From contig DATJFV010000046.1 in assembly GCA_035495435.1 (NCBI GenBank), forward strand, positions 24,072 through 88,071: a stretch of DNA of 64,000 nt, written 5' to 3'. How positions within the stretch are numbered: the first letter of the stretch is position 1; each line of letters starts with the position of its first letter. The stretch is from Pseudolysinimonas sp. Lineage in GTDB: Bacteria; Actinomycetota; Actinomycetes; Actinomycetales; Microbacteriaceae. The notes under the pieces are model-generated. The model did no database searches. It was not told where the DNA came from and saw only the letters and a program-made list of their open reading frames with translations. Below are positions 1-64,000 of the stretch, in pieces. Position numbers and translations under genes: made by a program.

Positions 1-541
1 ACGAGAGGAACGACTCGCGCTGCAAGGCGTCCGAGAGCTCGACCCGCACGTCAGCGCCCTCGGTGACGAGTCCCGGGGTGAGGGTGTACACCAGCAGCAG
101 GTCGCGCGGAAGCCCGGGGTTCAGCTCGGGAAGCGTCGAGTCGTCGAGTGCCAGCACGTAGTCGAGCACGCCGAAGGCGTGTGGATCGAAGCCGGGCACC
201 ACGGGTGCGATGTACTCGTCGAGTTCGGCGGACGAGGCGACATCGTGCGTGACGTTGGTGACGGTCGTCGCGACGACCAAGTACTCGATGCCGTCCTCGG
301 GGTCGGCCGGGCCGTAGGCCGGGTGCACGTTGCTGAGCCAGGCGTCGTCGACCCGGATGTCGAACCGATGACCGTGCAGCACCTGATTGGACGCGTAGGG
401 AGTCAGCGTCCGGCTGACCAGCGTGACCGTGTCCCATCCGCCGAGCGGCCAGGCGAGCAACGCGCCTGCCGCCGCGACCGCCACGACCCACACCAGCGGG
501 TGCAGGCGGGTCAGCCGCTGCCGCAGGGTCAGTCGCGCCAT
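1..541 (-). CDS. hypothetical membrane-anchored protein (3' end lies outside window)
   Basis: Absent from the ORF track because it runs off the window edge. My hand translation from ATG 541-539 stays open down to position 1 (MARLTLRQRLTRLHPLVWVVAVAAAGALLAWPLGGW...VVATTVTNVTHD...). It has an N-terminal hydrophobic helix. Its start overlaps the upstream stop by 1 nt (TGATG). No family recognised. Confidence 0.55.
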   Translation of the reverse strand, partial: MARLTLRQRLTRLHPLVWVVAVAAAGALLAWPLGGWDTVTLVSRTLTPYASNQVLHGHRFDIRVDDAWLSNVHPAYGPADPEDGIEYLVVATTVTNVTHDVASSAELDEYIAPVVPGFDPHAFGVLDYVLALDDSTLPELNPGLPRDLLLVYTLTPGLVTEGADVRVELSDALQRESFLS

Positions 542-900
542 CAGCGCCGCGAATCCTCCGCGGTGTACGGCACCTTGATCAGCACCCCGGCGAGGACGAA
601 CGCCAGGATCGCGACATACTGTGCCGCCACCCACCAGGGCCCGCTGATTCCGAGCGGGAACACCGGGTTCCAGACGACGGCGAGCGCCAGCATGATCGGC
701 AGCCACCACCAATGCCGTGCCTGGTAGGCGAACACCAGCACGATCAGGGCGAAGATCGATGCGATGTACCGGAAGACGATGAACGCTTCGCTGTCGAGCA
801 GCGCGATGCCGACCAGCAGCGCCACCGCGGCCAGCAGGCCCGGAGCCAGGGCCAGGCGCCGGAACGCCGGCCGGCCGTAACGATCGCGATTCCCCGACAT
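541..900 (-). CDS. small integral membrane protein (3-4 TM), function unknown
   Basis: 119-aa ORF with hydrophobic helices (LLAAVALLVGIALL, IFALIVLVFAY, WWWLPIMLALAVVW, VAILAFVLAGVLI). GC3-rich codon usage. Coupled to the downstream gene. Confidence 0.7.
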   Translation of the reverse strand: MSGNRDRYGRPAFRRLALAPGLLAAVALLVGIALLDSEAFIVFRYIASIFALIVLVFAYQARHWWWLPIMLALAVVWNPVFPLGISGPWWVAAQYVAILAFVLAGVLIKVPYTAEDSRR

Positions 901-956
901 CGCTCCCAGACTAACGGCCCATTGCCGGCGGTCCCTCGCTCCACTACCGTTCGGCC

Positions 957-1601
957 ATGGGTTTCTTCGGTGATCTCCTGAACTCGGCGAACCAGGCCCT
1001 CGGCGGGGCGGATGCCGAGGTCATCCAGAACGGCATCATCGGGCGCGGCGAGGTCCTCGGCGTCGACGCCTCGGGCATGACGCTGCAGATCGGCAACGGG
1101 CTGGTCGAGCGCAAGTGCACCCTCACCCTCAACGTGATGATCGACGGGCAGCAGCCCTGGCAGGCGCAGGTGACCCAGCGCATCCAGGAGGTCTACATCC
1201 CCCAGCTCACGGCCGGCGGAGCGGTCGTCGCGGTGCGTGTCGACCCGAACGATCACAACCGCATCGCGATCGACTTCGACACCCCGGTGCCTGAGGTGAC
1301 CCTGCCGGCGAGCGAGGGCACGAACAGCGCGGCGTGGATCCTCGAGCACGGCAAGCCGATCACCGTCGTCCTGGTTGCGAACTCCCCCATCGGGGTCAAG
1401 AACGCCAAGGGCGACCCGGTTCAGGCGCTGACCCTCACCGTGGCGACCGGCGTTCCGGAGCCCTACCAGATCCAGGTGGGCAACGCGGTGCCGGCCTCGG
1501 CTCTGCCGCTGGTCTTCCCGGGATCGAAACTCCACGCGAAGCTCGGCGACGGGCCCAACGATGTGGTGGTCGACTGGGCGGCGGGCGCCGTCAAGGAGTA
1601 G
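957..1601 (+). CDS. hypothetical protein
   Basis: 214-aa ORF with normal amino-acid composition, unlike the Arg-rich shadow frames around it. No motif recognised. Confidence 0.65.
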   Translation: MGFFGDLLNSANQALGGADAEVIQNGIIGRGEVLGVDASGMTLQIGNGLVERKCTLTLNVMIDGQQPWQAQVTQRIQEVYIPQLTAGGAVVAVRVDPNDHNRIAIDFDTPVPEVTLPASEGTNSAAWILEHGKPITVVLVANSPIGVKNAKGDPVQALTLTVATGVPEPYQIQVGNAVPASALPLVFPGSKLHAKLGDGPNDVVVDWAAGAVKE

Positions 1602-3087
1602 GCGCCGGTCGCAGACCGCGTGTCGCGGGCCCCTCGAGCAGGGTGCCGTCGGGAGCAAACCGCGAGCCGTGGGCCGGGCAGTCCCAGGAGCGCTCGTAGT
1701 CGTTCCACTGCACGACGGCTCCCAGGTGCGGGCAGACGGCGCAGACCTCGTTCGTCGCGCCCGCGACCGTCGAGACCGCTGTGGGCACGAGTCCCCGGCG
1801 ACCGACTTCTCCGTGGCCCTCGAGGGTGCGCTCGGGCACCGGATGCGTGAGGGCCCGCGCCCAGGATGTCGCGTACCAACGGGCGACGGCCAGGTTCTCG
1901 CCCAGGCCTACGGCGAAGGCCGCCGGAAGCGTCACCCGCCGGTGCAGGGTGCGCTGCCAGCCGGCGGAGTCCCCCAAGATGTCGCCCACGAGGGTGAGCG
2001 CCGTCGCCACCCCGTTCGTCATGCCCCACTTGGAAAAGCCCGACGCCAGGTACACCTTGCCGCCGCCACGCGGCAGCCAGCCGACGAAGGGCACGCCGTG
2101 CGGGGTCAGGTAGTCCTGTGCCGACCACTCGGCCACCGGCTCGGCACCGGGCCAGTTCTCGCGTGTCCAGGCGGCCAGATCGTCGGCCTGCGCCTGCTCC
2201 GAGGCAGCGCGCCCGACACCGTGGCTGTTTCCCCCGGTGAGCAGCAGCCCGCGCGCCTCGCGCACCGAGCGTGTGGGCTGCTCGACACCGAGGTACATGC
2301 CGGTCGGCAGGTGATCCTCGTCGACCCGCCACGCCTGGGCGTAGGAGCGCTTCGCCGCGAGCTTGGCGAAATACAGGCCGCGATCGAGGATGACGTGGCC
2401 GGTGGCCAGCACGACCCGGCGCGCCCGCAGCATCCGATCGCCCACCCGCACCGTCGCGAATTCGGCCAGGCGCCCCGCCTCGACCCCGGTGACGCGGGCG
2501 TCACCGGTCAGGGTGCCCCCGGCATCGCGCAGCTCGCGCGCCAGGGCAGCAACCAGCTGCAACGGCTCGATCTGGCCCTGATCGGCCAGCCGCACCGCGC
2601 CATGGGTGGGAAACGGCAGCCCGGCGTCACCGATCAGCTCGGTCGGGAGGCCGTGCGCACGCGCCAGCCGGTGCTCGGCCTCGACCTGGGCGACGCCCTC
2701 CGCGGTCGCGGCGTAGGTGATCGCATCGCGGCGCTCGAACGGGACGCCGTTCACCGCCGCGAAGCCGGCCAGCCACTCGAACGCGGCGGACTGGCTCTCG
2801 ACGTGTGCCGCGAGGGTGGATGCCGTGGCCCGCCCCCGGATGCGCTGCAGCATCGTGCCCTGCAGTTGGGTCACCTTCGCGGTCGTGTGCCCGGTGGTGA
2901 CGGCGCCCGGCTCGCGCGCCTCGAGCACCACCACATCCAGCCCCCGCCGGGCGAACATCGTGGCGGCCGTGAGTCCGGTGATCCCCGCCCCGACCACCAC
3001 GAGGTCGTGCACCCGGTCGTCGGCCGGGAACGGGTCGGAGGCGATCTGCGGCGCGTCGGTCATCCACAGGCTGGCGTGATCGGACAT
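1591..3087 (-). CDS. FAD-dependent oxidoreductase fused to a C-terminal Rieske [2Fe-2S] domain
   Basis: Dinucleotide-binding motif VVVGAGITGLTAA near the N-terminus. C-terminal Rieske ligand motifs CPHLG...CPAHGSRF. Confidence 0.85.
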   Translation of the reverse strand: MSDHASLWMTDAPQIASDPFPADDRVHDLVVVGAGITGLTAATMFARRGLDVVVLEAREPGAVTTGHTTAKVTQLQGTMLQRIRGRATASTLAAHVESQSAAFEWLAGFAAVNGVPFERRDAITYAATAEGVAQVEAEHRLARAHGLPTELIGDAGLPFPTHGAVRLADQGQIEPLQLVAALARELRDAGGTLTGDARVTGVEAGRLAEFATVRVGDRMLRARRVVLATGHVILDRGLYFAKLAAKRSYAQAWRVDEDHLPTGMYLGVEQPTRSVREARGLLLTGGNSHGVGRAASEQAQADDLAAWTRENWPGAEPVAEWSAQDYLTPHGVPFVGWLPRGGGKVYLASGFSKWGMTNGVATALTLVGDILGDSAGWQRTLHRRVTLPAAFAVGLGENLAVARWYATSWARALTHPVPERTLEGHGEVGRRGLVPTAVSTVAGATNEVCAVCPHLGAVVQWNDYERSWDCPAHGSRFAPDGTLLEGPATRGLRPAPTP

Positions 3088-3144
3088 GCCCCCACGCTAG
3101 GCCGTGCGGCCTGCATCGGGGCGGGTCTTGCGTAGGCTCACAGC

Positions 3145-4452
3145 GTGGACGCAGTCGACAGGTTCCGCGCGCTGCTGCGCATTCCGACGGTGTCCCGTGG
3201 TGACACCGCTCTCGAGGATCGCGAGGCGTTCAGCAGGTTCCGCGGCACGCTGACCGAGCTGTACCCGCGGCTGCATGAGCGCCTCGAGCTGGAGGTGCTG
3301 GCCGACGGCAGCCTGCTGTACCGCTGGCCCGGCCGGGGCGACGGGGCACCGGCCGTGCTGATGGCGCACCACGATGTCGTCCCCGCCGACGAGCCCGGAT
3401 GGCGGCACGAACCGTTCGCCGCAGAGCTGGCCGACGATCGTGTCTGGGGTCGCGGCACCCTGGACGACAAGGGCACCCTGGTGGCGATGCTCGAAGCCGT
3501 CGAGTCGCGGGTGGCCGCCGGGTTCGAGCCCGCAGCCGACCTCTACCTGTTCTCCGGGGCCAACGAGGAGACCACCGGTGCGGGCGCCTCGGCGGCGGTC
3601 GAGCTGCTGTCGGCGCGCGGGGTGCGTCCTGGGCTCGTGCTCGACGAGGGCGGCGCGGTGGCTGCCGACGCGTTCCCCGGCGTCTCCGGCGATGTCGCGT
3701 TCGTCGGGGTTGCCGAGAAGGGCATGGCGGGCATCCGGCTGGTGGCCGAGAAGCCGGGCGGCCACGCCGCCACCCCGGCGCGCAACGGAGCCACCACGAC
3801 GCTCGCGCGCGCGATCCTGCGACTGGAGCAGCATCCGGCGCCCGCGCGCCTCAGCGCGCCGGTGGCACAGATGCTGCGCGCCCTCGCGCCGCGCACGTCG
3901 GGTCTGCAGCGACGGCTGTTCCGCAGCCCGGAGCGCTACCGGCGAGCGCTGGTGCGCATCCTCGCGGCGCGCGGCGGCGAGGGCGAAGCGATCGTGCGCA
4001 CCACGCGTGCCGTGACCCGGCTGACCGGCAGCGCGGCGGACAACGTGATCGCCGAGCGGGCGACCGCGACCGTGAACGCCCGCATCGCGGTCGGGTCGAG
4101 CGTGGCGCGCACCGTCGACGAGGTGCGGCGCGCCGTCGGCGACGAGGTCCGGGTCGAGCTGGTGGCGGGCGGCGACCCGTCGCCGGTGTCGCCGGCCGCG
4201 GGGCCCGAGTGGGACCGCCTGACCCGGGCGATCGCCGCGACGTTCCCCGAGGCCGTCGTCGCCCCCTACGTGATGCTGCAGGCGAGCGACAGCCGGCATT
4301 TCACGGCGATCAGCGACACCGTGTACCGGTTCATGCCGTTCGACCTCACCGCGGCCGAGCGTGGCACGCTGCACGCCATCGACGAGAGCGTGCGGGTCGC
4401 GACCTGGCTGCGCGCGATCGACTTCTTCGACCGGTTGCTGGGCGAGCTCTAG
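3145..4452 (+). CDS. M20/M25/M40 family metallopeptidase
   Basis: GTG start. LLRIPTVS N-terminus, MAHHDVVP, WGRGTLDDKG and NEETTG motifs typical of M20 dimetal hydrolases. Confidence 0.85.
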   Translation: MDAVDRFRALLRIPTVSRGDTALEDREAFSRFRGTLTELYPRLHERLELEVLADGSLLYRWPGRGDGAPAVLMAHHDVVPADEPGWRHEPFAAELADDRVWGRGTLDDKGTLVAMLEAVESRVAAGFEPAADLYLFSGANEETTGAGASAAVELLSARGVRPGLVLDEGGAVAADAFPGVSGDVAFVGVAEKGMAGIRLVAEKPGGHAATPARNGATTTLARAILRLEQHPAPARLSAPVAQMLRALAPRTSGLQRRLFRSPERYRRALVRILAARGGEGEAIVRTTRAVTRLTGSAADNVIAERATATVNARIAVGSSVARTVDEVRRAVGDEVRVELVAGGDPSPVSPAAGPEWDRLTRAIAATFPEAVVAPYVMLQASDSRHFTAISDTVYRFMPFDLTAAERGTLHAIDESVRVATWLRAIDFFDRLLGEL

Positions 4453-5334
4453 TCAGGTGCCGGGGGCGGTCTTGGCCAGCCAGCCGTCGAGCTTGCTGGG
4501 CTTGTCCGAGACGATGCCGTCGACCCCGTAGGCGGTCGCCTCCCGCCAGCGTTTGACCGAGTTCAGGGTGTACAGCAGCACCCCGAGACCGGCGGCGTGC
4601 ATCTCGGCGACGGCGTCGGGATCCGTCTCGAGCGACCACGGTGTCGTCATGATCGCGATGGCGCCGTAGAACCTCGCGAGCCCGACCGGGTCGGCCGGCA
4701 GGTCGCGTCGGATGATCACCCGCGGGATGGCGGGGGCCGCCTCGCCGAGGTTCGCGATCGTGCCGAGGTGGAACCCCGCGAACACCACGCGGTTCTGCAC
4801 ACCGCGGGCGTAGACCTCGGCCAGCACGATGCCGATCTCGTCCTGGGTCCAGTACTCCTTCAGCTCCACCAGTGCGCGCTTGTGCGGCGTCGCGGCGAGC
4901 AGGTCGAGGAACTCCCCCAGTTGTGGAATGCGCGTCCCGGCGAACTTCTTCGCGTACCAGGACCCGGCGTCGAGCGCCTCGACCTCGGCCAGCGTGAGGT
5001 CGGCGACCGCTCCGGTTCCGTCGGTGGTGCGATCGACGGTCGGGTCGTGCAGCAGCACCGGGTAGCCGTCGGCGGTGAGCTGCACGTCGGTCTCGACGAT
5101 GTCGAGCCCCGAGGCGAACGCCGCCTGGAATGCCGGCATCGTGTTCTCGGGTGCGTCGGCGCGGTCGCCGCGGTGCCCCGCCACGAAAGCCGGCTCCCCC
5201 GGGGCGCGCAGCGGCCCGATCAGGCTCGGGGCGTAGGCCTGCACCGCCTGCGGGACGAGGACCAGGACGAGCACCGTCGCCACGGTGAGGGCGCTCGCGA
5301 GGGACGCTCGCGCGAGGGGATGCGTGGTCGCCAT
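4453..5334 (-). CDS. glycerophosphodiester phosphodiesterase (secreted or membrane-anchored)
   Basis: N-terminal signal-like helix. GDPD motifs GHRGDRADAPENT and ETDVQLTADGYPVLLHD. Confidence 0.9.
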   Translation of the reverse strand: MATTHPLARASLASALTVATVLVLVLVPQAVQAYAPSLIGPLRAPGEPAFVAGHRGDRADAPENTMPAFQAAFASGLDIVETDVQLTADGYPVLLHDPTVDRTTDGTGAVADLTLAEVEALDAGSWYAKKFAGTRIPQLGEFLDLLAATPHKRALVELKEYWTQDEIGIVLAEVYARGVQNRVVFAGFHLGTIANLGEAAPAIPRVIIRRDLPADPVGLARFYGAIAIMTTPWSLETDPDAVAEMHAAGLGVLLYTLNSVKRWREATAYGVDGIVSDKPSKLDGWLAKTAPGT

Positions 5335-5406
5335 TGACCGGCTTTCGGGAAGAGTCCGTCAGGGTCCCTCGACCGTAGCACGACCGTTACCGTTTCGTTA
5401 CATGAA

Positions 5407-6270
5407 TTAGATGAGCGCCTTGGTGTGCCAGACCGTCTTGGTCTCCACCGCGTTCAGGATGCGGTCGAGGCTGCGCTCGGGCACGCCCGGTTCCGGCCGC
5501 GTCACCCGCTTCAGCGTGTCGGCGGCGGAGATCTCCAGGTCGATCCAGTCGAGGCCCTCCGCCCCGGTCAGATCGAGCGCGTTGACGTCGGCGTGCGACG
5601 CCAGCCACGGCGCGATCTCGGCGGGCGACCCGGTCAGGATGTTCGCCACGCCACCCGGCACATCGCTCGTCGCGAGCACCTCGCCCAGACTGATGGCACT
5701 GAGCGGCCGGCTCTGATCCGCGACGACGACTGCGGTGTTGCCGGCGACGAGCGCCGGAGCGAGCACCCGGGTCAGGCCGAGCAGCGATCCGCCCTTCACA
5801 CCCTGCGGCGCGATGATCGCCACCACCCCGGTCGGCTCGGGCACCGACAGGTTGAAGTACGGACCGGCGACCGGGTTGCCGCTGCCGGCGACCTGCACGA
5901 ACTTGTCGCACCACCCTGCGTACCAGACCCAGGTGTCGATCGTCTCATCGACCTGCGCGGTCGCGGCTGCGGCCGAGCCGCCCTCGGATGCGGCGATCTC
6001 CTCCACGAACTGCGCGCGGCGTCCGTCGAGGATCTCCGCGACGCGGTACAGCACCTGGCCGCGGTTGTAGGCCGTCGCACCCGACCAGCCCGACACGGCC
6101 GAACGGGCGGCGACCACCGCATCCCGAGCGTCTTTGCGGGACGCCTGCGCGGCGTTCGCCAGGAACGCGCCCTTGGCCGACAGCACCTCATAGGACCGGC
6201 CCGACTCGGAGCGCGGGAACGCGCCGCCGATGTAGAGCTTGTAGGTCTTGGGAATGGTGAGGCGGGTCAC
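5407..6270 (-). CDS. truncated aldehyde-dehydrogenase-family protein (cofactor-binding part only)
   Basis: The ORF track gives 5407..6645. I place the start at GTG 6270, which has a GGGAGG RBS and a GTGA overlap with the upstream ALDH stop. The sequence aligns to the ALDH N-terminal and NAD domains (YKLYIGG, ...VANILTG) but ends before the ELGG and catalytic Cys motifs. Confidence 0.75.
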   Translation of the reverse strand: MTRLTIPKTYKLYIGGAFPRSESGRSYEVLSAKGAFLANAAQASRKDARDAVVAARSAVSGWSGATAYNRGQVLYRVAEILDGRRAQFVEEIAASEGGSAAAATAQVDETIDTWVWYAGWCDKFVQVAGSGNPVAGPYFNLSVPEPTGVVAIIAPQGVKGGSLLGLTRVLAPALVAGNTAVVVADQSRPLSAISLGEVLATSDVPGGVANILTGSPAEIAPWLASHADVNALDLTGAEGLDWIDLEISAADTLKRVTRPEPGVPERSLDRILNAVETKTVWHTKALI

Positions 6271-7748
6271 TTGCGTCCTCCCTTGGTCGTGGCGTTGGTC
6301 AGGTAGGCGGCCAGACCGTGACGACCGCCCTCGCGGCCGTAGCCCGACTCCTTGTACCCGCCGAACGGCGAGGCCGGATCGAACCGGTTGAAGGTGTTGG
6401 CCCAGATCACGCCGGCCCGCAGCTTGTCGGCGACGGCGAGGATCTTGGAGCCCTTGTCGCTCCAGATGCCGGCCGACAGCCCGTACGGGGTGTTGTTGGC
6501 CTTCGCGATGGCTTCGGCGGGAGTGCGGAAGGTCAGCACCGACAGCACCGGCCCGAAGATCTCCTCGCGGGCGATCGTCGACGAGGTCTCGACGCCCGTG
6601 AAGATCGTCGGGGCGAACCAGAACCCGTTCTCGGGGATCACACACGGTGCCGACCAGCGCTCGGCGCCCTCGCGCTCGCCGATGTCGCTGAGGGTGCGGA
6701 TGCGCTCCAACTGCTCGCGGGAGTTGATCGCACCGATGTCGGTGTTCTTGTCCAGCGGATCACCCAGGCGCAGCGTCGAGAGCCGGTTCTTCAGGCGCTC
6801 GACCACCTCGTCGTGGATGTTCTCCTGCACCAGGAGGCGCGACCCGGCACAGCAGACATGGCCCTGGTTGAAGAAGATGCCGTTGACGATGCCCTCGATC
6901 GCCTGATCGATCGGCGCGTCGTCGAACACGATGTTCGCGGCCTTGCCGCCCAGCTCGAGCGTCACCTTCTTGCCGGTGCCGGCCACCGCTTTGGCGATCT
7001 CGCGGCCGACACCGGTCGACCCGGTGAAGGCGACCTTGTCGACGCCCGGATGCCGCACCAGAGCCGCGCCCGTCTCACCGGCGCCCGTGACGATGTTCAC
7101 CACACCGGCCGGCAGGTCGGCCTGCTGCAGGATCTCGGCGAACAGCAGCGCGCTCAGCGGAGTGGTCTCGGCCGGCTTCAGCACCACCGTGTTGCCGGCG
7201 GCAAGCGCGGGCGCGATCTTCCACGCCAGCATCAGCAGCGGGAAGTTCCACGGGATCACCTGCGCCGCGACCCCGAGGGCACGGGGCGCGGCACCGAGGC
7301 CGGCGTAGTCGAGCTTGTCGGCCCAACCGGCGTAGTAGAAGAACCAGGCCGCGACCAGGGGCACGTCGACATCGCGGCTTTCCTTGATCGGCTTGCCGTT
7401 GTCGAGCGATTCGGCCACCGCCAGTTCGCGCGCGCGCTCCTGCACGAGCCGGGCGATGCGGAACAGGTACTTGCCCCGGTCGGCCCCCGACAGCTTCGAC
7501 CACGTCTTGTCGTAGGCCCGGCGCGCTGCGGCGACCGCCTTGTCGACGTCGGAGGCGTCGGCGGATGCGATGGTCGCGATCTTCTTCTCGGTCGCCGGAC
7601 TGATGGTCGAGAACGACTGCCCGTGACCATCCACCCAGTCGCCGTCGATGAACAGGCCGTAGCTCTTCTGCAGGTGCAGGATGCTGGTCGACTCGGGGGC
7701 GGGCGCGTACTCGAGGAAGCCGCGGCCCTGGATCTCGATGTCCTTCAT
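6267..7748 (-). CDS. NAD(P)-dependent aldehyde dehydrogenase
   Basis: 493 aa. Catalytic motifs ELGGKAA and QGHVCCAGSR. FTGSTGVG cofactor motif. Confidence 0.93.
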   Translation of the reverse strand: MKDIEIQGRGFLEYAPAPESTSILHLQKSYGLFIDGDWVDGHGQSFSTISPATEKKIATIASADASDVDKAVAAARRAYDKTWSKLSGADRGKYLFRIARLVQERARELAVAESLDNGKPIKESRDVDVPLVAAWFFYYAGWADKLDYAGLGAAPRALGVAAQVIPWNFPLLMLAWKIAPALAAGNTVVLKPAETTPLSALLFAEILQQADLPAGVVNIVTGAGETGAALVRHPGVDKVAFTGSTGVGREIAKAVAGTGKKVTLELGGKAANIVFDDAPIDQAIEGIVNGIFFNQGHVCCAGSRLLVQENIHDEVVERLKNRLSTLRLGDPLDKNTDIGAINSREQLERIRTLSDIGEREGAERWSAPCVIPENGFWFAPTIFTGVETSSTIAREEIFGPVLSVLTFRTPAEAIAKANNTPYGLSAGIWSDKGSKILAVADKLRAGVIWANTFNRFDPASPFGGYKESGYGREGGRHGLAAYLTNATTKGGRK

Positions 7749-7755
7749 GATGTCC

Positions 7756-8769
7756 TCAGTCGATCGTCACGTAGTCGGGGCCGGAGTAGCGGCCGGTCGT
7801 CATCTTCTGCCGCTGCAGCAGCACGTCGTTCAGCAGGCTCGAGGCGCCGAACCGGAACAGGTGCGGCTGCAGCCACTGCTCGCCCACCGTCTCGGCCACG
7901 GTCACCAGGTAGCGGATCGCGTCCTTCGACTGCCGGATGCCGCCCGCCGGCTTCACCCCGACCCGCTCGCCCGTGAGGCGGTGCCAGTCGCGCACCACCT
8001 CGAGCATGAGCAGCGTCACCGGCAGCGTCGCGGCCGGCTGCACCTTGCCCGTGGAGGTCTTGATGAAGTCGCCGCCGGCCAGGATCGCCAGCCAGGAGGC
8101 GCGGCGCACGTTGTCGTAGGTGTTCAGTTCGCCGGTCTCGAGGATCACCTTGAGGCTGGCGTAGCTGCCGTCCTCGCGCCGGCAGGCCTCCTTGACGGCC
8201 ACGATCTCGTCGAACACCTGGCCGTAGCGGCCCGCGAGGAAGGCGCCGCGGTCGATCACCATGTCGATCTCGTCGGCGCCGGCCTGCACCGCGTCCTGGG
8301 TGTCGGCCAGCTTCACGCGCAACGAAGCCCGCCCGCTGGGGAACGCGGTCGCCACCGCGGCCACCGAGATCAGTCCCTCGTCGGGATCGCCGTGCGCGGC
8401 ACCGAGGGCCGCCACCGCATCCGGCACCTTGTCGCCGTAGACGCAGACGGCCGCCACCCGCGGCGTCGTGGCGTCCGACGGATCGGGAGTCATCGCCTTC
8501 GCCACGAGCGAGCGCACCTTGCCGGGGGTGTCGGCGCCCTCGAGCGTGGTGAGGTCGATCAACTCGATGATGCGGTCGAGCGCCCACTTCTTCGACGTGG
8601 TCTTGATCGACCGCGTGGCGAGGCCCGCGGCACGCTGCTCGAGGCCCACGGCGTCGACACCGGGAAGTCCCTCGAGATGCAGGCGCAGGCTCTTCTCGGT
8701 GAGCTCGCTGCCGAGCAGGGCGACGGCGCGTTCGGCCGGTGCCAGGCTGACGGTCTGTTCGATGGTCAT
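7756..8769 (-). CDS. deoC: deoxyribose-phosphate aldolase (long form)
   Basis: Start set at ATG 8769 (MTIEQ), with an ATGA overlap with the upstream regulator's stop. DERA-type Schiff-base lysine context FIKTSTGK. Confidence 0.87.
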   Translation of the reverse strand: MTIEQTVSLAPAERAVALLGSELTEKSLRLHLEGLPGVDAVGLEQRAAGLATRSIKTTSKKWALDRIIELIDLTTLEGADTPGKVRSLVAKAMTPDPSDATTPRVAAVCVYGDKVPDAVAALGAAHGDPDEGLISVAAVATAFPSGRASLRVKLADTQDAVQAGADEIDMVIDRGAFLAGRYGQVFDEIVAVKEACRREDGSYASLKVILETGELNTYDNVRRASWLAILAGGDFIKTSTGKVQPAATLPVTLLMLEVVRDWHRLTGERVGVKPAGGIRQSKDAIRYLVTVAETVGEQWLQPHLFRFGASSLLNDVLLQRQKMTTGRYSGPDYVTID

Positions 8770-9707
8770 GCGTCCTCCAGAAGGGCTCGCGCGGTGCCCT
8801 CGTCGCTGACGAGGACCGTGCACAGCCCGCTCATCACGATGGCGCGCGCGACATCGTGTTTGCTCTGCCCGGCCACCACGAAGATCGCAGTCGCCGCGCT
8901 GCGGAGCTGGTCCAGGCCCAGCCCCACCGTACGCTCATCCAGAGCCGGGTCGACGATGTTGCCGTCGGCGTCGATGTAGCGCCCGACGACGTCGCCGACG
9001 GCGCCCTTGCGCACCAGTTCGGTCACATCGGCGGGGGTCAGGTAGCCGCTCTCGACCAGCACCGAGCTGGCGTCGGCGGTGCCCGCGCTGTAGAGGTAGG
9101 CGGATGCCTTCCCGGCCCGCTCGAGCACGTCGGCGACCGTGCGGTCGGCTTCGATCGCGCGCTTGGTCTCGAGTCGCTCGAGGATCGCGGGGCTCGGCAG
9201 CAGCACCGCGTGACCGTTGCCGCGCTGGGCGATGGTCCCGGCCATGTTGGCCGCACCGCCGGGCCGACGGTTGAGGCTCACGCCCCCATTGATCTGCACG
9301 ACGGTGACGCCGTTCGCCCACCCCTGCGGCAGCCGGTCGGCCACCTCGTTGAGGGTGCGGCCCCAGCTCACGCCGAGCACGCGCGGCACGGGCCGCAGGC
9401 TCGTCAGATAGTCGGCTGCGGCCTGAGCCACGCGGCTGGTGACCGTCTCCGGATTCTCGGGCACCGGCACGATGACCGCGTCGCGCAGGCCGAACCGGCT
9501 GCACAGGTCGCGCTCGAGTCCGAGGCGACGGGCACGCGGATGCACGATCTCGATGCGGACGATCCCCGACTCGCGCGCCTGGATCAGCAGGCGGCCCGCC
9601 TTCCAGCGGGAGATGCCCAGCAGTGCCCCGATCTCGTCCTGCGTCTTGTTGTCGTCGTAGTAGAGCTCGGCGACGCGCACGGACAGCAGCTCGTCATCTC
9701 GGGTCAT
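8766..9707 (-). CDS. SorC/DeoR-type sugar-binding transcriptional regulator
   Basis: Start at ATG 9707 behind a GAGGAGG RBS. N-terminal HTH (TQDEIGALLGISRWKAGRLL) followed by a sugar-phosphate-binding domain. Confidence 0.87.
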   Translation of the reverse strand: MTRDDELLSVRVAELYYDDNKTQDEIGALLGISRWKAGRLLIQARESGIVRIEIVHPRARRLGLERDLCSRFGLRDAVIVPVPENPETVTSRVAQAAADYLTSLRPVPRVLGVSWGRTLNEVADRLPQGWANGVTVVQINGGVSLNRRPGGAANMAGTIAQRGNGHAVLLPSPAILERLETKRAIEADRTVADVLERAGKASAYLYSAGTADASSVLVESGYLTPADVTELVRKGAVGDVVGRYIDADGNIVDPALDERTVGLGLDQLRSAATAIFVVAGQSKHDVARAIVMSGLCTVLVSDEGTARALLEDA

Positions 9708-9787
9708 GGTCACCTCCTCGCCTCCAACGCTAACCCGACATTCTGCATCCGCGCGCATGGATGCTCAGATGAGCAGCAGGTGCGCGC

Positions 9788-10729
9788 TCAGACGCGCGCG
9801 CGTGCTCCTGCCGCGAGCAGGTCGCGGTATTTCTGGAAGAACCCCGCCGCATCGACCTCGTCGATCACGCGCACGTTCGGCGCGTTGCGCTGGGGCCGGT
9901 CATCGAACAGCGAGTACCCACGGGTCAGTTCGCTGCTCGTCTCCACCGCCACGTAGCGCGGCGACTCGCGCACGATCAGGCCGGGCTCGACCATCAGCAT
10001 CGCCGTCAGCGAGTCGGGGTGCGTGCTGCCCTCGATGCCGACGCTCGCGTTGAACTCCTTGTTGGGGGTGTCGAGGATCGTGAAGAAGCGTGCCAGGTCG
10101 GTGGGGATGGCTGCCAGGTCGTCGAGCTGGTCCTGGGTCCAGGTCGCCTGCGCCAGGGTCAGGGTCCAGGTGACGATCGTGATGTCGAAACCGGCGCGCA
10201 GCACGATATCGGCGGCCTCGGGGTCGACATAGAAGTTGTACTCCGCAGCCGCGGTGACGTTGCCCACCGAGTTGTCGGTGCCCCCCATGATCCAGAGGTG
10301 CCGCACCTTCTTCGGCAGGTCTCGGTCCAACAGCACCGCCGTGGCGATGTTGGTCAGCGGCCCGATCGCCAGCAGGTCGATCTCACCCGGGTTCTCGGAG
10401 ACGATGCGCGCGATCGCCTCGCTCGCACCCTCGGCGCTGGGCTGCTGCACCGGAATCGGCCAGTCGTGGTTGCCTTTGCCGTCGCCGTGCGCCGAGGCTG
10501 CGTACCACGGGCGCATCATGGGCACGCGTGCTCCCAGGTGCACCGGCACCTCTCCCCCGCGCCCGGCCTGATCGACCGTGATGAGGGCGTTCTGCACCTG
10601 TTGGTCGAAGTCGACGTTGCCCGAGACGATGGTGATCGCCTCGAGCTGCGCCTGCGGGTGCAGCAACCCGACGAGCAGCGCGAAGCTGTCGTCGGCTGCG
10701 GTGTCGGTGTCGATGATCATGCGCACCAT
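9788..10729 (-). CDS. nucleoside hydrolase (IUNH family)
   Basis: N-terminal DTDTAADD aspartate cluster (DxDxxxDD) typical of inosine/uridine-preferring nucleoside hydrolases. Confidence 0.9.
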   Translation of the reverse strand: MVRMIIDTDTAADDSFALLVGLLHPQAQLEAITIVSGNVDFDQQVQNALITVDQAGRGGEVPVHLGARVPMMRPWYAASAHGDGKGNHDWPIPVQQPSAEGASEAIARIVSENPGEIDLLAIGPLTNIATAVLLDRDLPKKVRHLWIMGGTDNSVGNVTAAAEYNFYVDPEAADIVLRAGFDITIVTWTLTLAQATWTQDQLDDLAAIPTDLARFFTILDTPNKEFNASVGIEGSTHPDSLTAMLMVEPGLIVRESPRYVAVETSSELTRGYSLFDDRPQRNAPNVRVIDEVDAAGFFQKYRDLLAAGARARV

Positions 10730-10754
10730 GGCGGCTCCTCGTGTATCGGACGGT

Positions 10755-12071
10755 TCAGGGGGCGACGCCGGGCTGACCGACGGTCTCGACGGTGACGAGT
10801 CGCCGTGGTTCGGAGAGGGTCAGCGCCAGCGCCAGACCGATGGCGGCGAGCACCGCGGCGATCACGAAGACCCCGAGATAGCCGACGAGCGGGGCGATCC
10901 AGCCCGCCACCAGCGGGCCGATGATGAAGAACGGCGCCAGCAGGGTCGAGGTGGTGCCGAGGTAGACGCTGGTGGCGGATGCCGGGGCCAGCTCGATCGA
11001 CATGTTCGGGTCGCCGATGATGGTGGTCGCATTCGCGCCCCCCAGCGCGACGAAGACGAGCACGTAGGCGAACAACGAGTTCGCGAAGATCGCCCCCGTC
11101 ATCCCGGCCACGAGCAGCGCCGCACCGAGCACCACGACGGTCTTCCAGCCGGCGTAGTTGCCCAGCAGGCTGAGCGCGAAACCGAGCAGCGCCTGCGACA
11201 GGATGAACACCGCCGCCAGCAACGCCGCATCCGACGGAGCCAGCGGCCCGGCGAGCCCGCTCACGACCACGAACCCGACGCCCATCGTCGACAGGGCGAT
11301 GAACGCCCGGGTCACCAGGAACCGGGTGAAGGGCCGGTTGGTGCGCAGGATCCCCGGAATCTGGCCGAGGGTGTGACGGATCGGCTGACGGGGCTCTGCC
11401 AGCGGGTACGGCGCCTCGCGCAGGAACGCGATGAAGAAGATCGACAGGAACGACAGCCCGAAGCAGATCCAGAAACTCACCTGGTTGCCGACCGGGAAGG
11501 GCAGGGTGCGGATGAGGCGCTCGCCCACGAGCGCCGCCGTGAAGCCCAGCGCCCCGCCCAGCAACTGCGACACCGCGTAGTACCAGCCCCGGCCCTGCGT
11601 GAACGCCTTGGCGATGAAGTCGCCGTAGACCGGACCGATGAGACCCGTGGTGATCGCGTATCCCCCGAAGGCCAGGAAGAAGAGCACCAGCACCAGCCCG
11701 CTCGACAGCACGCCGATGGTCTGCGCGACCACCGCGATCGCGAGGATGCCCACGCGCTCGGCGATGATGATCGCCAGCATCGCCGGCTTGCGCCGCTCGC
11801 GGCCGGCGACCAGGTGCGCCCCGATCAGCTGCGGCAGATAGTGACCCACCGCGTAGATCGCGCCGACGAGGCCCACCAGCAGCGCGCTTCCCGAGAGCGC
11901 CTGCACGAAGGCGGGGATGATCGTCGTCTCCGACAGCAGCGAGATCGCGAACGCGAACGTCGCGCCGTCGAGGATCAGCAGCGCCAGATTGCGTCGCTGA
12001 TACCCGTCCATCGTGCGCATGTAGTCGGGCGCCACCGCTCGGAGGCGCGCGACGTCAGCGCCTACGGCCAC
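10755..12071 (-). CDS. MFS transporter
   Basis: 438 aa, about 12 hydrophobic segments. The start is uncertain: as drawn it overlaps the upstream gene by 10 nt, and an internal M lies about 17 codons in. Confidence 0.82.
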   Translation of the reverse strand: MAVGADVARLRAVAPDYMRTMDGYQRRNLALLILDGATFAFAISLLSETTIIPAFVQALSGSALLVGLVGAIYAVGHYLPQLIGAHLVAGRERRKPAMLAIIIAERVGILAIAVVAQTIGVLSSGLVLVLFFLAFGGYAITTGLIGPVYGDFIAKAFTQGRGWYYAVSQLLGGALGFTAALVGERLIRTLPFPVGNQVSFWICFGLSFLSIFFIAFLREAPYPLAEPRQPIRHTLGQIPGILRTNRPFTRFLVTRAFIALSTMGVGFVVVSGLAGPLAPSDAALLAAVFILSQALLGFALSLLGNYAGWKTVVVLGAALLVAGMTGAIFANSLFAYVLVFVALGGANATTIIGDPNMSIELAPASATSVYLGTTSTLLAPFFIIGPLVAGWIAPLVGYLGVFVIAAVLAAIGLALALTLSEPRRLVTVETVGQPGVAP

Positions 12072-12820
12072 GACATCCCCGCCTTGTCGTCACGGATGAG
12101 GTTGCGCAGCGCCTGCACGGCCGTGCCCAGCAGCTTCTCCATGTGCGGGTCGGTGTCGTCGGTGCCGTCGAGCCACATGCGCATGATGCCGCCGGCCCGC
12201 ACCCGGTGGATGCTGGAGATGACGAAGATCGCTGCCGCCTCCATCTCCGACGAGATCGCACCCCCGGCCACGAACGCGTCCCAACGGCGATGCAGCTGCT
12301 CGGCCATCGGCATCCGGTCGGGCTCGACCTCGCCGTAGAAGGAGTCCTTCGACTGCGAGACACCCAGACGGTACGGGTGCCCCAGCGTCTTCGCGGCATC
12401 CGCCAGCGCGAAGACGACCTGCGGGTCGGCCACCGCGGGGAACTCCATCGGCAGGTAGTGCGACGTGGTGCCCTCGTCACGGATCGCGGCGGTGATCACC
12501 GCGAGTTCTCCGGTGAACGAATCCGGCTGCATCGCGCCCGACGTGCCGACGCGGATGAAGGTGTCGGCGCCGATCTTGATCAGCTCCTCGACCGCGATCG
12601 ACGCCGACGGGCAGCCGATACCGGTGGAGACCACGCTGACCTTCTCGCCGTCGAGCGTGCCGGTCCAGGTCTCGTACTCGCGGTTGCTGGCCACCTTCAC
12701 CGGGTCGTCGAACAGCTGCGCGATCGGCTCGCACCGCCCGGGGTCGCCGGGCAGCAGCACGTACCGGCCGACATCGCCGGCCTTCAGCTGAATGTGGTGC
12801 TGCAGCTCGGTCGCGTTCAC
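12062..12820 (-). CDS. nucleoside phosphorylase (PNP/UDP-1 family, uridine-phosphorylase-like), paralog A
   Basis: LPGDPGRCEPIA, STGIGCPSA, VGTSGAMQPD and EMEAAA motifs. 4-nt overlap with paralog B. Confidence 0.88.
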   Translation of the reverse strand: MNATELQHHIQLKAGDVGRYVLLPGDPGRCEPIAQLFDDPVKVASNREYETWTGTLDGEKVSVVSTGIGCPSASIAVEELIKIGADTFIRVGTSGAMQPDSFTGELAVITAAIRDEGTTSHYLPMEFPAVADPQVVFALADAAKTLGHPYRLGVSQSKDSFYGEVEPDRMPMAEQLHRRWDAFVAGGAISSEMEAAAIFVISSIHRVRAGGIMRMWLDGTDDTDPHMEKLLGTAVQALRNLIRDDKAGMSWP

Positions 12821-13593
12821 TTCGCCACCGCCGCGCGGTCCTGTGCGATCATCTCGCGCATGCCGGCGATGGCCGCGGCCAGCAGGTCGCCGAGGCCCTC
12901 CTGGGCCAGCTCCTCCTCGGTCATCGGCGCCTGATCCCAGTGGCCGAAGATCTTCATGATGCCGCCCGCGCGCACCCGCAGCGTCGCCGCCACGATGTAG
13001 AGCGCGGCCGCCTCCATCTCCGAGCAGATCGCCCCGCCCGCCATCCAGGCGTGCCAGCGCTCCTGCAGGCGTGCCGCCACCGGCATCCGACCCGGCTCGT
13101 GCTGGCCGTAGAACGAGTCCTTCGACTGCGAGATACCGATGTGCACCGTCTTGCCGGTCGAGCGCGCACCGATCGCCAGAGCACGGGTCAGCTCGAGGTC
13201 GGCCACCGCCGGGAACTCCATCGGCAGGTAGTGCGAGCTCGTGCCCTCGTCGCGGATCGCGCCCTGGATCACGCCCAGGTCGCCGACCCTGATGTCGGGC
13301 TGCATGGCCCCCGAGGTCCCGACCCGGACGAAGGTGTCGGCGCCGACCTTCACCAGCTCCTCCATGGCGATCGCCGCCGACGGGCAGCCGATGCCGGTCG
13401 AGGTGACCGACACCATCTCGCCGTCGAGGTAGCCCGTCCAGGTCTCGTACTCGCGGTTCTTCGCGACCAGCTTCGGGTCGTCGAAGAGCCGTGCGATCGG
13501 TTCGCAGCGGCCGGGGTCGCCGGGGAGGAAGACGTAGCGTCCGACCTCTCCGCGGGCAACGCCGATGTGGTGCTGTCGTTCGGTGACGTTCAT
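12817..13593 (-). CDS. nucleoside phosphorylase (PNP/UDP-1 family), paralog B
   Basis: Carries the same motif set as paralog A. The two are a tandem duplicate. Confidence 0.88.
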   Translation of the reverse strand: MNVTERQHHIGVARGEVGRYVFLPGDPGRCEPIARLFDDPKLVAKNREYETWTGYLDGEMVSVTSTGIGCPSAAIAMEELVKVGADTFVRVGTSGAMQPDIRVGDLGVIQGAIRDEGTSSHYLPMEFPAVADLELTRALAIGARSTGKTVHIGISQSKDSFYGQHEPGRMPVAARLQERWHAWMAGGAICSEMEAAALYIVAATLRVRAGGIMKIFGHWDQAPMTEEELAQEGLGDLLAAAIAGMREMIAQDRAAVAK

Positions 13594-13619
13594 TGCGGGT
13601 GGGGGTTCCTTCCGGTGTT

Positions 13620-14516
13620 TCAGGACTTCTTGAACGAGTAGGCGATCGTGACCGCGATGGTTCCGAAGAACGCCAGCGCAGACACCAGGAACAGGCCGGT
13701 CACGAACTCCGGGCTGAACTGGATCTCGGCGCTCAGGCTCCAGAGCCCGCGGTAGATCGAGTAGGCCGACAGCCCGGCGATGACGATCACGCCGATCCCG
13801 CCGATGATCCAGTCGCGCGCGCGCACCTTCACCTGGCGATAGCTGGTCTTGAAGCCGTTGGAGCCGAAGCCGCGCGACTCGAGCGAGATCGACAACTGCT
13901 GCACGCGCTCGATGGCGCCGACGAACACGGGAACGAAGCTCGGGAGCACCGCCGAGAAGCCGGTGCCCTTCATGCCGCGGGACTTCTGCGCGCTCATGAT
14001 GATGCCGAACTCGCGCTGGAACACCGGGATGAGCTGCAGCGTCATGGCCAGCATGAAGTTCAGCGTGTACGGCATCTTCAGCTTCGCCAGGCTGGTGAAC
14101 AGGTCGCTCGGGTGGGTGGTCATGACCACCACCAGCGCGATGATCAGCGAGGCGACGATGCGGCCGAGCAGCACCAGGCCGTAGTACAGCCCGTCGCCGT
14201 AGAGCGCGAGCGGACCGATCGACCCGACCTGCGTCCAGGGACGCTCGACGGCCGGCGCGATGATCTGCAGCGCCAGCAGCGACGACCCGATCGGGATCAA
14301 GATGATCATCGCCTTGAGCAGCGGCTTCACCACGCCGGCGATGATGCCGACCAGGAAGGCGACCACCGCCATCACCCCCAGGATGAGGATGTTCTGCGTG
14401 GCGAACGCGAGCACGATGTAGCCGACGACCCAGATGAGCTTGGCGATCGGGTTGATCCGGTGGATCACCGAGTCGCCGGGGATCATCGAGATCGGTAGTG
14501 CGGCGGTCATCGTCAT
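13620..14516 (-). CDS. ECF transporter transmembrane (T) component, EcfT/CbiQ-like
   Basis: 298-aa multi-TM protein with two xRG coupling motifs (QKSRGM, LESRGF). 4-nt overlap with the upstream ATPase gene. Confidence 0.87.
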   Translation of the reverse strand: MTMTAALPISMIPGDSVIHRINPIAKLIWVVGYIVLAFATQNILILGVMAVVAFLVGIIAGVVKPLLKAMIILIPIGSSLLALQIIAPAVERPWTQVGSIGPLALYGDGLYYGLVLLGRIVASLIIALVVVMTTHPSDLFTSLAKLKMPYTLNFMLAMTLQLIPVFQREFGIIMSAQKSRGMKGTGFSAVLPSFVPVFVGAIERVQQLSISLESRGFGSNGFKTSYRQVKVRARDWIIGGIGVIVIAGLSAYSIYRGLWSLSAEIQFSPEFVTGLFLVSALAFFGTIAVTIAYSFKKS

Positions 14517-15394
14517 GATGCGGCTCCCTTCTGGGCGGCGACCGGCTTGCGCGCGGTCTTCTTTGCGCCGGCGCGCTGTTCGATGTCGTCGGCGAGTTCG
14601 CGCGGCGTGAGGGCGACCGGCCCGCCCAGCGGCACCACCGTCTGCATGGCGATCTGCGTGATCTGGGGTGCCTGCAGGTTGGTGCGCGCCATCAGCGGCT
14701 CGTCGGCGAACACCTCGCGCGGCGAGGCGTCGGCGATGATCTGCGTGTTCTTCATGACCACGACGCGTTCCACGACATCCGCCAGAAGCGGCATGTCGTG
14801 CGAGACGCAGACCACCGTGGTGCCGTCCTCGCGGAGGCGCCGCATCAGGTCGTTGATGATGTGCGTGGTCTGGTGGTCCTGCCCGGTGGAGGGCTCGTCG
14901 AGGATCAGGATCGAGGGCTGCATGGTCACGATCGAGGCGATCCCGACCAGCTTGCGGATCGGGAAGCTCACCCGATACGGGTGCTCCTCGAGCACATCCT
15001 TCAGGCCGAAGAACTCCACCGCGCGCGCCACGCGCTCGGCGATCTCCTCCTCCGACACACCGATGTTGCGCGGGCCGAACTGCAGCTCGGCCTCGACGGT
15101 GCGGGCGAACAGCTGATGATTCGGATTCTGGAAGACGTACCCGACGTGCGCCGCCATCTCCTGCACCGACTTGCCCGCGGTGTCGATGCCGTTCACGACG
15201 ACCGAGCCACTGGTGGGCTTCAGCAGCCCGTTGAACAGCTTGGTGAGGGTCGTCTTGCCCGAGCCGTTCTGGCCGATGATGCCGACGATCTCGCCGTGCT
15301 CGATGGTGAGGTCGACATCGTCGAGGGCGACGACATGTCCGCTGGGGTAGACGAAACGGGCCTTCGTCACCTCGATCGCTTTGGGGTCAGCCAC
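14513..15394 (-). CDS. ECF/ABC transporter ATP-binding protein (degenerate signature motif)
   Basis: Walker A GQNGSGKTTL, Walker B ILILDEPSTGQD, H-loop VSHD. VSFPIRK sits where LSGGQ is expected. Confidence 0.9.
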   Translation of the reverse strand: MADPKAIEVTKARFVYPSGHVVALDDVDLTIEHGEIVGIIGQNGSGKTTLTKLFNGLLKPTSGSVVVNGIDTAGKSVQEMAAHVGYVFQNPNHQLFARTVEAELQFGPRNIGVSEEEIAERVARAVEFFGLKDVLEEHPYRVSFPIRKLVGIASIVTMQPSILILDEPSTGQDHQTTHIINDLMRRLREDGTTVVCVSHDMPLLADVVERVVVMKNTQIIADASPREVFADEPLMARTNLQAPQITQIAMQTVVPLGGPVALTPRELADDIEQRAGAKKTARKPVAAQKGAAS

Positions 15395-16250
15395 GGGGGG
15401 CTCCGATCAGGTCACGCACCGCCGCGACGGCGGGCTCGGTGGTCGTGGGGGTCGCGCCCTTCCAGAAGCCGTCGGCGCGCAGCGTCTCGGCGAGGACCGC
15501 GGCCTCCGGTGCGCGCAGACCGAGCTCCGTGAGCTTGTCGACCTGCGCGAAGATCTCGGCGGGGCTGCCGTTCATGATGACCCGGCCGTGGTCGATCACG
15601 ATGACGCGGTCGGCGTACTGGGCCATGACCTCGACCTCGTGCTCGATCACGACGACCGTCATGCCGGCCTCGCGGTTCAGCTTCGCCGCGATCTCGAAGA
15701 CCTCCTGCTTGCCGATCGGGTCGAGGTTGGATGTCGGCTCGTCCATGATGAGGATCTGCGGCTTCATCGCCAGGACCGCCGCGATCGCCAGCCGCTGCTG
15801 CTGGCCGCCGGAGAGTCCGAGCGGCGACCGCTCCTCGAATCCGGACAGGCCCACCAGCGCGAGGGTCTCGGGGATGATGCGGACCATCTCGTCGTACGCC
15901 ACGCCGGCGTTCTCGAGTCCGAGGGCGACCTCTTCGGCCACCGACATCTGGCTCATCTGGAACTCGGGGTTGTCGAAGACCATCCCGACGAGCTTGGCCA
16001 TTTCGCGGACCGGGTACTCCTCGACATCGAGGCCGTTGACGGTGACGGTGCCCTCGAGGGTGCCGCCGAGCATGGTGGGGACGACGCCATTCACGCACAG
16101 ACCCAGGGTGGTCTTGCCGGCACCGTTCAGGCCGAGGATCGCGACGTACTCGCCCGGCATGATGCTCAGGTCGATGTCGCGCAGTGCGGGCTCCTCGGTG
16201 CCCGGGTAGCTGTAGGTGACGTTGTCGAAGCGGATGATGGGGTCAGTCAT
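15387..16250 (-). CDS. ECF/ABC transporter ATP-binding protein
   Basis: Walker A GLNGAGKTTL, signature LSGGQQQR, Walker B ILIMDEPTS. I prefer ATG 16250 (MTDPIIRF), which lies 10 nt after GAGGAG, over the track's GTG at 16268. Confidence 0.9.
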   Translation of the reverse strand: MTDPIIRFDNVTYSYPGTEEPALRDIDLSIMPGEYVAILGLNGAGKTTLGLCVNGVVPTMLGGTLEGTVTVNGLDVEEYPVREMAKLVGMVFDNPEFQMSQMSVAEEVALGLENAGVAYDEMVRIIPETLALVGLSGFEERSPLGLSGGQQQRLAIAAVLAMKPQILIMDEPTSNLDPIGKQEVFEIAAKLNREAGMTVVVIEHEVEVMAQYADRVIVIDHGRVIMNGSPAEIFAQVDKLTELGLRAPEAAVLAETLRADGFWKGATPTTTEPAVAAVRDLIGAPRG

Positions 16251-16285
16251 GGGCTCATCTCTCCTCACGGAGGGTCGGTCGAGGG

Positions 16286-16317
16286 GGAGGCGGCCGGTGG
16301 TCAGGCCGGCCGCCTCC
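16286..16317 (-). other. intercistronic stem-loop between the ECF S-component and ATPase genes
   Basis: Perfect 12-bp inverted repeat GGAGGCGGCCGG/CCGGCCGCCTCC with an 8-nt loop, inside the 90-nt gap (16251-16340). Confidence 0.6.
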
Positions 16318-16340
16318 GGGGATATCGCGAACGTCGCGGC

Positions 16341-17060
16341 TCAGGAGCCGGAGTTCGCCGTGATGGCCAGGAAGACCACCACGATCAGCACGCCGATGAC
16401 GATGCCGGCGACCGCGAGCAGGATGCCCTTCAGCGGCGTCGCCTTGACGATGTTGATGTCGGCCGTCAGCGACTTCGGCAGGGCCTCGATGATCGCCAGC
16501 GCCACGAAGCCGCCGATGATCTTGTCCGCCAGCGAGGTCAGGATGTTCGAGGAGAACACCGAACCCACGAGGTTCTGGCCGACCGCCAGGAACGTACCGG
16601 TCAGGGCGTCGGCGCCGTTTCCGGTCGCGCCGCCGAAGACCAGGACGATGATCGGCGCCGCGACGATGGTGCACGCGACGGCGACGATGACGTTCAGCAG
16701 GAAGAACTTCGGGATGGTCTTGCCGAGGCCCCACGAGCGCACGCCGTAGCCCCAGAGGAGGGCGCCGACGACGTTCACGATGGCGAACGGCAGGCTGACC
16801 GGGCCGCTGATCAGCGCGCTACCGGTGTTGGTCAGAACGCCGACGAGGGCACCCCACCACGGACCGAGCACGATGGCCGAGATCGCGGTGCCGATCATGT
16901 CGAGGTACACCGGCAGGCGCAGGGCCGAGGCGATGTAGCCGCCGACGATGTTCAGGGCGACGCAGACCGGGATCAGGGTGACGATCAGGGTCGTGGGGAG
17001 TTTGGCACGCGCCGACTTGGACTTCTTCGGCGTCGATGCAACAGGTGAAGCGGTGGTCAT
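16341..17060 (-). CDS. ECF transporter substrate-specific (S) component, substrate unknown
   Basis: Start set at ATG 17060 (MTTASPVAS). About 6 TM segments. It lies directly upstream of the A-A'-T genes. The rest of the track ORF (up to 17363) is Arg-rich and overlaps the neighbouring gene. Confidence 0.75.
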   Translation of the reverse strand: MTTASPVASTPKKSKSARAKLPTTLIVTLIPVCVALNIVGGYIASALRLPVYLDMIGTAISAIVLGPWWGALVGVLTNTGSALISGPVSLPFAIVNVVGALLWGYGVRSWGLGKTIPKFFLLNVIVAVACTIVAAPIIVLVFGGATGNGADALTGTFLAVGQNLVGSVFSSNILTSLADKIIGGFVALAIIEALPKSLTADINIVKATPLKGILLAVAGIVIGVLIVVVFLAITANSGS

Positions 17061-17122
17061 GAAGGTGCCTTTCGGATCATGTGGAACGGACGGAGGGCGG
17101 CGACTCTGCCGGCCTCCGGTGG

Positions 17123-17149
17123 CGAGCCGGGGAGGGGTGCCCCGGCTCG
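17123..17149 (-). terminator. strong GC stem-loop in the 157-nt gap upstream of the ECF S gene (possible terminator or attenuator)
   Basis: 10-bp stem CGAGCCGGGG/CCCCGGCTCG with a 7-nt loop. No U-tract follows on the transcribed strand. Confidence 0.35.
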
Positions 17150-17217
17150 GGTGGCGCTCTCGTGGAGCGGGCCGTCCAACCACGGACGGACGACGATGTC
17201 TCGCTGCGTGCGTTCGC

Positions 17218-18171
17218 TCATGAGCGGAACGCCTCGGCGAGGAAGCGGGAGAACACGACCGCGTCGGCGCGCAGGGCGACCCGTGCGTTCGCGGGGCCGG
17301 TGCGCCAGGCGCGGGTGTCGAGCACCATCTCGCCGAGCGTGTGCTCGCCGCGGGTCTCGACATGGACCTCGCCCTCGACCACCTCGGTGAGCACCTCGGG
17401 ATGCACCAGAGCAGCGATGCACAACGCGTCGTGCACCGGGGCGGTCAGCCGCGGCGCGGCCGGGTCGTCGGGGTAGTGCTGGATGCGGTGGCGGATCAGC
17501 GCCGCCGAGCCGGTCGCCGCGGGGGTGCCGATCTCGTCGAAGGCGTCGCAGTCGTCGAGCCCCAGCTGGGCGCTGTGGGTGGCATCGAGCGGCAGGATCA
17601 GCACATCGCGGATCCCGGCGCTGAACACCGCCTCGGCGGCCTCGGGATCGACCCAGAAGTTGAACTCCGCCGCCCCCGTCACGTTGCCCCAGCCGCGCGC
17701 GCCCCCCATGACGACGAGACGACGGATGCGGGCCGCCAGCCGCGGTTCGCTGATCAGCGCCAGCGCGATGTTGGTCAGCGGGCCGGTGGCCACCAGCACC
17801 ACCTCGTCACCGCCATCGGCCATGATCGTGTCGACGATGAAACGCACCGCCGACTCCGGGCGCGCAGGCGTCGTCGACGGCGGGAAGTCGAGCTCGTTCA
17901 CCTGGAACTCGGGGTTGTCGCCGTTCAGCACCCGGCGCGGGATCGGGAAGTCCGGCCGCACGATCGGGCGGTCGGCCCCTGCGAACGCCGGCACCGACGA
18001 GCCGATGTGGTCGAGCACCCGCAGGGTGTTCTCGAGCGTGTAGTTCAGGGCCACGTTTCCGTTCACCGCGGTGACTCCGAGCAGTTCGAGCTCGGGGTGG
18101 CAGGCGGCCGCGAAGATCGCGACGGCGTCATCCGTGCCGGTGTCGACATCGAGGATGAGGCGGGTGGTCAT
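17218..18171 (-). CDS. nucleoside hydrolase (IUNH family)
   Basis: N-terminal DVDTGTDD motif. 4-nt overlap with the upstream GntR gene. Confidence 0.9.
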   Translation of the reverse strand: MTTRLILDVDTGTDDAVAIFAAACHPELELLGVTAVNGNVALNYTLENTLRVLDHIGSSVPAFAGADRPIVRPDFPIPRRVLNGDNPEFQVNELDFPPSTTPARPESAVRFIVDTIMADGGDEVVLVATGPLTNIALALISEPRLAARIRRLVVMGGARGWGNVTGAAEFNFWVDPEAAEAVFSAGIRDVLILPLDATHSAQLGLDDCDAFDEIGTPAATGSAALIRHRIQHYPDDPAAPRLTAPVHDALCIAALVHPEVLTEVVEGEVHVETRGEHTLGEMVLDTRAWRTGPANARVALRADAVVFSRFLAEAFRS

Positions 18172-18962
18172 GCGGAGAACTCCCTCTCGGTAGCGGCGGA
18201 GCGGCGGGACATGTGCGTGACGACCCGCAGTTGGCGCGAGTCGATCCAGACGTCGGAGTACTCCACGACGCGGCCGTCCGCCAGCAGCGTGACCTGCTCG
18301 AGGTACTGCACCGGCTGCTGCGGCGGCAGCGCGAGAGCCTGCGCGACCTCCAGCGGGGCCGCGACGGCGCTGAAGCTGCGGCGGGCGGTGCCGATCTCGA
18401 GGCCGTACCGGGTCTCGAGGGCGCCGAACAGGGTGGTCTGCTCGAAGTCGAGGCTCTCGATTCCGGGGGCCAGGTCGAGGCGCACGTAGTTGTGGAGCAG
18501 GGCGATCGGCACCTCACGCGCGCTGCGGATGCGCACCAGGCGGAACGCGGGAACGCCCTCGTCCAGGTGCAGCAGCCGCGCCACGGCGAAGGGGGGCAGC
18601 GACACGTCGCAGGACAGGACGCGGGTGTCGAGCGTGATGCCCTGGCTGGCGAAGTCCTCCGACAGGGTGCTGAGCTTCTGCGCGGTCGCCGGCTCCATGA
18701 GGGTCTCGGTGACGAAGGTGCCGCGGCCGGGGATCTGCTTGAGCAGCCCCTCCTCGATGAGGGTCGCCAGTGCGCGGCGCAGGGTGCCCCGGCTCACGCC
18801 GATCTCCTCGGCGAGCCGCGGCTCGGGCAGCAGCCGGTGGTCGCGCGGCCACTCCCCCGAGACGATGCGGGCGCGGATGGCGTCGGAGATCTGGGCATGC
18901 AGCGCGGCTCCCGCGCCCGGATCGATGTCACCCCCCGGACCGAACTCGAACATCGCCGCCAT
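18168..18962 (-). CDS. GntR family (HutC/UTRA-type) transcriptional regulator
   Basis: Winged HTH (LPEPRLAEEIGVSRGTLRRALATLIEEGLL...GRGTFV) followed by a UTRA-like C-terminal domain. Confidence 0.9.
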   Translation of the reverse strand: MAAMFEFGPGGDIDPGAGAALHAQISDAIRARIVSGEWPRDHRLLPEPRLAEEIGVSRGTLRRALATLIEEGLLKQIPGRGTFVTETLMEPATAQKLSTLSEDFASQGITLDTRVLSCDVSLPPFAVARLLHLDEGVPAFRLVRIRSAREVPIALLHNYVRLDLAPGIESLDFEQTTLFGALETRYGLEIGTARRSFSAVAAPLEVAQALALPPQQPVQYLEQVTLLADGRVVEYSDVWIDSRQLRVVTHMSRRSAATEREFSA

Positions 18963-18965
18963 CGG

Positions 18966-19667
18966 TCAGTAGCTCCGCGTTCCCGCGCCGGTCGTGCCGG
19001 TCACGATGGCCACGCCGGCACTGGTGCCGACCAGGGACGCACCGGCCTCGAGAAGCGACACGGCGTGCTCGAAGCTCTTGATGCCGCCCGAGGCCTTGAC
19101 CTCTGCTCGCCCGGCGGCGCGCTCGACCAGGTAGCGGATGCTCGCCGGATCGGCGACCTCCACGGCTCCGCTCGAGGCGTTCTTGAGGTACGCGGCCCCG
19201 GCTTCGAGCGACAGGTCGACGGCGGCATCGCGTTCGGCGGGCGTCAGCAGCGGCAGTTCGAGCATCACCTTGACGGGAACGCCCGCGGCGACGACTGCGG
19301 CGATGTCGTCGCGGAACCGGTCGTATTCGCCGCTTCTCAGCCAGCCGATCTGCACGCCGATGTCGAGCTGGCCGGCTCCGAGCCGCACCAGTTCCTCGGC
19401 CTCGCGCGCCTTGCCGGCGGTCGTCATCACGCCGACCGTCGGGAAGTCGAGGGCGGATGCGATGGCCACCCCGGTGCCGGCGAGCTCGGCCGCGACGACA
19501 TCCACCCACGACCCCGCGACCATCGCCGCCTGGAAGCCGTACTGGACGCATTCGCGAGCGTGCGACAGCACCTGGTCCCGTGTGGTGCCTGCCTCGATGA
19601 GGGTGTGCTGGATGTAGGGGGCCAGTTCCGCGGGCGAGGTGATCGCGAGAGGAGATGCGGTGGTCAT
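18966..19667 (-). CDS. DeoC-family (deoxyribose-phosphate) aldolase, short form
   Basis: Start set at ATG 19667, with an ATGA overlap with the kinase stop. DERA-like lysine contexts YLKNASSG and VKASGGIKS. Confidence 0.8.
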   Translation of the reverse strand: MTTASPLAITSPAELAPYIQHTLIEAGTTRDQVLSHARECVQYGFQAAMVAGSWVDVVAAELAGTGVAIASALDFPTVGVMTTAGKAREAEELVRLGAGQLDIGVQIGWLRSGEYDRFRDDIAAVVAAGVPVKVMLELPLLTPAERDAAVDLSLEAGAAYLKNASSGAVEVADPASIRYLVERAAGRAEVKASGGIKSFEHAVSLLEAGASLVGTSAGVAIVTGTTGAGTRSY

Positions 19668-20587
19668 CGGGCGGTGGCCTCCTCGCGGGCTCGGGTCAGC
19701 ATCTGCTCGACGTCGTCGCGTCGAGGCAGTGCGGGAATCACCTCGGGGATGCCGACGGTGAAAGCTGCGGCGGCCGCGGCGAACCGCGCCGCGTCGACGG
19801 CGGACGCGCCCTCGGTGAGCGCGACGGCAAGGGCGGCGGTGAAGCTGTCGCCCGCCCCGGTGGTGTCGATCACGGCATCCGGGGTCACGGCGGGCACCCG
19901 CTCGGTGCGCTGGCGGTCGGCGACGACCGCACCCGCCCCGCCGCACGTCACGATCGCCGTGCCCCCGTACCACTCGAACAGGCGAGCCAGGCACTCGTCG
20001 ATCGAGGAGCCGGGGGCGTCCACGAGCTCGGCCAGCTCACCCAGGTTGGGCGTGATGACGTCGGCCAGGCCGACCAGCTCCCGGTCCCGCGTGGCGGGGG
20101 CCGGGTTCAGGAGCACGGGGATATCGGCGTCGCGGGCCGCCTGGACGGCGCGCCGTGCGACGGGGACGGGCACTTCGAGGGAGACCACGAGCCGGTCGGC
20201 GGCTTCGATGACCGCGTCGAAGCCGGCGACATCCTCCGGTCGCAGAGCGGCGAGTGCGCCGTCTGCGATGGCAATGCGGTTCTCCCCCTGCGGGTCGACG
20301 AGGATGAACCCCGTCATGGTCGCCTCCGCCGTACGCACCACCGCGCCGGCGTTGACGCCTTCGTCCGTCCAGAACCGGATCGCGGCGTCGCCGGCGTCGT
20401 CCGTCCCGACGCCGGTGAAGAGCGCGGACTCCTGTCCGAGTCGCCGGATGCCGACGGCCTGGTTGGACCCCTTGCCGCCGTGCCCGCGCGCGAGCCGTCC
20501 GCCCGACACCGTCTCGCCCGCCTGCGGAGCACGCGGCACGGTCATGGTCAGACCGACCCCGTACCCACCGACGACTGCGATAACCAT
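19664..20587 (-). CDS. PfkB-family sugar kinase (ribokinase/deoxyribokinase-like)
   Basis: GGKGSNQA and DTTGAGDSF motifs of the ribokinase family. Confidence 0.88.
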   Translation of the reverse strand: MVIAVVGGYGVGLTMTVPRAPQAGETVSGGRLARGHGGKGSNQAVGIRRLGQESALFTGVGTDDAGDAAIRFWTDEGVNAGAVVRTAEATMTGFILVDPQGENRIAIADGALAALRPEDVAGFDAVIEAADRLVVSLEVPVPVARRAVQAARDADIPVLLNPAPATRDRELVGLADVITPNLGELAELVDAPGSSIDECLARLFEWYGGTAIVTCGGAGAVVADRQRTERVPAVTPDAVIDTTGAGDSFTAALAVALTEGASAVDAARFAAAAAAFTVGIPEVIPALPRRDDVEQMLTRAREEATAR

Positions 20588-20593
20588 TGACGA

Positions 20594-20621
20594 CCTTGTC
20601 TCTGGACAAACATGTACAAGG
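20594..20621. promoter_or_regulatory. nested palindromes upstream of the kinase operon (candidate GntR operator)
   Basis: CCTTGT...ACAAGG encloses TTGTC-tctg-GACAA and ACATGT, 7-34 nt upstream of the start codon at 20587. Confidence 0.35.
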
Positions 20622-20739
20622 AAACGTAGGAAGCGCCGACCGAACCGTCAAGGTTCCTGAGCGTGAATGCTCACATGCGCACCCGGATTCCCCCATGAGC
20701 AGCGAATGAGCGGTGATACGGCGTCGCTAGGCTGATCGC

Positions 20740-21120
20740 ATGACCGCCGCCACCCCCGGGCCGCTCCGGAGCACACTGCAGTGGGCCGACCTGGTCACCG
20801 GGTTGCTGCTCACCGCCATCGGTGGTCTGCTCGCCCTGGTCATGCTGAGCCAGCTGGCGCAACTCGCCGGACTCAGCGTGATCTGCGAGGGGATCGCCCC
20901 GGACGGCGCACGGTGCAGCCCCGCGTTCCTCACCGGCGCGATCATCGTCGGATACGCCATCGTGATCTTCGCCTGGGCGCTCGGCCTGGGCCTGCTGATC
21001 GTGCGCGCCGTGCGCCGCCGCACCGTCTTCTGGGTGCCGCTGGCGAGCGTCGCCGTGATCATCGCCGCGTTCTACCTCGTGGCGATCGTGCTGAGCACGA
21101 GCTATCAGCCGACGGGCTGA
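20740..21120 (+). CDS. small integral membrane protein
   Basis: 126 aa, 4 hydrophobic helices. Preceded by a relatively AT-rich 152-nt intergenic region. Confidence 0.6.
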   Translation: MTAATPGPLRSTLQWADLVTGLLLTAIGGLLALVMLSQLAQLAGLSVICEGIAPDGARCSPAFLTGAIIVGYAIVIFAWALGLGLLIVRAVRRRTVFWVPLASVAVIIAAFYLVAIVLSTSYQPTG

Positions 21121-22358
21121 CCCGCCCGCGACGCCGCGACCTCATCCTCGAGGTAGCGCGGCCGGCGCAGCACGACGAAGGCGGGGGCTGTGAGCACCAT
21201 GGTGCCCAGCAGGAACCAGAGCGCGGCATCCCAGCCGCCGGTGGCATCCCGCAGCAGTCCCACGATCAGCGGCCCGAACGCTCCCAGGGCGTAGCCGAGG
21301 CCCTGCACGAACCCGCTCAACGCCACCGCGCCGACACCGGTCCGCGTACGCAGGTTGATCAACGTCAGTGTGAGCGGGAACACCAGGGGTCCCGAGCCGA
21401 CGAAGATCGTCCAGAGCAGCGGGGCCGCGGCCGGAGCGAACAGGAACCCCGCATAGCCGGCGAGGAACAGACCGAGGGCGGTGACCAGCAGCGGGGTGAT
21501 CGTGGGCAGCCGCTGCGCCAGAGGCGGCACGATGAGGGCCGCCGGCAGGCCGCACACCGCGAACACGCCGAGCAGGAGGCCGGCCTGCGCCGCGTCCACC
21601 CCGGAGATCTCGGTGGTCATCGCGGGCAGCCAGGCGAACATGGCGTAGACCGTCATGGTGGGCGCCGCGAACAGCAGACCCATCGACCAGGCGATCGGCG
21701 ACCGGAACACCCGGCGCCCGATGCCGGCATGAGCCGTCTCCAGCCCTCGAGCGTGCGTGTCGAGATTCTCGACGTGGCGTCCGTGCCGCACGGCCTGCCA
21801 GATCCACGGCAGCGCCGCCACGATCGACACCAGCGCCCAGACCCCGAGCGACGACCGCCACCCCGAGGTCTCGGCGATCGGCACGGCGACCGCAGGCGGA
21901 ATGGTGGCCCCGACCGACATCACCGTGACGTAGACGGCCGTCATGGTGCCGATACGGTCGGGGAAATAGCGCTTCACGATCGGCGGCAGCAGCACGTTGC
22001 CCGAACCCGCACCGAGCAGCGCCAGCACCGTGCCGACCAGCAGCAGGGTGGAATCCGGGGCGACCGCGCGGATGAGGTGGCCGGCCGCGCCGATCAGGGT
22101 GGCTGCCAGCAGGGCCCCCTCGAGCCCGAGAGCGCGCGCGACGAGCGGTCCGATCAGTCCCGAGAGGCCGAAGATCACCGGCGGCGCGGCACCGATGACC
22201 GCCAGCACGAGGTGATCCAGCGGAATGTCGGCCTCGACTCTGTCGACGACCGGCGACAGCGCGCCGACCGCGGTGCGCATCGTCAGCGCGACCAGAGCGA
22301 TGCCGGCGAAGGCCAGGAGGCGACCCCGCACCAGCGGGACCGGCGCGGTCGTCGTCAT
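21105..22358 (-). CDS. MFS transporter (CynX/NimT-like)
   Basis: 417 aa, 12 TM-like segments. Confidence 0.83.
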   Translation of the reverse strand: MTTTAPVPLVRGRLLAFAGIALVALTMRTAVGALSPVVDRVEADIPLDHLVLAVIGAAPPVIFGLSGLIGPLVARALGLEGALLAATLIGAAGHLIRAVAPDSTLLLVGTVLALLGAGSGNVLLPPIVKRYFPDRIGTMTAVYVTVMSVGATIPPAVAVPIAETSGWRSSLGVWALVSIVAALPWIWQAVRHGRHVENLDTHARGLETAHAGIGRRVFRSPIAWSMGLLFAAPTMTVYAMFAWLPAMTTEISGVDAAQAGLLLGVFAVCGLPAALIVPPLAQRLPTITPLLVTALGLFLAGYAGFLFAPAAAPLLWTIFVGSGPLVFPLTLTLINLRTRTGVGAVALSGFVQGLGYALGAFGPLIVGLLRDATGGWDAALWFLLGTMVLTAPAFVVLRRPRYLEDEVAASRAGQPVG

Positions 22359-22367
22359 CCCGCCAGC

Positions 22368-23306
22368 CTAGGACGCGGCAGCGACCAGCACCTCGCGGAT
22401 GCGCCGCTCGTCGGCCTGCAGCTGGGCCACCAGGGCATCGACGCCGTCGAACCGCTTCATCGGGCGGATGTATTCCACGAACTCCAGGTTGATGGTGCGG
22501 CCGTACAGGTCGAGGCGCTGGTCGAGCAGATGCGCCTCGACCTGATGCTGCGGGACGCCCTCGAACGTCGGATTGTTGCCGATCGACACGGCGGCGCCGA
22601 AACGCTCGCCGTCGACCGTCGCCCAGGCGGCGTAGACGCCGTCGAGCGGCAGCATGCCCTCGATGTCGGGATCGAGGTTGGCCGTGGGATAGCCGAGCTC
22701 GCGCCCCCGCTGCTCGCCGTGCACCACGCGCGAGCGCACCGCCGGGAGCCGCCCGAGCAGCTGCGCCGCCGCGGAGATCTTCCCCTCCGAGAGCAGCTCC
22801 CGGATCCAGGTGGACGACACCCGACGCCCACCGCGACCGTAGTCCTCGATCATCTGCACCTCGAACCCGAGCGCGGACCCGAAGCCTTTCAGTGCCTCGA
22901 GATCGCCCGACCCGCGGTCGCCGAACCGGAAGTCGCGCCCGGCCAGCACCAGCTCGGCGTGCAGCGTGTCGACCAGGATGCGCGTCACGAACGCCTCGGG
23001 CGAGAGCCGAGCCAGTTCTTCGGTGAACGGCAGCATCAGCACGGCGCCGACCCCCGCCGCCTCGAACAGCTCGACCTTCTGCGCCGGGCTCACCAGCGGC
23101 TCGGGAGCACGGTCGGGCCGCAGCACCGCGAGCGGGTTGCGGTCGAAGGTCACCACGGCAGGGACCAGACCGCGCGCCTGCGCGGCATCGCACAGCTGGC
23201 GCAGCACGTCGCGGTGCCCGAGGTGCAGTCCGTCGAACTTGCCGACCGTGACCGCCGAGGGCCCGAAATCGCGCGGCACCGCGTCGCGCGAGGGATACAG
23301 CTCCAT
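22368..23306 (-). CDS. ribF: bifunctional riboflavin kinase / FMN adenylyltransferase
   Basis: Start at ATG 23306 (MELYPS), with a 1-nt TGATG overlap. Motifs VGKFDGLHLGHR and GYPTANL. Confidence 0.92.
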   Translation of the reverse strand: MELYPSRDAVPRDFGPSAVTVGKFDGLHLGHRDVLRQLCDAAQARGLVPAVVTFDRNPLAVLRPDRAPEPLVSPAQKVELFEAAGVGAVLMLPFTEELARLSPEAFVTRILVDTLHAELVLAGRDFRFGDRGSGDLEALKGFGSALGFEVQMIEDYGRGGRRVSSTWIRELLSEGKISAAAQLLGRLPAVRSRVVHGEQRGRELGYPTANLDPDIEGMLPLDGVYAAWATVDGERFGAAVSIGNNPTFEGVPQHQVEAHLLDQRLDLYGRTINLEFVEYIRPMKRFDGVDALVAQLQADERRIREVLVAAAS

Positions 23307-23725
23307 CAGGCCGGCACCGCCGCCCGACGCCAGAGGTACCACAGCCCGAGCACCGGGAGCACGAGCGGTACCAGCAGGTATCCGGCGCCGTACGCGCTCC
23401 ACACGGTCGACTCCCGGCCGAACGGGTCGACGCTGTCGAGCCCGAGCACCGCCGGGGCGAACAGGCTGATGGTGCCGACGATCAGCACCCCGGCGAGCTC
23501 GAAGCAGATCGTCACGAGGGCGAGGCGGCGAAGCCCGAGCGCGAGTGCGACGGTGGCGACGAGGTAGACGACCCCGGCGAGAGCCGACAGCACGAAGGCC
23601 ACGGGCGCCTCACCGAATCGGTCGATGATCTGGAACACGGATCGCCCGGTCGCGGCGATCGCGAGGATCGCGTACACCGCGACGAGCACGCGCCCGGCTC
23701 CGCGGGCAGGTCGCAGCTCGGTCAC
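23306..23725 (-). CDS. integral membrane protein, unknown function
   Basis: 139 aa, 4 hydrophobic helices. Confidence 0.7.
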   Translation of the reverse strand: MTELRPARGAGRVLVAVYAILAIAATGRSVFQIIDRFGEAPVAFVLSALAGVVYLVATVALALGLRRLALVTICFELAGVLIVGTISLFAPAVLGLDSVDPFGRESTVWSAYGAGYLLVPLVLPVLGLWYLWRRAAVPA

Positions 23726-23748
23726 CGTTTCAGCGTAGCGGGAGGCGG

Positions 23749-24117
23749 TCAGGCCAGCTGGACGGTCCAGATCTGGTGCATCCGGTACGCCATCACGGCC
23801 ACCGCCAGCGCCCCGACGCCGAGCACGAAGGTGCTCCAGCGACCGCGATCGGTGAGGGCCCAGAGCACCGCGAGCGGTGGGATCACCGCCGCGGTGATCA
23901 GGTACACCCAGAACTCCGCCGGATTGCCCGAGGGAGGGTTTCCGGCAGCAGGGGCGACGAGCGCGATCACGATCTGCGCCAGCAGCAGCACCTCGACCAG
24001 CACCAGCGACAGCACGCTGACATCCGCCGGGCGCCGCCCCGCGAGCCCCAGTGCCACACAGAGCACTCCCGCGAGAACCGCCACACTCACCAGCACGATC
24101 GTGTAGCCCAGGATCAT
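23749..24117 (-). CDS. integral membrane protein, unknown function
   Basis: 122 aa, 4 hydrophobic helices. 4-nt overlap with truB. Confidence 0.7.
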   Translation of the reverse strand: MILGYTIVLVSVAVLAGVLCVALGLAGRRPADVSVLSLVLVEVLLLAQIVIALVAPAAGNPPSGNPAEFWVYLITAAVIPPLAVLWALTDRGRWSTFVLGVGALAVAVMAYRMHQIWTVQLA

Positions 24118-24992
24118 GTCGTCTCCTCCACCGGGAAGTTCACCAGCACGCGCGCGCGACCGCCGGTCACCTCGGCCAGCCCGATCAGTCTGCCGGATGC
24201 AATGGCCGCCACGACCGGGGCATCCGCGGCGTCCAGCGCGATGCGCTTGCCGTTCGCGAGATCCGCGGCCTGCACCGGAGCAAGTTCCGCCGTGGGAAAG
24301 AGCTCCCCCGCGATCGCCGCGGGCGCCCGCAGCGCCTCGGGGCCGATGTCATCGAGCGCCACGGCATCCCGCACCTCGAACGGGCCGATCGCCTCGCGCC
24401 GCAGCGCGGTCAGGTGCCCGCCGACCTGCAGATCGCGCCCGAGATCGCGAGCGAGAGCGCGGATGTAGGTGCCCGAGGAGCACTCGACCACGACGTCGAG
24501 GTCGACCGTTTGCGCACTGCGGCGCTCGTCGACGATCTCGAAGCGCGACACCGTCACCGAGCGCGGCTCGAGCACCACCTCTTCGCCCGCCCGTGCCCGG
24601 TCGTACGAGCGGCGCCCGTCGACCTTGATGGCGCTGAAGCTCGACGGCACCTGCTGCAGCGCACCGGTCAGGGCGGTAACCCCCGCGTCGATGCGCTCGC
24701 GGGTCACGCCGCTCGCGTCGGCCGTGGCGATCACCTCCCCCTTGGCATCGTCGGTGTCGGTCGCGACACCGAGCCGGATCGTGGCGGCGTAGCGCTTGCC
24801 GAGCCCGACGAGGTAGGTCAGCAACCGGGTCGAGCTGCCGACGCCCAGCAGCAGCAGGCCGGTGGCCATCGGGTCGAGCGTGCCCGCGTGGCCGACCTTG
24901 CGGGTGCCGAGGGCGCGCCGAGCACGGGAGACCACGTCGTGACTGGTCATGCCATCCGGCTTGTCCACGAGGAGGATGCCGGTGGGACTCAC
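24114..24992 (-). CDS. truB: tRNA pseudouridine(55) synthase
   Basis: GTG start. GILLVDKPDGMTSHDVV and HAGTLDPMATG motifs, the latter containing the catalytic Asp. Confidence 0.93.
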   Translation of the reverse strand: MSPTGILLVDKPDGMTSHDVVSRARRALGTRKVGHAGTLDPMATGLLLLGVGSSTRLLTYLVGLGKRYAATIRLGVATDTDDAKGEVIATADASGVTRERIDAGVTALTGALQQVPSSFSAIKVDGRRSYDRARAGEEVVLEPRSVTVSRFEIVDERRSAQTVDLDVVVECSSGTYIRALARDLGRDLQVGGHLTALRREAIGPFEVRDAVALDDIGPEALRAPAAIAGELFPTAELAPVQAADLANGKRIALDAADAPVVAAIASGRLIGLAEVTGGRARVLVNFPVEETT

Positions 24993-26668
24993 CCCTTCAG
25001 AATCTCATGCGGGTACGGGAACCAGCGCAGCTCCTCGAAGTCGGCGGTGGTCTCAGGAGCCGGCACGGCATCCGCTCGCCCGCTGCGCGCCGCTGCGATC
25101 TCGGCACGCGCCAGGTCGAGGTAGTGCGACAACTCGAGCCCCGGTGCGCGGCGCCGGCGGTCGGGGTAGCGCATCTCGCCGGAGTCGTACGAGATCTCGT
25201 GCAGCGACATCGGCGGGGTGAGGAGGTCGGCGTCGTGGTGCCGCCACAGCCCGCTCATCGGCTCGAAGCGGTAGAGCGGCAGCAGTGCGGCGCCGTCCGA
25301 GGCGACGAGCGCGACGGCGTCGAGGATGTAGCGGAAGGTCTGCTCGTCGATGAAGTAGTTGAAGTTCACCCGCACCCACCCGGGCTTGATGCCCTCGCAG
25401 CCGGTGCTGATCTCGCGCTCCAGCGCGTGCGAGAGGTCGGGGTCGATGCCGAGCAGCCGGTGCCCGTACGGGCCCGCGCACGAGCAGCCGCCGCGGGCCT
25501 GGATGCCGAACAGGTCGTTCAGCAGGGCCACGACGTAGTTGTGGTGCAGGTAGCGCTTCGCGCCGGGGTGGCGGATGACGAACGAGACGATCGAGAGCCG
25601 CTCGGCATCGCGGCTGCCGAGGATCTCGATGTTCGGCGCAGCGCTCCACGCGGAGATCGCGCGCGAGACGAAATCCTCTTCGCGCCGCCGGATCTCCGAA
25701 ACCCCGACCGCATGCTTCAACTGGAATACCAGCCCGGCGCGGATCGACTCGACGATCGCCGGGGTGCCGCCCTCCTCGCGGTGCTCGATGTCGGGGTGGA
25801 AGTCGTGCCCGTCCTGGTAGACGTACGAGACCGTTCCGCCGCCGACCACATCCGGCACCCGGTTGGTGAACAGCGAGCGTTTGGCCACCAACACCCCCGG
25901 AGTACCCGGTCCGCCGATCAGCTTGTGCGTCGAGATGAACACCGCATCGAAGCTCTCGGGCGCATCGGCGGGGCCCATGTCGATGTCGACATACGGCGCA
26001 GCGGCCGCGAAATCCCAGAAGGCAAAGGCGCCGTGCTCGTGCAGCAGAGCCGAGACGGCCGCGGTGTCGGTGATGATGCCGGTGACGTTGGACGCCGCCG
26101 AGAACGAGCCGATCTTGAGCGGCCGGTCGTCGTGGAGCTCCAGTTGCTCGCGCAGGTGCTCGAGGTCGACGTGGCCGTCGCGGGACTCGCGGATCACGAC
26201 GACGTCAGCGATCGACTCGCGCCAGGACAGCTCATTGGAGTGGTGCTCGAACGGACCGAGGAAGACCACGGGGCGCTGGTTCGGCGGGATGGCGTCGGTG
26301 ACGTGCCAGCGATCGTCGAGCGCCGAGGGCACCCGCAGGCCCAGCACCCCGATCAGCTTGTCGATGGCGTAGGTGGAGCCGCTGCCGCAGAACAGCACCA
26401 CGTGGTCGTCGGTCGCGCCGGTGCACTCGGCGATGATGTCCCGCGCCTCCTCGCGGAAGCGGCTGGTCTGCAACCCGGTTCCCGAGGACTCGGTGTGCGT
26501 GTTGGCGTACAGCGGCAGAACGGCGCTGCGGATGTAGTCCTCGATGAAGCTCAGCGAGCGGCCGGAAGCGGTGTAGTCGGCATACACCACGGGGCGCGGG
26601 CCGAACGGTCCGTCGACGACGTCATCGCCGCCGATCACCGAGGCCCGGATCGTGTCGATCAGGGTCAT
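24989..26668 (-). CDS. aminotransferase class V-fold PLP-dependent enzyme (cysteine-desulfurase-like, long form)
   Basis: 559 aa. PLP-lysine context FISTHKLIGGPGTPG. GTGA overlap with truB. Confidence 0.83.
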   Translation of the reverse strand: MTLIDTIRASVIGGDDVVDGPFGPRPVVYADYTASGRSLSFIEDYIRSAVLPLYANTHTESSGTGLQTSRFREEARDIIAECTGATDDHVVLFCGSGSTYAIDKLIGVLGLRVPSALDDRWHVTDAIPPNQRPVVFLGPFEHHSNELSWRESIADVVVIRESRDGHVDLEHLREQLELHDDRPLKIGSFSAASNVTGIITDTAAVSALLHEHGAFAFWDFAAAAPYVDIDMGPADAPESFDAVFISTHKLIGGPGTPGVLVAKRSLFTNRVPDVVGGGTVSYVYQDGHDFHPDIEHREEGGTPAIVESIRAGLVFQLKHAVGVSEIRRREEDFVSRAISAWSAAPNIEILGSRDAERLSIVSFVIRHPGAKRYLHHNYVVALLNDLFGIQARGGCSCAGPYGHRLLGIDPDLSHALEREISTGCEGIKPGWVRVNFNYFIDEQTFRYILDAVALVASDGAALLPLYRFEPMSGLWRHHDADLLTPPMSLHEISYDSGEMRYPDRRRRAPGLELSHYLDLARAEIAAARSGRADAVPAPETTADFEELRWFPYPHEILKG

Positions 26669-26678
26669 GCCCCCGAGG

Positions 26679-27284
26679 TTACTGGCGCGCCAGGTCCCTC
26701 AACAGGGCCGCTTTGGTGGGCATGGCCGCCGTGAGCATTTCGCGCGCCTCGGGATCGGTGTCGTACTCGGCGCCCATCCGCAGGCCGACCAGGGTGTTGA
26801 TCATCATGCCGCCCTGCAGGAAGCCGGTCGCCTCCTCTGCGCTGAAACCGGCCTCCTCGCGCAGCAGGCGGTACACCTTGAGGAAGCCGGCGCGCGCGAC
26901 GGGGCCGATCTCGGGGTCGGCGCCCAGCATGAAGCCCTGCATCAGACTCAGAAGCAGCCCGCGGTCGGCCAGCAGGTCGACGTAGCGCCGGCCGATGCAC
27001 TGCGAGAGGTCGTCGCTCAAGGGGTGCGCGATCTCGTCGCGGAAGTGTGCGATCAGCGTGTCGAGCGAGCGCCCGAGCACCTGCTGGAAGAGCGCCGCCT
27101 TGGTGCCGAACATGCGCACCACGTAGGGCTGGCTGACCCCGGCGGCTTTCGCCACCGCGTCCGTGGTGGCGCCCACGTACCCGCGCTCGCCGAAGACCGC
27201 GGCGGCGGCTTCGAGGATCTGCTCGCGGCGATCCTCGGACTTCATGCGGCCGGCGGGGGCCTCGGAGGTGGACACGCTTGACAT
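26679..27284 (-). CDS. TetR family transcriptional regulator
   Basis: Start set at ATG 27284 (MSSVSTSE); a later MKSEDRRE start is also possible. HTH region ILEAAAAVFGERGYVGATTDAVAKAAGVSQPYV. Confidence 0.87.
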   Translation of the reverse strand: MSSVSTSEAPAGRMKSEDRREQILEAAAAVFGERGYVGATTDAVAKAAGVSQPYVVRMFGTKAALFQQVLGRSLDTLIAHFRDEIAHPLSDDLSQCIGRRYVDLLADRGLLLSLMQGFMLGADPEIGPVARAGFLKVYRLLREEAGFSAEEATGFLQGGMMINTLVGLRMGAEYDTDPEAREMLTAAMPTKAALLRDLARQ

Positions 27285-27328
27285 GTTATCAGGCGATAAC
27301 CTATCTTCCTTGGTAATCATCCGATTAC
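27285..27328. promoter_or_regulatory. two related palindromes in the TetR/MFS divergent intergenic region (candidate TetR operators)
   Basis: GTTATC-aggc-GATAAC (27285-27300) and GTAATC-atcc-GATTAC (27313-27328), in an unusually AT-rich 67-nt spacer. Confidence 0.45.
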
Positions 27329-27351
27329 AACAACCAATCCCTGGAGGTACC

Positions 27352-28773
27352 GTGCCCACGCGCCGCATCCCCTTCGTCCTCGCCGTACTGGCGACCGGCA
27401 TCCCGATGTTCATGGCCACCCTCGACAACCTGGTCATGACCAACGCACTTCCCGTCATCCACGCCGACCTCGGCGCGTCGGTCGAAGAGCTGCAGTGGTT
27501 CATCAACGCCTACACCCTGGTGTTCGCCAGCCTCATCCTGCTGACCGTCGCCCTCGGCGACCGGTTCGGTCGGCGCACCGTGTTCCTCGCCGGGATCGCC
27601 GTGTTCACCATCGCGTCGGTGTTCGCCGCGCTCAGCACCGACCCGGCCCAACTGATCGTCGCGCGTGCCATCCAGGGCATCGGCGGGGCCGGCATCATGC
27701 CGCTGTCGCTGTCGCTGCTCGCAGGCGCCGTCGAAGACCGCCGCCGGCCCCTCGCCATCGGCATCTGGGGCGGCATCGCCGGCCTCGGAGTCGCCGCCGG
27801 CCCGCTGATCGGCGGCTCGGTCGTCGAAGGCTGGAACTGGCAGGCGATCTTCTGGATCAACGTTCCCGTCGGCATCCTCGCCATCCCGTTCGCGCTGTGG
27901 GTGCTGCCCAACGCCTTCGGAGCCCGCGTGCGGCTCGACCTGGTCGGCGTCGCGCTCGCCGGACTCGGCGTCCTCGGCCTCGTCTACGGCATCGTGCGCG
28001 GCAACGACGCCGGCTGGGACTCGTTCGAAGTGCTCGGCGCGCTCATCGGCGGCGCCGTGCTGCTCGCCGCGTTCCTCGGCTGGGAGAGCCGGCACAGCTC
28101 GCCGCTGCTGCCGCTGCGCCTGTTCCGCGACCGCAGCTTCAGCATCGCCAACGTCGTCGGCTTCGGGTTCAGCTTCGGCATGTTCGGCGCGGTGTTCATC
28201 CTCATCCAGTACCTGCAGGTCGTCCAGGGCAGCAGTCCGCTCGAAGCCGCCATCCAGACCACGCCGTGGACGATGGCCCCCATGGTGATCGCCCCCATCG
28301 CCGGAGCGCTCATCCCCCGCATCGGCACGCGGCTGCCGATCGTCACCGGGCTCACCCTGCAGGCCGCCGGGCTGTTCTGGCTCGCCTCCACCATGGCCGA
28401 CGACACCCCCTACCTGACGATGCTGCCGGCCTTCATCGCCGCCGGGGTCGGCATGGCGCTGGTGTTCGCACCCTCCTCGACCGCGGTGCTGGCCAACCTC
28501 GACCCGCACGACACCGCCAAGGGCTCGGGCACCAACTCCACCCTGCGCGAGATCGGCGTCGCCCTCGGCATCGCCGTCCTGACCGCAGTGTTCACCGGTG
28601 CCGGCGGGCAGCTGACCCCCAGCGGGTACGTCGACGCCGCGATCCCGGCCATCGCGGTCGGCGGAGCGGTCCTGCTCGGCACCGCGGTGGTGGCGCTGTT
28701 CCTGCCGCACGGACGGACGCAGCGCACCACCCCGGTGGCGGTGGCCGAGGCGCCGGAGCTCGTCGGAGCCTAG
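27352..28773 (+). CDS. MFS efflux transporter, DHA2 (EmrB/QacA, 14-TM) type
   Basis: GTG start 5 nt after GGAGG. N-terminal MATLDNLVM...ALP motif and about 14 hydrophobic segments. Confidence 0.87.
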   Translation: MPTRRIPFVLAVLATGIPMFMATLDNLVMTNALPVIHADLGASVEELQWFINAYTLVFASLILLTVALGDRFGRRTVFLAGIAVFTIASVFAALSTDPAQLIVARAIQGIGGAGIMPLSLSLLAGAVEDRRRPLAIGIWGGIAGLGVAAGPLIGGSVVEGWNWQAIFWINVPVGILAIPFALWVLPNAFGARVRLDLVGVALAGLGVLGLVYGIVRGNDAGWDSFEVLGALIGGAVLLAAFLGWESRHSSPLLPLRLFRDRSFSIANVVGFGFSFGMFGAVFILIQYLQVVQGSSPLEAAIQTTPWTMAPMVIAPIAGALIPRIGTRLPIVTGLTLQAAGLFWLASTMADDTPYLTMLPAFIAAGVGMALVFAPSSTAVLANLDPHDTAKGSGTNSTLREIGVALGIAVLTAVFTGAGGQLTPSGYVDAAIPAIAVGGAVLLGTAVVALFLPHGRTQRTTPVAVAEAPELVGA

Positions 28774-28782
28774 GCTCGGACT

Positions 28783-29688
28783 GTGCGCATCGCAGTCCTC
28801 GGAGCAGGGGCGGTCGGCGGAACGCTGGCCGCCCTGCTCGCACATCACGGTCACCAGGTGGAGGTGACAGCGCGCGGTGAGCAGCTCGAGGCGCTCCGGA
28901 TGCAGGGGCTGCGTCTCGAGGGCGGCTGGGGCACATTCGCGGTGCGGGTGGAGGCCGGGGCGACGCTGACGACGCGGCCCGAGCTGGTGCTGCTGACCAC
29001 CAAGGCGCAGGATGCCGCGGACGCCCTGCGCGCTGAGGCTGCGGTGATCGAGGGGGTTCCCCTCGTCGTCGTGCAGAACGGCCTCGGCGGGCTGCGAGTC
29101 GCCCACGAGGTGCTGCCGGGCTCACCCCTGATCGGCGGGCTGGCGTTGTTCGCGGCGTCGTACCTCTCCCCCGGCACGGTGGAGGTCACGGGACCGAACC
29201 CGATCATCGTCGGCGCCGGGCCGGCCTGCGACCAGGCGACCCTGGCATCCGTCGCCGCCGTGCTGCGCGAGGTGCTGCCGGTCGAAGTCACCCCCGACAT
29301 CGCGGGGGCCCAGTGGACCAAGCTGCTCATCAATCACGTCAACGCACTGCCGGCGATCACCGGGCTGTCGGTGCAGCAGGTCGTGGGCGATCGCGGGCTG
29401 CTGCGGGTGATGACCGCCTCGATGCGCGAGACCGTGCGGGTGGCCCGTGCGCTCGGGGTGCGGTTCGGAACGGTTCAGGGGGTCTCGGGCGCGGTGCTGG
29501 GACTGATCGGTGTGGCTCCGCTCGCGCTCGGAGCCGCATTCCCGCGGCTGCTCGCCCGGCGCATGGGCGACGTGCCGAACCCCGGGTCGACGCTGCAGAG
29601 CATCCGGCGTGGGCGGCTGACCGAGATCGACTTCCTGAACGGGGCGGTGGTGGCCGCGGCCGCCGAGCGCGGGATGACACGCCGGTGA
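28783..29688 (+). CDS. 2-dehydropantoate 2-reductase (ApbA/PanE) family protein, C-terminally truncated by an apparent frameshift
   Basis: MRIAVLGAGAVGG Rossmann N-terminus. The family's conserved C-terminal helix (TPVNSALVDLVHEVE) is encoded in the next frame, 29673-29804. Confidence 0.8.
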   Translation: MRIAVLGAGAVGGTLAALLAHHGHQVEVTARGEQLEALRMQGLRLEGGWGTFAVRVEAGATLTTRPELVLLTTKAQDAADALRAEAAVIEGVPLVVVQNGLGGLRVAHEVLPGSPLIGGLALFAASYLSPGTVEVTGPNPIIVGAGPACDQATLASVAAVLREVLPVEVTPDIAGAQWTKLLINHVNALPAITGLSVQQVVGDRGLLRVMTASMRETVRVARALGVRFGTVQGVSGAVLGLIGVAPLALGAAFPRLLARRMGDVPNPGSTLQSIRRGRLTEIDFLNGAVVAAAAERGMTRR

Positions 29689-29787
29689 ACTCGGCACTGG
29701 TCGACCTGGTGCACGAGGTGGAGCGCACCGGACGCTTCGTCGCCCCCGACGAGGTGGTCGAGCGCGTGCCGGTCAGCAGGCGACCGG

Positions 29788-30420
29788 TCAGCAGGCGTCG
29801 GTAAGGATCTGCCGGGGGGACTCGGGATCGGTGTCGTCGACCACGATGGTCGCCTGGTCGCGCGGCTTCGTCTTCTCGTAGAGCGCCTGGGCCGCCGCAG
29901 TCACCGGATCGGGAGCCTCGGCGACCCCGTCGAGCCAGATCGACGCGTTCCACAGCCCGCGCAACTCGGGTCGGCCAAGGAACGGTCCGTCGAGGAGGAG
30001 CATCGCATCCGCCGGCCCGGACAGCCACTTCGGCTCGATCTGCCGACCGGCCGCCGCGTCCCAGGCGGCGGTCACGAAGCCGGTGCTGCCGTTCATTCGG
30101 AACGGCTCGAGCAGCACCCGGCGAAGCACCGAGTAGTCGTACGAGTCCTCGTACCGACCCACCGCCGAATCACGCCCCTGCGCTTCACGGTCGGCCCGCG
30201 CCCGCAGGAAGTCGTCCATCGACGCGCGGAACACCTCGATCCCGCGCTTGCGCAGCGCCTCGGCGAGGTCGTCGGCGAACGCACCGGTTCCCGCACCGGC
30301 GGCGCCCTCGACCGCCACGATGGTGCGGCCGCGACCGTAGTTGTGCTGCAGTTGCTCGGCGATGCTGTCCAGCACCGCCCGGCGCGACGGGGACCAGCGC
30401 ATGCTGCGGCTCGATGTCAT
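29788..30420 (-). CDS. uridine-kinase-like P-loop fold protein with degenerate Walker A
   Basis: Start set at ATG 30420 (MTSSRSMRW). GAAGAGTGAF sits where GxxGxGK[ST] is expected. Confidence 0.68.
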   Translation of the reverse strand: MTSSRSMRWSPSRRAVLDSIAEQLQHNYGRGRTIVAVEGAAGAGTGAFADDLAEALRKRGIEVFRASMDDFLRARADREAQGRDSAVGRYEDSYDYSVLRRVLLEPFRMNGSTGFVTAAWDAAAGRQIEPKWLSGPADAMLLLDGPFLGRPELRGLWNASIWLDGVAEAPDPVTAAAQALYEKTKPRDQATIVVDDTDPESPRQILTDAC

Positions 30421-30444
30421 GGGTCCCAGCGTACGGTGGCTGTC

Positions 30445-31020
30445 ATGACCGAGATCGTGCTGTTTCACCACGCCCAGGGGCTCACCGGCGGCCTCGTCGC
30501 ACTTGCCGATCGGTTGCAGTTCGCAGGGCACACCGTCCACCTGCCCGACGTCTACGGCGGCGCGACGTTCGCCGACCTCGAGTCGGGGCTCGACTACGCC
30601 GGCTCGGTGGGGTTCGACACTCTGCTCGAGCAGGCGGTGGCCGCGACCGAGGGTCTTCCGGCCGACGTGGTGTACCTCGGCGTCTCTCTCGGGGTGATGC
30701 CGGCGCAGCAACTCGCGCAGAATCGCGCGGGTGCTCGGGCGGCCGTACTCGTCGGCAGCGCGGTTCCCGCCGAGGCGTTCGGCTCCTGGCCCGCGGGCCT
30801 TCCGCTGCAGATCCACGGGATGGACGCCGACCCGATATTCGTCGGCGAGGGAGACATCGACGCCGCACGCGAGCTCGTCGCCGAGGCAGGCGCCGAGCTC
30901 TTCCTCTACCCCGGCGAGGGGCACCTGTTCGTCGACAACAGCCTGCCCGACTACGACGAGAACGCGACCGAACTGTTCCTCGAGCGCACGCTCGCACTGC
31001 TCGAGCGCGTGGGGCCGTGA
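30445..31020 (+). CDS. dienelactone hydrolase family protein
   Basis: Start at ATG 30445 (MTEIVLFHHAQG). Small alpha/beta-fold protein. GTGA overlap with mutY. Confidence 0.78.
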   Translation: MTEIVLFHHAQGLTGGLVALADRLQFAGHTVHLPDVYGGATFADLESGLDYAGSVGFDTLLEQAVAATEGLPADVVYLGVSLGVMPAQQLAQNRAGARAAVLVGSAVPAEAFGSWPAGLPLQIHGMDADPIFVGEGDIDAARELVAEAGAELFLYPGEGHLFVDNSLPDYDENATELFLERTLALLERVGP

Positions 31021-31892
31021 GTCTCGCCGACACCATCGCCGACTGGTACGAGCGGGGCCACCGCGACCTGCCGTGGCGAGCCGAAGGGTTTCCGGCGTGG
31101 GGCATCCTGATCTCGGAGTTCATGCTGCAGCAGACACCGGTCGCGCGGGTCATCCCCCGGCTCGCCGAGTGGCTCACCCGCTGGCCCACCCCGGCCGACC
31201 TCGCCGCCGTGCCACCGGGCGAGGCGGTGCGCGCCTGGGACCGGCTCGGCTACCCGCGGCGGGCGCTGGCCCTGCACGCCGCCGCGACCACCATCGCCGA
31301 GCGGCACGACAACGTCGTCCCGCACGATGTCGACGCGCTGCTCGCCCTGCCCGGAGTCGGTCCGTACACCGCGCGCGCGGTGGCCGCGTTCGCCTACGGG
31401 GTGCGCACCCCGGTCGTCGACATCAACGTCCGCCGCGTGCTGGCCCGTGCCGTCGAGGGTCGCGGCGAGCCGGGCCCGGCGCAGACCGCACGAGAGCTGG
31501 CGCTGATGGAGGAGCTCCTCCCCGTCGACGAGCACCGGGCGCGACTGCTCAACGCCGGGACGATGGAGCTCGGGCAGACGGTGTGCACCGCGCGAACACC
31601 GCACTGCGAGGCGTGCCCGATCGCGAGCGCGTGCGCGTGGCGGGCGGCGGGATATCCGCCGTACGCCGGCCCCGCGGCACCGCGCCAAAAGCCGTACGCC
31701 GGCAGCGATCGTGAGGTGCGGGGCCGCATCCTGCGCGAGTTGCGCGCCAGCGACACCGCCGTGCCCGCCGAAGCGATCGCGGCGCTCTGGCCGGATGCCG
31801 TGCAGCTCGAGCGGGCGCTCACCGGCCTGCTGCGCGACGGCCTCGTCACCGCAGACTCGGCCGGCGGCTACGAACTGCCGACGGGGCGGTAG
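31017..31892 (+). CDS. mutY: A/G-specific adenine DNA glycosylase
   Basis: GTG start. LPWR...WGILISEFMLQQT, the HhH-GPD motif LPGVGPYTARAV, and the 4Fe-4S cluster loop CTARTPHCEACPIASAC. Confidence 0.88.
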   Translation: MSLADTIADWYERGHRDLPWRAEGFPAWGILISEFMLQQTPVARVIPRLAEWLTRWPTPADLAAVPPGEAVRAWDRLGYPRRALALHAAATTIAERHDNVVPHDVDALLALPGVGPYTARAVAAFAYGVRTPVVDINVRRVLARAVEGRGEPGPAQTARELALMEELLPVDEHRARLLNAGTMELGQTVCTARTPHCEACPIASACAWRAAGYPPYAGPAAPRQKPYAGSDREVRGRILRELRASDTAVPAEAIAALWPDAVQLERALTGLLRDGLVTADSAGGYELPTGR

Positions 31893-32413
31893 CGCTCCGC
31901 CCGTGCTCCGGAGGCGAAGTCGGTGACATCGATGAGCTCCAGATCGATCAGCCGGCTGAGCCCCTGGAACAGCGTCGGCCCATGCCCGGCGAGCTTCGGG
32001 AACACCACGAACTCGTACTCGTCGATCAGACCCGCCTCGGCCATCGCCACCGGCAGTCGCACCCCACCGATGTAGAGGCTGCCGCCCGGCTGCTGCTTGA
32101 GCGCCCGCACCGCCTCGACCGGATCACCCTCAAGCTGCTCGGCGTTCCAGTTCGGGTCAGCGGCGAGGGTGCTCGAGACCAGATACTTCTTCGCCGGGTT
32201 GATGGTGTCGGCGAACGGCTGCAGCGACGCCGGGAACTCGCCCGGGTCGCGCCAGTACTCCATCAACTCGTACGTGGTGCGGCCGAAGATCAGGGCATCC
32301 GCTTGGCGGATCATCTCGGTCGCGTGCTGGTGCACCTCCTCGTCCGGCACGAACGCGGTGTGGCCGACGCAGCCGTCGAGAGTGACGTTGATCGAGTAAC
32401 GCAGCTGGCGCAT
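31868..32413 (-). CDS. dihydrofolate reductase family (RibD C-terminal domain) protein
   Basis: MRQLRYSINVTLDG...IFGRTTYE pattern. Its 3' end converges on and overlaps mutY. Confidence 0.83.
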   Translation of the reverse strand: MRQLRYSINVTLDGCVGHTAFVPDEEVHQHATEMIRQADALIFGRTTYELMEYWRDPGEFPASLQPFADTINPAKKYLVSSTLAADPNWNAEQLEGDPVEAVRALKQQPGGSLYIGGVRLPVAMAEAGLIDEYEFVVFPKLAGHGPTLFQGLSRLIDLELIDVTDFASGARAERYRPVGSS

Positions 32414-32439
32414 AGCCCGAGTGTGACAGGCTCGGAGTC

Positions 32440-33891
32440 GTGCCCACCACCCCGTTGCGACTCACGGCGGAGGCCGCGCACGACGAACTCGCCGCCCGGC
32501 TCGCGCAGTTGCCGGGCGAACTCGAACTCAGCCGCGAGTTCCCGCCCGAGGTGGAGGCCGAGGCGCAGCGGGTGGCGGCCGAGCGGCCGCTTCCGGATGC
32601 CGACCGCACCGACCTGGAGTTCGTCACGCTGGATCCTGAGGGGTCGAGCGATCTCGATCAGGCGTTCGCGATCGAACGCGACGGCTCAGGCTGGATCGTG
32701 TTCTACGCGATCGCCGATGTTCCGGCGTTCGTGGCCCCCGGCGGCGCGATCGATGCCGAAGCGCGCACCCGCGGACAGACGGTCTACGCGGCCGACGGCC
32801 GCATCCCGCTGCACCCGACCGTCATCAGCGAAGGGGCGGCATCGCTGCTGCCCGGCAAGGTGCGCGGAGCCTTCGTCTGGGAGCACCACCTCGCCGCCGG
32901 CGGAGAGGTGACCCGCACCCGCGTCGCCCGTGCCCGCATCCGCAGTCGCCGGCAGCTCGACTACCTCTCCGCCCAGTCCGATCTCGATCACCGCTCGGGC
33001 CCGGACGCCGCCCTGCTGGCCCACCTGCGCGAGGTCGGCCAGGCCCGCGTCGCTCTCGAGGCGCACCGCGGCGGAGCAAGTCTCTCGACCCCCGAGATCC
33101 TCGTGTCGATGCAGGACGGCCGCTACACCCTCGACCGCCGCGCGATGCTGCCGATCGAGACCTGGAACGCGCAGCTGTCACTGATGACCGGGATGGCGGC
33201 CGCTCAGATGATGCTCGACGGCGGCGTCGGGATCCTGCGGACCATGCCGCCCGCCGACGAGGGCGCGGTGGCCAAGTTCCGTCGGCAGACCCGGGCGCTC
33301 GGGGTGCCGTGGCCCGAGGGGCAGCGCTACGGCGACTACCTGCGCACCCTCGACGGCACCCTGCCGACCCACCTGGCGATCCTGCACGCGGCCGCCTCGC
33401 TGTTCCGCGGAGCCGGCTACACCCCGTTCGACGGCGCCCCGCCCACCGAGACGCTGCAGGCCGCGGTGGGAGCGCCGTACGCCCACGTCACCGCGCCGCT
33501 GCGGCGGCTCGTCGACCGCTTCGGCCTGGTGATCTGCGAGGCGCACTCGACCGGGGCCGACGTGCCGGCGTGGGCGCGCGAGGCGCTGCCCGAGCTGCCC
33601 AAGATCATGGCCCGCTCGTCGAACACCGCCAACCGACTCGACCGCATGACGCTCGACGCCGTCGAGGCGGCCCTGCTGGCCCCGCGGATCGGGGCCGAGT
33701 TCGACGCGGTCGTGCTGAGCGCGGGCGGCATGTCGGGGTCGAACAAGAACGACGGCGGCACGGTGCAGCTCACCGATCCGGCCGTCGAGGGTGTGTGCGA
33801 CGGCCACCTCGAGCCGGGAACCGATGTGCGCGTGCGGCTGGTGCAGGCCGATATCGCCACCGGCACCATCCGGTTCGTGCTGGCACAATGA
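32440..33891 (+). CDS. RNB-domain ribonuclease (RNase II/R family)
   Basis: DPEGSSDLDQAF aspartate cluster and ...HVTAPLRRLVD motif. Confidence 0.87.
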   Translation: MPTTPLRLTAEAAHDELAARLAQLPGELELSREFPPEVEAEAQRVAAERPLPDADRTDLEFVTLDPEGSSDLDQAFAIERDGSGWIVFYAIADVPAFVAPGGAIDAEARTRGQTVYAADGRIPLHPTVISEGAASLLPGKVRGAFVWEHHLAAGGEVTRTRVARARIRSRRQLDYLSAQSDLDHRSGPDAALLAHLREVGQARVALEAHRGGASLSTPEILVSMQDGRYTLDRRAMLPIETWNAQLSLMTGMAAAQMMLDGGVGILRTMPPADEGAVAKFRRQTRALGVPWPEGQRYGDYLRTLDGTLPTHLAILHAAASLFRGAGYTPFDGAPPTETLQAAVGAPYAHVTAPLRRLVDRFGLVICEAHSTGADVPAWAREALPELPKIMARSSNTANRLDRMTLDAVEAALLAPRIGAEFDAVVLSAGGMSGSNKNDGGTVQLTDPAVEGVCDGHLEPGTDVRVRLVQADIATGTIRFVLAQ

Positions 33892-33895
33892 CGGC

Positions 33896-34777
33896 ATGCC
33901 CGAGCTGCCGGAGGTGCAGGCGCTGGTCGCCGATCTGGGGTCGCGCCTGACCGGCGGGCGCATCGCCCGGCTCGATGTCACCGCCTTCGCGGCTCTCAAG
34001 ACCTACGACCCCGCGCCGTCGGTGCTGACCGGCGCGACAGTCACCGCCGTGACCCGCCACGGCAAGTTCCTGGACCTGACGGCGGTCGGTGCGGCGACCG
34101 AAGACAAGCCTGTGCACCTGATCATTCATCTTGCTCGGGCGGGTTGGCTGCGCTGGCGCGAGAACGCCCCCGCACCCGGATCCGGCCGCGGCAAGGGCCC
34201 GATCGCCGCCCGCCTGGTGCTGGACGACGGTTCGGGGTTCGACCTCACCGAGGCGGGCACGAAGAAGAGCCTGGCGATCTATGTCGTGCGCGATCCGGCG
34301 GAGGTGCCGGGGATCGCGAGATTGGGGCCCGACCCGCTGGAACCGGGGTTCACCGCCGACGTGCTCGCCGGCATCCTGAAACGCGCCGGGCGCTCACGCA
34401 TCAAAGGTGTGCTGCGCGACCAGTCGACGATCGCCGGGATCGGCAACGCCTACTCCGACGAGATCCTGCACGTGGCGAAGATGTCACCGTTCAAGGCGGC
34501 CGACATGCCGCCGGAGGACGTTCAGACCCTCTACGCCGCGATGCAGTCCACTCTGCGCGACGCGATCGCGCGGGCCGACGGCGTCTCGGCCAGCGAGTTG
34601 AAGGCCGAGAAGAAGTCGGGCCTTCGGGTGCATGGCCGCACGGGCGAACCGTGCCCGGTGTGCGGCGACACCGTGCGGCAGGTTATCTACAGCGACTCGA
34701 CGTTCCAGTACTGCCCCACCTGCCAGACCGGCGGCAAACCGCTCGCCGACCGGGTGCTGTCGCGCCTGCTGAAGTGA
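33896..34777 (+). CDS. Fpg/Nei family DNA glycosylase / AP lyase
   Basis: MPELPEV N-terminus. C-terminal zinc finger CPVCG...CPTCQ. Confidence 0.88.
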   Translation: MPELPEVQALVADLGSRLTGGRIARLDVTAFAALKTYDPAPSVLTGATVTAVTRHGKFLDLTAVGAATEDKPVHLIIHLARAGWLRWRENAPAPGSGRGKGPIAARLVLDDGSGFDLTEAGTKKSLAIYVVRDPAEVPGIARLGPDPLEPGFTADVLAGILKRAGRSRIKGVLRDQSTIAGIGNAYSDEILHVAKMSPFKAADMPPEDVQTLYAAMQSTLRDAIARADGVSASELKAEKKSGLRVHGRTGEPCPVCGDTVRQVIYSDSTFQYCPTCQTGGKPLADRVLSRLLK

Positions 34778-34846
34778 CCCCCGCGTCGGTCGTCGGTCGA
34801 GTAGCGCGAAGCGCATATCGAGACCACGCCCGAGGACGCGAGAGAT

Positions 34847-35293
34847 TCAGTCCTCGTCGGCCTCGTCGAGTTCGCGCGGCTTCACATACGGGTCGGCGTC
34901 GCCGGCGTACTGAGCGGATGCCGCCGCAGCCTGCGCCTCGGCGTCACGCTGGGCCGCCTCCCGCAGCAGCGAATCGATGGCGGCCGCGTTCTCGGGGATC
35001 GCGTCGGGGATGAACTCCAGTGTCGGCGTCAGCCGCGCCGTGATGTTCTTGCCCACCTCGGTGCGGAACATGCCTGTCGCCGCCTTCAGTGCCGCTGCCG
35101 AATCCGCCCGCTCCTGGTCGGTGCCATACACCGTGTAGAAGATGCTGGCGTGCTGCAGGTCGCCCGTCATCCGCACATCGGTGATGGTGACGAAGCCGAG
35201 GCGGGGATCGCGCAGCCCGCGTTCCAGCCGCTTCGCGACGATCTCGCGAATGCGGTCGGCCATCTTGGCCGCGCGATCACCCTGCCCTGGCAT
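34847..35293 (-). CDS. rbfA: ribosome-binding factor A
   Basis: RIREIVAKRLERGLRDPRLGFVTITDVRMTGDLQHASIFY. Confidence 0.93.
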   Translation of the reverse strand: MPGQGDRAAKMADRIREIVAKRLERGLRDPRLGFVTITDVRMTGDLQHASIFYTVYGTDQERADSAAALKAATGMFRTEVGKNITARLTPTLEFIPDAIPENAAAIDSLLREAAQRDAEAQAAAASAQYAGDADPYVKPRELDEADED

Positions 35294-35311
35294 CGTGTCA
35301 CCGGTGCGCGC

Positions 35312-37993
35312 TTAGGCGCGCACCTTCTCCTTCATCTCGATCGTCTCGATCTCGTCGCCGATCTGGATGTCATTGAACTTGCCCAGGCCGATACCGGCCT
35401 CGAAGTCCGTGCGCACCTCGGTGACGTCGTCCTTGAACCGCCGCAGCGAATCGATGGTGAGGTTGTCGCCCACCACGACGCCGTCACGGATGACGCGCGC
35501 CTTCGCATTGCGGGTGATCGTGCCGCTGCGGACGATTACACCGGCGATGTTGCCGGCCTTCGACGAGCGGAAGATCTCGCGGATCTCGGCGACACCCGAC
35601 TGGACCTCTTCGAACTCGGGCTTGAGCATGCCCTTGAGCGAGTTCTCGATGTCTTCCAGCGCCGCGTAGATGACGGAGTAGAAGCGCACGTCGATGCCCT
35701 CGCGAGCCGCGCGCTCACGCGCCTTGACATCCGGCCGCACGTTGAACCCGATGACGATCGCGTTGTCGATCGTCGCCAGGTCGATGTCGGACTCGGTGAC
35801 CGCACCCACACCGCGGTGCAGGATGCGCAGCTGGACGCTGTCGTCGACCTCGATCTTGAGCAGGGCCTCCTCGAGCGCCTCGACGGCACCGGAGACGTCA
35901 CCCTTGATGATGAGGTTGAGCGAGTCGACCTTGCCCTCGGCGAGCGACCGGGTGAAGTCCTCGAGCGAGATGCGCTTGCGGGCCTTCGCCAGCTGCGCGT
36001 TGCGCTCGACGGCCTCGCGCTTCTCAGCGATCTGGCGCGCGGTGCGGTCCTCCTCGGTGACGATGAAGGTGTCGCCGGCGCGAGGCACCGTCGACAGACC
36101 CTGCACCTGCACCGGGCGGGACGGCCAGGCCTCCTCGACCGGGTCGCCGTTCTCGTCGATCATCGCCCGGACGCGGCCGTACGCCATGCCCGCCACGATC
36201 GCGTCACCGACGCGGAGGGTTCCCGACTGGATCAGCACGGTCGCCACCGCGCCGCGGCCCTTGTCGAGCTTGGCCTCGATCGCGACACCGCGGGCGTCCT
36301 TGTTGGGGTTCGCACGCAGGTCGAGCCCGGCATCCGCAGTCAGAAGCACCGCGTCGAGCAGCTCGGTGATGCCCTTGTTCTGCAGGGCGCTTACGTCGAC
36401 GAACATGGTGTCGCCACCGAACTCCTCGGCGACCAGGCCGAACTCGGTCAGCTGCTGACGCACCTTCGCCGGGTTCGCGCCCTCCTTGTCGACCTTGTTG
36501 ACGGCGACCACGATCGGAACACCGGCGGCCTGCATGTGGTTCAGCGCCTCGACCGTCTGCGGCATGATGCCGTCGTCGGCCGCGACCACCAGGATCGCGA
36601 TGTCGGAGACCTGCGCACCACGGGCACGCATGGCGGTGAACGCCTCGTGACCGGGGGTGTCGATGAAGGTGATGGCGCGCTCGATGCCGTCGTGCTCGGT
36701 CCAGACCTGATACGCACCGATGTGCTGCGTGATGCCGCCGGCCTCGCCTGCGACCACGTTGGTCTGGCGGATGGCGTCGAGCAGCTTGGTCTTACCGTGG
36801 TCGACGTGGCCGACGACGGTCACCACCGGCGGGCGGATCTCCAGGTCTTCGTCGTCCTCGTCCTCGAGCTCCTGCTCGAGGTCGATGTCGAAGCCTTCGA
36901 GCAGCTCCTTGTCCTCGTCTTCGGGGCTGACGATCTGGATCTTGTAGCCCAGCTCCTCACCGAGGATGCCGAAGGTGGCGTCGTCGAGCGACTCGGTCGC
37001 CGTCGCCATCTCGCCGAGGTGGAACAGTGCGGTCACCAGCGCGCCCGGCTGCACCGAGTACTTGGTGATCTGCTCGAGCTTGTCGGCCAGGTCGGAGATC
37101 GACGCGCCGCGGCGCATGCGGATGACGGTGTTGCCGTCACCGCGGGGAATCGCGACGCCGCCGAGCGACGGCGCATCCCGCATCTCGAACTCGGCCCGCT
37201 TCGTCCGCTTCGACTTGCGCGCGCGGCTCTTGCCGCCGCCACGACCGAAGGCACCCGCGGTGCCGCCGCCGGGGCCGCGACCGCGACCGCCGCCACCACC
37301 CGGACGACCGGCGAACCCGCCGCCACCACCGGGCGCGCCGCCGGGACGCTGGAAGCCGCCACCGGCACCGCCGGGACGACCCGGCCCGCCGGGACGCTGC
37401 TGGAACGGGGCACCCGGACGACCGGGGCCGCCGGGGCGCGGGGCGCCGGGACGCGGGGTTCCGGGGCGCGGAGCCGCCGGACGCGGGATGGCGCCGCCAC
37501 CCGGACGCGGCATGCCCTGGCTGCCCGCGAACGGGTTGTTGCCGGGACGCGGGGCGCCGGGACGCGCCATGCCCTGAGTGCTGGCGAACGGGTTATTGCC
37601 GGGACGCGGGCCGGCCGGGCGCGGGGCCTCGGGGTCGGCGGGTGCTGCGGCCGCGGGCTTCTCGGCCGCGGGAGCCGGTGCAGGTGCGGGGGCCGCGGCC
37701 GCCGGAGCGGGGGCCGCAGACGGCGCCTCGGCCGCGGGCGCCTCAGCCGCGGGGGCCGGCGCCGGCGCGGGAGCCGGCTTCGCCGCCGGCTTGGCCGCAG
37801 GCTTCGCCGCCGGTGCGGCCGCCGGCTTGATGCCGTCGGCCTCGAGCGCCGCCTTCAGTCGGCGCGCGACGGGCGGCGCGATGCTCGAGGACGCGCTCTT
37901 GACGAACTCGCCCATGTCTTTGAGCTTGTCGAGCGCGATCTTGCTGTCGATGCCGAGCTCGGCCGCGACTTCGTGTACGCGTGGGTTGGCCAC
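35312..37993 (-). CDS. infB: translation initiation factor IF-2
   Basis: G-domain motifs [21 protein letters not shown] and NKVD. Ala/Pro/Gly-rich N-terminal region. Confidence 0.97.
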
Positions 37994-38069
37994 ATTTCTC
38001 CTGTTCGGGGGTCCACTCCCGATCAGGAGCGGACGCTAAAGGGTGAGGGAACTCATTTCGAGTCGCTCA

Positions 38070-38324
38070 TCAGTTGTCCATGGTCTTTTCAGCCCATTCG
38101 TTAAGGGATTCGGTATCCGTAACGGTCGTGCGCAGCGCCCGGCCGAAGGCCTTGCGCTTCACCGCGTTCTCGATGCACCCGCTCTGCGGATGCACCCACG
38201 CGCCCCTGCCCGGAAGCCTGGCCGCGGCATCCGCCACGACCTGGCCGTTGCGCGCCACCACCCTCAGCAAAGAGGATCGGGGAGCACGCTGCCGGCAACC
38301 CAGGCAGGTTCTGACGGGTTCCAT
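38070..38324 (-). CDS. ylxR: YlxR/DUF448 family RNA-binding protein
   Basis: RTCLGCRQR...GRGAWV motifs. Canonical position between nusA and infB. Confidence 0.85.
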
Positions 38325-38350
38325 GCTACTCCCTGCGGCGGGAAGGCCGC

Positions 38351-39331
38351 TCAGTCCTCCATGACCGAGTCGGGCTGGATGTCGATACGGGCACCCGTGA
38401 GCTTCGCCGCGAGGCGGGCGTTCTGCCCCTCTTTGCCAATCGCGAGGCTCAGCTGGTAGTCGGGAACCAGGGCCCGCACGGCGCGCAGCCCCTCGTCGAC
38501 CACGAAAGCGCTCGACACCTTGGCCGGGCTGAGCGCGTTCGCCACGAACGTCGCCAGGTCGTCGGCGTAGTCGACGATGTCGATCTTCTCGTTGTTGAGC
38601 TCGGCGGTGACCGCGCGCACCCGCTGCCCCAACTCGCCGATGCAGGCGCCCTTGGCATTGATGCCGGGCTGCGTGGCACGCACCGCGATCTTGGTGCGGT
38701 GCCCCGCCTCGCGCGCGAGGCTCGTGATCTCGACCACGCCGGACGCGATCTCGGGCACCTCGAGCGCGAACAACTTGCGCACCAGGCCCGGGTGGGTACG
38801 GCTGACCGTGATCGACGGGCCCTTCAGCCCCTTGCTCACGCTGGTGACATAGACCCGGATGCGGCTGCCGTGCGTGTACTCCTCGCCCGGAACCTGCTCC
38901 TCCGGCGGCAGGATAGCCTCGACGGAACCGAGGTCGATGTGCACCATCTTGGGGTTCGGGCCCTGCTGGATGATCCCGGCGACGATGTCACCCTCGCGCC
39001 CGCGGAACTCGCCGAGCACCTTGTCGTCGCCGATGTCGCGGAGCCGCTGGTTGATGACCTGCTTGGCGGCGAACGCCGAGATGCGGCCGAAGTCGTCGGG
39101 GCTGTCGACCGCCTCGCCGATGACGTTGCCCTCGTCGTCGTGCTCGGGCACGAACACGGTCACGTGCCCGGTCTTGCGATCGAGTTCGACGCGCGCGCCG
39201 GACTCTGGAGCCTGGTCGGTGTGCTTCAGGTAGGCGGTCAGGATCGCCTGCTCGATGATCCCGACGAGTTCCTCGAAGGGGATCTCGCGTTCGCGCTCCA
39301 TGAGCCGAAGCATCGTCAGATCGAGGTCCAC
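38351..39331 (-). CDS. nusA: transcription termination/antitermination factor NusA
   Basis: NusA N-terminal, S1 and KH region sequence (...[13 protein letters not shown]...). Confidence 0.96.
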
Positions 39332-39413
39332 GTCCGGCCTCCGCTATTCAGATAGGCGCCCACCACCTCAGGGCGCGGTCTCCAGAGTACCGGAGGGGCG
39401 GACCGAGCGCCGC

Positions 39414-40406
39414 TCACACGCGTGGCGCACCGATGGCGGCCGCGATGCGCGCGACGAGCAGGTGCGGCTCGTTCGTCACATCATCGGCGTGCACCTGCAT
39501 CACCCGAAAGCCGGCGGCCTGAAATCGTTCGCGCCGCGAGATGTCCCGGCGCCAGGCACGGGGGTCGGTGCGGTGATGATCGCCCTCGTACTCGATGACC
39601 AGACGGCGGTCGCGATACAGCACGTCGGGATGGAGGCCGACGATCTCGGGGTTCAGTTCGGGCTCGGGCAGCCCGGCGCGCACCAGCAGTAAACGTAGGC
39701 GCGTCTCCATGGGCGACTCGGCGCCGACGCGCACCTCGCGCATCGCCCCGCGGGCCCGTGCGGCGCCACGTGCTCGCGCCGGGATCGCTGCGGCGAGGCC
39801 GTCGACGGATGCGATGGCGGGCTTCCGCGCGACCCGCCGCGGAGTGACGAGGTAGTCCCCCACCGCGACCAGGTCGTCGTGGTCGAGCATGGAGGCGAGC
39901 TGCACGAACACCTGTGCGGGCCCCACGACAGGGAGGGTGCCCAGCATGGTCACCTCGAGGGCGGAGGATCGATGCCCCACGACGCCCGCACGCACGGGGC
40001 GACTGGCGCCTCCCGAGACAGTGACGTGGATGAGATGCTCGAACCGGCGGGGCAGCGGGGCCCCCCAGAGCCACGCTGCGGTCGTGTGACTGAACGCCGC
40101 ACCTGCGGGGAGCACCAGCAGAAGCGCCTCGCAGCGCTGCCGCAGGCCGACCGCCTCCCCGCCGATGATGTGGACCCCGTGATACGGATGGGTGACATCT
40201 GCGGCACGAACCCGCGAACGGGGAATGCCTGCACCGCGCAGCTCGCGCGACGCGATCGGCAGCCCGATCTGCAGCGGGTCGACCGGCGTTCGACGGGTCA
40301 CCGGGCCAGCCTGGCTCGCCTGCGCTCTCGGCGCGCGGAGTCTCCACAGCATCCGCACCCAAAGCGCGTCGAGAGGCGGATTCCGGCGGGTAATCGGCCA
40401 TCGCAC
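39414..40406 (-). CDS. DUF559 (Vsr-like endonuclease fold) domain protein
   Basis: C-terminal ESPMETRLRLLLVRAGLPEPELN...IEYEGDHHRTD...RRERFQAAGFRV pattern. The N-terminal start is uncertain. Confidence 0.72.
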   Translation of the reverse strand: MRWPITRRNPPLDALWVRMLWRLRAPRAQASQAGPVTRRTPVDPLQIGLPIASRELRGAGIPRSRVRAADVTHPYHGVHIIGGEAVGLRQRCEALLLVLPAGAAFSHTTAAWLWGAPLPRRFEHLIHVTVSGGASRPVRAGVVGHRSSALEVTMLGTLPVVGPAQVFVQLASMLDHDDLVAVGDYLVTPRRVARKPAIASVDGLAAAIPARARGAARARGAMREVRVGAESPMETRLRLLLVRAGLPEPELNPEIVGLHPDVLYRDRRLVIEYEGDHHRTDPRAWRRDISRRERFQAAGFRVMQVHADDVTNEPHLLVARIAAAIGAPRV

Positions 40407-40457
40407 CCGCCATTTCTCGCCGCTCGCCGCGCCGAAGGGCGGATGAATGCGCCCGAG

Positions 40458-42218
40458 TTAGAGCGCGGAGAGCAGGTCCGCGGCGGGGAGCTCGCGGCGC
40501 TCGCCCGAGCGGCGGTCCCAGAGTTCGACGACGCCGTCCGCAGCACCTCGGCCCGCGATGACGATCGTCGGCACGCCGAGCAGTTCCGCGTCACCGAACT
40601 TGACGCCCGGAGACACCTTGGGCCGGTCGTCGAGCAGCACCTCCCGACCCGACGACTCGAGCGCCGCCGCCACCTGCTCGGCCAGCTCCAGGGCCGCTGC
40701 GTCCTTGCCCGTCGCGATCACGTGCACATCGAACGGTGCCACCTCGGCCGGCCAGATGAGGCCCCGCTCGTCGTTGTTCGCCTCCGCGATGACCGCCATG
40801 ATGCGCGTCACGCCGATCCCGTACGAGCCCATGGTGACGGTGACCAACTTGCCGTTCTCGTCGAGCACCTGCAGCCCCAGGGCGTCGGCGTACTTGCGGC
40901 CGAGCTGGAACACGTGCCCGATCTCCATGCCGCGGGCGAGCTCCACCGGGCCGGAGCCGTCGGGCGCCGGGTCACCGGCGCGCACCTCGGCGACCTCGGC
41001 GGTGCCGTCGGAGCCGAAGTCGCGCCCGGCCACCAGCCCGAAGACGTGCTTGCCGTCGGCGTTGGCGCCGGTGATCCAGCCCGAGCCGTCGGCGACGCGC
41101 GGGTCCAGCAGGTACCGGATGCCGGTCGCCGACTCCTCGCCCAGCACGGCGCCCTGGGGTGACCAGGGCCCGATGTAGCCCTTCACCAGCAGCGGATGCT
41201 TCTCGAAGTCGGTGTCGACGGCCGCCTCGACCTCGGCGGGGGCGAACTGCACCTCGGCGCGCTTCATGTCGACCTCGCGGTCACCGGGAATGCCGACGAC
41301 CACCACCTCGCGCGTGCCGTCGAGATGCGTCAGCGCGAGCACCACGTTCTTCAGGGTGTCGGCGGCGGTCCAGGCCCGCCCGTCGGGTCGGGGGTGCTTG
41401 GCGTTGGCGACCTCGACCAGGGTCGCGATCGTGGGAGTGCCGGGCGTGTCGAGCACCTCGGCGGGCGTCAGCTTCTCGTAGGAGCGCGGCTCGGCGGGCG
41501 GGGTGACGTACGCCTCGACGTTGGCTGCGTAGCCGCCGTCCGAGCGCACGAAGGTGTCCTCGCCGATCGGGGTGGGGTGCAGGAACTCCTCCGACCGCGA
41601 CCCGCCCATCGCACCGGCGTCGGCCTGCACGATGGCGTACTCGAGGCCGAGGCGCTGGAAGATGCGCTCGTAGGCGTCGCGGTGCTGCTGGTACGACACG
41701 TCGAGCCCGGCGTCGTCGATGTCGAACGAGTACGAGTCCTTCATCGAGAACTCGCGCCCGCGCAGCAGCCCGGCGCGGGGGCGGGCCTCGTCGCGGTACT
41801 TGTCCTGGATCTGGTAGATCGACAGCGGCAGGTCCTTGTACGAGGTGTACAGGTCTTTCACCGTGAGGGTGAACACCTCTTCGTGCGTGGGCGCGAGCAG
41901 GTAGTCGGCGCCCTTGCGGTCCTTCAGCCGGAAGATCCCGTCGCCGTATTCCTCCCAGCGGCCGGTCACCTCGTAGGGTTCGCGCGGCAGCAGCGCGGGG
42001 AAGTGCACCTCCTGCGCGCCGAAACGTTCGAGCTCTTCGCGGATCACCTTCTCGATGCGGCGCCGCACCCGCAGGCCGAGCGGCAGCCAGGCGAAGATCC
42101 CCGGCGCCTGGCGCCGGATGTATCCGGCGCGGATCAGCAGGCGGTGGCTGGCAACCTCCGCGTCGGCGGGGTCGTCGCGCAGAGTGCGCACGAACAGCTG
42201 GGTCATCCGGGTAGGCAC
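40458..42218 (-). CDS. proS: proline--tRNA ligase
   Basis: 586-aa class II aaRS with an editing domain, starting [22 protein letters not shown]. Confidence 0.96.
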
Positions 42219-42253
42219 GATGCCAGCCTAATGACGCGTTCCGGATGCGATGG

Positions 42254-44500
42254 TCACGCCGTCGGCGGAACGTACGCCGAGCGCAGCCGCTCCTCGGGCA
42301 CGAGCCACTCTTCGCCCTGCTCGCCGCGGATCACCCACTGCCCGCTGCGGGCGGTCGTGGTGCCCTCGAGCGTCTCGATCACCTCTCCCGCACGGGCGGG
42401 CCGGGCCTGCACCGAGCCGGTGCGTTCATAGCGTCCTGGCCGGCCGGTCGGGCGGTGCGTGGCCTCGAAGATCCCGGCGGCGACCGAGTGCGTCGACCCG
42501 CGCTCGTCAACGACCTCCCAGTCGCCGGGCGAGCCGTGCAGGGTCTCCCCGGATGCGGTGGTCCACGACCAGGCCTCGTCGCGTTTGCGGGCGGTCACCT
42601 CTCCGCGGCGGGCGAACGTGCGCCATTGCACGTCGTCGAACGACCGGTACCCAAGCGTGGACAGCAGTTCCAGGCTGGAGCGCACGCCGTCCCGGGTCTT
42701 GTCCCGTGCCGCCTCGTCCAGTCGCTCCCAGTCGCGCAGGTCGGGGTGTCGACGACGGCGGTCGTCGCGAGCCGCGCCGTGCCGCCAGCCGTGGGATTCG
42801 AGGTGCCGCCGCCACGATTCGTGTTCGAGCTGCGCCATCCGCTCCAACTGCGTCGCGGAGGGCATGCCCGCGCGATCAGCGCCGGCGCCCCAGCTGCGTC
42901 CGACCGCGATGGCCGAGCCGAGCGTCGCGAGCACCTGGCGCACGTTGGAGGCTCGGTAGAACGCGCCGAGCTGTTCCCAGGGGCGACGGGATGCGATGGC
43001 CGGGTCGGGGTGGGCGCGGCGGTAGCGCTCGTGGCCGAGTCGCGCGATCCGTTCCCAGTTGTCGATCGGGCGACCGTTGCCGGCGTCGAGGGTGGTGCCG
43101 AAGGCGCGGACGTGGGCGAGAAGCGGCTCGGCTCCGAGCCCCACGACCTCGGCGAACCGGGAGTAGACCGGCCAGTCCGGCTGCCCCGCCCCGAGGACGG
43201 CGGCGAGACGCTGGCCGTCGGCCCCGGGCTCGCCGGTGAACACCACAGCCGGATTCGACGCACCCTCGGCGGCCTCCTCGATCCCCGCTGCGGTCGGCGC
43301 TGCGGCTGTCACCGTGGCGCGGACGCCGCCGGTGTTGCCGTAGCGCACCTGCGAGAACTCGTGCTGTTCGAGGATGGCGACGGCGTCGGGGTCGATGACC
43401 ACCACCGGCGGCACCGGCGGCTCCCCCAGCACCTCGTGCTCGCGCCCCTGCTGCGCCAGTTCGCCGAGAATGGCGAAGGTCAGCCCCGAGCGTCCGGCCA
43501 GGATGACCCGGTCCGCGCCGACACCGAGCAGATCGTCGACGACCAGCCGTGCGGTCACCTCGTCGGCGCTGATCGTGTCGACCACCCAGTCCGCGGCGCG
43601 CACGAGGTAGCGGCGGCGCCAGTCCTCCGCCTGCCAGGCATCGTCGATGCGCACCAGCACACGCACCGGGCCGCCGGCCCTGCGGCCGGCGACGGCCCCT
43701 TCGATCGAGCGCACCAGCCGCTGCGCCGCCGTGCTGTCGGGTGAGAGTACGGCGAGTGAGCGCAGGGCGCTGCCGGCGGGTCCGCGCCGGATGAGGCCGC
43801 GCACGGTGGCCGTGTTGGCGGGATCTCCGGTGACGACGCGCCAGCCCGCCGCTCGTGCGCTGCGCACCCAGGCGGCCCCGACATCCGGAGTCAGCACCAC
43901 CCGCACCGTGCCCGCGGCGCCCACCGCCAGCGCCGGCAGCAGGCCCGCAGAACTGTCGTCGACCCCCACTGCCAGGGTCACCCGCGGAGCCAGCCGCACG
44001 AGCGCACGGTCGAGCTGCCCCCGCAGCAACACCGCCACCGCTCGGGTCGCGGCGACGAACAGCACGGTCAGCACCACGAGTCGCCCGAACTGGAGGGCGA
44101 GCGGCGGGTTGTCGGGGCATGTCACCCCGTCGAACATGCTGGTGTCGTAGCTGTTGAGGACGAACGCCAGCACCCGCTGCACGACCGAGAACCAGCGTGC
44201 CTCACCGACCGGCGGGCAGCTGGCGTAGGCGGCGACGGCGAGCACCACGGCGGAGACGGTTCCCGCGGCGAGGAACACCAGGGCGAACGACAGGGAACGG
44301 TGCCGGCTGGGCCATGCCCAGGCTCCGAAGGCCAGGAACCCCAGGATGAGGGGGATCGCGACCGGCTCCCAGGCGGTGGTGTCGTTCCAGCGCGAGAGCC
44401 ACCCGGGCAGCGGTACGAAGATCGCCAGCACGAGCAGGCCGACGGCGAGGATGTAGCCGGCGAGCGCGAGGCGCGCGGCGACGCGGGCGACGGCGCTCAT
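42254..44500 (-). CDS. multi-pass membrane protein with two Rossmann-like segments, a RyR-type domain and a beta-rich C-terminal module
   Basis: Start set at ATG 44500, with an ATGA overlap with the TIR gene stop; the track's additional 34 codons are Arg-rich. About 5 N-terminal TM segments. RVILAGRSGLTFAILGELAQQG. RyR-like MAQLEHESWRRHLESHGWRHG...HPDLRDWERLDEAARDKTRDGV...LGY. Confidence 0.8.
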   Translation of the reverse strand: MSAVARVAARLALAGYILAVGLLVLAIFVPLPGWLSRWNDTTAWEPVAIPLILGFLAFGAWAWPSRHRSLSFALVFLAAGTVSAVVLAVAAYASCPPVGEARWFSVVQRVLAFVLNSYDTSMFDGVTCPDNPPLALQFGRLVVLTVLFVAATRAVAVLLRGQLDRALVRLAPRVTLAVGVDDSSAGLLPALAVGAAGTVRVVLTPDVGAAWVRSARAAGWRVVTGDPANTATVRGLIRRGPAGSALRSLAVLSPDSTAAQRLVRSIEGAVAGRRAGGPVRVLVRIDDAWQAEDWRRRYLVRAADWVVDTISADEVTARLVVDDLLGVGADRVILAGRSGLTFAILGELAQQGREHEVLGEPPVPPVVVIDPDAVAILEQHEFSQVRYGNTGGVRATVTAAAPTAAGIEEAAEGASNPAVVFTGEPGADGQRLAAVLGAGQPDWPVYSRFAEVVGLGAEPLLAHVRAFGTTLDAGNGRPIDNWERIARLGHERYRRAHPDPAIASRRPWEQLGAFYRASNVRQVLATLGSAIAVGRSWGAGADRAGMPSATQLERMAQLEHESWRRHLESHGWRHGAARDDRRRRHPDLRDWERLDEAARDKTRDGVRSSLELLSTLGYRSFDDVQWRTFARRGEVTARKRDEAWSWTTASGETLHGSPGDWEVVDERGSTHSVAAGIFEATHRPTGRPGRYERTGSVQARPARAGEVIETLEGTTTARSGQWVIRGEQGEEWLVPEERLRSAYVPPTA

Positions 44501-47271
44501 CGGTCGCACCCCAGGTCGGCGGGGGGTGCGGTGCCGATCAGGGTCGACCATTCGTCCGCGGTCAGGTCTCGGCCGGCAACCGCGCACACGGCCGTGCGCC
44601 ACTCGGTGGGCACCAGGCTGAGTCGGCTCACGGTCGAGGGTCGCGGGGGCGCGGCGATCTCCTGGGTCGACAGGATGAGGGCAGAGCCGTCGGGCGAGAA
44701 GGCCGCGATGGTGAAGCGGTTCTCCTGTTGGGGCACGGCGATCCGGCCGAATACCGTTCCGCTGCGTGCGAGGTCGAGCAGCTGCAGCGTGCCGGTCGAG
44801 CCCCCGGTCGCCAGCAGCCGGCCGTCGGCGCTCAGGGCGGGCGGCGGGTTCTGGTCGGCATCGGCGGGACGTGAGGACACCTCTGCGCCCGACGAGTCGA
44901 GCACCGTGTCGGTGCCGTCGGTGAACACGTGCAGGCGGGAGTCGCCGTCATAGGCCGCGGCGCTCGGGTCGGCGCTTTCGTAGAGGACCTCGCCGGAGGC
45001 GACGTCGACGACGCGCAGGCCGATGTCGGCGAACAGCGCGAACGCGGTCGACTGATCCGGTGCGATGCCGTAGATCAGCGGCAGCGGCCCGGGGAAGCGG
45101 TCGGCGAACGGTTTCGACGTCGTCTCGGCGCCATCGCGCTTCACGGTCATGACGGAGCCGTCGTCGGCGAGGACCGTGGCCGCGCCGGTCGAGGCGTCAG
45201 CGCGCACGCTGATCACGACTACCCCGTCGTCCAGCGGGATCGGGAGGGAGTCGGCGACCTCGAACGTCGTCGCGTCCGCCAGGTACAGCAGGTGATCGGT
45301 GGACGAGGCGACGGCGAACGTGGTGTCGTCCCACCATGCGGCCGCGGTCAGACCGAACGCGCCATCCGGGTCGATCGGCAGACCCTCCCCCGTGCTGAGG
45401 TCGACGGCCACCGGAGACCCCCCGGAGATCGCCTGCACGAGCACGCGGTCGCCGCTGTCGTTCACCGACATCACCTGCGGTCCGCAGGCCGTGCAGCCCT
45501 CGGGTACGGGCACCGCGAACTGCGTCGTGATCCGTCCCGCCTGCGACAGGTCCCAGACCAAGGCGAAGTCGCCGGTGCCGTTGACCAAAGTGTCACCGCG
45601 GAAGGTCAGCGTCTCGGCGTTCACGTTCCCGGCCCCCAGCAGCGCGATCGGCGGTTCCGGCAATGCATCGGGTGCACGCGCGGTGGACACATAGATCGCG
45701 CCCGTGTCCATCACGGCCAGCCGGGAGCCGGTGTCGTCGAGCGCCACGTCCAGCGACCCGGCGAGCTGGCTGGTGGCGACGCGATCCGCGGGATCTCCCT
45801 CGACGGTCCCGCCGTCGGACACCGAGCCGACGACGTTCCAGATCGAGTAGTTGACGGTCTTGTCCAGGGACCCGACGAGTGCGTTTCCGTCGCGCGACAC
45901 TCCGAAGACATTCGCGGCGATCCCCAGCGTGTGCTGGCCCGAGGCGATGACCGAGGCGTCGTCGAGCGAGATGCGCGCCCAGAATCCGGCCTGGTTGAAG
46001 GTGGTCAGCTCGTGATCGCCGAACCCGATGCGGCCGCCGAACGGCACGGTGCCGACGGACGTGTACACGCTCTCGCCCTGGTCCACCCCGCGGCGGAGGA
46101 GGGTCAGCCACGTGGATCGGTTCGAGACCGCCAGGTAGCTCCCGTCGGCCGAGAGCGCGACGAGGGTCGCCGGCGTCTCGTCCGCGGGAGGCGGCACGGT
46201 CGCTTCAGTGTCTCCGGCCGGGGTGACGATGCGCACCGCGTCGTCGCCGGCGACCGCGGCGACATCGGCACCGTCATCCGACACCGCGATCCAGCCGACG
46301 GGAGCGTTGAGGTCGGCCAGGACGGTGCGCTCGGCCCCGTCCCAGCGCGAGACGGCCCCGGAGGCGTCCCCGGTGAAGACGGTGCCGTCGGCGGCGACGG
46401 CGGTCGCGTTGACGCGCGCACCGACCGCGAGGGTCCTGACCAGTTGCGGACTGGTGGTCGCCAGCTGGAACAGCGCCGCCCGGGTCTGTGCGTCGTCGTT
46501 CATCCGCTGGGCCTCGACCGCGAGCAGCGATGCGGTCTGCAGGTCGGTGGCACTCAGCGTGATCGCTTGTGCCGCCAGCTGCCGGGCCAACGCGATGCGC
46601 GCCTGCTCCGCGGCTGCGTTGCCGTTCACCACAGCGATGACGGTGGCGACGAGGGATGCCACGAGTAGCGCCGAGAGCGCGATCACCCCGCCACGCGCGA
46701 GACGCAGTGCGCGGCGGCGCTGCTGCACGTTCTCGCCGATCAGCTCGTCGCGCTCCATGCCGCGGATGGCGGACGCGAGGTCGGCCACGCGCTCGTTGAA
46801 CCGGGGGTCTGCGGTGCCGAGCGACCCCTCCGCCTCGAACCAGGGCATCTCGACCCAGCGCGGCTCCTCGGGGAACGCCTTCGAGAGCGCCCGGTTGACC
46901 GCCGTCGACCGCTTCCAGTCGAAGTCGTTCGTCTTCGGGTCCCAGTACATCTCGCCCTCGTCGAGGACGAGCAGGATGCGGTCAGCCGACTTGTGCTCGA
47001 GCCACCAGGTGATCTCGGTGGTCACGTACTGCGACGCGGCGGACTTCGGGCTGCACAGCAGGATGAACCAGTCAGCCTCGGTCAGCCCGCGCTCGATGTT
47101 CGACCAGAGGCCCGTGTTGGCCGACATTGTCGCGTCGTCGAGGAACACCCGCGACGAGCGCAGTCGGTACCAGGGCTTCGCGAACCGCTCGATGCCGTTG
47201 CGCAGGGCGACCGCGAGCCCGCTCGACGCCGAGCGCGAGTAGGAGATGAAGGCGTCGAACCGGGCTGCCAC
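44497..47271 (-). CDS. TIR-domain protein with a single TM helix and a large C-terminal beta-propeller (WD40-like) region
   Basis: GTG start. TIR motifs FDAFISYSRS and DWFILLCSPKSAASQYVTTEITWW. TM helix GVIALSALLVASLVATVIAVV preceded by QQRRRALRLAR. More than 10 blade-like DG repeats. C-terminal CAVAGRDLTADEW...C motif. Confidence 0.85.
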   Translation of the reverse strand: MAARFDAFISYSRSASSGLAVALRNGIERFAKPWYRLRSSRVFLDDATMSANTGLWSNIERGLTEADWFILLCSPKSAASQYVTTEITWWLEHKSADRILLVLDEGEMYWDPKTNDFDWKRSTAVNRALSKAFPEEPRWVEMPWFEAEGSLGTADPRFNERVADLASAIRGMERDELIGENVQQRRRALRLARGGVIALSALLVASLVATVIAVVNGNAAAEQARIALARQLAAQAITLSATDLQTASLLAVEAQRMNDDAQTRAALFQLATTSPQLVRTLAVGARVNATAVAADGTVFTGDASGAVSRWDGAERTVLADLNAPVGWIAVSDDGADVAAVAGDDAVRIVTPAGDTEATVPPPADETPATLVALSADGSYLAVSNRSTWLTLLRRGVDQGESVYTSVGTVPFGGRIGFGDHELTTFNQAGFWARISLDDASVIASGQHTLGIAANVFGVSRDGNALVGSLDKTVNYSIWNVVGSVSDGGTVEGDPADRVATSQLAGSLDVALDDTGSRLAVMDTGAIYVSTARAPDALPEPPIALLGAGNVNAETLTFRGDTLVNGTGDFALVWDLSQAGRITTQFAVPVPEGCTACGPQVMSVNDSGDRVLVQAISGGSPVAVDLSTGEGLPIDPDGAFGLTAAAWWDDTTFAVASSTDHLLYLADATTFEVADSLPIPLDDGVVVISVRADASTGAATVLADDGSVMTVKRDGAETTSKPFADRFPGPLPLIYGIAPDQSTAFALFADIGLRVVDVASGEVLYESADPSAAAYDGDSRLHVFTDGTDTVLDSSGAEVSSRPADADQNPPPALSADGRLLATGGSTGTLQLLDLARSGTVFGRIAVPQQENRFTIAAFSPDGSALILSTQEIAAPPRPSTVSRLSLVPTEWRTAVCAVAGRDLTADEWSTLIGTAPPADLGCDR

Positions 47272-47291
47272 GCCCCGAGACTAGCGGGGCG
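47271..47291 (-). promoter_or_regulatory. stem-loop abutting the TIR start codon, with a -10-like TAGTCT in its loop (possible leaderless promoter)
   Basis: CGCCCCG/CGGGGCG 7-bp stem. On the minus strand TAGTCT (47283-47278) ends 6 nt before the GTG. No Shine-Dalgarno sequence is visible. Confidence 0.3.
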
Positions 47292-47296
47292 GGTTT

Positions 47297-47393
47297 CGAT
47301 ACGCGGCCTGCGGCCGCTCCTCAACCAGCGATACGGCGGCCTGCGGCCGGTACTCAACCAGCGATACGCGGCCTGCGGCCGCTACTCAACCAG
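47297..47393 (-). repeat. three tandem 32-33-bp copies of the ispG 3' end plus a GC hairpin
   Basis: Units at 47297-47328, 47329-47361 and 47362-47393. Minus-strand unit CTGGTTGAGTAGCGGCCGCAGGCCGCGTATCG. The third unit contains the real ispG stop (47386-47388). Each unit carries a GCGGCC-gca-GGCCGC hairpin (CCGGCC-gca-GGCCGC, 5 bp, in the middle copy). Confidence 0.85.
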
Positions 47394-48540
47394 CGGTGAC
47401 GACCTCGGGGCTGCCCAGCTCGCCGGGAGGCATCTCGGCCGCGAGACGGTTCGCCTCCTCGATGAGGGTCTGCACGATCTCCGACTCGGGGACCGTCTTG
47501 ATCACCTCACCCTTGACGAAGATCTGGCCCTTGCCGTTGCCCGAGGCGACGCCGAGGTCGGCCTCACGGGCCTCCCCCGGACCGTTGACGACGCAGCCCA
47601 TCACCGCGACGCGCAGCGGCACCGTCATGCCCTGCAGTCCCTCGGTGACGTCGTTGGCGAGCGTGTAGACATCGACCTGCGCCCGTCCGCACGAGGGGCA
47701 CGACACGATCTCGAGCTTGCGCTCGCGCAGGTTCAGCGACTGCAGGATCTGCAGGCCCACCTTCACCTCCTGCGCCGGCGGGGCGGACAGCGAGACGCGG
47801 ATGGTGTCGCCGATGCCCTCCGAGAGCAGGATGCCGAACGCGGTCGCGCTCTTGATCGTTCCCTGGAACTCGGGGCCGGCCTCCGTCACACCGAGGTGCA
47901 GCGGCCAGTCGCCGCGCTCAGCCAGCATGCGGTACGCCTTGACCATCACGACGGGATCGTTGTGCTTGACCGAGATCTTGAAGTCGTGGAAGTCGTGCTC
48001 CTCGAACAGCGACGCCTCCCAGACGGCGCTCTCGACGAGAGCCTCGGCGGTCGCCTTGCCGTACTTCTCCAGCAGGCGCGGGTCGAGCGAGCCCGCGTTG
48101 ACGCCGATCCGGATGCTGACCCCGGCATCCTTGGCGGCCTTCGCGATCGCGCCCACCTGGTCGTCGAACTTGCGGATGTTGCCGGGATTCACCCGCACGG
48201 CGCCGCAGCCGGCGTCGATGGCCTGGAACACGTACTTCGGCTGGAAGTGGATGTCGGCAATGACCGGGATCTGCGACTTCTTGGCGATGATGTGCAGCAC
48301 GTCGGCGTCGTCCTGCGACGGCACGGCCACACGCACGATGTCGCACCCCGATGCGGTGAGCTCGGCGATCTGCTGCAGCGTCGCGTTGATGTTCGTCGTC
48401 GGGGTGGTGCACATCGACTGCACGCTGACCGGGGCGTCGCCCCCGACCAGCACCTTGCCGACCTTGATCTGGCGGCTCTTGCGACGGGGTGCGAGGACTT
48501 CGGGGGCCGGTTTCGGCATCCCGATGTTGACGGCTGGCAT
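47386..48540 (-). CDS. ispG: 4-hydroxy-3-methylbut-2-en-1-yl diphosphate synthase
   Basis: I checked the track translation codon by codon against the DNA. Motifs SMCTTPT and CPSCGR. Confidence 0.97.
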
Positions 48541-48558
48541 GCCCTCAGCCTACGGGCG

Positions 48559-49608
48559 TCAGCCCCGGATGTGCTGAGCCAGAGCGGCGTCGAACTCGGC
48601 CGGCTTGTCCAGGTGCGGGCCGTGGCCGCAGTCGTCCCAGGCGAGCTCGGTGTAGCTGCCGCCGCCGGCCCGGTAGCGCTCCAGCACCGCGCGCGTCTGG
48701 GTCACCATGGGCTGCGCGGGCGCGACCTCGTCACCCGGCCAGCCGGGGATGACGCCCAGCTGCCCCAGGTAGTTGATGTCGAAGAACGAGGTGTCCGACA
48801 CGATCGCGTCGTCGACACCGCGGATCCACAGCACGCGCGGCTTCACGGGGAGGTCGGCGATGCCCGACAGGTTGCAGTAGGCGGGCGCCATCGTGTTCAG
48901 GATGCCGCGGGTGCCGGCCGCGAATCCGGGCCACAGCTCGGTCGCCGCGGAGTCGCCCGGGTAGTTGTCGTCGCCGACCTTGGTCGACAGCATCGACTCG
49001 ACCCAGAGGTCCTCGTTGGGCACGTTCTCGGGGTGCTTGACGTAGGCGCTGCGGTACACGGCTCGCGGCGACACCTGGGGATCGTCGCTCGTGTCGCCGT
49101 CCTGCAGGCGCTTCACGAACTCCGGGTTCGCCGCGCCCCCGCCGACACCCGCGCCGACCGCGTCGTTGGGCGTGCCGCCGGGGCCGTGGGTGCCGCCGAA
49201 CCCGTAGGGCGAGACGGGCGACTCGAGGGTGACCGACTCGATGCGGGCCGCGTGGTCGAGCATCAGCTGCATCGTGACGCCGCCGCCCATGCTCCAGCCG
49301 ACGACGTGGAAGCGGTCGACCCCCAGTGCGTCGAGCACCGAGATCACATCGTCGGCGAAGTCGCGCAGGCCCCGGGTCGCGTCGACGGGGAGGGTCTCGC
49401 TGTCGCCGAAGCCGCGCAGATCGATGGCGAGAGCGCGCACGCCGGCGGGCAGGGCGAGCATCGTCGGCATGTAGAACTGCGCCGACGACACGTTGCCGTG
49501 GACGAACACCACGGGGACGCCCTCGCCGGCGCGCTCCAGCACGTTGGCGGTGAGTCGCGGGGTGGTCACCGAGTGGGCGACGATTCCGTCGAGCAGGGTG
49601 GCGGACAT
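48559..49608 (-). CDS. alpha/beta hydrolase
   Basis: Nucleophile elbow GWSMGG and oxyanion motif VFVHG. Confidence 0.85.
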   Translation of the reverse strand: MSATLLDGIVAHSVTTPRLTANVLERAGEGVPVVFVHGNVSSAQFYMPTMLALPAGVRALAIDLRGFGDSETLPVDATRGLRDFADDVISVLDALGVDRFHVVGWSMGGGVTMQLMLDHAARIESVTLESPVSPYGFGGTHGPGGTPNDAVGAGVGGGAANPEFVKRLQDGDTSDDPQVSPRAVYRSAYVKHPENVPNEDLWVESMLSTKVGDDNYPGDSAATELWPGFAAGTRGILNTMAPAYCNLSGIADLPVKPRVLWIRGVDDAIVSDTSFFDINYLGQLGVIPGWPGDEVAPAQPMVTQTRAVLERYRAGGGSYTELAWDDCGHGPHLDKPAEFDAALAQHIRG

Positions 49609-49637
49609 GGGAACTCCTTCGTTCGAGGGCGGGTGGG

Positions 49638-50504
49638 TCAGAGCAGTGAGCGGATGACGTCGGCGACCTGGCGTGCGCCGGGTTCCGCCATGACGATCGA
49701 GTAGTGGTTGACGTCGGCCACCTCGACGACGGCGAGTTGCGGGATGTCGGCGCGGAACTCCTCCATCCGACCGGGTGGGTACAGCGGCTCGGCGTTCAGC
49801 AGACCGCGAGGGGCACGCAGAGCGGTGACCGGCATCCGGAGTCCCCGCAGGGCGTCGAGGTACCAGTCCGGGCCGAACTGATCGCCGGAATCGACCAGCA
49901 CCGCCTCGCGCCGCGCCGACGGGCGAAGGCGCGGCGGCTCGCCGACGAGGTCGTAGCGCAGGTAGTCCTCGACCGCGGGGCCCCAGAGCTCAGTCATCGC
50001 CGGATGCTCGCGCCAGAACGCGAGATAGTCCTCGATACCGGCGAACTCCTGGTCGAGCCGGGCGAGAGCCGGGCCAAGCGCCGCCTGCAGCAACTCGGGC
50101 AGTGCCATGCCATCCGGCAGGACGAGCGGGAACCCGCCGTCGATGAGAACGAGACCCGACACCTCCGCGATGTCGGCCAGCGCCACCGCCGCGAACGCGC
50201 CCATGGAGTGTCCGACGACCACCGGCGAGCGCATGTCGTAGGTCTGCATCAGCGTCGCGAGATCCTCGGCGTGCTGACGCAGACCGTACGGCGGCGGCAG
50301 CTCGCGGCTGCGGGCACGCCCGCGCAGATCGGGGGCGAGGATGCGGTAGCCGCTCAGCTGCCCCGCCAACTCCAGGAAGGCACGGCTCGACGCGGTCACG
50401 CCGTGGATGGCAAGGATGGTGGGCGCACCGTCGTCGTCGGGGCCGAAGCGGTAGCCGTGCAACTCGCCGCCGCGCACATACGCCGTGAAGGGGCTGCCGG
50501 TCAT
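49638..50504 (-). CDS. alpha/beta hydrolase
   Basis: Start at ATG 50504, with an ATGA overlap with the SDR stop. Motifs ILAIHG and GHSMGA. Confidence 0.85.
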   Translation of the reverse strand: MTGSPFTAYVRGGELHGYRFGPDDDGAPTILAIHGVTASSRAFLELAGQLSGYRILAPDLRGRARSRELPPPYGLRQHAEDLATLMQTYDMRSPVVVGHSMGAFAAVALADIAEVSGLVLIDGGFPLVLPDGMALPELLQAALGPALARLDQEFAGIEDYLAFWREHPAMTELWGPAVEDYLRYDLVGEPPRLRPSARREAVLVDSGDQFGPDWYLDALRGLRMPVTALRAPRGLLNAEPLYPPGRMEEFRADIPQLAVVEVADVNHYSIVMAEPGARQVADVIRSLL

Positions 50505-51250
50505 CGTGCGCTCCACCCGCCGTCCATCAGGTGCGAGGCGCCGGTGACCATGCCGGCCTCGTCGCTGCAGAGCCACAGCACCTGCGCCGCCACCTCCTCG
50601 GGTTCGAGCAGGCGCTTGATCGAGGACTCGGTCAGCATCACTTTCTCGATCACCTCGGACTCCGGGATGCCGTGCACGCGCGCCTGGTCGGCGATCTGCT
50701 TCTCGACGAGCGGCGTGCGCACGTACCCCGGGTTGATGCAGTTGCTGGTGACCCCGTGCGGGCCGCCCTCGAGGGCCGTCACCTTGCTGAGCCCCTCGAG
50801 CGCGTGCTTCGCGGTCACGTAGGCCACCTTGTACGGGCTGGCGCGGACGCCGTGCACCGAGCTGATGTTGACCACGCGCCCCCAGCCGCGGGTGTACATC
50901 CCGGGCAGCACGGCGCGCGTCAGCAGGAAGGGCGCGGTGACCATGAGGTCGATCATCCGCCGGAACACCTCGGGCTCGAACTGCTCGATCGGCGCGATGG
51001 TCTGAACGCCCGCGTTGTTCACGAGGATGTCGGCATCGAGGGCGACGGATGCCAGCGCGTCCAGGTCGGCGAGGTCGAGCACCAGCGCCTCGCCCCCGAT
51101 CGCGGCGGCGGCCCGGTCGGCGCCCTCGGCATCCCGGTCGATAACGGTTACTCGTGCTCCGGCGCGTCCCAGCGCCGTCGCGGTCGCCAGGCCGATGCCG
51201 CTCGCGCCACCCGTGACGAGGGCGTGTCGACCCTCGAGCTGCGCTGCCAT
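50501..51250 (-). CDS. short-chain dehydrogenase, 3-hydroxybutyrate-dehydrogenase-like
   Basis: Start at ATG 51250. TGGASGIG, NNAG and YVTAKHA (YxxxK) motifs, ending ...DGGWSAR. Confidence 0.87.
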   Translation of the reverse strand: MAAQLEGRHALVTGGASGIGLATATALGRAGARVTVIDRDAEGADRAAAAIGGEALVLDLADLDALASVALDADILVNNAGVQTIAPIEQFEPEVFRRMIDLMVTAPFLLTRAVLPGMYTRGWGRVVNISSVHGVRASPYKVAYVTAKHALEGLSKVTALEGGPHGVTSNCINPGYVRTPLVEKQIADQARVHGIPESEVIEKVMLTESSIKRLLEPEEVAAQVLWLCSDEAGMVTGASHLMDGGWSAR

Positions 51251-51313
51251 GCAATGCACGCTAGTGCAGAGGAGGGGCCGCGAAACCCTTCCGGAATATG
51301 CAAATATGCAGAC

Positions 51314-52258
51314 GTGAGTTCGCAGTTCAGCGCCGACGATCTGCTCATCCTGCTCGCCGTCTCGCGCACCGGCCGGTTCACCTCGGCCGCACGCGAACTC
51401 GGTCTCAACCACACGACGATCGCTCGCCGGATCTCCGCGCTGGAAGACCGCCTCGGGGGCCGCGCTCTCGCGCGGGGCGGCCCGGGCTGGGTGCTCACCC
51501 CGCTCGGCGAACGCGCCGTGGCCGCGGCGGAACAGGTCGAGCAGGCGCTCGCCCCTTTCACGGAACCTGTCGACCGCGGGCTCAGCGGTCTCATCCGCCT
51601 GTCGGCCACCGACGGGTTCAGCGGTTTCATCGCCTCACCCGCGATGGCGGCGCTGCGCCGCCGGCATCCGGGCGTGACGTTGGAGATCATCACCGGCACT
51701 CGCCAGGCTTCGCCCCAGCGCGTGGGCGCCGACCTCGAGGTGGTCGTGGGCCGGCCGCAGGTGCGCCGCGCGGAGGCGGTGCAGCTCGGGGAGTACGTGC
51801 TCGGCCTCTACGCCTCACGCGACTACCTGCGCCGCCGGGGCACCCCGGCAACTCGCGCCGAACTGGCGGGGGCGCCGTTGATCTACTTCATCGAGTCGAT
51901 GCTGCAGGTCGACGCGCTCGACGACGCACGCCGCGCGGTGCCGGCGATGGTGGACGCGGTCGCGAGCACGAACGTCTACGTACACGTCGAAGCGACCCGT
52001 GGCGGGGCGGGGTTCGGTCTGCTGCCGGCGTTCCTCGCCGACCCGCACGACGACCTGGTGCGCCTGTTCCCGGACGAGGTGGAAGCCCGCCTGCCGTACT
52101 GGCTGGTCGCCCGTGCCGAGGCGCTGCGCCGGCCGGCGGTCGGCGCGTTCGTCGATGCCCTGCTCGCGCGGATGCGCGAGGTGCAGCCAGAGCTGCTGGG
52201 CGCAGGCAGCAGCGCGGCGGGCGCGGCGGGCGCGGCGACGACGGCTAGAACACGCTGA
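51314..52258 (+). CDS. LysR family transcriptional regulator
   Basis: GTG start. HTH region LAVSRTGRFTSAARELGLNHTTIARRISALE. Divergent from the SDR gene. The palindrome TGCACGCTAGTGCA (51255-51268) lies in the spacer. Confidence 0.85.
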   Translation: MSSQFSADDLLILLAVSRTGRFTSAARELGLNHTTIARRISALEDRLGGRALARGGPGWVLTPLGERAVAAAEQVEQALAPFTEPVDRGLSGLIRLSATDGFSGFIASPAMAALRRRHPGVTLEIITGTRQASPQRVGADLEVVVGRPQVRRAEAVQLGEYVLGLYASRDYLRRRGTPATRAELAGAPLIYFIESMLQVDALDDARRAVPAMVDAVASTNVYVHVEATRGGAGFGLLPAFLADPHDDLVRLFPDEVEARLPYWLVARAEALRRPAVGAFVDALLARMREVQPELLGAGSSAAGAAGAATTARTR

Positions 52259-53570
52259 TCGGGTTCACGATGTCGGCGTAGATGAGCAGGATGCTCATCG
52301 CACCGAGCACCGCGGTGACGACCAGGGTCACGGGAACCAGTCGCGCGGTGTCGACCGGCCCGGGGTCGGGACGTTTCAGCAGCTTCGCGACCCGGCGCCG
52401 CAGCGCCTCCCAGAGAGCTCCGGCGACGTGGCCGCCGTCGAGCGGCAGCAACGGAACGAGGTTGAACACGAACAGGGCGACGTTGAGCCCGGCGAGGATC
52501 TGCAGCAGCGACGCCAGACGGTCGACGAGCGAGATCTTGTCGTAGCTGGCGATCTCACCGGCGACCCGGCCGATGCCGACGACGCTGATCGGCCCGTTGG
52601 GGTCGCGGTCGGCGCCGCCGAACGCCGCCTGAGCGACCTGGACCAGGCGTACGGGCAGCGTGATGATCACTTTGCCCACCGAGACGATGTTGTCCCCCAC
52701 CGCCGGCAGCACCGCGGTGACCGGTGCCGGCCGGATCTCCTGCACGTAGCCGATGCCGATGTAGCCCACCTGCTGGGTGACCATGTTGCCGCCGAGGTCG
52801 GTGACCGGCTGACCCAGGCTGTTGCGCACCGGCAGGGCGTTGGTGATCGGGGTGAGCGCGACGTGCTGCTGCGAACCCGCCCGCTCGATCACGACGTCGA
52901 GCGTCGTGCCCGCCGATGCACGGATGATCTCGCCGATCTGGTCCGCGCTGGTGATGGCGGTGCCGTCGATGCTGACGAACCGGTCGCCCGGCTTCAGGCC
53001 CGCTGCCGCTGCCGGAGTCGGCGGGTCGGCCGGGGTGCACTCGGTGCGGCTGGTGTCGGTGGTGAGGCACTCGCTGACCCCGCCGATCGTGGTGGTGTTC
53101 TGTGCCCACCCGAAACCGCAGAGCACGATCGCATAGAGCACGATCGCGATCAGCAGGTTCATGCTGGGCCCGCCCAGCATGATGACGATGCGCTTCCACA
53201 CCGGCAGCTTGTAGAAGACGCGGTTCTCATCCCCTGCGCCGATCTGATCGGCGCTCGACGTGCGTGCGTCCTGGACGAGCGTGTCGAAGAAGCCGGTGGA
53301 TGCCGTGCGCGGCTTCGATCCCGGTTTACCGGGCGGGTACATACCGGCCATCGAGATGTAGCCGCCGAGCGGCAGCGCCTTGACGCCGTACTCGGTCTCG
53401 CCAACTTTGCGCTTCCACACCGTCGGGCCGAACCCGATCATGTACTGACCGACCTTCACGCCGAACTTCTTGGCCGGCATCAGGTGCCCCAGTTCGTGCA
53501 GCCCGATCGACAGCGCGAGCCCCGCCAGGACCACGAGGATGCCCAGCACGAAGAGCAGCACGGTTTCCAC
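52245..53570 (-). CDS. rseP: M50 family site-2 zinc metalloprotease (RseP/Rip1-type)
   Basis: Start at GTG 53570. HELGH zinc motif in the first TM, a PDZ-like central region, and NLVPLLPLDGG. Confidence 0.87.
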   Translation of the reverse strand: METVLLFVLGILVVLAGLALSIGLHELGHLMPAKKFGVKVGQYMIGFGPTVWKRKVGETEYGVKALPLGGYISMAGMYPPGKPGSKPRTASTGFFDTLVQDARTSSADQIGAGDENRVFYKLPVWKRIVIMLGGPSMNLLIAIVLYAIVLCGFGWAQNTTTIGGVSECLTTDTSRTECTPADPPTPAAAAGLKPGDRFVSIDGTAITSADQIGEIIRASAGTTLDVVIERAGSQQHVALTPITNALPVRNSLGQPVTDLGGNMVTQQVGYIGIGYVQEIRPAPVTAVLPAVGDNIVSVGKVIITLPVRLVQVAQAAFGGADRDPNGPISVVGIGRVAGEIASYDKISLVDRLASLLQILAGLNVALFVFNLVPLLPLDGGHVAGALWEALRRRVAKLLKRPDPGPVDTARLVPVTLVVTAVLGAMSILLIYADIVNPISVF

Positions 53571-53643
53571 GTCGGTCAGGGTACGTGACGGAGTCTGTGA
53601 ACGCGCGTCCCCGTTGTGGTGGGTCGGCTGTGAACGGTTCGGG

Positions 53644-54666
53644 CTATCCGCGGCGCGGGCGGAACAGGCGCGCGACCAGCGTCCCCAGGGCGAAGAGGAC
53701 GAGCAGCGCCGCGGCGGCCCCGACGATGACGACGACACCGAACGGGATGCCGAACACCGTCACTGGGCGGGTCACCGTGTACGCCGGCTGCAGCGGCGCG
53801 TCGTCGCCGGCCTGCACGACGACGAGGTCACCGGGGATCTGCACCTTCGGCGACGGGAAGTACAGGTCGACCACGGTGAGATACGCACCGAGATCGGCGA
53901 CCACGGCCGGCGCTGGTCCCGCCCATGCCGTCGCCGCCTGCGCCAGCGGTGTCGACGGGTCATCGATCCCCGTCACCTCGGCGCGGTGATCCTGCACGAT
54001 GTAGAGCCGCGCCTGCTGCACCGTTTCGGCGCGCTTCGACAGCGCCATCGGGTACACCAGCCGGTCGGAGTCGAAGGTGAACCGCACCGGGTCGAGCATC
54101 CCGTCGAGCGGTGCGTCGCCGGTGAGCTTGAGGGCGACGAAGTACCAGCCCTTCGCGACGTACTCCTGCAGACCGTCGGCGATCTCGGGGCGGATGCCAT
54201 AGCCGTTCTCGTCGAGCCAGGCGTTCAGCCCGGAGGCGTCGTCGGCCGCGAGAGTGGTGGCCTGCACCGGTCCGAGTTGCACCTGATCGAGCACGGTGGG
54301 CGGTCCGCCCGCCGACGAACCGTCTCCCCCGCCGGTGGCCCACCAGTCGTCGACGACGACCTCTTTGGGGGCGATGGCGTCCTCGATGAGCGCGAAGGTG
54401 CCGCGGTCGCCGGTCGTGACGGTCGCCGGCGACGGGGTGGGGAAGATCAGGCCCATATCGTCCGCCTCGGTCAGCATGTCCAGGATCAACTCGATGCGCT
54501 CCTGCGAGCCGTCCCACGACAGGATCGCGAGTTCCTTGTCGACCACGACGTCCTGGCCCGGTTTCGGCGCGGGTGCCCCGCAGGCGCAGGCGACGGCCGG
54601 TGCGGCGACCTGCAGACCCAGCAGCAGCGCCGCGGCGGGGACGATGGCCAGGAACCTGGTCTTCAT
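53644..54666 (-). CDS. secreted protein with a C-terminal membrane anchor (resembles DUF2330 family)
   Basis: Start at ATG 54666, with an ATGA overlap with the dxr stop. Signal peptide followed by ACACG. C-terminal TM helix followed by RLFRPRRG. I assigned the family from memory only. Confidence 0.72.
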
Positions 54667-55739
54667 GCCTCCAGTATGGCGTCGGCGCGGGCGCGGGCCC
54701 ATCGCTCCGCCTCGAGCACGCCGTCGAGGGTCATCGGCATCGGATCGTGTGCGTCGACCACCCGCTGGACGGTCTCGACGATGCTCAGCCACGGAATCCG
54801 GCCGGCGTGGAATGCGGCGACCGCCTGCTCGTTCGCCGCGTTGAACACGGCCGGGTAGGTCGCCCCCGCCGTCCCGACCTGCTTGGCCAGGTCGACGGCC
54901 GGGAAGGCGACGGAGTCGAGCGGCTCGAAGGTCCAGGTCTGCGCCGTGGTCCAGTCCAGCGGCACCCCGACCCCCGCAACCCGGTGCGGCCAGTCGAGCC
55001 CGAGGGAGATCGGCAGGCGCATGTCGGGCGGGCTCGCCTGGGCGATGGTCGAGCCGTCGGTGAACTCGACCATCGAGTGCACGATCGACTGCGGATGCAC
55101 GACCACGTCGATCGCCTCGTAGGGCACGTCGAAGAGCAGGTGCGCCTCGATCACCTCGAGCCCCTTGTTGACCAGGGTGGAGGAGTTGGTGGTGACCACG
55201 AGCCCCATGTCCCATGTGGGGTGGGCCAAAGCTTCCTGCGGGGTGACCGAGGTGAGCGAGTCACGGGTGCGCCCGCGGAACGGACCGCCGGATGCCGTGA
55301 GCACCAGGCGGCGCACCTCGCTGTGCTCCCCCGCCCGCAACGCCTGCGCGATCGCCGAATGCTCAGAGTCGACGGGCACGATCTGGCCCGGCCGCGCGGC
55401 GCGGGTGACGAGGTCGCCGCCGACGATCAGGCTCTCCTTGTTGGCCAGCGCCAGGGTCGCACCCGATTCCAGGGCGGCCAGCGTGGGCGCGAGGCCCACG
55501 GATCCGGTGATCCCGTTGAGCACCACGTCGGCCGGGGTCGCACGCACCAGCGCGACCGCCTCATCCACCCCGAGCGCGGTGCGCTCGACGCCGAAAGCGG
55601 ATGCCTGAGCGGCAAGCCCCGCGGCATCCGACCCGGCGGCGAGGCCCACGATCTCGAACCGGTCGCGGTTCGCGGCGATGACATCGAGCGCCTGGGTGCC
55701 GATGGAACCGGTGGAGCCGAGGATCAGGACGCGACGCAC
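54663..55739 (-). CDS. dxr: 1-deoxy-D-xylulose 5-phosphate reductoisomerase
   Basis: [15 protein letters not shown], ...NKESLI..., VDSEHSAI. Confidence 0.96.
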
Positions 55740-55776
55740 GCTGTCAACCTATCCCCCACTCCACCGGCACCCGGCG

Positions 55777-56757
55777 TCAGGCGGACGCGGTCGCGAGGAT
55801 GTCGACCACGAACACCAGGGTGTCGTCGGCCGCGATCCCGGCGGACGAGTTGCCCCCCTGCGGGCCGTAGCCCTGGTCGGGCGGGATGATCACGACGACG
55901 CGCGACCCGACGGTCTGACCGACGAGAGCCTTGCCGAACCCGGCGATCACGCCGTCGGTGGTGAAGGTCGCCGGCCCGCGGCCCCAGCTCTGGTCGAACA
56001 CCTCGCCGCCGGTCCAGTTGACGCCCTGGTACTGCACGGTGACGCTGTCACCGTCGCCGACCTTCGGACCCGACCCGGTGATCACGGTGGCGATCTTCAG
56101 GTCGGCGGGCGGCTCGGCGTCGGGAATGGTGACGCTGGGCTTGCCGTCGGCGTCCCATGTGATGGCGGGGAAGCCGTCGGGCAGCGGCGAGGGGTCGCCC
56201 TCGGCCTGGGTGGGCAGCACGTCGACGACATCGACGACGAAGACGACCGTCTCGCCGGCACCGATGCCGAGCTGGTCATTGCCGGTGTCGCCGAACGCGT
56301 CGGCCGGCGGGACGACGCTCACGACGCGCGACCCGACCGTGGAGCAACGGATCGTCTTGACCAGACCCGGGAGGAGGGCCGACTCGTCGACGGTGGCCTG
56401 GAACAGCTGAGCCGCGTCATAGCCGGTCGAGTCGAGCGATTTGCCGGTGGAGCCGTTGTAGACGCTGAAGTGGATCTGGGCGGTCGCGCCGTCCTGCACC
56501 TCGGCTCCGTCGCCGGTGATCACCTCGGTGCGCTGCAGCGCCGACACGCTGAGCGGCGCATTGAAGTCGACCTTCGGCTCGGTGTCGAAGTCGCCGGTCA
56601 CGGTCACCGCGTCGGAGATCGGACCGCTCGGTGCGCAGCCCGCGGGGGTGTCGGTGCCCGCCGGTGACGGCTCGGATGCGGTGTCGGGGGCACAGGCGGC
56701 GAGGCCGATCAGGAGGGCGGGCGCGGCGAGCGCGACGGCGAGACGGGAGGTACGCAT
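55777..56757 (-). CDS. FKBP-type peptidyl-prolyl isomerase lipoprotein (two FKBP-like domains)
   Basis: Start at ATG 56757. Lipobox LAAC. Only the C-terminal 326 aa of the 1032-aa track ORF look protein-like. Confidence 0.83.
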   Translation of the reverse strand: MRTSRLAVALAAPALLIGLAACAPDTASEPSPAGTDTPAGCAPSGPISDAVTVTGDFDTEPKVDFNAPLSVSALQRTEVITGDGAEVQDGATAQIHFSVYNGSTGKSLDSTGYDAAQLFQATVDESALLPGLVKTIRCSTVGSRVVSVVPPADAFGDTGNDQLGIGAGETVVFVVDVVDVLPTQAEGDPSPLPDGFPAITWDADGKPSVTIPDAEPPADLKIATVITGSGPKVGDGDSVTVQYQGVNWTGGEVFDQSWGRGPATFTTDGVIAGFGKALVGQTVGSRVVVIIPPDQGYGPQGGNSSAGIAADDTLVFVVDILATASA

Positions 56758-56805
56758 CCGGCTATCCTCCCCCATCCGGCCTTGACGCGAGCTTAGGCTC
56801 GATGC

Positions 56806-57840
56806 ATGACCGCGCTGGGCGACCTGACCCCCACCCCGCGCCCGCCGGTCCCGCCCCGGCGCTGGCCGCTGGCACTGGGGGTCGTGAGCACGCTGCTGAT
56901 CGTGGGCGTGGTCGTCGTGCTGTCGCCTTGGGACCGGTCGCGCGGGCAGTGGCTGCAGGATCAGTTCACGGTGCTCACCCAGCCCTCCCCGGCCGACATC
57001 ACCGCGATCGCGGACGCGACCGGGATGAGTGACGACGGCCGCCTGATCTTCCTCGCCTCCACCCCTGAGGTCGAGGACGCCGATGCCTTCAACGCCGACT
57101 GTCAGGTGGAATCCCGCGGAACGCTCGGCTGCTTCGATGGCAGCGACATCTACATCTACCGGGTCACCGATCCGCGTCTGCGCGGCACGATCGAGGTCAC
57201 GGCCGCCCACGAGATGCTGCATGCCGCGTACCAGCGACTGTCGCCCGAGGAGCGCGCGCGGGTCGACGCGCTGGTCGCCCAGGCGGTGAAGGCGCTTCCG
57301 GCCGACGACCCGGCTTTCGCCGACCTGGCCTCGTACCCGAAGTCCGAGTGGCCCGACGAATGGCACTCGCGCCTCGGCAGCGAGTTCGCCGGCCTGCCCG
57401 CGGCGCTCGAGAAGCACTACGACCGGTACTTCAGCGACCGCGCCAAGGTGCTGGCTCTGGCAACGGCCTCGACGGCGCAACTGCGCGACCTCGAGGCGCA
57501 GCTGAGCGATCTGCAGACCCGTGCCGACGCCCTGAGCGACGAGATCACGACCCGCACGGCGGCGTATGACGATGCGCTCGCCGCCTATGACGCCGATGTC
57601 GCGGCATTCAATGAGAAGGCCGACTCCGGGGGGTTCACCTCGCAGGCGCAGTTCGATCGCGAGCGCGCCGCCCTGGTCGACCGGCAGCGCGACCTGGCTC
57701 GTGAGCAGAAAGCACTGAATCAGAAGGTCACGGAGTACAACTCGCTCGTTGCCCAACTCACCGCGCTCGACGCGGACTACGCCGATCTCTATCACAGCCT
57801 CGACAGCACGTCGGGGCCGAGCGGCGCACCGCAGGGGTAG
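56806..57840 (+). CDS. membrane-anchored protein with an HExxH motif and a C-terminal coiled coil
   Basis: Single N-terminal TM helix (LALGVVSTLLIVGVVVVL), AAHEMLHA, and a heptad-like Ala/Asp/Leu/Gln-rich tail. Confidence 0.7.
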   Translation: MTALGDLTPTPRPPVPPRRWPLALGVVSTLLIVGVVVVLSPWDRSRGQWLQDQFTVLTQPSPADITAIADATGMSDDGRLIFLASTPEVEDADAFNADCQVESRGTLGCFDGSDIYIYRVTDPRLRGTIEVTAAHEMLHAAYQRLSPEERARVDALVAQAVKALPADDPAFADLASYPKSEWPDEWHSRLGSEFAGLPAALEKHYDRYFSDRAKVLALATASTAQLRDLEAQLSDLQTRADALSDEITTRTAAYDDALAAYDADVAAFNEKADSGGFTSQAQFDRERAALVDRQRDLAREQKALNQKVTEYNSLVAQLTALDADYADLYHSLDSTSGPSGAPQG

Positions 57841-57842
57841 CG

Positions 57843-59069
57843 CTACGAGCCGGCGGGCTCTGCGGGCCGGGCTGCCGCGGGCGCTTTGGCCCGAGCACCG
57901 AGCACCTGCTCGACCCCGGTGACCAGGCCGATCAGCACCGCGACCGCACCCAGGGCGACGACCGCCGGCAGAAGCGCGAACACGGGGATGAGCAGCACGA
58001 AGGCCGCCGCTCCGGCGAAGCGGATCAGCGCCCACTCGCCGGCGACGCGTCGCCAGATGACCGCCGTACCGGCGACGTAGAGGCCGATGCCGCCGCCGAG
58101 TGCCACCGCGCCGAATACCCCGAACGGCTGCGCCTTCTCGACCATGTGCATCGCCTGCTCGACGCCGAGGGCGGCGAGCACGACACCCGCGACGAGGGCC
58201 AGGTGCAGGTAGGTGTACACGTCGGTGGCGGTTCCCGTGCGGCGCACACCTTCGCGCTCGGCCACGGCATGCTCGGTCTTGGCCGCGAAACGCGCGAAGT
58301 AGATCCACCACATGCCGACCGCGAGCCCGACCGCCAGCACCGAGCCGACGATGATCGCCACGCTGACCGGTTCGCGCCCCACGCCGATCCCGATGGCGAC
58401 GATCGACTCGCCGAGGGCGAGGATCACGACGAGGCCGTGTCGCTCGGCGAAGTGCGTCACCGAGTTCAGCCGCCACTCGCCACCGCGCGAGGTCAGGTAC
58501 ACCAGCGCCAGGTCGAGCACGATCGCGACCAGCCAGATCCAGACCTGGTACGGGGCGCCCACCATCGCTCCGATGACCAGCAGGGCCGCGGCCGGAATGA
58601 GGGCCGCGCTCATGCTCAGGATGACCTGCCGGCGCAGTGCGGCATCCGACCCCGCGGCGATCACGTAGGCGACGGCGTGAACCACTCGCACCGCCGTCAG
58701 GCAGATGACGAACACGATGGGTGCGAACAGACCGCCCGGCAGGTCGGAGTACGCCTCGGGGATGACGAGCGAGACCAAGAACATGAGCGCGATCGCGAGC
58801 AGGACGGCGATCCGCACCACGCCGCGGTCGGCGTGCGCCTGATTCGCCAGCCACGTGTAGGACGTCCACGACCACCAGATGAGAGCGAGGATCACGAGGC
58901 CCTGCAGCACCGAGAGAGCGTCGTGGCCGGTGGACATCAGGGCACTCACCTGGGTGAAGGCGAACACGTAGACCAGGTCGAAGAAGAGCTCGAGCGTCGT
59001 GGCCCGGTCGCCTTCGCGCGAGGTCTCGGCAGCCAGCAGCCGCGACGAGAACGGGTTCTTGATCGTCAT
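57843..59069 (-). CDS. low-temperature-requirement A (LtrA) family membrane protein
   Basis: N-terminal ATTLELFFDLVYVFAFTQ motif. About 10 or more TM segments. Confidence 0.85.
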   Translation of the reverse strand: MTIKNPFSSRLLAAETSREGDRATTLELFFDLVYVFAFTQVSALMSTGHDALSVLQGLVILALIWWSWTSYTWLANQAHADRGVVRIAVLLAIALMFLVSLVIPEAYSDLPGGLFAPIVFVICLTAVRVVHAVAYVIAAGSDAALRRQVILSMSAALIPAAALLVIGAMVGAPYQVWIWLVAIVLDLALVYLTSRGGEWRLNSVTHFAERHGLVVILALGESIVAIGIGVGREPVSVAIIVGSVLAVGLAVGMWWIYFARFAAKTEHAVAEREGVRRTGTATDVYTYLHLALVAGVVLAALGVEQAMHMVEKAQPFGVFGAVALGGGIGLYVAGTAVIWRRVAGEWALIRFAGAAAFVLLIPVFALLPAVVALGAVAVLIGLVTGVEQVLGARAKAPAAARPAEPAGS

Positions 59070-59335
59070 GCGGCGAGCTTGATCGGGGCCCGCGGCACCG
59101 CCAGGTCGATGACGGCCGCCTCGTCGGCGACCTCGCGCAGCAGATCGAGAACGGTCATGTCGAGCGCCTCGCAGATCACGGCGAGGATCTCGCTCGAGGC
59201 CTCTTTGCGGCCGCGCTCGATCTCGGACAGATACGGCATCGAGATGCGCGCCTCGTCGGCGACGACCCGCAGCGTGAGCGAGCGGTCCAAGCGGATGCGG
59301 CGCAGCGTCGCGCCGATGGCCTGCCTCAGCAACAT
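59066..59335 (-). CDS. XRE-family helix-turn-helix transcriptional regulator
   Basis: LRRIRLDRSLTLRVVADEARISMPYLSEIERGRK. ATGA overlap with ltrA. Confidence 0.85.
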   Translation of the reverse strand: MLLRQAIGATLRRIRLDRSLTLRVVADEARISMPYLSEIERGRKEASSEILAVICEALDMTVLDLLREVADEAAVIDLAVPRAPIKLAA

Positions 59336-59375
59336 GGCACGACCCTAACCGGGGCGTCCGACGCCCCGCAGCATG

Positions 59376-59873
59376 TCAGGCGCCCGCTTCGCTCTCAGCG
59401 GACAGCGCCGGGCCCGACGCGACCTCGGTCACCGGCTCGTGATGCACCGGGAAGTTCACGCTCGCGGCGATGAAGCAGATGCGTTCGGCCTCGTCGTGCA
59501 GGCTCTGGGCCAGCGCAGGGTCGCCGGATGAGATGGTCACCCGCGGGCGCAGCGTCACCTCGGTGAAGTGCCCGCCCTCACCCTCGGTGCGGATGCTGCC
59601 GGTCGCCTCGTCCGTGTACGCCTCCACCACGATGCCGTGCTTCGCCGCCAGGTAGAGATAGCTGAGCAGATGGCACTCGACGAGGGCCGCCATCAGGGTC
59701 TCCTCCGGGTTCCAGCGGTCGGCGTCGCCGTGGAAGGCCCGCGCGGCCGATCCGAGCAAGGGCGGCCGCCCCGGTGTCGTCAGGGTGTTGTCCCGGCCGA
59801 AGTCGCGATGGCCGGAGGTACCGGTTCCTCGATTGCCGGTCCATTCGACGGAAACCGCAAAAGAATGGTCCAT
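59376..59873 (-). CDS. OsmC/Ohr family protein
   Basis: Start at ATG 59873 (MDHSFAV). NPEETLMAALVECH motif. Confidence 0.83.
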   Translation of the reverse strand: MDHSFAVSVEWTGNRGTGTSGHRDFGRDNTLTTPGRPPLLGSAARAFHGDADRWNPEETLMAALVECHLLSYLYLAAKHGIVVEAYTDEATGSIRTEGEGGHFTEVTLRPRVTISSGDPALAQSLHDEAERICFIAASVNFPVHHEPVTEVASGPALSAESEAGA

Positions 59874-59959
59874 TTCCTTCGAATTCCCTTCCTCGACGCA
59901 CATTTGGCGCGCGATTGCGCAGCAAGCCGCGGCCAGGCCCGGGGTCTAGACTCTGAGGC

Positions 59960-61303
59960 ATGTCCGACACGCTTGCTCCCACCGTAGAGGCCGTGCCCAC
60001 CGAGCGCCGGGTGGTCACCGCGATCCCCGGACCGAAGTCCGCCGAGCTGCATCAGCGCCGCCAGGCCGTGGTCTCGGCCGGCGTCTCCTCCGCCCTGCCG
60101 GTCTACATCGAGCGCGCCCACGGGGCCGTGCTGGTCGACGTCGACGGCAACGCGTTCATCGACCTCGGCGCCGGAATCGGGGTCACCACCGTCGGTCATA
60201 CCGTCGACACGGTGGTCGAAGCAGCCCGCGAGCAGCTCGGCGACGTGCTGCACACGCTCTTCACCATCACGCCCTACGAAGAGTACGTGCGGGTCTGCGA
60301 GCTGCTCGCCGAGCACACCCCCGGCGACTTCGCCAAGAAGAGCGTGCTGGTCAACTCCGGCGCCGAAGCGGTCGAGAACGGCGTGAAGATCGCCCGCAAG
60401 TACACCGGGCGCAACGGTGTCGCGGTGCTCGAGCACGCCTACCACGGGCGCACCAACCTCACCATGGCGATGAACTTCAAGGCCTCGCCGTACGCGACCG
60501 GGTTCGGCCCCTTCGCCGGTGACGTGTACCGCGCGCCGAGCTCCTACCCGCTGCACGACGGCCTGTCGGGCGCCGACGCCGCCAAGCGCACCATCTCCTA
60601 CCTGGAGAAGACGGTCGGCGCCTCCGACCTGGCCTGCCTCGTCGTCGAGCCCATCCAGGGCGAGGGCGGCTTCATGGTCCCCGCGGAGGGCTACCTGCCG
60701 GCGCTTCAGGAGTGGTGCACCGCCAACGGCATCGTGTTCATCGCCGACGAGATCCAGAGCGGCATGGCCCGTACCGGCGCCTACTTCGCCAGCGAGCACT
60801 TCGGGCTGGTCCCCGATCTGGTGCTCTCGGCGAAGGGCATCGCGGGCGGCCTGCCGCTCGCGGGCGTCACCGGTCGCGCCGAGATCATGGACGCGTCGCA
60901 GCCGGGAGGCCTCGGCGGCACCTTCGGGGGCAACCCCGTGGCCTGCGCAGCCGCGATCGCGGTGTTCGAGCACATCGAGCGCGACGGACTGCTCGGCGAG
61001 GCGAAGCGCATCGAGGGGGTGCTGAAGCCCGCCCTGCTCGAGCTGCAGAAGCGGTTCCCGATCATCGCCGAGGTGCGCGGCATCGGCGCGATGCTGGCGA
61101 TCGAGTTCGTCGACCCGGCCACGCACGAGCCGCTGGCCGACGTGCCCGGCAAGGTTGCGGCGTTCGCCGCCCAGCAGGGTGTGCTCGTGCTGACCGCCGG
61201 AACCTATGGCAACGTCATCCGGTTCCTGCCGAGCCTGGCCATCACCGACGCCCAGCTGACCGACGCCGTCGGCGTCATCGGCGACGCGCTGGCCGCGCTC
61301 TAA
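59960..61303 (+). CDS. gabT: 4-aminobutyrate--2-oxoglutarate transaminase
   Basis: Class III aminotransferase with ADEIQSGMARTG and ...SAKGIAGGLP (PLP lysine). Confidence 0.9.
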   Translation: MSDTLAPTVEAVPTERRVVTAIPGPKSAELHQRRQAVVSAGVSSALPVYIERAHGAVLVDVDGNAFIDLGAGIGVTTVGHTVDTVVEAAREQLGDVLHTLFTITPYEEYVRVCELLAEHTPGDFAKKSVLVNSGAEAVENGVKIARKYTGRNGVAVLEHAYHGRTNLTMAMNFKASPYATGFGPFAGDVYRAPSSYPLHDGLSGADAAKRTISYLEKTVGASDLACLVVEPIQGEGGFMVPAEGYLPALQEWCTANGIVFIADEIQSGMARTGAYFASEHFGLVPDLVLSAKGIAGGLPLAGVTGRAEIMDASQPGGLGGTFGGNPVACAAAIAVFEHIERDGLLGEAKRIEGVLKPALLELQKRFPIIAEVRGIGAMLAIEFVDPATHEPLADVPGKVAAFAAQQGVLVLTAGTYGNVIRFLPSLAITDAQLTDAVGVIGDALAAL

Positions 61304-61307
61304 GACG

Positions 61308-62225
61308 GTGCCCGCGGCGCTCTCGCCCGCCGACTGCGTCGAACTGGCGGTCGTCGAACGCGACGGCTTCGTCGAGTCGCGCCACCTGGGCGCGGCGGTG
61401 CTGGTGGATGCCGACGGCCGGGTGCTCGAGGCGCTGGGCGACCCAGCGGGGCTGATCTACCCCCGCTCGGCGGTCAAGCCCCTGCAGGCCACGGCGGTGC
61501 TCTCCACCGGTGTCGTGCTCGAGGGCGAAGAACTGGTGCTGGCATCCGCCAGCCATGCCGGCTCACCCGCTCACGTGGAAATCGTGACGCGCATCCTCGC
61601 CTCGGCGGGGCTCGACGAGTCCTCGCTGCAGTGCCCGCCCGACTGGCCGCTGGACTCTCTGGCACGACACGAGGCGCCCGGCCCGCGACCCATCACCATG
61701 AACTGCTCAGGAAAGCACGCGGCGTTCCTGGCCGCCGCGGTGCACGGCGGGTGGTCGACCCGCGACTATCTCTCCCCCGAGCACCCGGTTCAGCGGGCGG
61801 TGGCGGCGACTATCGAAGAGTACGCCGGCGAGCGGGTGGCGCACTGGGGCATCGACGGATGCCACGCCCCCACCCCGGTGATCTCGCTCGCCGGACTGGC
61901 CCGCGCGGCATCCCGTGTCATCACCTCGGGTTCGCCCCTGCCCGCCGCGACTCGGGCACACCCGTGGGCGATCGACGGCACCGGGCGCGAGAACGCGGTC
62001 ACCATCCACGAGACCGGCGTGTTCGCCAAAATCGGGGCCGAGGGGGTGCTCGTGCTCGTCACGGCAGACGGTCACGCTGTTGCGGTGAAGACCCTCGACG
62101 GAGCCTCCCGCGCGCGCACGGCCGCGGGCCTGGAGCTGCTCGTGCGCGCCGGACTGGTCGAGCGCTCGCACGCGGATGCTGTGGTCGCGGAAGTCGTCGA
62201 CCCGGGGCTGCGGATCGCCTTCTGA
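61308..62225 (+). CDS. asparaginase-II (Rhizobium-type) family protein
   Basis: RSAVKPLQA, ASHAGSPAHV and NCSGKHAAF motifs. Confidence 0.78.
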   Translation: MPAALSPADCVELAVVERDGFVESRHLGAAVLVDADGRVLEALGDPAGLIYPRSAVKPLQATAVLSTGVVLEGEELVLASASHAGSPAHVEIVTRILASAGLDESSLQCPPDWPLDSLARHEAPGPRPITMNCSGKHAAFLAAAVHGGWSTRDYLSPEHPVQRAVAATIEEYAGERVAHWGIDGCHAPTPVISLAGLARAASRVITSGSPLPAATRAHPWAIDGTGRENAVTIHETGVFAKIGAEGVLVLVTADGHAVAVKTLDGASRARTAAGLELLVRAGLVERSHADAVVAEVVDPGLRIAF

Positions 62226-62266
62226 GCCGCCGCGCTGGCTCACGCGGATGAACTGCACTCACTCAC

Positions 62267-62344
62267 GCGGATGAGGAGTTCCGGTGCGACGCGCCCCGGC
62301 GAAGCCGGCGGGTTGGGCGTGTCGCGGGGGAACTCCTCATCCGC
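62267..62344. terminator. long composite stem-loop in a convergent intergenic region (bidirectional terminator or REP-like element)
   Basis: Perfect 16-bp outer stem GCGGATGAGGAGTTCC/GGAACTCCTCATCCGC. It encloses further 5-bp stems GCGAC/GTCGC and CCGGC/GCCGG. Confidence 0.5.
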
Positions 62345-62353
62345 ACGCAGAGG

Positions 62354-63223
62354 TCAGGTGTTCTGACCGAGACGCTTTCGCCGGATGCCCGCAGCGACCT
62401 GGGCGATGATCACACCGATGATCGCGATCAGGAACACCGCGGAGGCGATCACGTTGGCCTGCGCGGGGATGCCGCGCGTCGCCGCCGTGTAGATGTACTT
62501 CGGGAAGGTGACTGCGGCACCGGAGTTGAAGTTGGTGATGATGAAGTCGTCGAAGCTCAGCGCGAACGACAGCAGTGCGGCGGCGATGATGCCCGGCAGC
62601 AGCAGGGGGAAGGTGATCCGCCAGAACACCTGCGCGGGGCTCGCGTACAGGTCTCGTCCGGCCTCCTCGAGCGCCGGATCGAGGCTCGCGACCCGCGCGC
62701 GCACGGTGACCACGACGAAACTGATGCAGAACATCGTGTGCGCCAGGATGATCGTCACGATGCCCTTGGAGACGCCGGCGGCGAGGAACTGCGCAGCCAG
62801 GCCCGCACCCAGCACCACCTCGGGGGTGGCCATCGGCAGGAACAGCAGCAGGGTCGTCGCGGCGCGGAACCGGAACCGGTAGCGCACCAGGGCGATCGCC
62901 ATCGCCGTGCCGAGTGCGGTCGCCAGCAACGTGGCGACCACGCCGACCAGGATGCTGTTGCCGAAGGCCTCGCAGACCTCCTGCTGGTCGCAGATGTTGA
63001 TCCAGTTGTCGAGGGTGAACCCGCGCCAGGCGATGTTGCTGCGCCGCACCTGGTTGAACGAGAACACGATGGTGTAAACGATCGGGATCAGCAGGAAGAC
63101 GAAGGCGAGGATCGCGTAGACCCCGAGACCCCACTTGCCCACGCCGAGACGGAAGGGGCGACGCGCCGGGGGCGGCGTCGCCTTCGAGGTCTCGGCGATG
63201 GCGGTACCGGCCTGAACGCTCAC
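62354..63223 (-). CDS. ABC transporter permease (spermidine/putrescine PotC-like)
   Basis: 289 aa, 6 TM, with an EAA-type loop (LEEAGRDLYASP). Confidence 0.87.
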   Translation of the reverse strand: MSVQAGTAIAETSKATPPPARRPFRLGVGKWGLGVYAILAFVFLLIPIVYTIVFSFNQVRRSNIAWRGFTLDNWINICDQQEVCEAFGNSILVGVVATLLATALGTAMAIALVRYRFRFRAATTLLLFLPMATPEVVLGAGLAAQFLAAGVSKGIVTIILAHTMFCISFVVVTVRARVASLDPALEEAGRDLYASPAQVFWRITFPLLLPGIIAAALLSFALSFDDFIITNFNSGAAVTFPKYIYTAATRGIPAQANVIASAVFLIAIIGVIIAQVAAGIRRKRLGQNT

Positions 63224-64000
63224 AGCAGGTCCTCCGTTCCCGCGCGCTTCACGTAGATGCTGACGATGACGAGGATCACGAGCATCAAGACGATCGACAG
63301 CGCGGCAGCGGCTGGGTAGTTCTGCAGCTGCAGGAAGTTCGCCTCGATGACGTTTCCGATCATGGCGGTGTCGGGTGCCCCGAGGAAGCTCGTACTGGCG
63401 TTGATGTAGTCGCCCGACGCCGGGATGAAGGTGAGGAGGGTGCCCGAGACGACGCCGGGAAGCGACAGCGGAAGCGTCACCCGCAGGAACGTCGTCGTCG
63501 GGCTGGCATACAGATCGCCGCCGGCCTCGACGTAACGCAGATCGAGGCGTTCGAGCGAGGTGTAGATGGGCAACGTCATGAACGGGATGAAGTTGTAGGT
63601 CAGACCGAAGATGACCGCACCCGGGGTGCCCGTGATGTGCGCACCTTCCGGCAGGATCGTCAACGCGTTCAGCACCGTGAGCACCGGGCCCTCGTCGCTG
63701 AGGATCTGCTTCCAGGCCAGTGTGCGCAGCAGGAAGCTGATGAAGAACGGGGCGATGACGAGCGTCAGGGCCAGCGCCTGCCAGAGCGGGTAGCGCCGCA
63801 GTTTGACCCCGATGAAGTACGCCAGCGGGTAGCCGAACAGCAGGGCGAGAACCGTGGCCAGAGCGGCGTATCCGAATGAGCGGACGATGTGCGGGAAGTA
63901 CGTCGTGATGACGGTGACGTAGTTATCCCATTTGAACGCGTACACGTAGTCGCCGATGTCGCCGAACGGACCGGGTGCCTTGAAGCTGGTGATGATCAGG
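63220..64000 (-). CDS. ABC transporter permease (PotB-like), 5' end outside window
   Basis: The track ORF starts at 63945, but the frame stays open to 64000 (my hand translation: ...LIITSFKAPGPFGDIGDYVYAFKW). EAA loop VEAGGDLYASP. Confidence 0.85.
   Translation of the reverse strand, partial: LIITSFKAPGPFGDIGDYVYAFKWDNYVTVITTYFPHIVRSFGYAALATVLALLFGYPLAYFIGVKLRRYPLWQALALTLVIAPFFISFLLRTLAWKQILSDEGPVLTVLNALTILPEGAHITGTPGAVIFGLTYNFIPFMTLPIYTSLERLDLRYVEAGGDLYASPTTTFLRVTLPLSLPGVVSGTLLTFIPASGDYINASTSFLGAPDTAMIGNVIEANFLQLQNYPAAAALSIVLMLVILVIVSIYVKRAGTEDLL

Follow-up and report, generated by a model that had tools for sequence, protein, structure and literature searches.

Overlapping genes for a TIR receptor-like protein and an RCK–RyR membrane protein: a candidate TIR signalling module in Actinobacteria

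The minus strand of the window (the whole stretch of Pseudolysinimonas sp. DNA analysed here, 64,000 nucleotides) carries two overlapping genes, one for a receptor-like membrane protein with an N-terminal TIR domain (gene 1) and the other for a membrane protein that combines tandem RCK domains with a ryanodine receptor (RyR)-type unit (gene 2, the effector). Homologues of gene 2 are preferentially accompanied by TIR genes of diverse architectures, and this pairing is not a matter of chance. We propose that the two genes make up a membrane-bound two-component TIR signalling module, in which a nucleotide made by the TIR domain would act on the RyR unit and, through it, on an RCK channel-like effector. 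We give this proposal about an even chance of being correct. The features on which it rests are listed in Table 1.

Table 1. Features of the gene pair, with positions counted from the first nucleotide of the window
Feature	Position	Strand	Basis
Gene 1: TIR, TM helix, putative β-propeller, receptor-like protein (924 aa, GTG start)	44497..47271	-	ORF and translation
Gene 2, 'T family': TM region, tandem RCK, RyR unit, PGDYG-like tail (748 aa, ATG at 44500)	42254..44500	-	ORF
ATGA stop/start overlap of gene 1 and gene 2	44497..44500	-	Read directly from the sequence
Gene 1, TIR domain (about aa 1–150), predicted cytoplasmic	46822..47271	-	Pfam TIR_2 above cut-off
Gene 1, Glu86 codon, putative catalytic glutamate of a TIR NADase/cyclase	47014..47016	-	Conservation and alignment
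Gene 1, single TM helix (aa 189–221)	46609..46707	-	Hydropathy 2.73 over the segment
Gene 1, divergent WD40-like β-propeller region (about aa 265–880), predicted extracytoplasmic	44632..46479	-	Sub-threshold Pfam hits, homologues
Gene 1, C-terminal Cys...Trp...Cys motif (C896, W908, C922)	44506..44616	-	Conservation
Gene 2, membrane domain (aa 1–170), TM1–TM4	43991..44500	-	Structure models, Foldseek
Gene 2, two RCK/TrkA_N-type Rossmann domains (aa 171–330, 331–475)	43076..43990	-	Foldseek, family profile
Gene 2, RyR (Repeat12-type) unit, aa 478–620, four helices	42641..43069	-	Pfam RyR, profile, Foldseek
Gene 2, β-rich C-terminal tail (aa 621–748), PGDYG-like	42257..42640	-	Pfam, model

Both long reading frames and their four-nucleotide overlap, as described in the first-pass annotation, were re-read from the sequence, and all peptide motifs that it quoted were found in their places. 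The start of gene 2 falls within the stop codon of gene 1, which suggests that the two genes are translationally coupled. Overlaps of 4 or 13 nucleotides are kept in four syntenic loci (L001, L006, L008 and L009) at 40–72% protein identity. In the window the pair is flanked by ispG and proS within a housekeeping array, its GC content is about that of the surroundings, and synteny is kept across homologues of 45–72% identity (L001, L006 and L008). Therefore, the locus looks like a case of vertical inheritance and not like a mobile defence island. Most related loci also have housekeeping neighbours, cobT-cobS...ilvE-gcvT being a second such setting, and the exceptions are a hypothetical-rich island (L007) and a megaplasmid (L096). 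A defence-island location, raised earlier as a point to check, was not borne out. No known defence genes were found adjoining the window pair, and a promoter and terminator consensus scan of 41900–47700 gave no matches.

How regularly the two kinds of genes occur together was surveyed in 80 metagenome loci carrying the gene 2 family, which collapse to 35 lineages at 80% identity. As detected with an HMM that was built from the partner TIRs of all classes themselves and is therefore partly circular, a TIR gene lies within 382 bp of the gene 2 homologue, often overlapping it, in 22 of the 80 loci and in 17 of the 35 lineages; where both flanks of the effector extend to 1.5 kb or more, a TIR gene adjoins it in 10 of 15 lineages. 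An HMM made from gene 1 relatives alone missed the other TIR classes. With neighbours ranked outward from the effector, TIR genes constitute 17/132 (13%) of the immediate neighbours, 5/99 and 4/86 at the following ranks, and 0/239 at four or more positions (Fisher p = 1.2e-8), so that the anticipated preferential adjacency of homologues is indeed observed. Neighbouring genes were called with a codon log-likelihood caller trained on family genes, as GC3-based callers gave antisense ORFs.

At least six TIR architectures flank the effector family: TIR-TM-propeller, TIR_2-TM-PknH_C, TIR-nSTAND1-TM-WD40 (a class whose TIR call rests on the partner-built HMM and a sequence motif), TIR-NB-ARC, TIR_2-ROK and short TIR. 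For the PknH_C, NB-ARC, ROK and short-TIR classes, representatives score above the Pfam cut-off. On a Rhodococcus megaplasmid, the effector family occurs with DUF4062-STAND plus TIR and WD40 genes. Since the six or more architectures share only the TIR domain, we regard this domain as the common denominator of the pairing. Moreover, start and stop codons of the TIR gene and the effector overlap in both gene orders.

Each family is often met without the other: gene 1 homologues stand by themselves in three loci, and the effector does so in one locus (L005) as well as in roughly half of the lineages (those of groups A, B and C). This would fit two independent proteins, with gene 1 acting, like SARM1 or TIR-STAND proteins, as a self-contained sensor with an NAD+-depleting TIR, gene 2 as an RCK channel regulated by adenine nucleotides (the ATP/ADP/NAD pool), and their adjacency reflecting shared membrane biogenesis, shared regulation or history. 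Animal RyR Repeat12 does bind ATP/ADP (PDB titles 6uhh and 9l91), and bacterial TIRs can be NAD+-depleting effectors, standalone TIRs having been set aside in a recent survey (bioRxiv 10.64898/2025.12.03.692087). However, we consider independence improbable, because the TIR domain is the sole feature common to the six neighbour architectures, because overlaps occur in both gene orders, and because the share of TIR genes vanishes with distance from the effector. In addition, an effector gene and a TIR-TM-propeller gene, each without a partner beside it, were found on the same contig at a distance of about 95 kb, so that solo genes may still pair in trans.

For gene 1, the proposed N-terminal TIR domain passes the curated Pfam cut-off (TIR_2, PF13676, residues 39–105, 30.6 bits vs 28). 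A profile of gene 1 and partner TIRs matches Cat1, AbTIR, TcpB, SARM1, RUN1 and ROQ1 with E-values from 1e-12 to 1e-7, whereas a single-sequence phmmer search of the gene 1 TIR domain against PDB returned no relevant match. Glu86, initially assigned to the catalytic position of TIR NADases by its location, lies within an S-x-[YW]-V-x-x-E motif, is invariant in 107 of 107 gene 1 family members and corresponds in the alignment to the conserved Glu of Cat1, 7uxr, PdTIR 3h16 and 4lzp, all of them TIR domains with solved structures. Along with F8, S10, D45 and S80, it is also invariant across all partner TIR classes. With the enzymatic Glu retained, the TIR domain of gene 1 is expected to act as an enzyme and not as a scaffold.

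The TIR domain is followed by a single hydrophobic helix, preceded by an Arg-rich stretch (QQRRRALRLAR); by the positive-inside rule, the protein is predicted to have an N-in/C-out topology. The approximately 700 residues beyond this helix had been described as blade-like repeats. In gene 1 itself, Pfam WD40/β-propeller matches (residues 279–391 and 774–869) are all below cut-off, while full-length homologues at 30–35% identity (about 33%) display many strong WD40 matches. The TM-linker-WD40 module also recurs in partner proteins. At the C-terminus, C896 and C922 are conserved in 106 of 106 gene 1 homologues and W908 in 105 of 106. The same Cys...Trp...Cys motif terminates WD40 partner proteins in two of the surveyed loci and could possibly form a disulfide-bonded cap. 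Gene 1 has more than 442 homologues across Actinomycetota; a scan of genome contigs with the single gene 1 protein found one close relative only.

The AlphaFold model of gene 2 (mean pLDDT 88.5, pTM 0.75) consists of four TM helices, two α/β Rossmann domains, a four-helix RyR unit (residues 481–615) and a β tail. Of the about five TM segments counted originally, the model retains four, and the fifth is a short, possibly re-entrant helix (residues 102–114) in the TM3–TM4 loop. As modelled, this loop also contains Cys95...Cys128...Pro133, and the TM3–TM4 arrangement is pore-loop-like. Close homologues all share Y92, C95, C128 and P133, and P133 is invariant across the wide family as well. The best Foldseek match of the membrane domain is full-length MthK (6oly_A, E 3.9e-5), with Slo1 next. 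The following region matches the TrkA ring (4j9v_B, TM 0.39/0.40, rmsd 4.8 Å) as well as the DMI1 and CASTOR rings, KefC and GsuK. Thus, the two Rossmann-like segments noticed at the outset represent a tandem RCK-type pair, and the fold matches to MthK, Slo1, GsuK and TrkA lend support to the idea that gene 2 is possibly channel-like. A shorter paralogue aligns end to end with the gene 2 family profile, and its segment equivalent to the RCK region is recognised as Pfam TrkA_N at 61.6 bits. At E<1e-30 the family amounts to 397 representative clusters, or roughly 400 at 50% identity, and is mainly confined to Actinobacteria, including Mycobacterium-like and Rhodococcus genomes.

The succession of TM helix, short helix, loop and TM helix followed by two RCK domains is that of RCK-gated channels and regulators (MthK, GsuK, Slo1/BK, CASTOR/DMI1, TrkA and KefC). 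Unlike MthK/GsuK/Slo1/TrkA-type proteins, gene 2 has two extra N-terminal TM helices and an invariant outer-loop Cys pair, and it lacks two of their hallmarks, which count against the channel reading. The T-V-G-Y-G K+ selectivity filter is absent, the gene 2 loop reading VLNSYDTSMFDGVTCPDNPP and the family consensus containing no GYG; the dinucleotide-binding GxGxxG is absent from both RCK domains, which have the degenerate VGVDDSS (RCK1) and LAGRSGL (RCK2). A narrower family alignment (A3) was used for the pattern scan because the broader one (A2) was too diverse. Unlike all these channels, gene 2 continues into a C-terminal RyR unit and a PGDYG-like tail.

The RyR-type domain first proposed for gene 2 is recognised by Pfam well within the curated cut-off (PF02026, residues 552–619, 43.7 bits vs 27.4). 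The gene 2 family profile matches the repeats of RyR1/2/3 with an E-value of 5e-30, only RyR proteins are present among the best 60 of 92 matches in the PDB sequence-profile search, and Foldseek retrieves human RyR3 Repeat12 together with phage RyR-domain proteins, the latter at an rmsd of 3.5–5 Å. We rejected a division of the region into two repeats, as it aligns with RyR Tad and with the RyR repeats as one four-helix unit with internal pseudo-symmetry. The unit shares clear sequence homology with Repeat12 (R12) of animal ryanodine receptors and, as in those, would sit on the cytoplasmic side of a cation-channel-like protein. Unlike animal RyR, with its tandem repeats, gene 2 contains a single repeat unit that would have to dimerise, and its pore domain is unrelated to the six-TM pore of RyR. 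The binding of cADPR to animal R12 has long been debated.

[quoted passage not shown] RyDEP of mycobacteriophage DyoEdafos and RyR Tad (gp68 of Pectobacterium phage CB1) share PF02026 and the four-helix unit with gene 2. Mapped onto RyR Tad gp68, most residues that contact the nucleotides in the phage homologues are conserved in gene 2 (His560, Trp563, Arg578 and His585); the His-x-x-Trp, Gly-Trp, basic and His-Pro contact positions are all present and identically spaced, as are the His, Trp and His residues that the phage proteins use. His490, Trp508 and Trp591 are further residues of the gene 2 unit. A link from TIR product to RyR domain, initially flagged as purely speculative, thereby acquires an experimental precedent.

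The same phage proteins raise the possibility that the RyR unit of gene 2 does not trigger an effector as a receptor but clears the TIR signal, either as an enzyme or as a sponge, serving as self-immunity or an off-switch. Among the phage homologues with this domain, RyDEP is a glycosidase and others act as sponges, and the catalytic-type His560 is conserved in 44 of 45 gene 2 family members. However, for the H75/D117 dyad of RyDEP there is no conserved Asp in the family at either candidate position (599–602): the counterparts of Asp117 read T/A/N/S or D/R/E/A, in an alignment that is ambiguous for this last helix. Furthermore, a sponge or hydrolase would need no 470-residue membrane and RCK apparatus, conserved end to end. 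Unlike RyDEP and RyR Tad, the RyR unit of gene 2 is host-encoded and fused to a membrane/RCK module, and it is therefore more plausibly a receptor than a sponge or an enzyme; we judge signal removal to be very improbable. Because the acidic site residue of RyDEP and Tad is not conserved and the last helix aligns ambiguously, the ligand of gene 2 could differ and be, for example, ATP, ADP or ADPR.

The β-rich tail pointed out earlier forms β strands in the model and, taken in isolation, is PGDYG-like according to Pfam (27.3 bits vs a cut-off of 27). Phage 'PGDYG proteins' from BFVD superpose on it with an rmsd of 1.2–1.3 Å over 51 columns. [quoted passage not shown] Searches of phage genomes by tblastn with the RyR segment and with whole gene 2 found no similarity.

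The pair had not been recognised as any named defence system, and we found no name for it in PADLOC, NCBIfam or Thoeris types I–XI. In PADLOC, gene 1 had only a weak ThsB match (E 1e-4) and gene 2 had no match; NCBIfam ThcB4 scored 13.1 bits on the window pair (cut-off 220), and Pfam ThsB_TIR scored 16.4 bits on gene 1, below the cut-off of 21.2. Literature searches for TIR with PknH, TrkA with an RyR domain, and RyR with SLOG and TIR found no earlier description of the pairing. A survey of 29 putative Thoeris types mentions no RyR or TrkA effector, yet its type X joins a ThsB TIR to the 'ion channel' effector ThsK and so validates a TIR plus ion-channel logic (bioRxiv 10.64898/2025.12.03.692087). 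As in Thoeris, especially type X, a TIR gene adjoins a membrane effector gene and is often translationally coupled to it, and by analogy a TIR-made NAD-derived signal would be expected to open or activate the effector. Unlike in Thoeris, the TIR protein is a 924-residue membrane receptor with a predicted extracytoplasmic propeller instead of a small cytoplasmic ThsB, the effector is a 748-residue RCK and RyR protein unrelated to the 208-residue ThsK of type X, and the window pair lacks a defence-island context. ThsK of a Vibrio system (L095:3369-3995) was rejected as a gene 2 relative, hhalign against alignment A2 giving a probability of 0.06%.

Gene 1 can also be compared with TIR-STAND and TIR-WD40 conflict proteins and SARM1-type TIRs, in which an N-terminal TIR with the catalytic Glu is fused to a WD40-type sensor; some partners of the effector family are themselves TIR-nSTAND1-WD40 or TIR-NB-ARC proteins. 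Unlike them, gene 1 has no NTPase, its TM helix is predicted to place the propeller outside, and it is coupled to a dedicated effector gene. The predicted layout, one membrane pass with a repeat-type sensor outside the cell and the TIR in the cytoplasm, resembles that of Toll-like receptors by analogy of topology only. Gene 1 would run the other way through the membrane (type II, with the TIR at the N-terminus), has a putative β-propeller in place of LRR as its sensor and keeps the enzymatic Glu, and the likeness implies no common descent beyond the TIR domain.

In the module that we propose, gene 1 would be a type-II membrane receptor with its propeller towards the cell envelope and its TIR domain in the cytoplasm. 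Clustering of the receptor by a ligand or damage would activate the TIR domain, which, through Glu86, would turn NAD+ into a nucleotide derived from ADP-ribose; a cyclic ADPR isomer is the most likely product. This nucleotide would bind the RyR unit of gene 2 at His560, Trp563, Arg578 and His585, and the RCK ring would relay the binding to the membrane domain, altering ion flux and membrane potential. The cell might respond by growth arrest or abortive infection; an envelope-stress response is the alternative outcome. On the side of the module we count the conserved overlap, the adjacency, the six TIR architectures, the invariant Glu, the effector fold, and the phage RyR and type X precedents; on the other side stand the frequent solitary occurrence of both families, the housekeeping setting, the missing K+ filter and the loss of the RyDEP/Tad acidic residue.

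The pair may serve either phage defence or envelope signalling. The same chain from TIR to RyR/RCK could be physiological and not immune, adjusting ion homeostasis or membrane potential in response to a cue from the envelope or the environment; cell-wall fragments or glycans perceived by the β-propeller or by PknH_C domains would be examples. The stable syntenic housekeeping positions, the native GC content and the lack of known defence genes beside the window pair agree with such a role. So does the presence of PknH_C, the sensor domain of a mycobacterial Ser/Thr kinase, among the extracytoplasmic sensors, and the TIR_2-ROK fusion partner hints at sugar sensing. On the other hand, some partner TIRs are joined to STAND NTPases (nSTAND1, NB-ARC, DUF4062), as is typical of conflict systems, partners are swapped in a modular fashion, the distribution is patchy, and the effector family extends to the hypothetical-rich island and the megaplasmid. 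Moreover, actinophages have RyR-domain proteins of their own with which to neutralise TIR signals (PMC13232231). On balance, we consider a physiological, non-immune role rather unlikely.

More tentatively still than the module itself, we suggest that the pair may represent an actinobacterial, Toll-like outside-in pathway, in which a propeller- or PknH-type receptor drives a TIR cyclase whose cyclic-ADPR-type nucleotide gates a cation channel via Repeat12. Such a pathway would be a prokaryotic counterpart, possibly an ancestor, of the animal cADPR-to-RyR axis, and phage RyR sponges and glycosidases would mimic its host receptor. So far, RyR domains in TIR signalling have been known only as phage counter-defence proteins (PMC13232231; bioRxiv 10.64898/2026.06.04.730250, 2026 preprints). 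If our proposal is correct, TIR signalling would gain a RyR-domain receptor on the host side, and a host effector of this kind would explain the origin of the phage RyR domains. TIR proteins with outward sensors would constitute a new bacterial trigger of TIR signalling, Toll-like in topology. The pair would also offer a simple two-gene bacterial test system for cyclic-ADPR-type gating through RyR Repeat12, which is debated for animal ryanodine receptors. The effector family is large and belongs mainly to Actinobacteria, in which defence and signalling systems are under-explored.

The two genes lie on the minus strand within a co-directional housekeeping array, in the order M50 site-2 protease, SDR, alpha/beta hydrolase, ispG (GcpE), gene 1, gene 2, proS, a DUF559-type gene, nusA and infB. 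The stop/start overlap proposed in the first-pass annotation can be read directly in the sequence as ATGA, the ATG of gene 2 overlapping the TGA of gene 1, and all peptide motifs quoted there were found in the translations of the two ORFs. GC content of the window is about 70%, and composition is unbroken at the locus. The nearest relatives of the pair come from metagenome-assembled Microbacteriaceae (Pseudolysinimonas, Schumannella).

Features of the window and of the compared loci (prefix L)
Feature	Location	Strand	Description
Gene 1	window 44497-47271	(-)	924 aa, GTG start
Gene 2	window 42254-44500	(-)	748 aa, ATG at 44500
DUF559-type ORF	window 39414-40406	(-)	330 aa; C-terminal DUF559 / MTES_1575 endonuclease-like domain
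Probable spurious antisense ORF	window 49704-50822	(+)	372 aa
BatA-like operon	L001:10263-15772; L006:10359-15823		MoxR(AAA_3)-DUF58-DUF4381-VWA-VWA-TPR
PE_PGRS-like genes	L044:1-5749	(+)	two very large Gly-rich repeat proteins, mycobacterial PE_PGRS-like
TIR_2-ROK fusion	L058:5212-6732	(+)	TIR_2 67.6 bits, ROK 153.7 bits
RyR-only ORF (examples)	L069:6289-6804; L065:6313-6804		~163 aa
TM-TrkA_N-RyR paralogue	L068:1520-3250; L091:1175-2902		576 aa, full-length, intact

Three further features of this neighborhood deserve mention. The DUF559-type ORF between proS and nusA (domain score 23.5 bits, cut-off 20.6) is missing from this site in two syntenic loci, L006 and L008, and thus resembles a small, separate insertion into the array. 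The 372-aa ORF has no Pfam matches and overlaps the site of the opposite-strand alpha/beta-hydrolase gene in syntenic loci; it probably represents one of the spurious antisense ORFs that are common in high-GC DNA. The BatA-like operon lies between the RyR effector gene and proS in L001 and L006, and is absent from the window and from L008.

The TIR assignment of gene 1 holds, as Pfam TIR_2 scores 30.6 bits against a curated cut-off of 28. The motif S-x-[YW]-V-x-x-E, which includes Glu86, is invariant in 107/107 aligned members of a family that numbers more than 442 in Actinomycetota, including Lentzea, Saccharothrix, Propionibacteriaceae and Tessaracoccus. A profile combining this TIR domain with those of the other partner classes matches Cat1, AbTIR, TcpB, PdTIR, SARM1, RUN1 and ROQ1 (E 1e-12 to 1e-7), and Glu86 aligns with the conserved Glu of solved enzymatic TIRs. 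A single strongly hydrophobic helix (residues 189-221) follows an Arg-rich stretch so that, by the positive-inside rule, the TIR domain would be cytoplasmic and the C-terminal 700 residues outside. In the window protein, beta-propeller Pfam matches to this part are sub-threshold; full-length homologues have many WD40 matches. The last 40 residues carry a Cys...Trp...Cys motif, with C896 and C922 kept in 106/106 homologues, which would fit an extracytoplasmic, possibly disulfide-bonded domain.

Gene 2 could be modeled with confidence by AlphaFold, both at full length (34-sequence alignment; pLDDT 88.5, pTM 0.75) and as its N-terminal 475 residues (pLDDT 89.5). About five TM segments had been proposed; membrane segments are indeed present, the model instead giving four TM helices plus a short helix (102-114), which lies with an extended loop between TM3 and TM4. 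This loop holds the invariant Cys95, Cys128 and Pro133, and TM4 leads directly into two Rossmann-type domains. In Foldseek searches of the N-terminal part against PDB, full-length MthK came first (E 3.9e-5), followed by human Slo1, the TrkA gating ring (TM-score ~0.4, rmsd 4.8 A), the DMI1 and CASTOR rings and KefC; the full-length model also matches GsuK. In addition, an end-to-end alignment (E 1e-44) links the family profile to the 576-aa paralogue in L068, in which the segment equivalent to the RCK part is Pfam TrkA_N (61.6 bits). On the strength of these folds and of TrkA_N, the two Rossmann-like segments noted earlier can be read as two RCK domains in tandem that follow a pore-type membrane domain, and the MthK, Slo1, TrkA and GsuK matches agree with the earlier description of gene 2 as possibly channel-like. 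Gene 2 lacks the TVGYG filter, and each RCK domain has only a degenerate version of the glycine-rich dinucleotide motif; ion conduction and selectivity are putative properties of the protein.

Residues 478-620 form one RyR (Repeat12-type) unit, recognized by Pfam RyR at 43.7 bits (cut-off 27.4) and by matches of the family profile to the RyR1/2/3 repeats (E 5e-30), as the first-pass annotation had assigned it. The tail is PGDYG-like (27.3 bits), and phage 'PGDYG proteins' can be superposed on it. When 1.84 billion representatives were scanned in full with HMMER, 397 clusters matched at E<1e-30, with about 100/150 full length among the matches listed, so the complete architecture represents a sizeable family. 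All retrieved sequences look actinobacterial.

Parts of this architecture also occur separately. The tail (profile positions 636-755) is matched in 17 separate stretches of P0162, a 3743-aa protein from the family scan, indicating that this domain exists elsewhere as a long tandem-repeat array. Within L046-L069, in the Mycobacterium-like cobT-cobS...ilvE-gcvT setting, a small RyR-only ORF precedes the effector. It corresponds to the C-terminus of the 576-aa paralogue, and is either what remains of a truncated gene or a RyR protein in its own right, which could serve as a host-encoded sponge. Small RyR-domain proteins are encoded by the Actinobacteria phages Xenomorph (Arthrobacter) and Finch (Rhodococcus), and stand-alone PGDYG proteins by other phages (Ackermannviridae, Siphoviridae; BFVD matches for the two kinds, A0A514A401, A0A2P1JXV5 and A0A8S5VIU8). 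Both kinds can be superposed on parts of gene 2, so each of the effector's two C-terminal modules is matched by phage proteins.

How typical is the association with TIR genes? In L001, L006 and L008 a TIR-TM-propeller gene precedes the effector (45-72% identity) at the ispG...proS site with a stop/start overlap, and L009 has such a pair at another site. More distant effector homologues adjoin other kinds of TIR protein: a TIR-NB-ARC-HTH in divergent orientation (L003, L015); a 229-aa TIR plus a 988-aa TIR-WD40 (L007); a TIR_2-TM-PknH_C protein of ~480 aa, either downstream with a 4-nt overlap (L044, L051, L060, L070, L071) or on the opposite strand (L035, L039, L045, L049, L059); a TIR-nSTAND1-TM-WD40 protein of ~1400 aa whose gene overlaps the effector stop by 19 nt (L031, L040); two tandem TIR-TM-WD40 genes (L065, L066); and, directly upstream in L058, a TIR_2-ROK fusion, an unusual TIR architecture that joins an N-terminal TIR_2 to a ROK-family sugar kinase or repressor domain. 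A linear megaplasmid of Rhodococcus qingshengii carries the effector together with a divergently oriented DUF4062-STAND gene and, downstream, one gene each for a WD40 and a TIR protein. The PE_PGRS-like genes upstream of the pair in L044 place that lineage in Mycobacterium-like genomes. The TIR domain (F8, S10, D45, S80 and E86 invariant) is the sole feature common to all neighbor types, a classic signature of functional partnership with the TIR domain itself.

Adjacency was quantified in an unbiased sample of 80 metagenome loci picked out by an effector peptide pattern. A TIR gene was present in the retrieved flank of 22/80 loci and adjacent in 17/35 lineages (80% identity collapse), always within 382 bp; one large lineage scored positive through just 3 of its 21 members. 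When the effector was flanked by 1.5 kb or more in both directions, the fraction was 10/15 lineages. TIR genes made up 17/132 immediate neighbors, 5/99 at rank 2, 4/86 at rank 3 and 0/239 at rank 4 or beyond (Fisher p = 1.2e-8). Preferential adjacency, which the first-pass annotation had proposed to check, is therefore borne out by lineage counts and decay with distance; the defence-island context is not, as the window pair sits among housekeeping genes. Nor is the association obligatory. Gene 1 homologues occur solo in Propionibacteriaceae and elsewhere (L011-L013), and about half of the effector lineages, in groups A, B and C, have no TIR neighbor, group A lying behind PlsC-type acyltransferases and group B in the cobT-cobS...ilvE-gcvT synteny. 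On one contig an effector gene and a TIR-TM-propeller gene, each of them solo, lie ~95 kb apart, suggesting that pairing in trans is possible.

Two 2026 preprints bear directly on the RyR unit. The contact residues of the phage anti-Thoeris protein RyDEP are H75, W78, H100 and D117 (PMC13232231), and RyR Tad (Pectobacterium phage CB1 gp68) sequesters 1''-3' gcADPR via H129/W132, K147/H154 and K170/D171 (bioRxiv 10.64898/2026.06.04.730250). When gp68 was aligned with 45 sequences of the gene 2 family, H129 corresponded to His560 (kept in 44/45), W132 to Trp563 (45/45), K147 to Arg578 (35/45), H154 to His585 (36/45), Y160 to Trp591 (44/45) and H82 to His490 (45/45). The K170/D171 helix aligns ambiguously, and under neither alignment does the family have a conserved Asp; the unit therefore looks, tentatively, like a binder rather than a RyDEP-type glycosidase. 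These preprints, beyond the reach of the first-pass annotation, strengthen the link from TIR product to RyR domain that it had called speculative. In the proposed mechanism, the extracytoplasmic sensor of gene 1 would activate the TIR domain, which would produce an NAD-derived nucleotide; this would bind the RyR unit of gene 2 and act through the RCK ring on the membrane domain. Of this, the analysis shows which domains and folds are present, which residues are kept and that TIR genes are enriched next to the effector; topology, enzymatic activity, the nature of the ligand, conduction and the biological role are inferred. The gene pair itself is a real observation, and its reading as a TIR sensor with a membrane RyR effector is supported by every computational test available. 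We give the signalling mechanism even odds, whichever role it serves.

PADLOC and NCBIfam made no system call on the pair, as its presumed novelty had predicted. A Thoeris survey describes 29 putative effector types, with types V-XI validated, type X consisting of ThsB and an 'ion channel'; the portions of its text and supplements consulted mention neither RyR nor TrkA effectors (bioRxiv 10.64898/2025.12.03.692087). A type X locus (L095) was recovered, and its effector, 208 aa long and bearing a TLTYGG pore signature, proved unrelated to gene 2 (hhalign probability 0.06% against the family). The survey picked TIR clusters enriched near defence genes and dropped standalone TIRs, so a housekeeping-embedded family such as this one would be missed. 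The pair would thus work like Thoeris, most of all type X, but three comparisons speak against membership: the pair is not recognized by the profile models, its effector is not homologous to ThsK, and its setting is not a defence island. We class it with TIR second-messenger signalling, to which it would add a receptor-type TIR protein and a RyR/RCK channel-like effector, both of them new.

Within this mechanism, a role in defence appears somewhat more likely than physiological envelope sensing. Stable synteny among core genes, native GC content, the absence of neighboring defence genes and the presence of sensor domains that face outward, PknH_C for example, suit envelope sensing. Defence is favored by TIR partners fused to STAND, modular swapping of partners, effectors located on a megaplasmid (L096) and in an island rich in hypothetical genes (L007), and actinophages that carry RyR-domain proteins (PMC13232231 and the BFVD matches). 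With this pair, gating by a nucleotide via a RyR domain becomes tractable to test, and the RyR-domain counter-defence proteins of phages gain a likely host origin.

What the first reader, a model, noticed from the sequence alone, without database searches (positions are those of the whole stretch)
44497..47271. TIR protein with receptor-like topology: cytosolic N-terminal TIR, one TM helix, predicted extracytoplasmic beta-propeller(s)
SEEN: there is no signal peptide. The TIR domain spans about aa 4-140 (nt 46852-47262). A strongly basic stretch (QQRRRALRLAR) lies immediately before the only TM helix (aa 193-215, nt 46627-46695). The segment after the helix is much less basic. By the positive-inside rule this gives an N-in / C-out orientation. 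The C-terminal 700 aa contain more than 10 repeats of the D-G-(S/T)-x-hydrophobic blade type, enough for two propellers. Four Cys lie in the outside portion (CTAC; VCAVAGR...LGCDR). INFERENCE: a surface sensor wired directly to a cytosolic TIR enzyme would be a bacterial analogue of Toll-like receptor logic. It could sense an extracellular or envelope cue such as phage adsorption or cell-wall damage, rather than a cytosolic phage protein. The same C-terminal CxxAGRxLTxxEW motif also occurs at the end of cytosolic actinobacterial WD40 proteins, so the topology needs testing.
Basis: partly seen in the sequence, partly recalled or inferred. Interest (0 to 1): 0.7.

Follow-up and report, generated by a model that had tools for sequence, protein, structure and literature searches.

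The report
Membrane TIR sensor with RyR-domain partner
An actinobacterial gene encodes a TIR (NAD-cleaving immune-type) enzyme predicted to sit inside the cell, tethered by one membrane helix to two beta-propellers predicted to lie outside, and it is translationally coupled to a membrane protein whose RyR domain is of the kind recently shown to bind TIR-made cyclic ADP-ribose signals, which points to a possible outside-in immune or stress pathway not described before.

Summary
ORF 44497-47271(-) encodes a 924-aa protein with no signal peptide. It has an N-terminal TIR domain with an invariant catalytic-position Glu86, a basic stretch, one strongly hydrophobic helix (aa 194-215) and a helical stalk. 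These are followed by about 14 blades (two 7-bladed WD40-type propellers) and a Cys-stapled C-terminal cap.

The helix is present in 111 of 111 full-length homologues. The N-terminal flank is never the less basic one. Cys residues after the helix occur in conserved pairs. Streptomyces and Nocardia proteins with the same C-terminal cap motif carry the same helix behind an nSTAND1 NTPase. N-in/C-out is therefore the best-supported prediction, but it is untested.

The TIR stop codon overlaps (ATGA) the start of a 748-aa protein with four TM helices, Rossmann/RCK-like domains and an RyR domain. That protein family sits next to three unrelated TIR architectures. Relatives with TrkA_N plus RyR domains flank other TIR-TM-WD40 genes. 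Two 2026 preprints show that RyR domains bind 2'/3'cADPR.

Best reading: a Thoeris-like module with a transmembrane sensor and an RyR-gated, channel-like effector. It is a new variant of a known kind. All evidence is computational. The cue that is sensed is unknown.

The parts
44497..47271 (-). TIR-TM-double-propeller gene (924 aa)
   Evidence: ORF with GC3 0.91. 442 homologue clusters. AF2 pLDDT 88.5.
46747..47262 (-). TIR domain, aa 4-175 (predicted cytoplasmic)
   Evidence: Pfam TIR_2 30.6 bits against a cut-off of 28. The family profile hits TcpB, TLR2, AtTIR, PdTIR, SARM1/TIR-1 and AbTIR. AF2 shows an alpha/beta fold.
47014..47016 (-). Glu86 codon, the catalytic-position Glu of the TIR
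   Evidence: Invariant in 47 of 47 sequences and 15 of 15. Aligned to the conserved alphaC Glu of TcpB (4lzp), TLR2, AtTIR and PdTIR.
46693..46725 (-). Basic juxtamembrane stretch QQRRRALRLAR (aa 183-193)
   Evidence: Family mean is 5.1 K+R in the 15 residues before the helix, against 2.7 after it.
46627..46692 (-). Single predicted transmembrane helix (aa 194-215)
   Evidence: KD19 of 2.73, and the only hydrophobic peak in the protein. Present in 111 of 111 homologues. Unusually well conserved, at 0.63 column identity.
46447..46626 (-). Helical stalk/linker (aa 216-275), shared with nSTAND1-TM-WD40 proteins
   Evidence: AF2 helices 200-239, 244-257 and 261-272. tblastn hits to Streptomyces/Nocardia proteins, analysed.
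45502..46446 (-). Beta-propeller A (aa 276-590), predicted extracytoplasmic
   Evidence: AF2 strands. Foldseek matches double WD40 propellers. Part of the more variable, propeller portion of the protein (0.40).
44617..45501 (-). Beta-propeller B (aa 591-885), containing the CTAC pair (nt 45484-45495)
   Evidence: Conservation 0.36. C593 and C596 are kept or lost together: CCCC in 39 sequences, --CC in 8.
44500..44616 (-). C-terminal helical cap with the universal Cys pair C896/C922 and the AGRDLT..EW motif
   Evidence: C896 and C922 are invariant. The cap motif recurs across the family and in the nSTAND1 chassis proteins.
44497..44500 (-). ATGA overlap: the TIR stop codon (TGA) overlaps the ATG of the partner gene
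   Evidence: Read directly from the sequence. A similar short overlap of the two genes is seen in L001 and L092 (4 nt) and L085 (13 nt).
42254..44500 (-). Partner gene: 748-aa membrane protein with an RyR domain
   Evidence: AF2 pLDDT 84.9.
43991..44500 (-). Partner TM module (aa 1-170): four TM helices plus a short pore-helix-like helix (aa 102-114). Invariant C95 and C128 lie on the predicted outer face.
   Evidence: The loop charges fit an N-in/C-in topology.
43151..43990 (-). Partner: two Rossmann/RCK-like alpha/beta domains (aa 171-450)
   Evidence: AF2. Weak Foldseek match to the RCK K+ channel MthK, 6u68, E 4e-4. Relatives in L040 and L072 carry a Pfam TrkA_N domain.
42650..43060 (-). 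Partner RyR (Repeat12-like) tandem domain (aa 481-617), with H560-E-S-W563, H585, K601 and T602
   Evidence: Pfam RyR 43.7 bits against a cut-off of 27.4. phmmer to RyR R12 structures at E 1.5e-18, with residue alignment. Foldseek 6uhi TMt 0.63.
42275..42646 (-). Partner C-terminal duplicated beta domain (aa 619-742; weak PGDYG similarity)
47297..47395 (.). 3.1 tandem copies of a 32-nt unit with a GC-rich palindrome, in the ispG-TIR spacer. Possibly a terminator or REP-like element. Whether it belongs to the system is uncertain.

Best explanation
The gene encodes a single-pass type II membrane protein. An enzymatically competent TIR domain sits on the cytoplasmic face. One conserved TM helix follows, and then a helical stalk carries two variable 7-bladed WD40-type propellers and a disulfide-stapled cap on the outer face of the membrane.

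The protein belongs to a large actinobacterial family. Its 'N-terminal cytoplasmic head - TM - stalk - propellers - cap' chassis is also used by nSTAND1 NTPases.

In this genome it forms a translationally coupled two-gene module with a protein made of four TM helices, RCK-like domains and an RyR domain.

Proposed mechanism. A cue at the envelope or outside the cell binds the propellers. The cue is unknown, and candidates include phage particles, wall fragments or envelope damage. Binding clusters or re-orients the TM helices. The juxtamembrane TIR domains then assemble and convert NAD+ into a cADPR-type nucleotide. The cytosolic RyR domain of the partner binds that nucleotide through H560/W563/H585. 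It probably does not hydrolyse it, because the RyDEP catalytic Asp position holds a Thr. Binding gates the partner's channel-like membrane module, which changes ion flux or membrane potential and leads to growth arrest, abortive infection or a stress response.

Shown by computation: the ORF, the domains, the conserved helix and its charge bias, the invariant Glu, the double propeller, the gene overlap, and the recurrent TIR-RyR neighbourhood.

Inferred: the topology, the enzymatic product, RyR-ligand binding, channel function, the nature of the cue, and an immune role.
For: Topology
- One hydrophobic helix is present in 111 of 111 homologues (KD 2.08-3.15, 19-25 aa).
- The N-terminal flank has more K+R in 104 of 111, equal in 7, and fewer in 0.
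- No signal peptide is possible.
- Cys after the helix is even in number in 108 of 111, against 52 even and 59 odd before it. C593/C596 are lost only together and C896/C922 are universal.
- The ectodomain is acidic and Lys-poor.
- The same helix, linker and cap follow nSTAND1 NTPases in four Streptomyces/Nocardia proteins. Those N-terminal heads need cytoplasmic NTP.

TIR competence
- TIR_2 scores above the Pfam cut-off.
- E86 is invariant and aligned to the conserved Glu of TcpB, TLR2, AtTIR and PdTIR.

Sensor character
- The propellers are the variable part (0.36-0.40) while TIR, TM, stalk and cap are conserved (0.59-0.66).

Partner
- ATGA overlap in the window.
- The same pair occurs at 35-68% TIR identity in L004, L005 and L010 (same strand) and in L016 and L033 (convergent), and in L085, L092, L094, L106 and L117.
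- At least 18 of the 41 partner clusters share a contig length with a TIR-family hit. Identities to the window co-vary (r = 0.74, n = 13).
- The partner family also sits beside TIR-NB-ARC-HTH STAND proteins (L084, L091, L093, L107) and beside a short TIR (L086). These TIR heads are not BLAST-similar to the window's TIR.
- TrkA_N+RyR proteins flank TIR-TM-WD40 genes in L040 and L072. A related protein does so in L013, where Pfam finds only a weak TrkA_N match (E 0.005) and no RyR, and the RyR region was seen only by tblastn.
- The RyR domain matches R12 structures at E 1.5e-18, with H-x-x-W and His(+25) conserved.
- Phage RyR domains bind 2'/3'cADPR at nanomolar affinity (PMC13232231; doi 10.64898/2026.06.04.730250).
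- The partner's loop charges place the RyR domain in the cytoplasm.
Against: - No experiment of any kind supports this. Topology, NADase or cyclase activity, ligand binding and channel activity are all predictions.
- The positive-inside difference is moderate. The outer flank still carries 2-3 Arg.
- In classical STAND proteins the sensor repeats contact the NTPase in the same compartment. A membrane between them, as the shared chassis implies, is unprecedented and could mean the helix plays another role.
- Most family members (about 60 of 69 species-level loci) have no RyR neighbour within 8 kb.
- A soil clade of partner homologues has no adjacent TIR. So has L083, whose contig nevertheless carries a TIR-TM-WD40 gene about 90 kb away.
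- The window partner itself has no Pfam TrkA_N hit and no K+ selectivity-filter motif. It has no sequence match to any solved channel, and only a weak fold match to MthK.
- The Asp that contacts the ligand in RyDEP and RyR Tad is a Thr here.
- The gene sits among housekeeping genes (ispG, proS). It is syntenic within genera (Lentzea, Micropruina), which is unlike typical mobile defence islands.
- PADLOC and NCBIfam give only weak ThsB-like hits for the TIR protein and nothing for the partner.
Confidence: 0.55

Rival explanations
1. This is a self-contained membrane-anchored NADase. The TIR-TM-propeller protein is both sensor and effector and kills or arrests the cell by depleting NAD+. The RyR-domain neighbour is not the output. 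It is a buffer or regulator that binds stray product, or an unrelated membrane protein that happens to share the locus.
For: About 87% of species-level loci have no RyR neighbour within 8 kb and no other conserved partner, so the protein can apparently work alone. RyR-domain proteins characterised so far are sponges or hydrolases that switch signalling off. Partner homologues exist without an adjacent TIR.
Against: The partner is a 748-aa, four-TM, multi-domain protein, not a small sponge. Its family pairs with three unrelated TIR architectures, often by overlap or a gap of 14 nt or less. RCK+RyR variants also sit next to family members. One genome has both genes 90 kb apart, so loci that look 'stand-alone' may still have an unlinked partner.
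Confidence: 0.2
2. This is a housekeeping-type envelope-stress or developmental signalling receptor rather than anti-phage immunity. It would be an actinobacterial analogue of receptor Ser/Thr kinases such as PknD (kinase - TM - beta-propeller), with NAD+-derived nucleotides as the second messenger controlling ion homeostasis through the RCK/RyR protein.
For: The gene lies between ispG and proS, with no mobile-element or defence genes around it. It occupies the same site in related Microbacteriaceae. It is syntenic within Lentzea (next to his genes) and within Micropruina. The topology matches actinobacterial receptor kinases (established knowledge, recalled, not tested here). There are no phage homologues.
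Against: The distribution is patchy: 279 species representatives, all Actinomycetota, out of the 185,579 species in the genome collection. The propellers are variable. Paralogues lie adjacent in L075. The chassis is shared with nSTAND1 conflict-system NTPases carrying trypsin-like heads. The partner also pairs with TIR-STAND proteins. These features are typical of immune or conflict systems.
Confidence: 0.2
3. The hydrophobic helix does not span the membrane, or only tethers the protein peripherally, and the propellers are cytoplasmic. They would then sense a cytosolic phage protein, as in Apaf-1-like or Avs-type STAND sensors and in ThsB.
For: All characterised bacterial TIR and STAND sensors detect cytosolic ligands (literature). 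The same helix occurs between nSTAND1 NTPases and their WD40 sensors, where intramolecular contact in one compartment would be expected. The closest structural matches are cytosolic WD40 proteins. AF2 confidence is low at aa 180-201.
Against: The segment is a textbook signal-anchor. It has 19-25 uncharged residues, KD up to 3.15, an Arg-rich N-terminal flank, and is present in 111 of 111 homologues. A single such segment cannot leave both large domains on the same side of the membrane. The paired Cys pattern appears only after the helix.
Confidence: 0.12

Closest known systems
Thoeris anti-phage systems (ThsB TIR sensor plus ThsA-type effector)
   Same: A TIR protein with the catalytic-position Glu is encoded next to a separate effector that carries a domain able to bind TIR-made ADPR-type nucleotides. 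One effector family is combined with several different TIR sensors.
   Different: The sensor here is predicted to be a single-pass membrane protein with extracytoplasmic propellers, whereas known ThsB proteins sense cytosolic phage proteins. The effector's ligand domain is RyR/R12 rather than SLOG, Macro or a caspase-associated domain. Its output is a TM/RCK channel-like module. PADLOC and NCBIfam do not recognise the pair. Most family members lack the partner.
Animal Toll-like receptors
   Same: The logic is a repeat-built ectodomain, a single TM helix and a cytosolic TIR.
   Different: The orientation is reversed: the TIR is N-terminal and the protein is type II. The ectodomain is a WD40 double propeller rather than an LRR solenoid. 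The TIR is predicted to be enzymatic rather than a scaffold. There is no evidence of common descent of the whole architecture.
Actinobacterial receptor Ser/Thr kinases, e.g. M. tuberculosis PknD (kinase - TM - NHL beta-propeller). Recalled from established knowledge, not tested here.
   Same: An N-terminal cytoplasmic enzyme, one TM helix and a C-terminal extracytoplasmic beta-propeller sensor, in the same phylum.
   Different: The enzyme is a TIR rather than a kinase. There are two 7-bladed WD40-type propellers rather than one 6-bladed NHL propeller.
nSTAND1 NTPase - TM - WD40 proteins of Streptomyces and Nocardia (Pfam PF20703 heads)
   Same: They share an Arg-rich stretch, a single hydrophobic helix, the 'QR..A..Q...SRQLAAQ...DPDLA.LLAV.AYR' stalk, WD40 propellers and a C-terminal Cys...Cys cap.
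   Different: The N-terminal head is an NTPase, sometimes with trypsin-like or HTH modules, instead of a TIR. Their repeats are canonical WD40 repeats. In the window protein the repeats are too diverged for the Pfam WD40 model.
Phage RyR-domain anti-Thoeris proteins RyDEP and RyR Tad (2026 preprints)
   Same: A PF02026 R12-like domain with the H-x-x-W motif and the His 25 residues downstream, both of which contact cADPR-type ligands.
   Different: The window protein is host-encoded and is a 748-aa membrane protein. It has a tandem intramolecular repeat rather than forming a homodimer. The ligand-contacting and catalytic Asp (RyDEP D117, Tad D171) is a Thr (T602). No phage homologue was detectable by tblastn.
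RCK-gated channels (MthK, TrkA/Ktr-type)
   Same: The layout is TM helix, short helix, loop, long TM helix, then Rossmann domains. There is a weak Foldseek match to MthK. Sister proteins next to family TIR genes carry TrkA_N.
   Different: There is no TVGYG-type filter. The window partner has no Pfam TrkA_N or Ion_trans hit. It has two extra N-terminal TM helices. Its C-terminal ligand domain is RyR.

Membership tests
TIR domain (enzymatic TIR NADase/cyclase class) | Sequence match to a curated TIR model above its threshold | tested here: met
   Pfam TIR_2 scores 30.6 bits against a cut-off of 28, which is a narrow pass. The family profile hits TcpB, TLR2, AtTIR, PdTIR, TIR-1/SARM1 and AbTIR in the PDB at E 0.004-1.4.
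TIR domain (enzymatic TIR NADase/cyclase class) | Conserved catalytic Glu at the start of alphaC | tested here: met
   E86 is invariant in 47 of 47 and 15 of 15 sequences. It is aligned to the Glu of TcpB '..PARE', TLR2 '..KYE', AtTIR '..LDE' and PdTIR '..QKE'.
TIR domain (enzymatic TIR NADase/cyclase class) | NAD+ cleavage or cyclisation activity | not testable with these tools
   This needs biochemistry.
Single-pass type II (N-in/C-out) membrane protein | Exactly one hydrophobic segment long enough to span the bilayer, and no cleavable signal peptide | tested here: met
   One peak, KD19 2.73, aa 194-215. A strong hydrophobic helix sits at the same position in 111 of 111 homologues, although a minority of them show one or two further hydrophobic peaks above threshold. 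An upstream in-frame stop excludes an N-terminal extension.
Single-pass type II (N-in/C-out) membrane protein | Positive-inside charge bias with the N-terminal flank more basic | tested here: met
   More basic in 104 of 111, equal in 7, less basic in 0. Mean difference is 2.4 K+R over 15 residues.
Single-pass type II (N-in/C-out) membrane protein | Experimentally determined location of the C-terminal domain | not testable with these tools
   No dedicated topology predictor (DeepTMHMM, TOPCONS) and no wet-lab assay was available. Indirect support comes from Cys pairing.
WD40 beta-propeller | Match to the WD40 repeat model | tested here: not met
   PF00400 gives E 0.73 and 11 bits against a cut-off of 27. 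Only weak, sub-threshold hits to propeller families were found.
WD40 beta-propeller | Seven-bladed, four-stranded propeller fold, here in tandem | tested here: met
   AF2 gives about 55 strands, which is about 14 blades. Foldseek matches 2ymu at E 3.5e-26, plus Apaf-1, Aip1 and Utp21 tandem propellers. Family members in L062, L068 and L075 have canonical WD40 repeats in the same frame.
Thoeris | ThsB-type TIR protein | tested here: inconclusive
   PADLOC ThsB E 1e-4. Pfam ThsB_TIR E 0.013, below its cut-off. NCBIfam ThcB4 13 bits against a cut-off of 220.
Thoeris | Adjacent ThsA-type effector with a known signal-binding domain (SLOG, Macro and similar) | tested here: not met
   The partner has no PADLOC hit and no meaningful NCBIfam hit. 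It carries an RyR domain instead.
Thoeris | Protection against phage through a TIR-made signal | not testable with these tools
   This needs phage challenge and metabolite analysis.
RyR/R12 domain (PF02026) cADPR-binding proteins | PF02026 match above its threshold and an R12 fold | tested here: met
   43.7 bits against a cut-off of 27.4. phmmer to RyR R12 structures at E 1.5e-18. Foldseek 6uhi TMt 0.63.
RyR/R12 domain (PF02026) cADPR-binding proteins | Ligand contacts H-x-x-W and a His about 25 residues later | tested here: met
   H560-E-S-W563 and H585 are present. W563 and H585 are invariant and H560 at least 90% conserved in the close partner family (24 sequences). In the wider family (50 sequences) H560 and W563 remain at least 90% conserved and H585 is kept in the consensus (HP). 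The residue roles come from PMC13232231 and doi 10.64898/2026.06.04.730250.
RyR/R12 domain (PF02026) cADPR-binding proteins | Asp 17 residues after the second His (RyDEP D117 catalytic acid; Tad D171) | tested here: not met
   The position holds T602, and the family consensus is K-T-R. This predicts no glycosidase activity. The effect on binding is unknown.
RCK-gated ion channel | TrkA_N/RCK domain recognised by sequence | tested here: not met
   The window partner has no TrkA_N hit at E up to 10. The feature is met only in the sister proteins of L040 (4e-16) and L072 (2e-14).
RCK-gated ion channel | Pore module (outer helix, pore helix, filter, inner helix) | tested here: inconclusive
   The helix layout fits and there is a weak MthK fold match at E 4e-4, TMt 0.35. 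There is no selectivity-filter motif and no sequence match to solved channels.

The most novel reading that the evidence does not exclude
This would be a complete outside-in nucleotide-signalling pathway in bacteria. An extracytoplasmic WD40 double propeller detects an envelope or external cue. That activates a juxtamembrane TIR enzyme across one TM helix. The resulting cADPR-type messenger directly gates an RyR-domain, RCK-type membrane channel.

If true, it would be the first surface-sensing TIR immune receptor in prokaryotes. It would also be a prokaryotic counterpart, and possibly an antecedent, of cADPR-to-ryanodine-receptor signalling. The same TM chassis would imply that a whole class of nSTAND1 'NLR-like' proteins are transmembrane receptors as well.
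Probability: 0.3. Interest if true: 0.9.

Novelty: new variant of a known kind. Interest (0 to 1): 0.75.

Why it matters
Bacterial TIR and STAND immune sensors characterised so far detect ligands in the cytoplasm, after phage DNA is already in. A TIR enzyme coupled through the membrane to an external propeller would mean bacteria can trigger NAD+-based signalling from the cell surface.

The coupling to a host-encoded, membrane-embedded RyR-domain protein matters for three reasons.

- It offers a candidate new effector class for TIR signalling.
- It suggests where phage RyR-domain sponges and hydrolases (RyDEP, RyR Tad) may have come from.
- It gives a simple, genetically tractable system for asking whether R12/RyR domains transduce cADPR binding into channel gating. 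For animal ryanodine receptors that question has long been open.

The shared chassis with nSTAND1 NTPases extends the question to many Streptomyces 'NLR-like' proteins. All of this can be tested with standard fusions, NADase assays and ligand-binding assays.

Tried and rejected
1. A search with the 56-aa C-terminal cap of a canonical family member against the 5.8-billion-protein database failed, because no candidate passed the word prefilter. I answered the question with tblastn against plasmids instead.

2. Sequence profile of the partner's N-terminal half against the PDB: only one insignificant hit (E 0.21), so nothing useful. The channel idea therefore rests on the weak fold match and on the TrkA_N-bearing sister proteins.

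3. tblastn of both proteins against 50,697 phage genomes: no match. Neither gene is phage-borne, and no close phage RyR relative was found.

4. The wide partner alignment A5 was too diverse for the locus finder, so I used A3.

5. I expected the partner to be obligately linked to TIR genes. That is rejected. A soil clade (L096-L104) and L083 have no adjacent TIR; the soil-clade loci are flanked by MFS and OmdA genes.

6. I considered that the four ectodomain Cys form one Cys4 zinc site. This is disfavoured, because 8 of 47 members keep only the C-terminal pair.

7. I considered a Thoeris membership call. It is not supported by PADLOC or NCBIfam.

8. Promoter and terminator consensus scans of 42100-47500 found nothing. 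This is uninformative in a 70% GC actinobacterium.

9. The Aravind-group conflict-system papers, the prokaryotic WD40 survey and the 2026 STAND survey do not describe a TM helix between TIR or STAND heads and WD40 sensors.

Full report
**1. The observation**

The minus-strand ORF 44497-47271 is real: 924 aa, GTG start, GC3 0.91 in about 70% GC DNA. An in-frame TAG four codons upstream rules out an N-terminal extension. The protein begins directly with the TIR betaA strand (FDAFISYS), so there is no signal peptide.

Pfam TIR_2 narrowly passes its gathering score, at 30.6 bits against 28.

The basic stretch QQRRRALRLAR (aa 183-193) precedes the only hydrophobic segment of the protein. That segment is aa 194-215, with a Kyte-Doolittle 19-mer mean of 2.73.

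The part after the helix has net charge -49 and 0.4% Lys. It holds four Cys, at 593, 596, 896 and 922.

The strict motif occurs 4 times and a loose version 14 times. The inference from it is correct.

- An AlphaFold2 model built on 47 homologues has mean pLDDT 88.5 and pTM 0.73.
- It shows a TIR-like alpha/beta domain (aa 5-170) and a low-confidence juxtamembrane segment (aa 180-201).
- A long helix runs from aa 200 to 239 and a small helical stalk extends to aa 272.
- About 55 beta-strands follow (aa 277-885, about 14 blades), then a two-helix cap.
- Foldseek's best PDB matches are tandem 7+7 WD40 propellers: 2ymu from Nostoc at E 3.5e-26, plus Apaf-1, Aip1 and Utp21.

**2. The family**

The protein has 442 homologue clusters at E below 1e-5. 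They are full-length down to about 30% identity. Relatives occur in 279 species-representative genomes, all of them Actinomycetota. These include Microbacteriaceae, Propionibacteriales, Pseudonocardiales such as Lentzea, Streptosporangiales, Mycobacteriales, Acidimicrobiales and Solirubrobacterales. Public annotation says only 'TIR domain-containing protein' or 'WD40 repeat protein'.

An alignment of 47 diverse members gives these invariant residues:

- F8, S10 and Y11;
- the motif around A31 to Y35 (FAKPWY; A31 and P33 invariant, the rest at least 90% conserved);
- S80, V83, E86 and W90;
- E136-P-R-W139;
- C896 and C922.

A profile of the TIR region hits TcpB/BtpA, TLR2, AtTIR, PdTIR, TIR-1/SARM1 and AbTIR in the PDB. 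In the printed alignments (TcpB, TLR2, AtTIR, PdTIR) E86 falls on the conserved alphaC Glu, which is the catalytic position of TIR NADases.

**3. Topology**

No dedicated predictor was available, so I used comparative tests.

- (a) All 111 full-length homologues have a strong hydrophobic helix 19-25 residues long (KD 2.08-3.15) at about the same position.
- (b) The 15 residues before it hold more K+R than the 15 after it in 104 of 111. The counts are equal in 7 and never reversed, with means of 5.1 and 2.7.
- (c) The Cys count after the helix is even in 108 of 111, and 93 have exactly four. Before the helix the split is 52 even and 59 odd. In the 47-sequence alignment the pattern is CCCC in 39 and --CC in 8. 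The CxxC pair is therefore lost as a unit while C896/C922 is universal. This fits two separate disulfides in an oxidising compartment better than one Cys4 metal site. Shared ancestry inflates these counts, so I treat this as supporting evidence only.
tblastn with the TM and stalk region of a canonical family member found Streptomyces, Nocardia and related genes annotated as trypsin-like, HTH or WD40 proteins. The four I examined each have one Arg-flanked hydrophobic helix (KD 2.07-3.03) directly before the homologous stalk. Each also has WD40 propellers and a Cys...Cys cap. In all four, an nSTAND1 NTPase lies N-terminal to the helix, at E 1e-81 to 1e-130.

The chassis is therefore [cytoplasm-dependent head: TIR or NTPase] - TM - stalk - propellers - cap.

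A single membrane-spanning segment puts the two large parts on opposite sides. Heads that need NAD+ or NTP belong inside. I put N-in/C-out at roughly 0.75-0.8.

The main reservation is that a membrane between a STAND NTPase and its sensor repeats is unprecedented.

Region-wise conservation fits a sensor with a variable outer face. TIR is 0.64, the juxtamembrane segment 0.66, the TM helix 0.63, the stalk 0.63 and the cap 0.59. Propeller A is 0.40 and propeller B 0.36. That the TM helix is as conserved as the enzyme suggests it does more than anchor the protein.

**4. Genomic context and the missed partner**

The gene lies in a run of minus-strand housekeeping genes in this order: rseP-like M50 protease, SDR, alpha/beta-hydrolases, ispG, TIR gene, RyR-domain gene, proS, (DUF559-like ORF), nusA, infB.

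The TIR stop codon overlaps the ATG of the next gene (cgATGAgc, 44497-44500). That gene (42254-44500) encodes a 748-aa protein. Its AF2 model has pLDDT 84.9 and shows:

- four TM helices plus a short pore-helix-like helix (aa 1-170);
- two Rossmann-like domains (aa 174-447);
- a tandem RyR/R12 domain (aa 481-615);
- a duplicated beta domain (aa 619-742).

Loop charges predict N-in/C-in, which places the RyR domain in the cytoplasm.

A systematic census of 69 species-level loci found only genus-level synteny, for example Lentzea beside his genes and a Micropruina block. The one exception was a neighbour family that recurs across distant lineages: the RyR protein.

- Full-length homologues lie immediately downstream in L004, L005 and L010, and convergent in L016 and L033. 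TIR identity to the window in these loci is only 35-68%.
- Seen from the partner's side, the family is tiny in the 5.8-billion-protein set, at 41 clusters. At least 18 of these share a contig length with TIR-family hits.

Direct look-ups and metagenome loci gave the following.

| Neighbour of the partner gene | Loci |
|---|---|
| TIR-TM-WD40 | L085, L092, L094, L106, L117 |
| TIR-NB-ARC/AAA_16-HTH_77 STAND protein, divergently transcribed | L084, L091, L093, L107 |
| 228-aa short TIR | L086 |
| No adjacent TIR | L083, and the soil clade L096-L104 (where the flanks could be read, MFS and OmdA genes) |

In the genome that contains L083, the TIR-TM-WD40 gene lies about 90 kb away on the same contig.

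The STAND-type and short TIR heads show no significant BLAST similarity to the window's TIR.

Different RyR proteins lie beside TIR-TM-WD40 genes in L013, L040 and L072. They look like 2-TM channel proteins. L040 and L072 carry Pfam TrkA_N (RCK) at 4e-16 and 2e-14 and RyR at 2.5e-9 and 7.6e-12. For L013, Pfam finds only a weak TrkA_N match (E 0.005) and a weak PGDYG match; its RyR region was detected only by tblastn with the window partner.

An exhaustive HMMER search with the partner's TM and Rossmann half finds 244 clusters. Nearly all are 740-830 aa. A 50-sequence alignment down to 24% identity retains the two outer-face Cys, the Rossmann core and the key ligand-position residues of the RyR domain.

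**5. Why the RyR domain matters**

Two 2026 preprints report that phage RyR/R12-domain proteins act on TIR products.

- RyDEP hydrolyses 2'/3'cADPR. H75 and D117 form the catalytic dyad, W78 stacks on adenine and H100 contacts the phosphates. Six of eight tested homologues bind these signals (PMC13232231).
- RyR Tad sequesters 1''-3' gcADPR with a Kd of 43 nM. Its binding residues are H129/W132, K147/H154 and K170/D171 (doi 10.64898/2026.06.04.730250).

The window partner's RyR domain aligns to RyR R12 structures at E 1.5e-18. It keeps H560-x-x-W563, the His 25 residues later (H585) and a Lys at the Tad K170 position. The Asp position holds Thr (T602, family consensus K-T-R). This predicts a binder rather than a glycosidase.

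Neither preprint describes host membrane RyR proteins paired with TIR genes. PADLOC and NCBIfam do not recognise the partner.

**6. Mechanism**

The best-supported reading is a Thoeris-like two-component module with two unusual parts. One is a transmembrane TIR sensor whose variable propellers face outward. The other is an effector that reads the TIR product through a cytosolic RyR domain and acts through a channel-like membrane/RCK module.

- Steps shown by computation: domains, conserved residues, helix and charge bias, gene coupling, and recurrent neighbourhood.
- Steps inferred: the actual topology, the TIR product, RyR-ligand binding, channel activity, the external cue, and an immune (rather than physiological) role.

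The channel reading for the window partner rests on three things: helix layout, a weak MthK fold match (E 4e-4, TMt 0.35), and the TrkA_N-bearing sister proteins. Pfam finds no TrkA_N in the window partner and a sequence profile finds no solved channel.

Rival readings are listed separately with what would refute each. They are a stand-alone NADase with the partner acting as buffer, a housekeeping envelope-stress receptor, and cytosolic propellers.

The housekeeping neighbourhood and within-genus synteny are the main points in favour of a non-immune role. The patchy distribution, variable propellers, adjacent paralogues (L075) and kinship with conflict-system nSTAND1 and TIR-STAND proteins favour an immune or conflict role.

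**7. Novelty**

TIR-WD40 combinations in bacteria, and TIR-to-effector signalling (Thoeris), are known. Three things were not described in any source I could search:

- (i) the conserved membrane helix that would put the WD40 sensor outside the cell;
- (ii) its sharing with nSTAND1 NTPases;
- (iii) a host-encoded TM-RCK-RyR protein family genomically coupled to several TIR architectures.

I classify the finding as a new variant of a known kind. Interest is high (0.75), and the evidence is entirely computational.

Noticed in passing
window 47297-47395: There are 3.1 tandem copies of a 32-nt unit in the ispG-TIR spacer, each containing the GC-rich palindrome GCGGCCTGCGGCCGC. The element is unique within the window (0 expected by chance) and absent from the 9-nt spacer of the closest homologous locus, L001. 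It could be a stacked terminator or a REP-like insertion.
   Followed up: partly
window 39414-40406 (-): An ORF with weak DUF559 / MTES_1575 restriction-endonuclease-like similarity lies between proS and nusA, a position where a related locus (L085) has nothing. It did not pass my GC3 coding filter.
   Followed up: no
L075 5143-7873 (-) and 7941-10745 (+): Two paralogous TIR-TM-WD40 genes lie back to back and are transcribed divergently. Both have canonical WD40 repeats and the Cys cap.
   Followed up: partly
L072 5569-7932: The TrkA_N+RyR protein next to a TIR-TM-WD40 gene has an extra C-terminal domain of about 190 aa (…GVTGHRVL…VAVWDGEASQGRGGTADVV…). By eye it resembles SLOG/LOG-type nucleotide-binding domains. 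Pfam gives no hit.
   Followed up: no
L001 13142-18537; L094 6512-9691: In relatives, a MoxR-DUF58-VWA gene cluster (Bat-like; in L001 it also includes a TPR protein) sits between the RyR partner and proS. It is absent from the window, so the ispG-proS interval behaves as a variable insertion site.
   Followed up: no
L084 1-3870; L093 1-2855: A very large protein (about 1,360-1,380 aa) with no Pfam hit is encoded just beyond the TIR-STAND gene of the TIR-STAND + RyR-partner pair in both loci, on the opposite strand to it. It could be a third component.
   Followed up: no
L096-L104 (metagenome loci): A soil/rhizosphere clade of partner homologues (about 52% identity) has no adjacent TIR gene. 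Where the flanks could be read they show MFS_3 transporters and DUF1905/OmdA genes. A close relative in L086 has a short TIR gene close to the corresponding OmdA gene.
   Followed up: partly
L087 2362-6777, L088 2905-6252, L089 2587-6576, L090 2839-6528: Streptomyces/Nocardia plasmid-borne nSTAND1 NTPase-WD40 proteins (1,115-1,471 aa) all have a single predicted TM helix between the NTPase and the WD40 sensor. This implies that a class of bacterial 'NLR-like' proteins may be transmembrane receptors.
   Followed up: partly

Follow-up and report, generated by a model that had tools for sequence, protein, structure and literature searches.

A Channel-Like Membrane Protein with a RyR Repeat12 Module Encoded Beside a TIR Gene in Pseudolysinimonas sp.: a Possible Effector of TIR Signalling

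Introduction

Thoeris joins a TIR protein, ThsB, to a ligand-activated effector, and the type X effector is a predicted ion channel according to a survey of these systems, whose text and available tables do not mention RyR (10.64898/2025.12.03.692087). Proteins with the RyR domain (PF02026) were described from phages in two preprints of 2026, which reported that they bind or cleave 2'cADPR, 3'cADPR, and cADPR, capturing or destroying cADPR signals made by TIR proteins; neither preprint names a host protein that uses the domain (PMC13232231; 10.64898/2026.06.04.730250). RyDEP of mycobacteriophage DyoEdafos (gp78) has the contact residues H75/W78/H100/D117, of which His75 and Asp117 form the catalytic dyad, with the Asp as the general acid of this glycosidase (PMC13232231). 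The contact residues of RyR Tad of Pectobacterium phage CB1 (gp68) are H129/W132, K147/H154, and K170/D171, and its Asp contributes to gcADPR binding (10.64898/2026.06.04.730250). Mammalian Repeat12 binds ATP and other adenine ligands (discussed in PMC13232231). The initial annotation of the DNA considered here had held that RyR repeats have no established function in bacteria and phages, a statement that the two preprints have made out of date.

The window, by which we mean the whole analysed stretch of 64,000 nucleotides from Pseudolysinimonas sp. (contig DATJFV010000046.1), contains a gene for a RyR-domain membrane protein next to a TIR gene (Table 1). Because the protein combines a channel-like build with a RyR sensor and a TIR neighbor, we read it as the likely output of the pair, which would thus be a Thoeris-like TIR signalling module of two genes with this protein as the effector, with a probability of about 0.5. 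Literature searches for bacterial TIR and RyR-channel systems, TrkA-RyR proteins, and TIR-PknH turned up only the two phage preprints and the Thoeris survey.

The Gene Pair and its Family

The features listed in the initial annotation for the RyR-domain ORF were all found in place in the sequence and the ORF list, and its observation of a multidomain RyR protein is confirmed as real. The N-termini of all homologues aligned begin at the ATG at 44500, and the in-frame 5' extension to a GTG at 44602 has a GC3 of 0.68 against 0.90 within the gene; the GTG was ruled out as the start codon on these two grounds. The ATGA overlap between the two genes, which suggests translational coupling, is also present at the family loci L008, L029, and L030. 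No promoter or terminator sites were found in a scan of 41900-47700.

The pair is flanked by ispG and proS, and a relative with 46% identity has it at the same site; this placement looks like long vertical inheritance and not like a defence island. PADLOC gave no system-level match for the pair, and neither PADLOC nor NCBIfam matched the RyR-domain protein. The protein has 41 close homologues and 402 representatives at E<=1e-30, and its family spans the Actinomycetota, forming ~400 clusters when grouped at 50% identity; this conservation, together with the RyR score given below, is more than chance. The residue counts that follow refer to 43 family representatives, the Pfam scans to 36 homologues, and the analysis of TIR linkage to 107 non-redundant loci.

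Table 1. Features of the RyR-domain gene and its TIR partner (positions in the window; aa, residues of the encoded protein).
Feature	Position	Strand	Details	Basis
RyR-domain channel-like membrane protein gene	42254..44500	(-)	748 aa; stop codon 42254-42256	ORF list, homologue alignment, GC3
Overlap ATGA	44497..44500	(-)	TIR gene stop / RyR gene start	Read directly from sequence
TIR partner gene	44497..47271	(-)	924 aa; TIR domain aa 1-150, TM helix aa ~194-216, C-terminal beta-propeller ~700 aa	
Three predicted transmembrane helices	44219..44494	(-)	aa 3-94; TM1 3-28, TM2 45-62, TM3 ("outer helix") 71-94	AlphaFold2 secondary structure
Pore-loop-like element	43991..44218	(-)	aa 95-170; Cys95, short helix 102-114, loop LNSYD...C128...P133, inner helix 134-170	Models, Foldseek
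First RCK/TrkA_N-like Rossmann domain	43523..43987	(-)	aa 172-326; no GxGxxG	Foldseek, hhalign to paralog
Second RCK-like Rossmann domain	43091..43516	(-)	aa 329-470	AlphaFold2, Foldseek, weak matches
RyR Repeat12-like two-repeat module	42641..43069	(-)	aa 478-620	Pfam, PDB matches, Foldseek, RyR Tad alignment
Two PGDYG-like small beta domains	42257..42637	(-)	aa 622-748; motifs GDWEV, GQWV	Pfam, Foldseek

The Membrane Region and the Rossmann Domains

AlphaFold2 modeled the full-length protein with a pLDDT of 88.3 and a pTM of 0.70, and aa 1-472 alone with a pLDDT of 88. Three hydrophobic segments had been noted from the sequence, and the models place the three N-terminal helices there; these are followed by the short helix, a loop at aa 115-133, the long inner helix, which extends into the cytoplasm, alpha/beta domains at aa 174-326 and 331-468, an all-alpha module at aa 481-615, and beta structure at aa 619-748. 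The loop charges of the membrane region fit an N-terminus-in topology. Judging from the models, the RyR-domain protein is predicted to be an inner-membrane protein with four membrane helices, the last two of which bracket a re-entrant short helix and loop, and this layout would be the M1-P-M2 of pore-loop cation channels without the K+ signature. The earlier description of a stretch (FSVVQ...AVAVLL, aa 104-159) arranged like pore helix, loop, and inner helix but without a TVGYG filter agrees with the AlphaFold2 monomer, in which the loop reads LNSYD and has no Gly. The loop motif of the wider family is L-F-[VL]-G-[SN]-x-[ED]-x-P-F-G, and 39 of the 43 representatives have a Gly at position 116. 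Cys95 and Cys128 co-vary, both being present in 37 representatives, neither in four, and one in two.

A Foldseek search, a check proposed in the initial annotation, ranked full-length MthK first when the N-terminal 472 aa were used (E 8.8e-5, 259 columns), and the next matches were Slo2.2, KefC, the TrkA gating ring, and hSlo1; the TM-scores to channels were modest (0.35-0.47, and 0.35-0.38 where the pore-loop layout was judged), and the search gave no alignment ranges for them. With the full-length model GsuK was matched over 408 columns. The predicted N-terminal half thus resembles MthK, Slo, KefC, and the TrkA gating ring at the fold level only: a sequence profile of aa 1-472 gave only noise against all PDB chains (E >= 0.13), hhalign against an approximate MthK sequence gave a probability of <1% with one short, weak local match in the RCK beta1-alphaA region, and Pfam Ion_trans and Ion_trans_2 matched neither the window protein nor any of the 36 homologues.

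The first Rossmann domain, which includes the most conserved motif of the family (RIDDAWQAEDWRRRY, aa 284-298), was superposed on the MthK RCK domain with an rmsd of 3.5 A over 154 columns. Pfam TrkA_N (PF02254) did not match the window protein at E<=1 and matched only five of the 36 homologues weakly (best E 0.01). A paralog with two TM helices (L064:1469-3250) carries both TrkA_N (E 1.2e-16) and RyR, and hhalign aligned aa 74-598 with it (probability 98.7%, E 2e-16), placing the first Rossmann domain onto the TrkA_N region of the paralog. Because a relative with significant TrkA_N aligns in this way, the first domain is tied to RCK/TrkA_N by sequence homology through the paralog. In the second domain the beta1-alphaA turn is G-x-S-x-L-T-F-A, similar to CGWSESTL of MthK, and the weak TrkA_N matches in five homologues and the short hhalign match to MthK bear on this domain. 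The tandem-RCK TrkA gating ring was aligned over 377 columns (rmsd 5.1 A), and the models predict that the inner helix leads without a break into a tandem RCK/TrkA-like pair, an arrangement known from GsuK, Slo, and TrkA. The RCK/TrkA-like Rossmann segments of the initial annotation are therefore upheld by fold and by homology through the paralog, not by a TrkA_N match of the window protein itself. Its two "glycine-loop-like" segments (RVTLAVGVDDSSAG, aa 173-186, and RVILAGRSGLTFAILGELAQQG, aa 331-352) do not stand as such: an intact GxGxxG is present in neither Rossmann domain, the sequences being VGVDDSSAG and AGRSGLTF, and the first Gly alone is conserved.

It is rather improbable that the protein is a membrane-anchored regulator or scaffold without a pore, whose TM region would only anchor it and may contact a single-pass TIR receptor, and whose RCK-RyR-PGDYG part, once it had bound the signal, would act on some other target or exert feedback on the TIR protein. 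Such a role would accord with the lack of a canonical filter and of an Ion_trans match, with the modest channel TM-scores, and with the fact that two of the partner types are membrane proteins themselves. A tandem RCK pair that continues the inner helix, which itself is preceded by a helix, a short helix, and a loop, is, however, the specific layout of RCK-gated channels, which top the fold search, and the conserved loop motif and the co-varying Cys pair are unexpected for a mere anchor.

The RyR Repeat12 Module and the C-Terminus

The bipartite RyR region at aa 478-620 was recognized correctly from the sequence. Pfam RyR scored 43.7 bits at aa 552-619, above the gathering threshold of 27.4 (E 3e-11), and was matched in all 36 homologues, and sequence matches of the region in PDB were RyR1-3 and a Bacteroides RyR protein. 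The module has the two-repeat, pseudo-symmetric all-alpha fold; Foldseek TM-scores (target) were 0.50-0.62 over 164-186 columns against the Repeat12 crystal structures 6uhh, 6uhi, and 9l91, the Repeat12 matches also including 7tzc, and phage RyR proteins were matched too.

The second repeat (aa 549-620) carries the canonical residues of the nucleotide pocket: its HxxW is H560 and W563, and the basic residue expected at +18, the His at +25, and the Lys at +41 are R578, H585, and K601. Direct alignment with RyR Tad gp68 put these five residues at the contact positions and T602 at the position of the Asp. Across the family the pocket H, W, R, and H hardly vary, and the pocket is equally conserved in members with and without TIR linkage. 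The Asp position is occupied in the 43 representatives by T (19), A (8), N (8), S (3), V (2), and D (2). Because the catalytic general-acid Asp is replaced (T602), a RyDEP-like glycosidase was ruled out.

The only experimentally characterized non-animal RyR proteins, RyDEP and RyR Tad, cleave or sequester their ligands (PMC13232231; 10.64898/2026.06.04.730250), and the RyR module might likewise degrade the TIR signal as an enzyme or sequester it as a sponge, so that the host would encode its own off-switch or buffer. The equivalent of the catalytic His, H560, is indeed present. We hold this to be very unlikely: 38 of the 43 representatives have T, A, N, or S in place of the general-acid Asp (D117 of RyDEP), a sponge would have no need of a tandem RCK ring or of four TM helices, and no further effector gene was found beside the pair at the loci inspected.

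RyR-domain proteins are often encoded by actinophages (Arthrobacter, 26 records; Gordonia, 12), and tblastn of the RyR region of the window protein against 50,697 phage records found nothing at E<=0.01. For the PGDYG region the same kind of comparison gave weak matches only. The two PGDW/SGQW beta-hairpin-like motifs noted in the last 128 aa are at aa 657-663 (SPGDWEV) and 719-722 (SGQW), within the beta structure of the model. Pfam PGDYG (PF14083) scored 19.8 bits in the window protein, below the gathering threshold of 27, and was matched in 26 of the 36 homologues (best E 7.6e-8); Foldseek matched phage PGDYG proteins with an rmsd of 1.2 A over 51 columns. This part is absent from some relatives.

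The TIR Partner and its Linkage to the Family

The TIR partner matched Pfam TIR_2 (E 5e-7) and WD40-type propellers, and a ThsB-like match was given by PADLOC. It has a single TM helix by hydropathy, its beta-propeller region is predicted to lie outside the cytoplasm, and Glu86 is its putative catalytic residue, the Glu column being conserved in ten aligned TIR domains. A TIR domain was found within 3.5 kb at 32 of the 107 loci, and at 21 of the 59 whose flanks extend for 1.5 kb or more on each side. The near flank contained 34 TIR domains in 530 kb and the far flank two in 319 kb, that is, TIR domains are about tenfold denser near the gene. At least five TIR architectures adjoin the family, with overlapping start and stop codons, and the partner types comprise TIR-TM-propeller, TIR-TM-PknH_C, TIR-nSTAND1-WD40, TIR-STAND-HTH, short TIR, and DUF4062-TPR; the architecture of the partner varies while the adjacency stays. 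TIR-TM-propeller and TIR-TM-PknH_C are two receptor-like partner types. The TIR-propeller family also occurs without a RyR-domain partner, and Pfam scans of 10 longer or variant relatives found no TIR fusion ("Rosetta stone"). Nocardioides loci without a TIR gene were rejected as an argument against linkage, because all of them belong to a single shallow clade that lies within TIR-linked lineages.

About two thirds (~70%) of the family loci have no adjacent TIR gene and keep the RyR pocket, so the ligand could be an ordinary adenine nucleotide. The protein would then be a housekeeping cation channel for ion homeostasis or metabolic sensing, gated by ATP, ADP, NAD+, or ADPR through RyR and RCK, and TIR would be a lineage-specific add-on or act indirectly through NAD+/ADPR levels. 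The closest architecture is that of GsuK, a channel reported to respond to ADP/NAD+ and Ca2+ in its gating. Whole clades without TIR occur in conserved housekeeping contexts (cobT/cobS, DAHP synthase, acyltransferase, nusA, MFS), the window locus itself lies between housekeeping genes, and the equal conservation of the pocket with and without TIR linkage and the adenine ligands of mammalian Repeat12 (PMC13232231) point the same way. We nevertheless consider a housekeeping channel unlikely, because of the density of TIR domains beside the gene and the recurrence of at least five unrelated TIR architectures with overlapping codons, a pattern that would be difficult to account for if the two were not directly linked in function.

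The initial annotation had also raised a reversal of roles, in which the RyR protein would be the sensor half of the pair, responding to a phage-derived or metabolic nucleotide or to membrane state and activating TIR as an NAD+-depleting effector. TIR has this function in CBASS, Pycsar, and pAgo, and was removed as such in the survey of Thoeris (10.64898/2025.12.03.692087). Every TIR partner, however, carries its own sensor, be it the propeller, PknH_C, or a STAND NTPase with WD40, TPR, or HTH, which makes the RyR protein less likely as the sensor half, and since TIR products are known to be received by the RyR domain, its place is downstream of TIR; there is little chance that the roles are reversed.

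A Proposed Mechanism and its Meaning

The other suggestion of the initial annotation, that the RyR-domain protein is the output of the coupled TIR enzyme, has gained ground: phage RyR domains handle TIR-made cADPR isomers, their contact residues are kept here, and the TIR genes beside the family recur in several architectures. We give about even odds to a channel effector gated by a TIR product, which would be a new Thoeris-like variant. The TIR receptor would sense an envelope cue, e.g., phage attack or envelope damage, and the cytoplasmic STAND-type TIR partners of other lineages would sense an intracellular one. The TIR protein would oligomerize and make from NAD+ a signal derived from ADP-ribose, for instance a cADPR isomer, which would be bound in the HxxW...H pocket of RyR; with Thr or Ala in place of the general-acid Asp, the module would bind the signal and not cleave it. 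A conformational change could then pass from the RyR module through the RCK ring to the inner helices, opening a probably tetrameric pore, and the cation flux or depolarization would lead to growth arrest (abortive infection) or to a stress response.

A more specific version is doubtful in our judgment, though worth stating. The TIR half would be shaped like a Toll-like receptor, with an extracytoplasmic propeller or PknH_C, one TM helix, and a cytoplasmic TIR domain; its cADPR-type messenger would directly gate a cation-permeable (possibly Ca2+-permeable) pore-loop channel through the RyR Repeat12, and the RyR sponges and glycosidases of phages would either derive from this host receptor domain or be directed against it.

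If the proposed function is true, the family is the missing host side of the phage findings, in which the cell itself uses the RyR module to receive TIR signals, and such a receptor would explain why actinophages carry RyR genes so often. It would also provide a simple prokaryotic system for testing whether Repeat12 lets cADPR-type molecules gate a channel directly, and an RCK-gated pore with a non-canonical filter would be a new effector class in TIR immunity. The single-TM TIR partners with an external sensor (beta-propeller, PknH_C) suggest receptor-like, outside-in TIR signalling in bacteria.

Comparison with Known Systems

Compared with Thoeris, the pair is likewise a two-gene module with a putative catalytic Glu in its TIR protein, the membrane effector next to it has a domain that may, by analogy, bind TIR-derived ADPR signals, and TIR sensor modules swap around a constant effector. 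It differs in that the effector is unrelated to any curated Thoeris effector, as judged by PADLOC and NCBIfam, that the sensor is RyR Repeat12 and not SLOG, Macro, or similar, and that large proteins of receptor-like or STAND type serve as TIR partners and not a small ThsB; the locus lies among housekeeping genes.

RyDEP and RyR Tad share PF02026, the same fold, and the conserved contact positions (HxxW, the basic residue, His, and Lys) with the window protein. Both phage proteins are small, soluble, and homodimeric, and they serve the phage by cleaving the signal or sequestering it, whereas here two repeats lie in a single chain of a 748-aa host membrane protein, Thr replaces the Asp (D117 of RyDEP, D171 of RyR Tad), and the predicted role is sensing, not evasion.

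With MthK, GsuK (tandem RCK per subunit), Slo1/Slo2, and the TrkA ring, the protein shares an inner helix that runs directly into RCK-type Rossmann domains, two per chain; such proteins were its best Foldseek matches, and its paralog has a bona fide Pfam TrkA_N. It has two extra N-terminal TM helices, LNSYD (F-V-G-N-x-E-x-P-F-G in the wider family) instead of TVGYG, a conserved extracytoplasmic Cys pair, no GxGxxG, and added C-terminal RyR and PGDYG modules, and the likeness is undetectable by sequence.

Animal ryanodine receptors have an entirely different pore and overall architecture, with homology limited to the RyR module, and Repeat12 is peripheral in them; direct gating of these receptors by cADPR is, to our knowledge, unproven. 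In both cases a Repeat12 adenine-nucleotide pocket with shared residues (PMC13232231) sits on a cation channel, a putative one here, near a TIR enzyme that may make cADPR-type molecules; in animals cADPR comes from SARM1 (TIR) or CD38.

Gene Model and Overall Architecture

The open reading frame of the RyR-domain membrane protein (hereafter the RyR protein) spans, as listed, window 42254..44602 (-), and its coding sequence from the ATG at 44500 encodes 748 aa. This ATG is the common N-terminal point of all homologues in the alignment and, as read from the sequence, shares an ATGA with the TGA of the upstream TIR gene; GC3 is 0.68 in the in-frame extension to the GTG at 44602 vs 0.90 within the gene. 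Very long ORFs also run opposite to genuine genes, infB and the TIR gene among them (window 35150-38104 (+) and 44929-46668 (+), among others); these are ORF-listing artefacts typical of ~70% GC DNA, not genes.

The AlphaFold2 model of the full protein, built from 36 homologues, is confident (pLDDT 88.3, pTM 0.70), and a second model of aa 1-472 reached a pLDDT of 88.0. The charges of the loops are compatible with an N-terminus-in topology, which would place the short helix and the loop behind it outside the cytoplasm and everything beyond aa 157 inside.

Features of the RyR protein (AlphaFold2 model), its TIR partners and neighbouring genes
Feature	Location	Strand	Remark
Helices	aa 3-28, 45-62, 71-94		RyR protein
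Short helix, loop, long helix	aa 102-114, 115-133, 134-170		RyR protein
Two alpha/beta domains	aa 174-326, 331-468		RyR protein
All-alpha module	aa 481-615		RyR protein
Two small beta domains	aa 619-748		RyR protein
TIR partner, 924 aa	window 44497-47271	-	upstream of the RyR protein gene
TIR-TM-propeller partner	window, L004, L008-L010, L024, L029, L030, L048		
TIR-TM-PknH_C partner	nine loci, e.g. L081:2758-4419	-	metagenome loci
TIR-nSTAND1-WD40 partner	e.g. L052		
TIR-NB-ARC/AAA_16-HTH partner	L001, L028		
TIR-only partner, 228 aa	L006		
DUF4062-TPR partner	L025		
Tandem paralog, 593 aa	L064:1469-3250	+	directly upstream of family gene
Polytopic membrane protein, 534-553 aa	L070:8370-10031 and 14 other loci	-	convergent with TIR-unlinked members, just downstream of them; strand for L070
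Endonuclease-like ORF, 330 aa	window 39414-40406	-	between proS and nusA

Channel-Like N-Terminal Half

The initial annotation, whose quoted strings were all found at the residue numbers it gave, described a stretch arranged like a pore helix, loop and inner helix that lacks a TVGYG filter. In the model the element resembles channel P-loops in layout; its loop behind the short helix, VLNSYD, is not the K+ signature. Across 43 diverse representatives the motif reads L-F-[VL]-G-[SN]-x-[ED]-x-P-F-G, with Gly at position 116 in 39, and Pro133, where the inner helix begins, is invariant. On either side of the element lie Cys95 and Cys128, which co-vary (both present in 37 sequences, neither in 4, one in 2), a pattern that would fit a disulfide outside the cytoplasm. 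Selection on the region is clear, and we infer a pore function.

No sequence method connected this half with a known family: Pfam returned neither Ion_trans nor TrkA_N, PADLOC and NCBIfam gave no match to the protein, searching every PDB chain with an aa 1-472 profile gave only noise, and hhalign against MthK was insignificant. The fold matches are consistent with one another. The Foldseek comparison with channel and RCK structures, a check named beforehand, placed full-length MthK first for the aa 1-472 model (6oly_A, E 8.8e-5, 259 columns), with further matches including MthK 6ux7, Slo2.2, the K+/H+ exchanger KefC and hSlo1; the same model matched the TrkA gating ring 4j9v_B over 377 columns (rmsd 5.1 A) and isolated MthK RCK domains over 154 columns (rmsd 3.5 A), and the full-length model also matched GsuK (408 columns). 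Of the RCK/TrkA-like Rossmann segments proposed earlier, the fold stands, but the wording "glycine-loop-like" was too strong because GxGxxG is absent from both domains; the second carries G-x-S-x-L-T-F-A, which resembles CGWSESTL of MthK. The most conserved stretch of the family, RIDDAWQAEDWRRRY, lies in the first RCK-like domain (aa 284-298, nt 43607-43651) and served as the pattern for family searches; its clustered acidic residues might bind an ion or form an interface.

Homology support for the RCK/TrkA reading comes from a paralog that adjoins the family gene in six metagenome loci (L064, L047, L065, L069, L078, L082). It matches TrkA_N (E 1.2e-16), Slo-like RCK and RyR in Pfam and aligns with family aa 74-598 (hhalign probability 98.7%, E 2e-16), its TrkA_N domain falling on the first Rossmann-like domain of the RyR protein. 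The paralog is shorter than the family protein, with two TM helices, a pore-like segment, TrkA_N and a RyR domain, and together the two are RyR-domain channel-like genes in tandem. FFVNSP...VPWALNIARF, the pore segment of the paralog, is similar to LAFVLNSYD...PPLALQFGRL in the RyR protein.

RyR Module and C-Terminus

Pfam RyR scores 43.7 bits in the protein (gathering score 27.4), and a PDB sequence search with the module retrieved only RyR1-3 repeats and a Bacteroides RyR protein. Foldseek alignments to isolated Repeat12 crystal structures span 164-186 columns (TM-scores 0.50-0.62), indicating that aa 478-545 and 549-620 together make up one Repeat12-like unit, in agreement with the bipartite region recognised at first. 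The accompanying statement that RyR domains have no established function in bacteria or phages is superseded by two 2026 preprints that give them a function outside animals (PMC13232231; 10.64898/2026.06.04.730250). Six of eight tested homologues of RyDEP, a cADPR glycosidase of mycobacteriophage DyoEdafos, bind TIR-made cyclic ADP-ribose signals, two being characterised as sponges, and the RyDEP contact residues are H75, W78, H100, and D117 (PMC13232231). RyR Tad (gp68 of Pectobacterium phage CB1) sequesters 1''-3' gcADPR, 1''-2' gcADPR, and cADPR through H129/W132, K147/H154, and K170/D171 (10.64898/2026.06.04.730250).

In an alignment with gp68, the phage contact positions are filled by H560, W563, R578, H585, and K601, and the Asp position by T602. 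Across the family the H, W, R, and H hardly vary. Of the 43 representatives, only 2 keep the Asp, and 38 have T, A, N, or S in its place. Because this Asp is replaced, the module is predicted from sequence to bind its ligand rather than to hydrolyse it, and the loss may alter ligand specificity. RyR-domain ORFs occur in 302 records of a phage collection, many of them actinophage (Arthrobacter 26, Gordonia 12); actinophages infect the phylum in which the TIR-linked RyR family occurs.

PGDYG (PF14083) falls below threshold in the RyR protein and is recognised in 26 of 36 homologues, the best E being 7.6e-8, and structural matches of the C-terminus include phage PGDYG proteins. Since some relatives stop just beyond the RyR module, this part is accessory. 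In the representative search, one 3743-aa protein (P0162) contained 17 separate regions that match the PGDYG-like C-terminal profile and seems to be an extended PGDYG repeat array.

TIR Partner and Family Distribution

The TIR partner begins with a TIR_2 domain, whose Glu86 aligns with the Glu kept in other aligned TIR domains, followed by one strong TM helix (about aa 194-216, with an Arg-rich stretch before it) and ~700 aa with WD40-type propeller matches. This order predicts a cytoplasmic TIR and an extracytoplasmic propeller, as in a Toll-like receptor, and suggests outside-in TIR signalling in Actinomycetota. In nine metagenome loci PknH_C replaces the propeller as the extracytoplasmic sensor. 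The TIR-propeller family is large (more than 442 matches) and is also found without a RyR-family partner. On one 163-kb contig (GCA_964435735.1; L003, L031), a RyR-family gene without a TIR neighbour lies ~90 kb from a TIR-TM-propeller gene 54% identical to that of the window, so the pair may work in trans too.

In metagenome-assembled genomes of Microbacteriaceae type, 41 close homologues emerged from a word-indexed search; an exhaustive profile search gave 402 representatives at E<=1e-30, more than 100 of them matched end to end. Named members come from Microlunatus, Propionibacteriaceae, Nocardioides, and Cellulomonas, and Nocardioides halotolerans DSM 19273 and Microlunatus panaciterrae are carriers that can be cultured. 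When TIR domains were sought in six-frame ORFs of 107 non-redundant loci, 32 had one within 3.5 kb (21 of the 59 whose two flanks each reach 1.5 kb or more), with 34 TIR domains in 530 kb of near flank vs 2 in 319 kb of far flank. The TIR gene lies upstream, downstream or divergent, frequently overlapping, and TIR-linked members fall in two large clades of a neighbour-joining tree. TIR-unlinked clades keep the RyR pocket and occupy conserved housekeeping contexts (cobT/cobS, DAHP synthase, acyltransferase, nusA, MFS). Their polytopic neighbour, without a match in Pfam or NCBIfam, may be linked functionally or only by synteny.

A 46%-identity relative shares the window order ispG, TIR, RyR protein, proS, nusA, and no defence genes were recognised near the locus. 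The 330-aa ORF with DUF559 and REase_MTES_1575 endonuclease-like matches looks like a sporadic insertion, since the relative L004 has no gene at that site.

A Proposed TIR Signalling Pair and Its Relation to Thoeris

The most economical reading is that the RyR protein and its TIR partner form a TIR signalling pair. Sensing and signal production would fall to the TIR protein, and the RyR protein would be receptor and effector: the TIR product would be captured by the RyR module, and a tandem RCK ring would relay binding to the pore-loop-like membrane domain. That the TIR partners have their own sensor modules favours TIR upstream and the RyR protein downstream, and the RyR domain, whose role as a receptor of TIR products has been established by experiment, favours the latter as receptor. 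Caution is called for by the housekeeping synteny without recognised defence genes nearby, by the about two thirds of relatives that lack an adjacent TIR gene, and by a pore that we only infer; non-immune physiological signalling, or gating by common adenine nucleotides, is a serious rival to the signalling pair.

In our literature searches no bacterial TIR paired with a RyR-domain membrane protein came up, and RyR is not mentioned in the text and tables (two of them in part) of a Thoeris survey, in which the type X effector is a predicted ion channel and its signal is unknown (10.64898/2025.12.03.692087). Thoeris systems are the closest known to this pair, and the pattern they have in common with the RyR family, a constant effector with exchanged TIR sensors, favours the order of TIR sensor and RyR effector.
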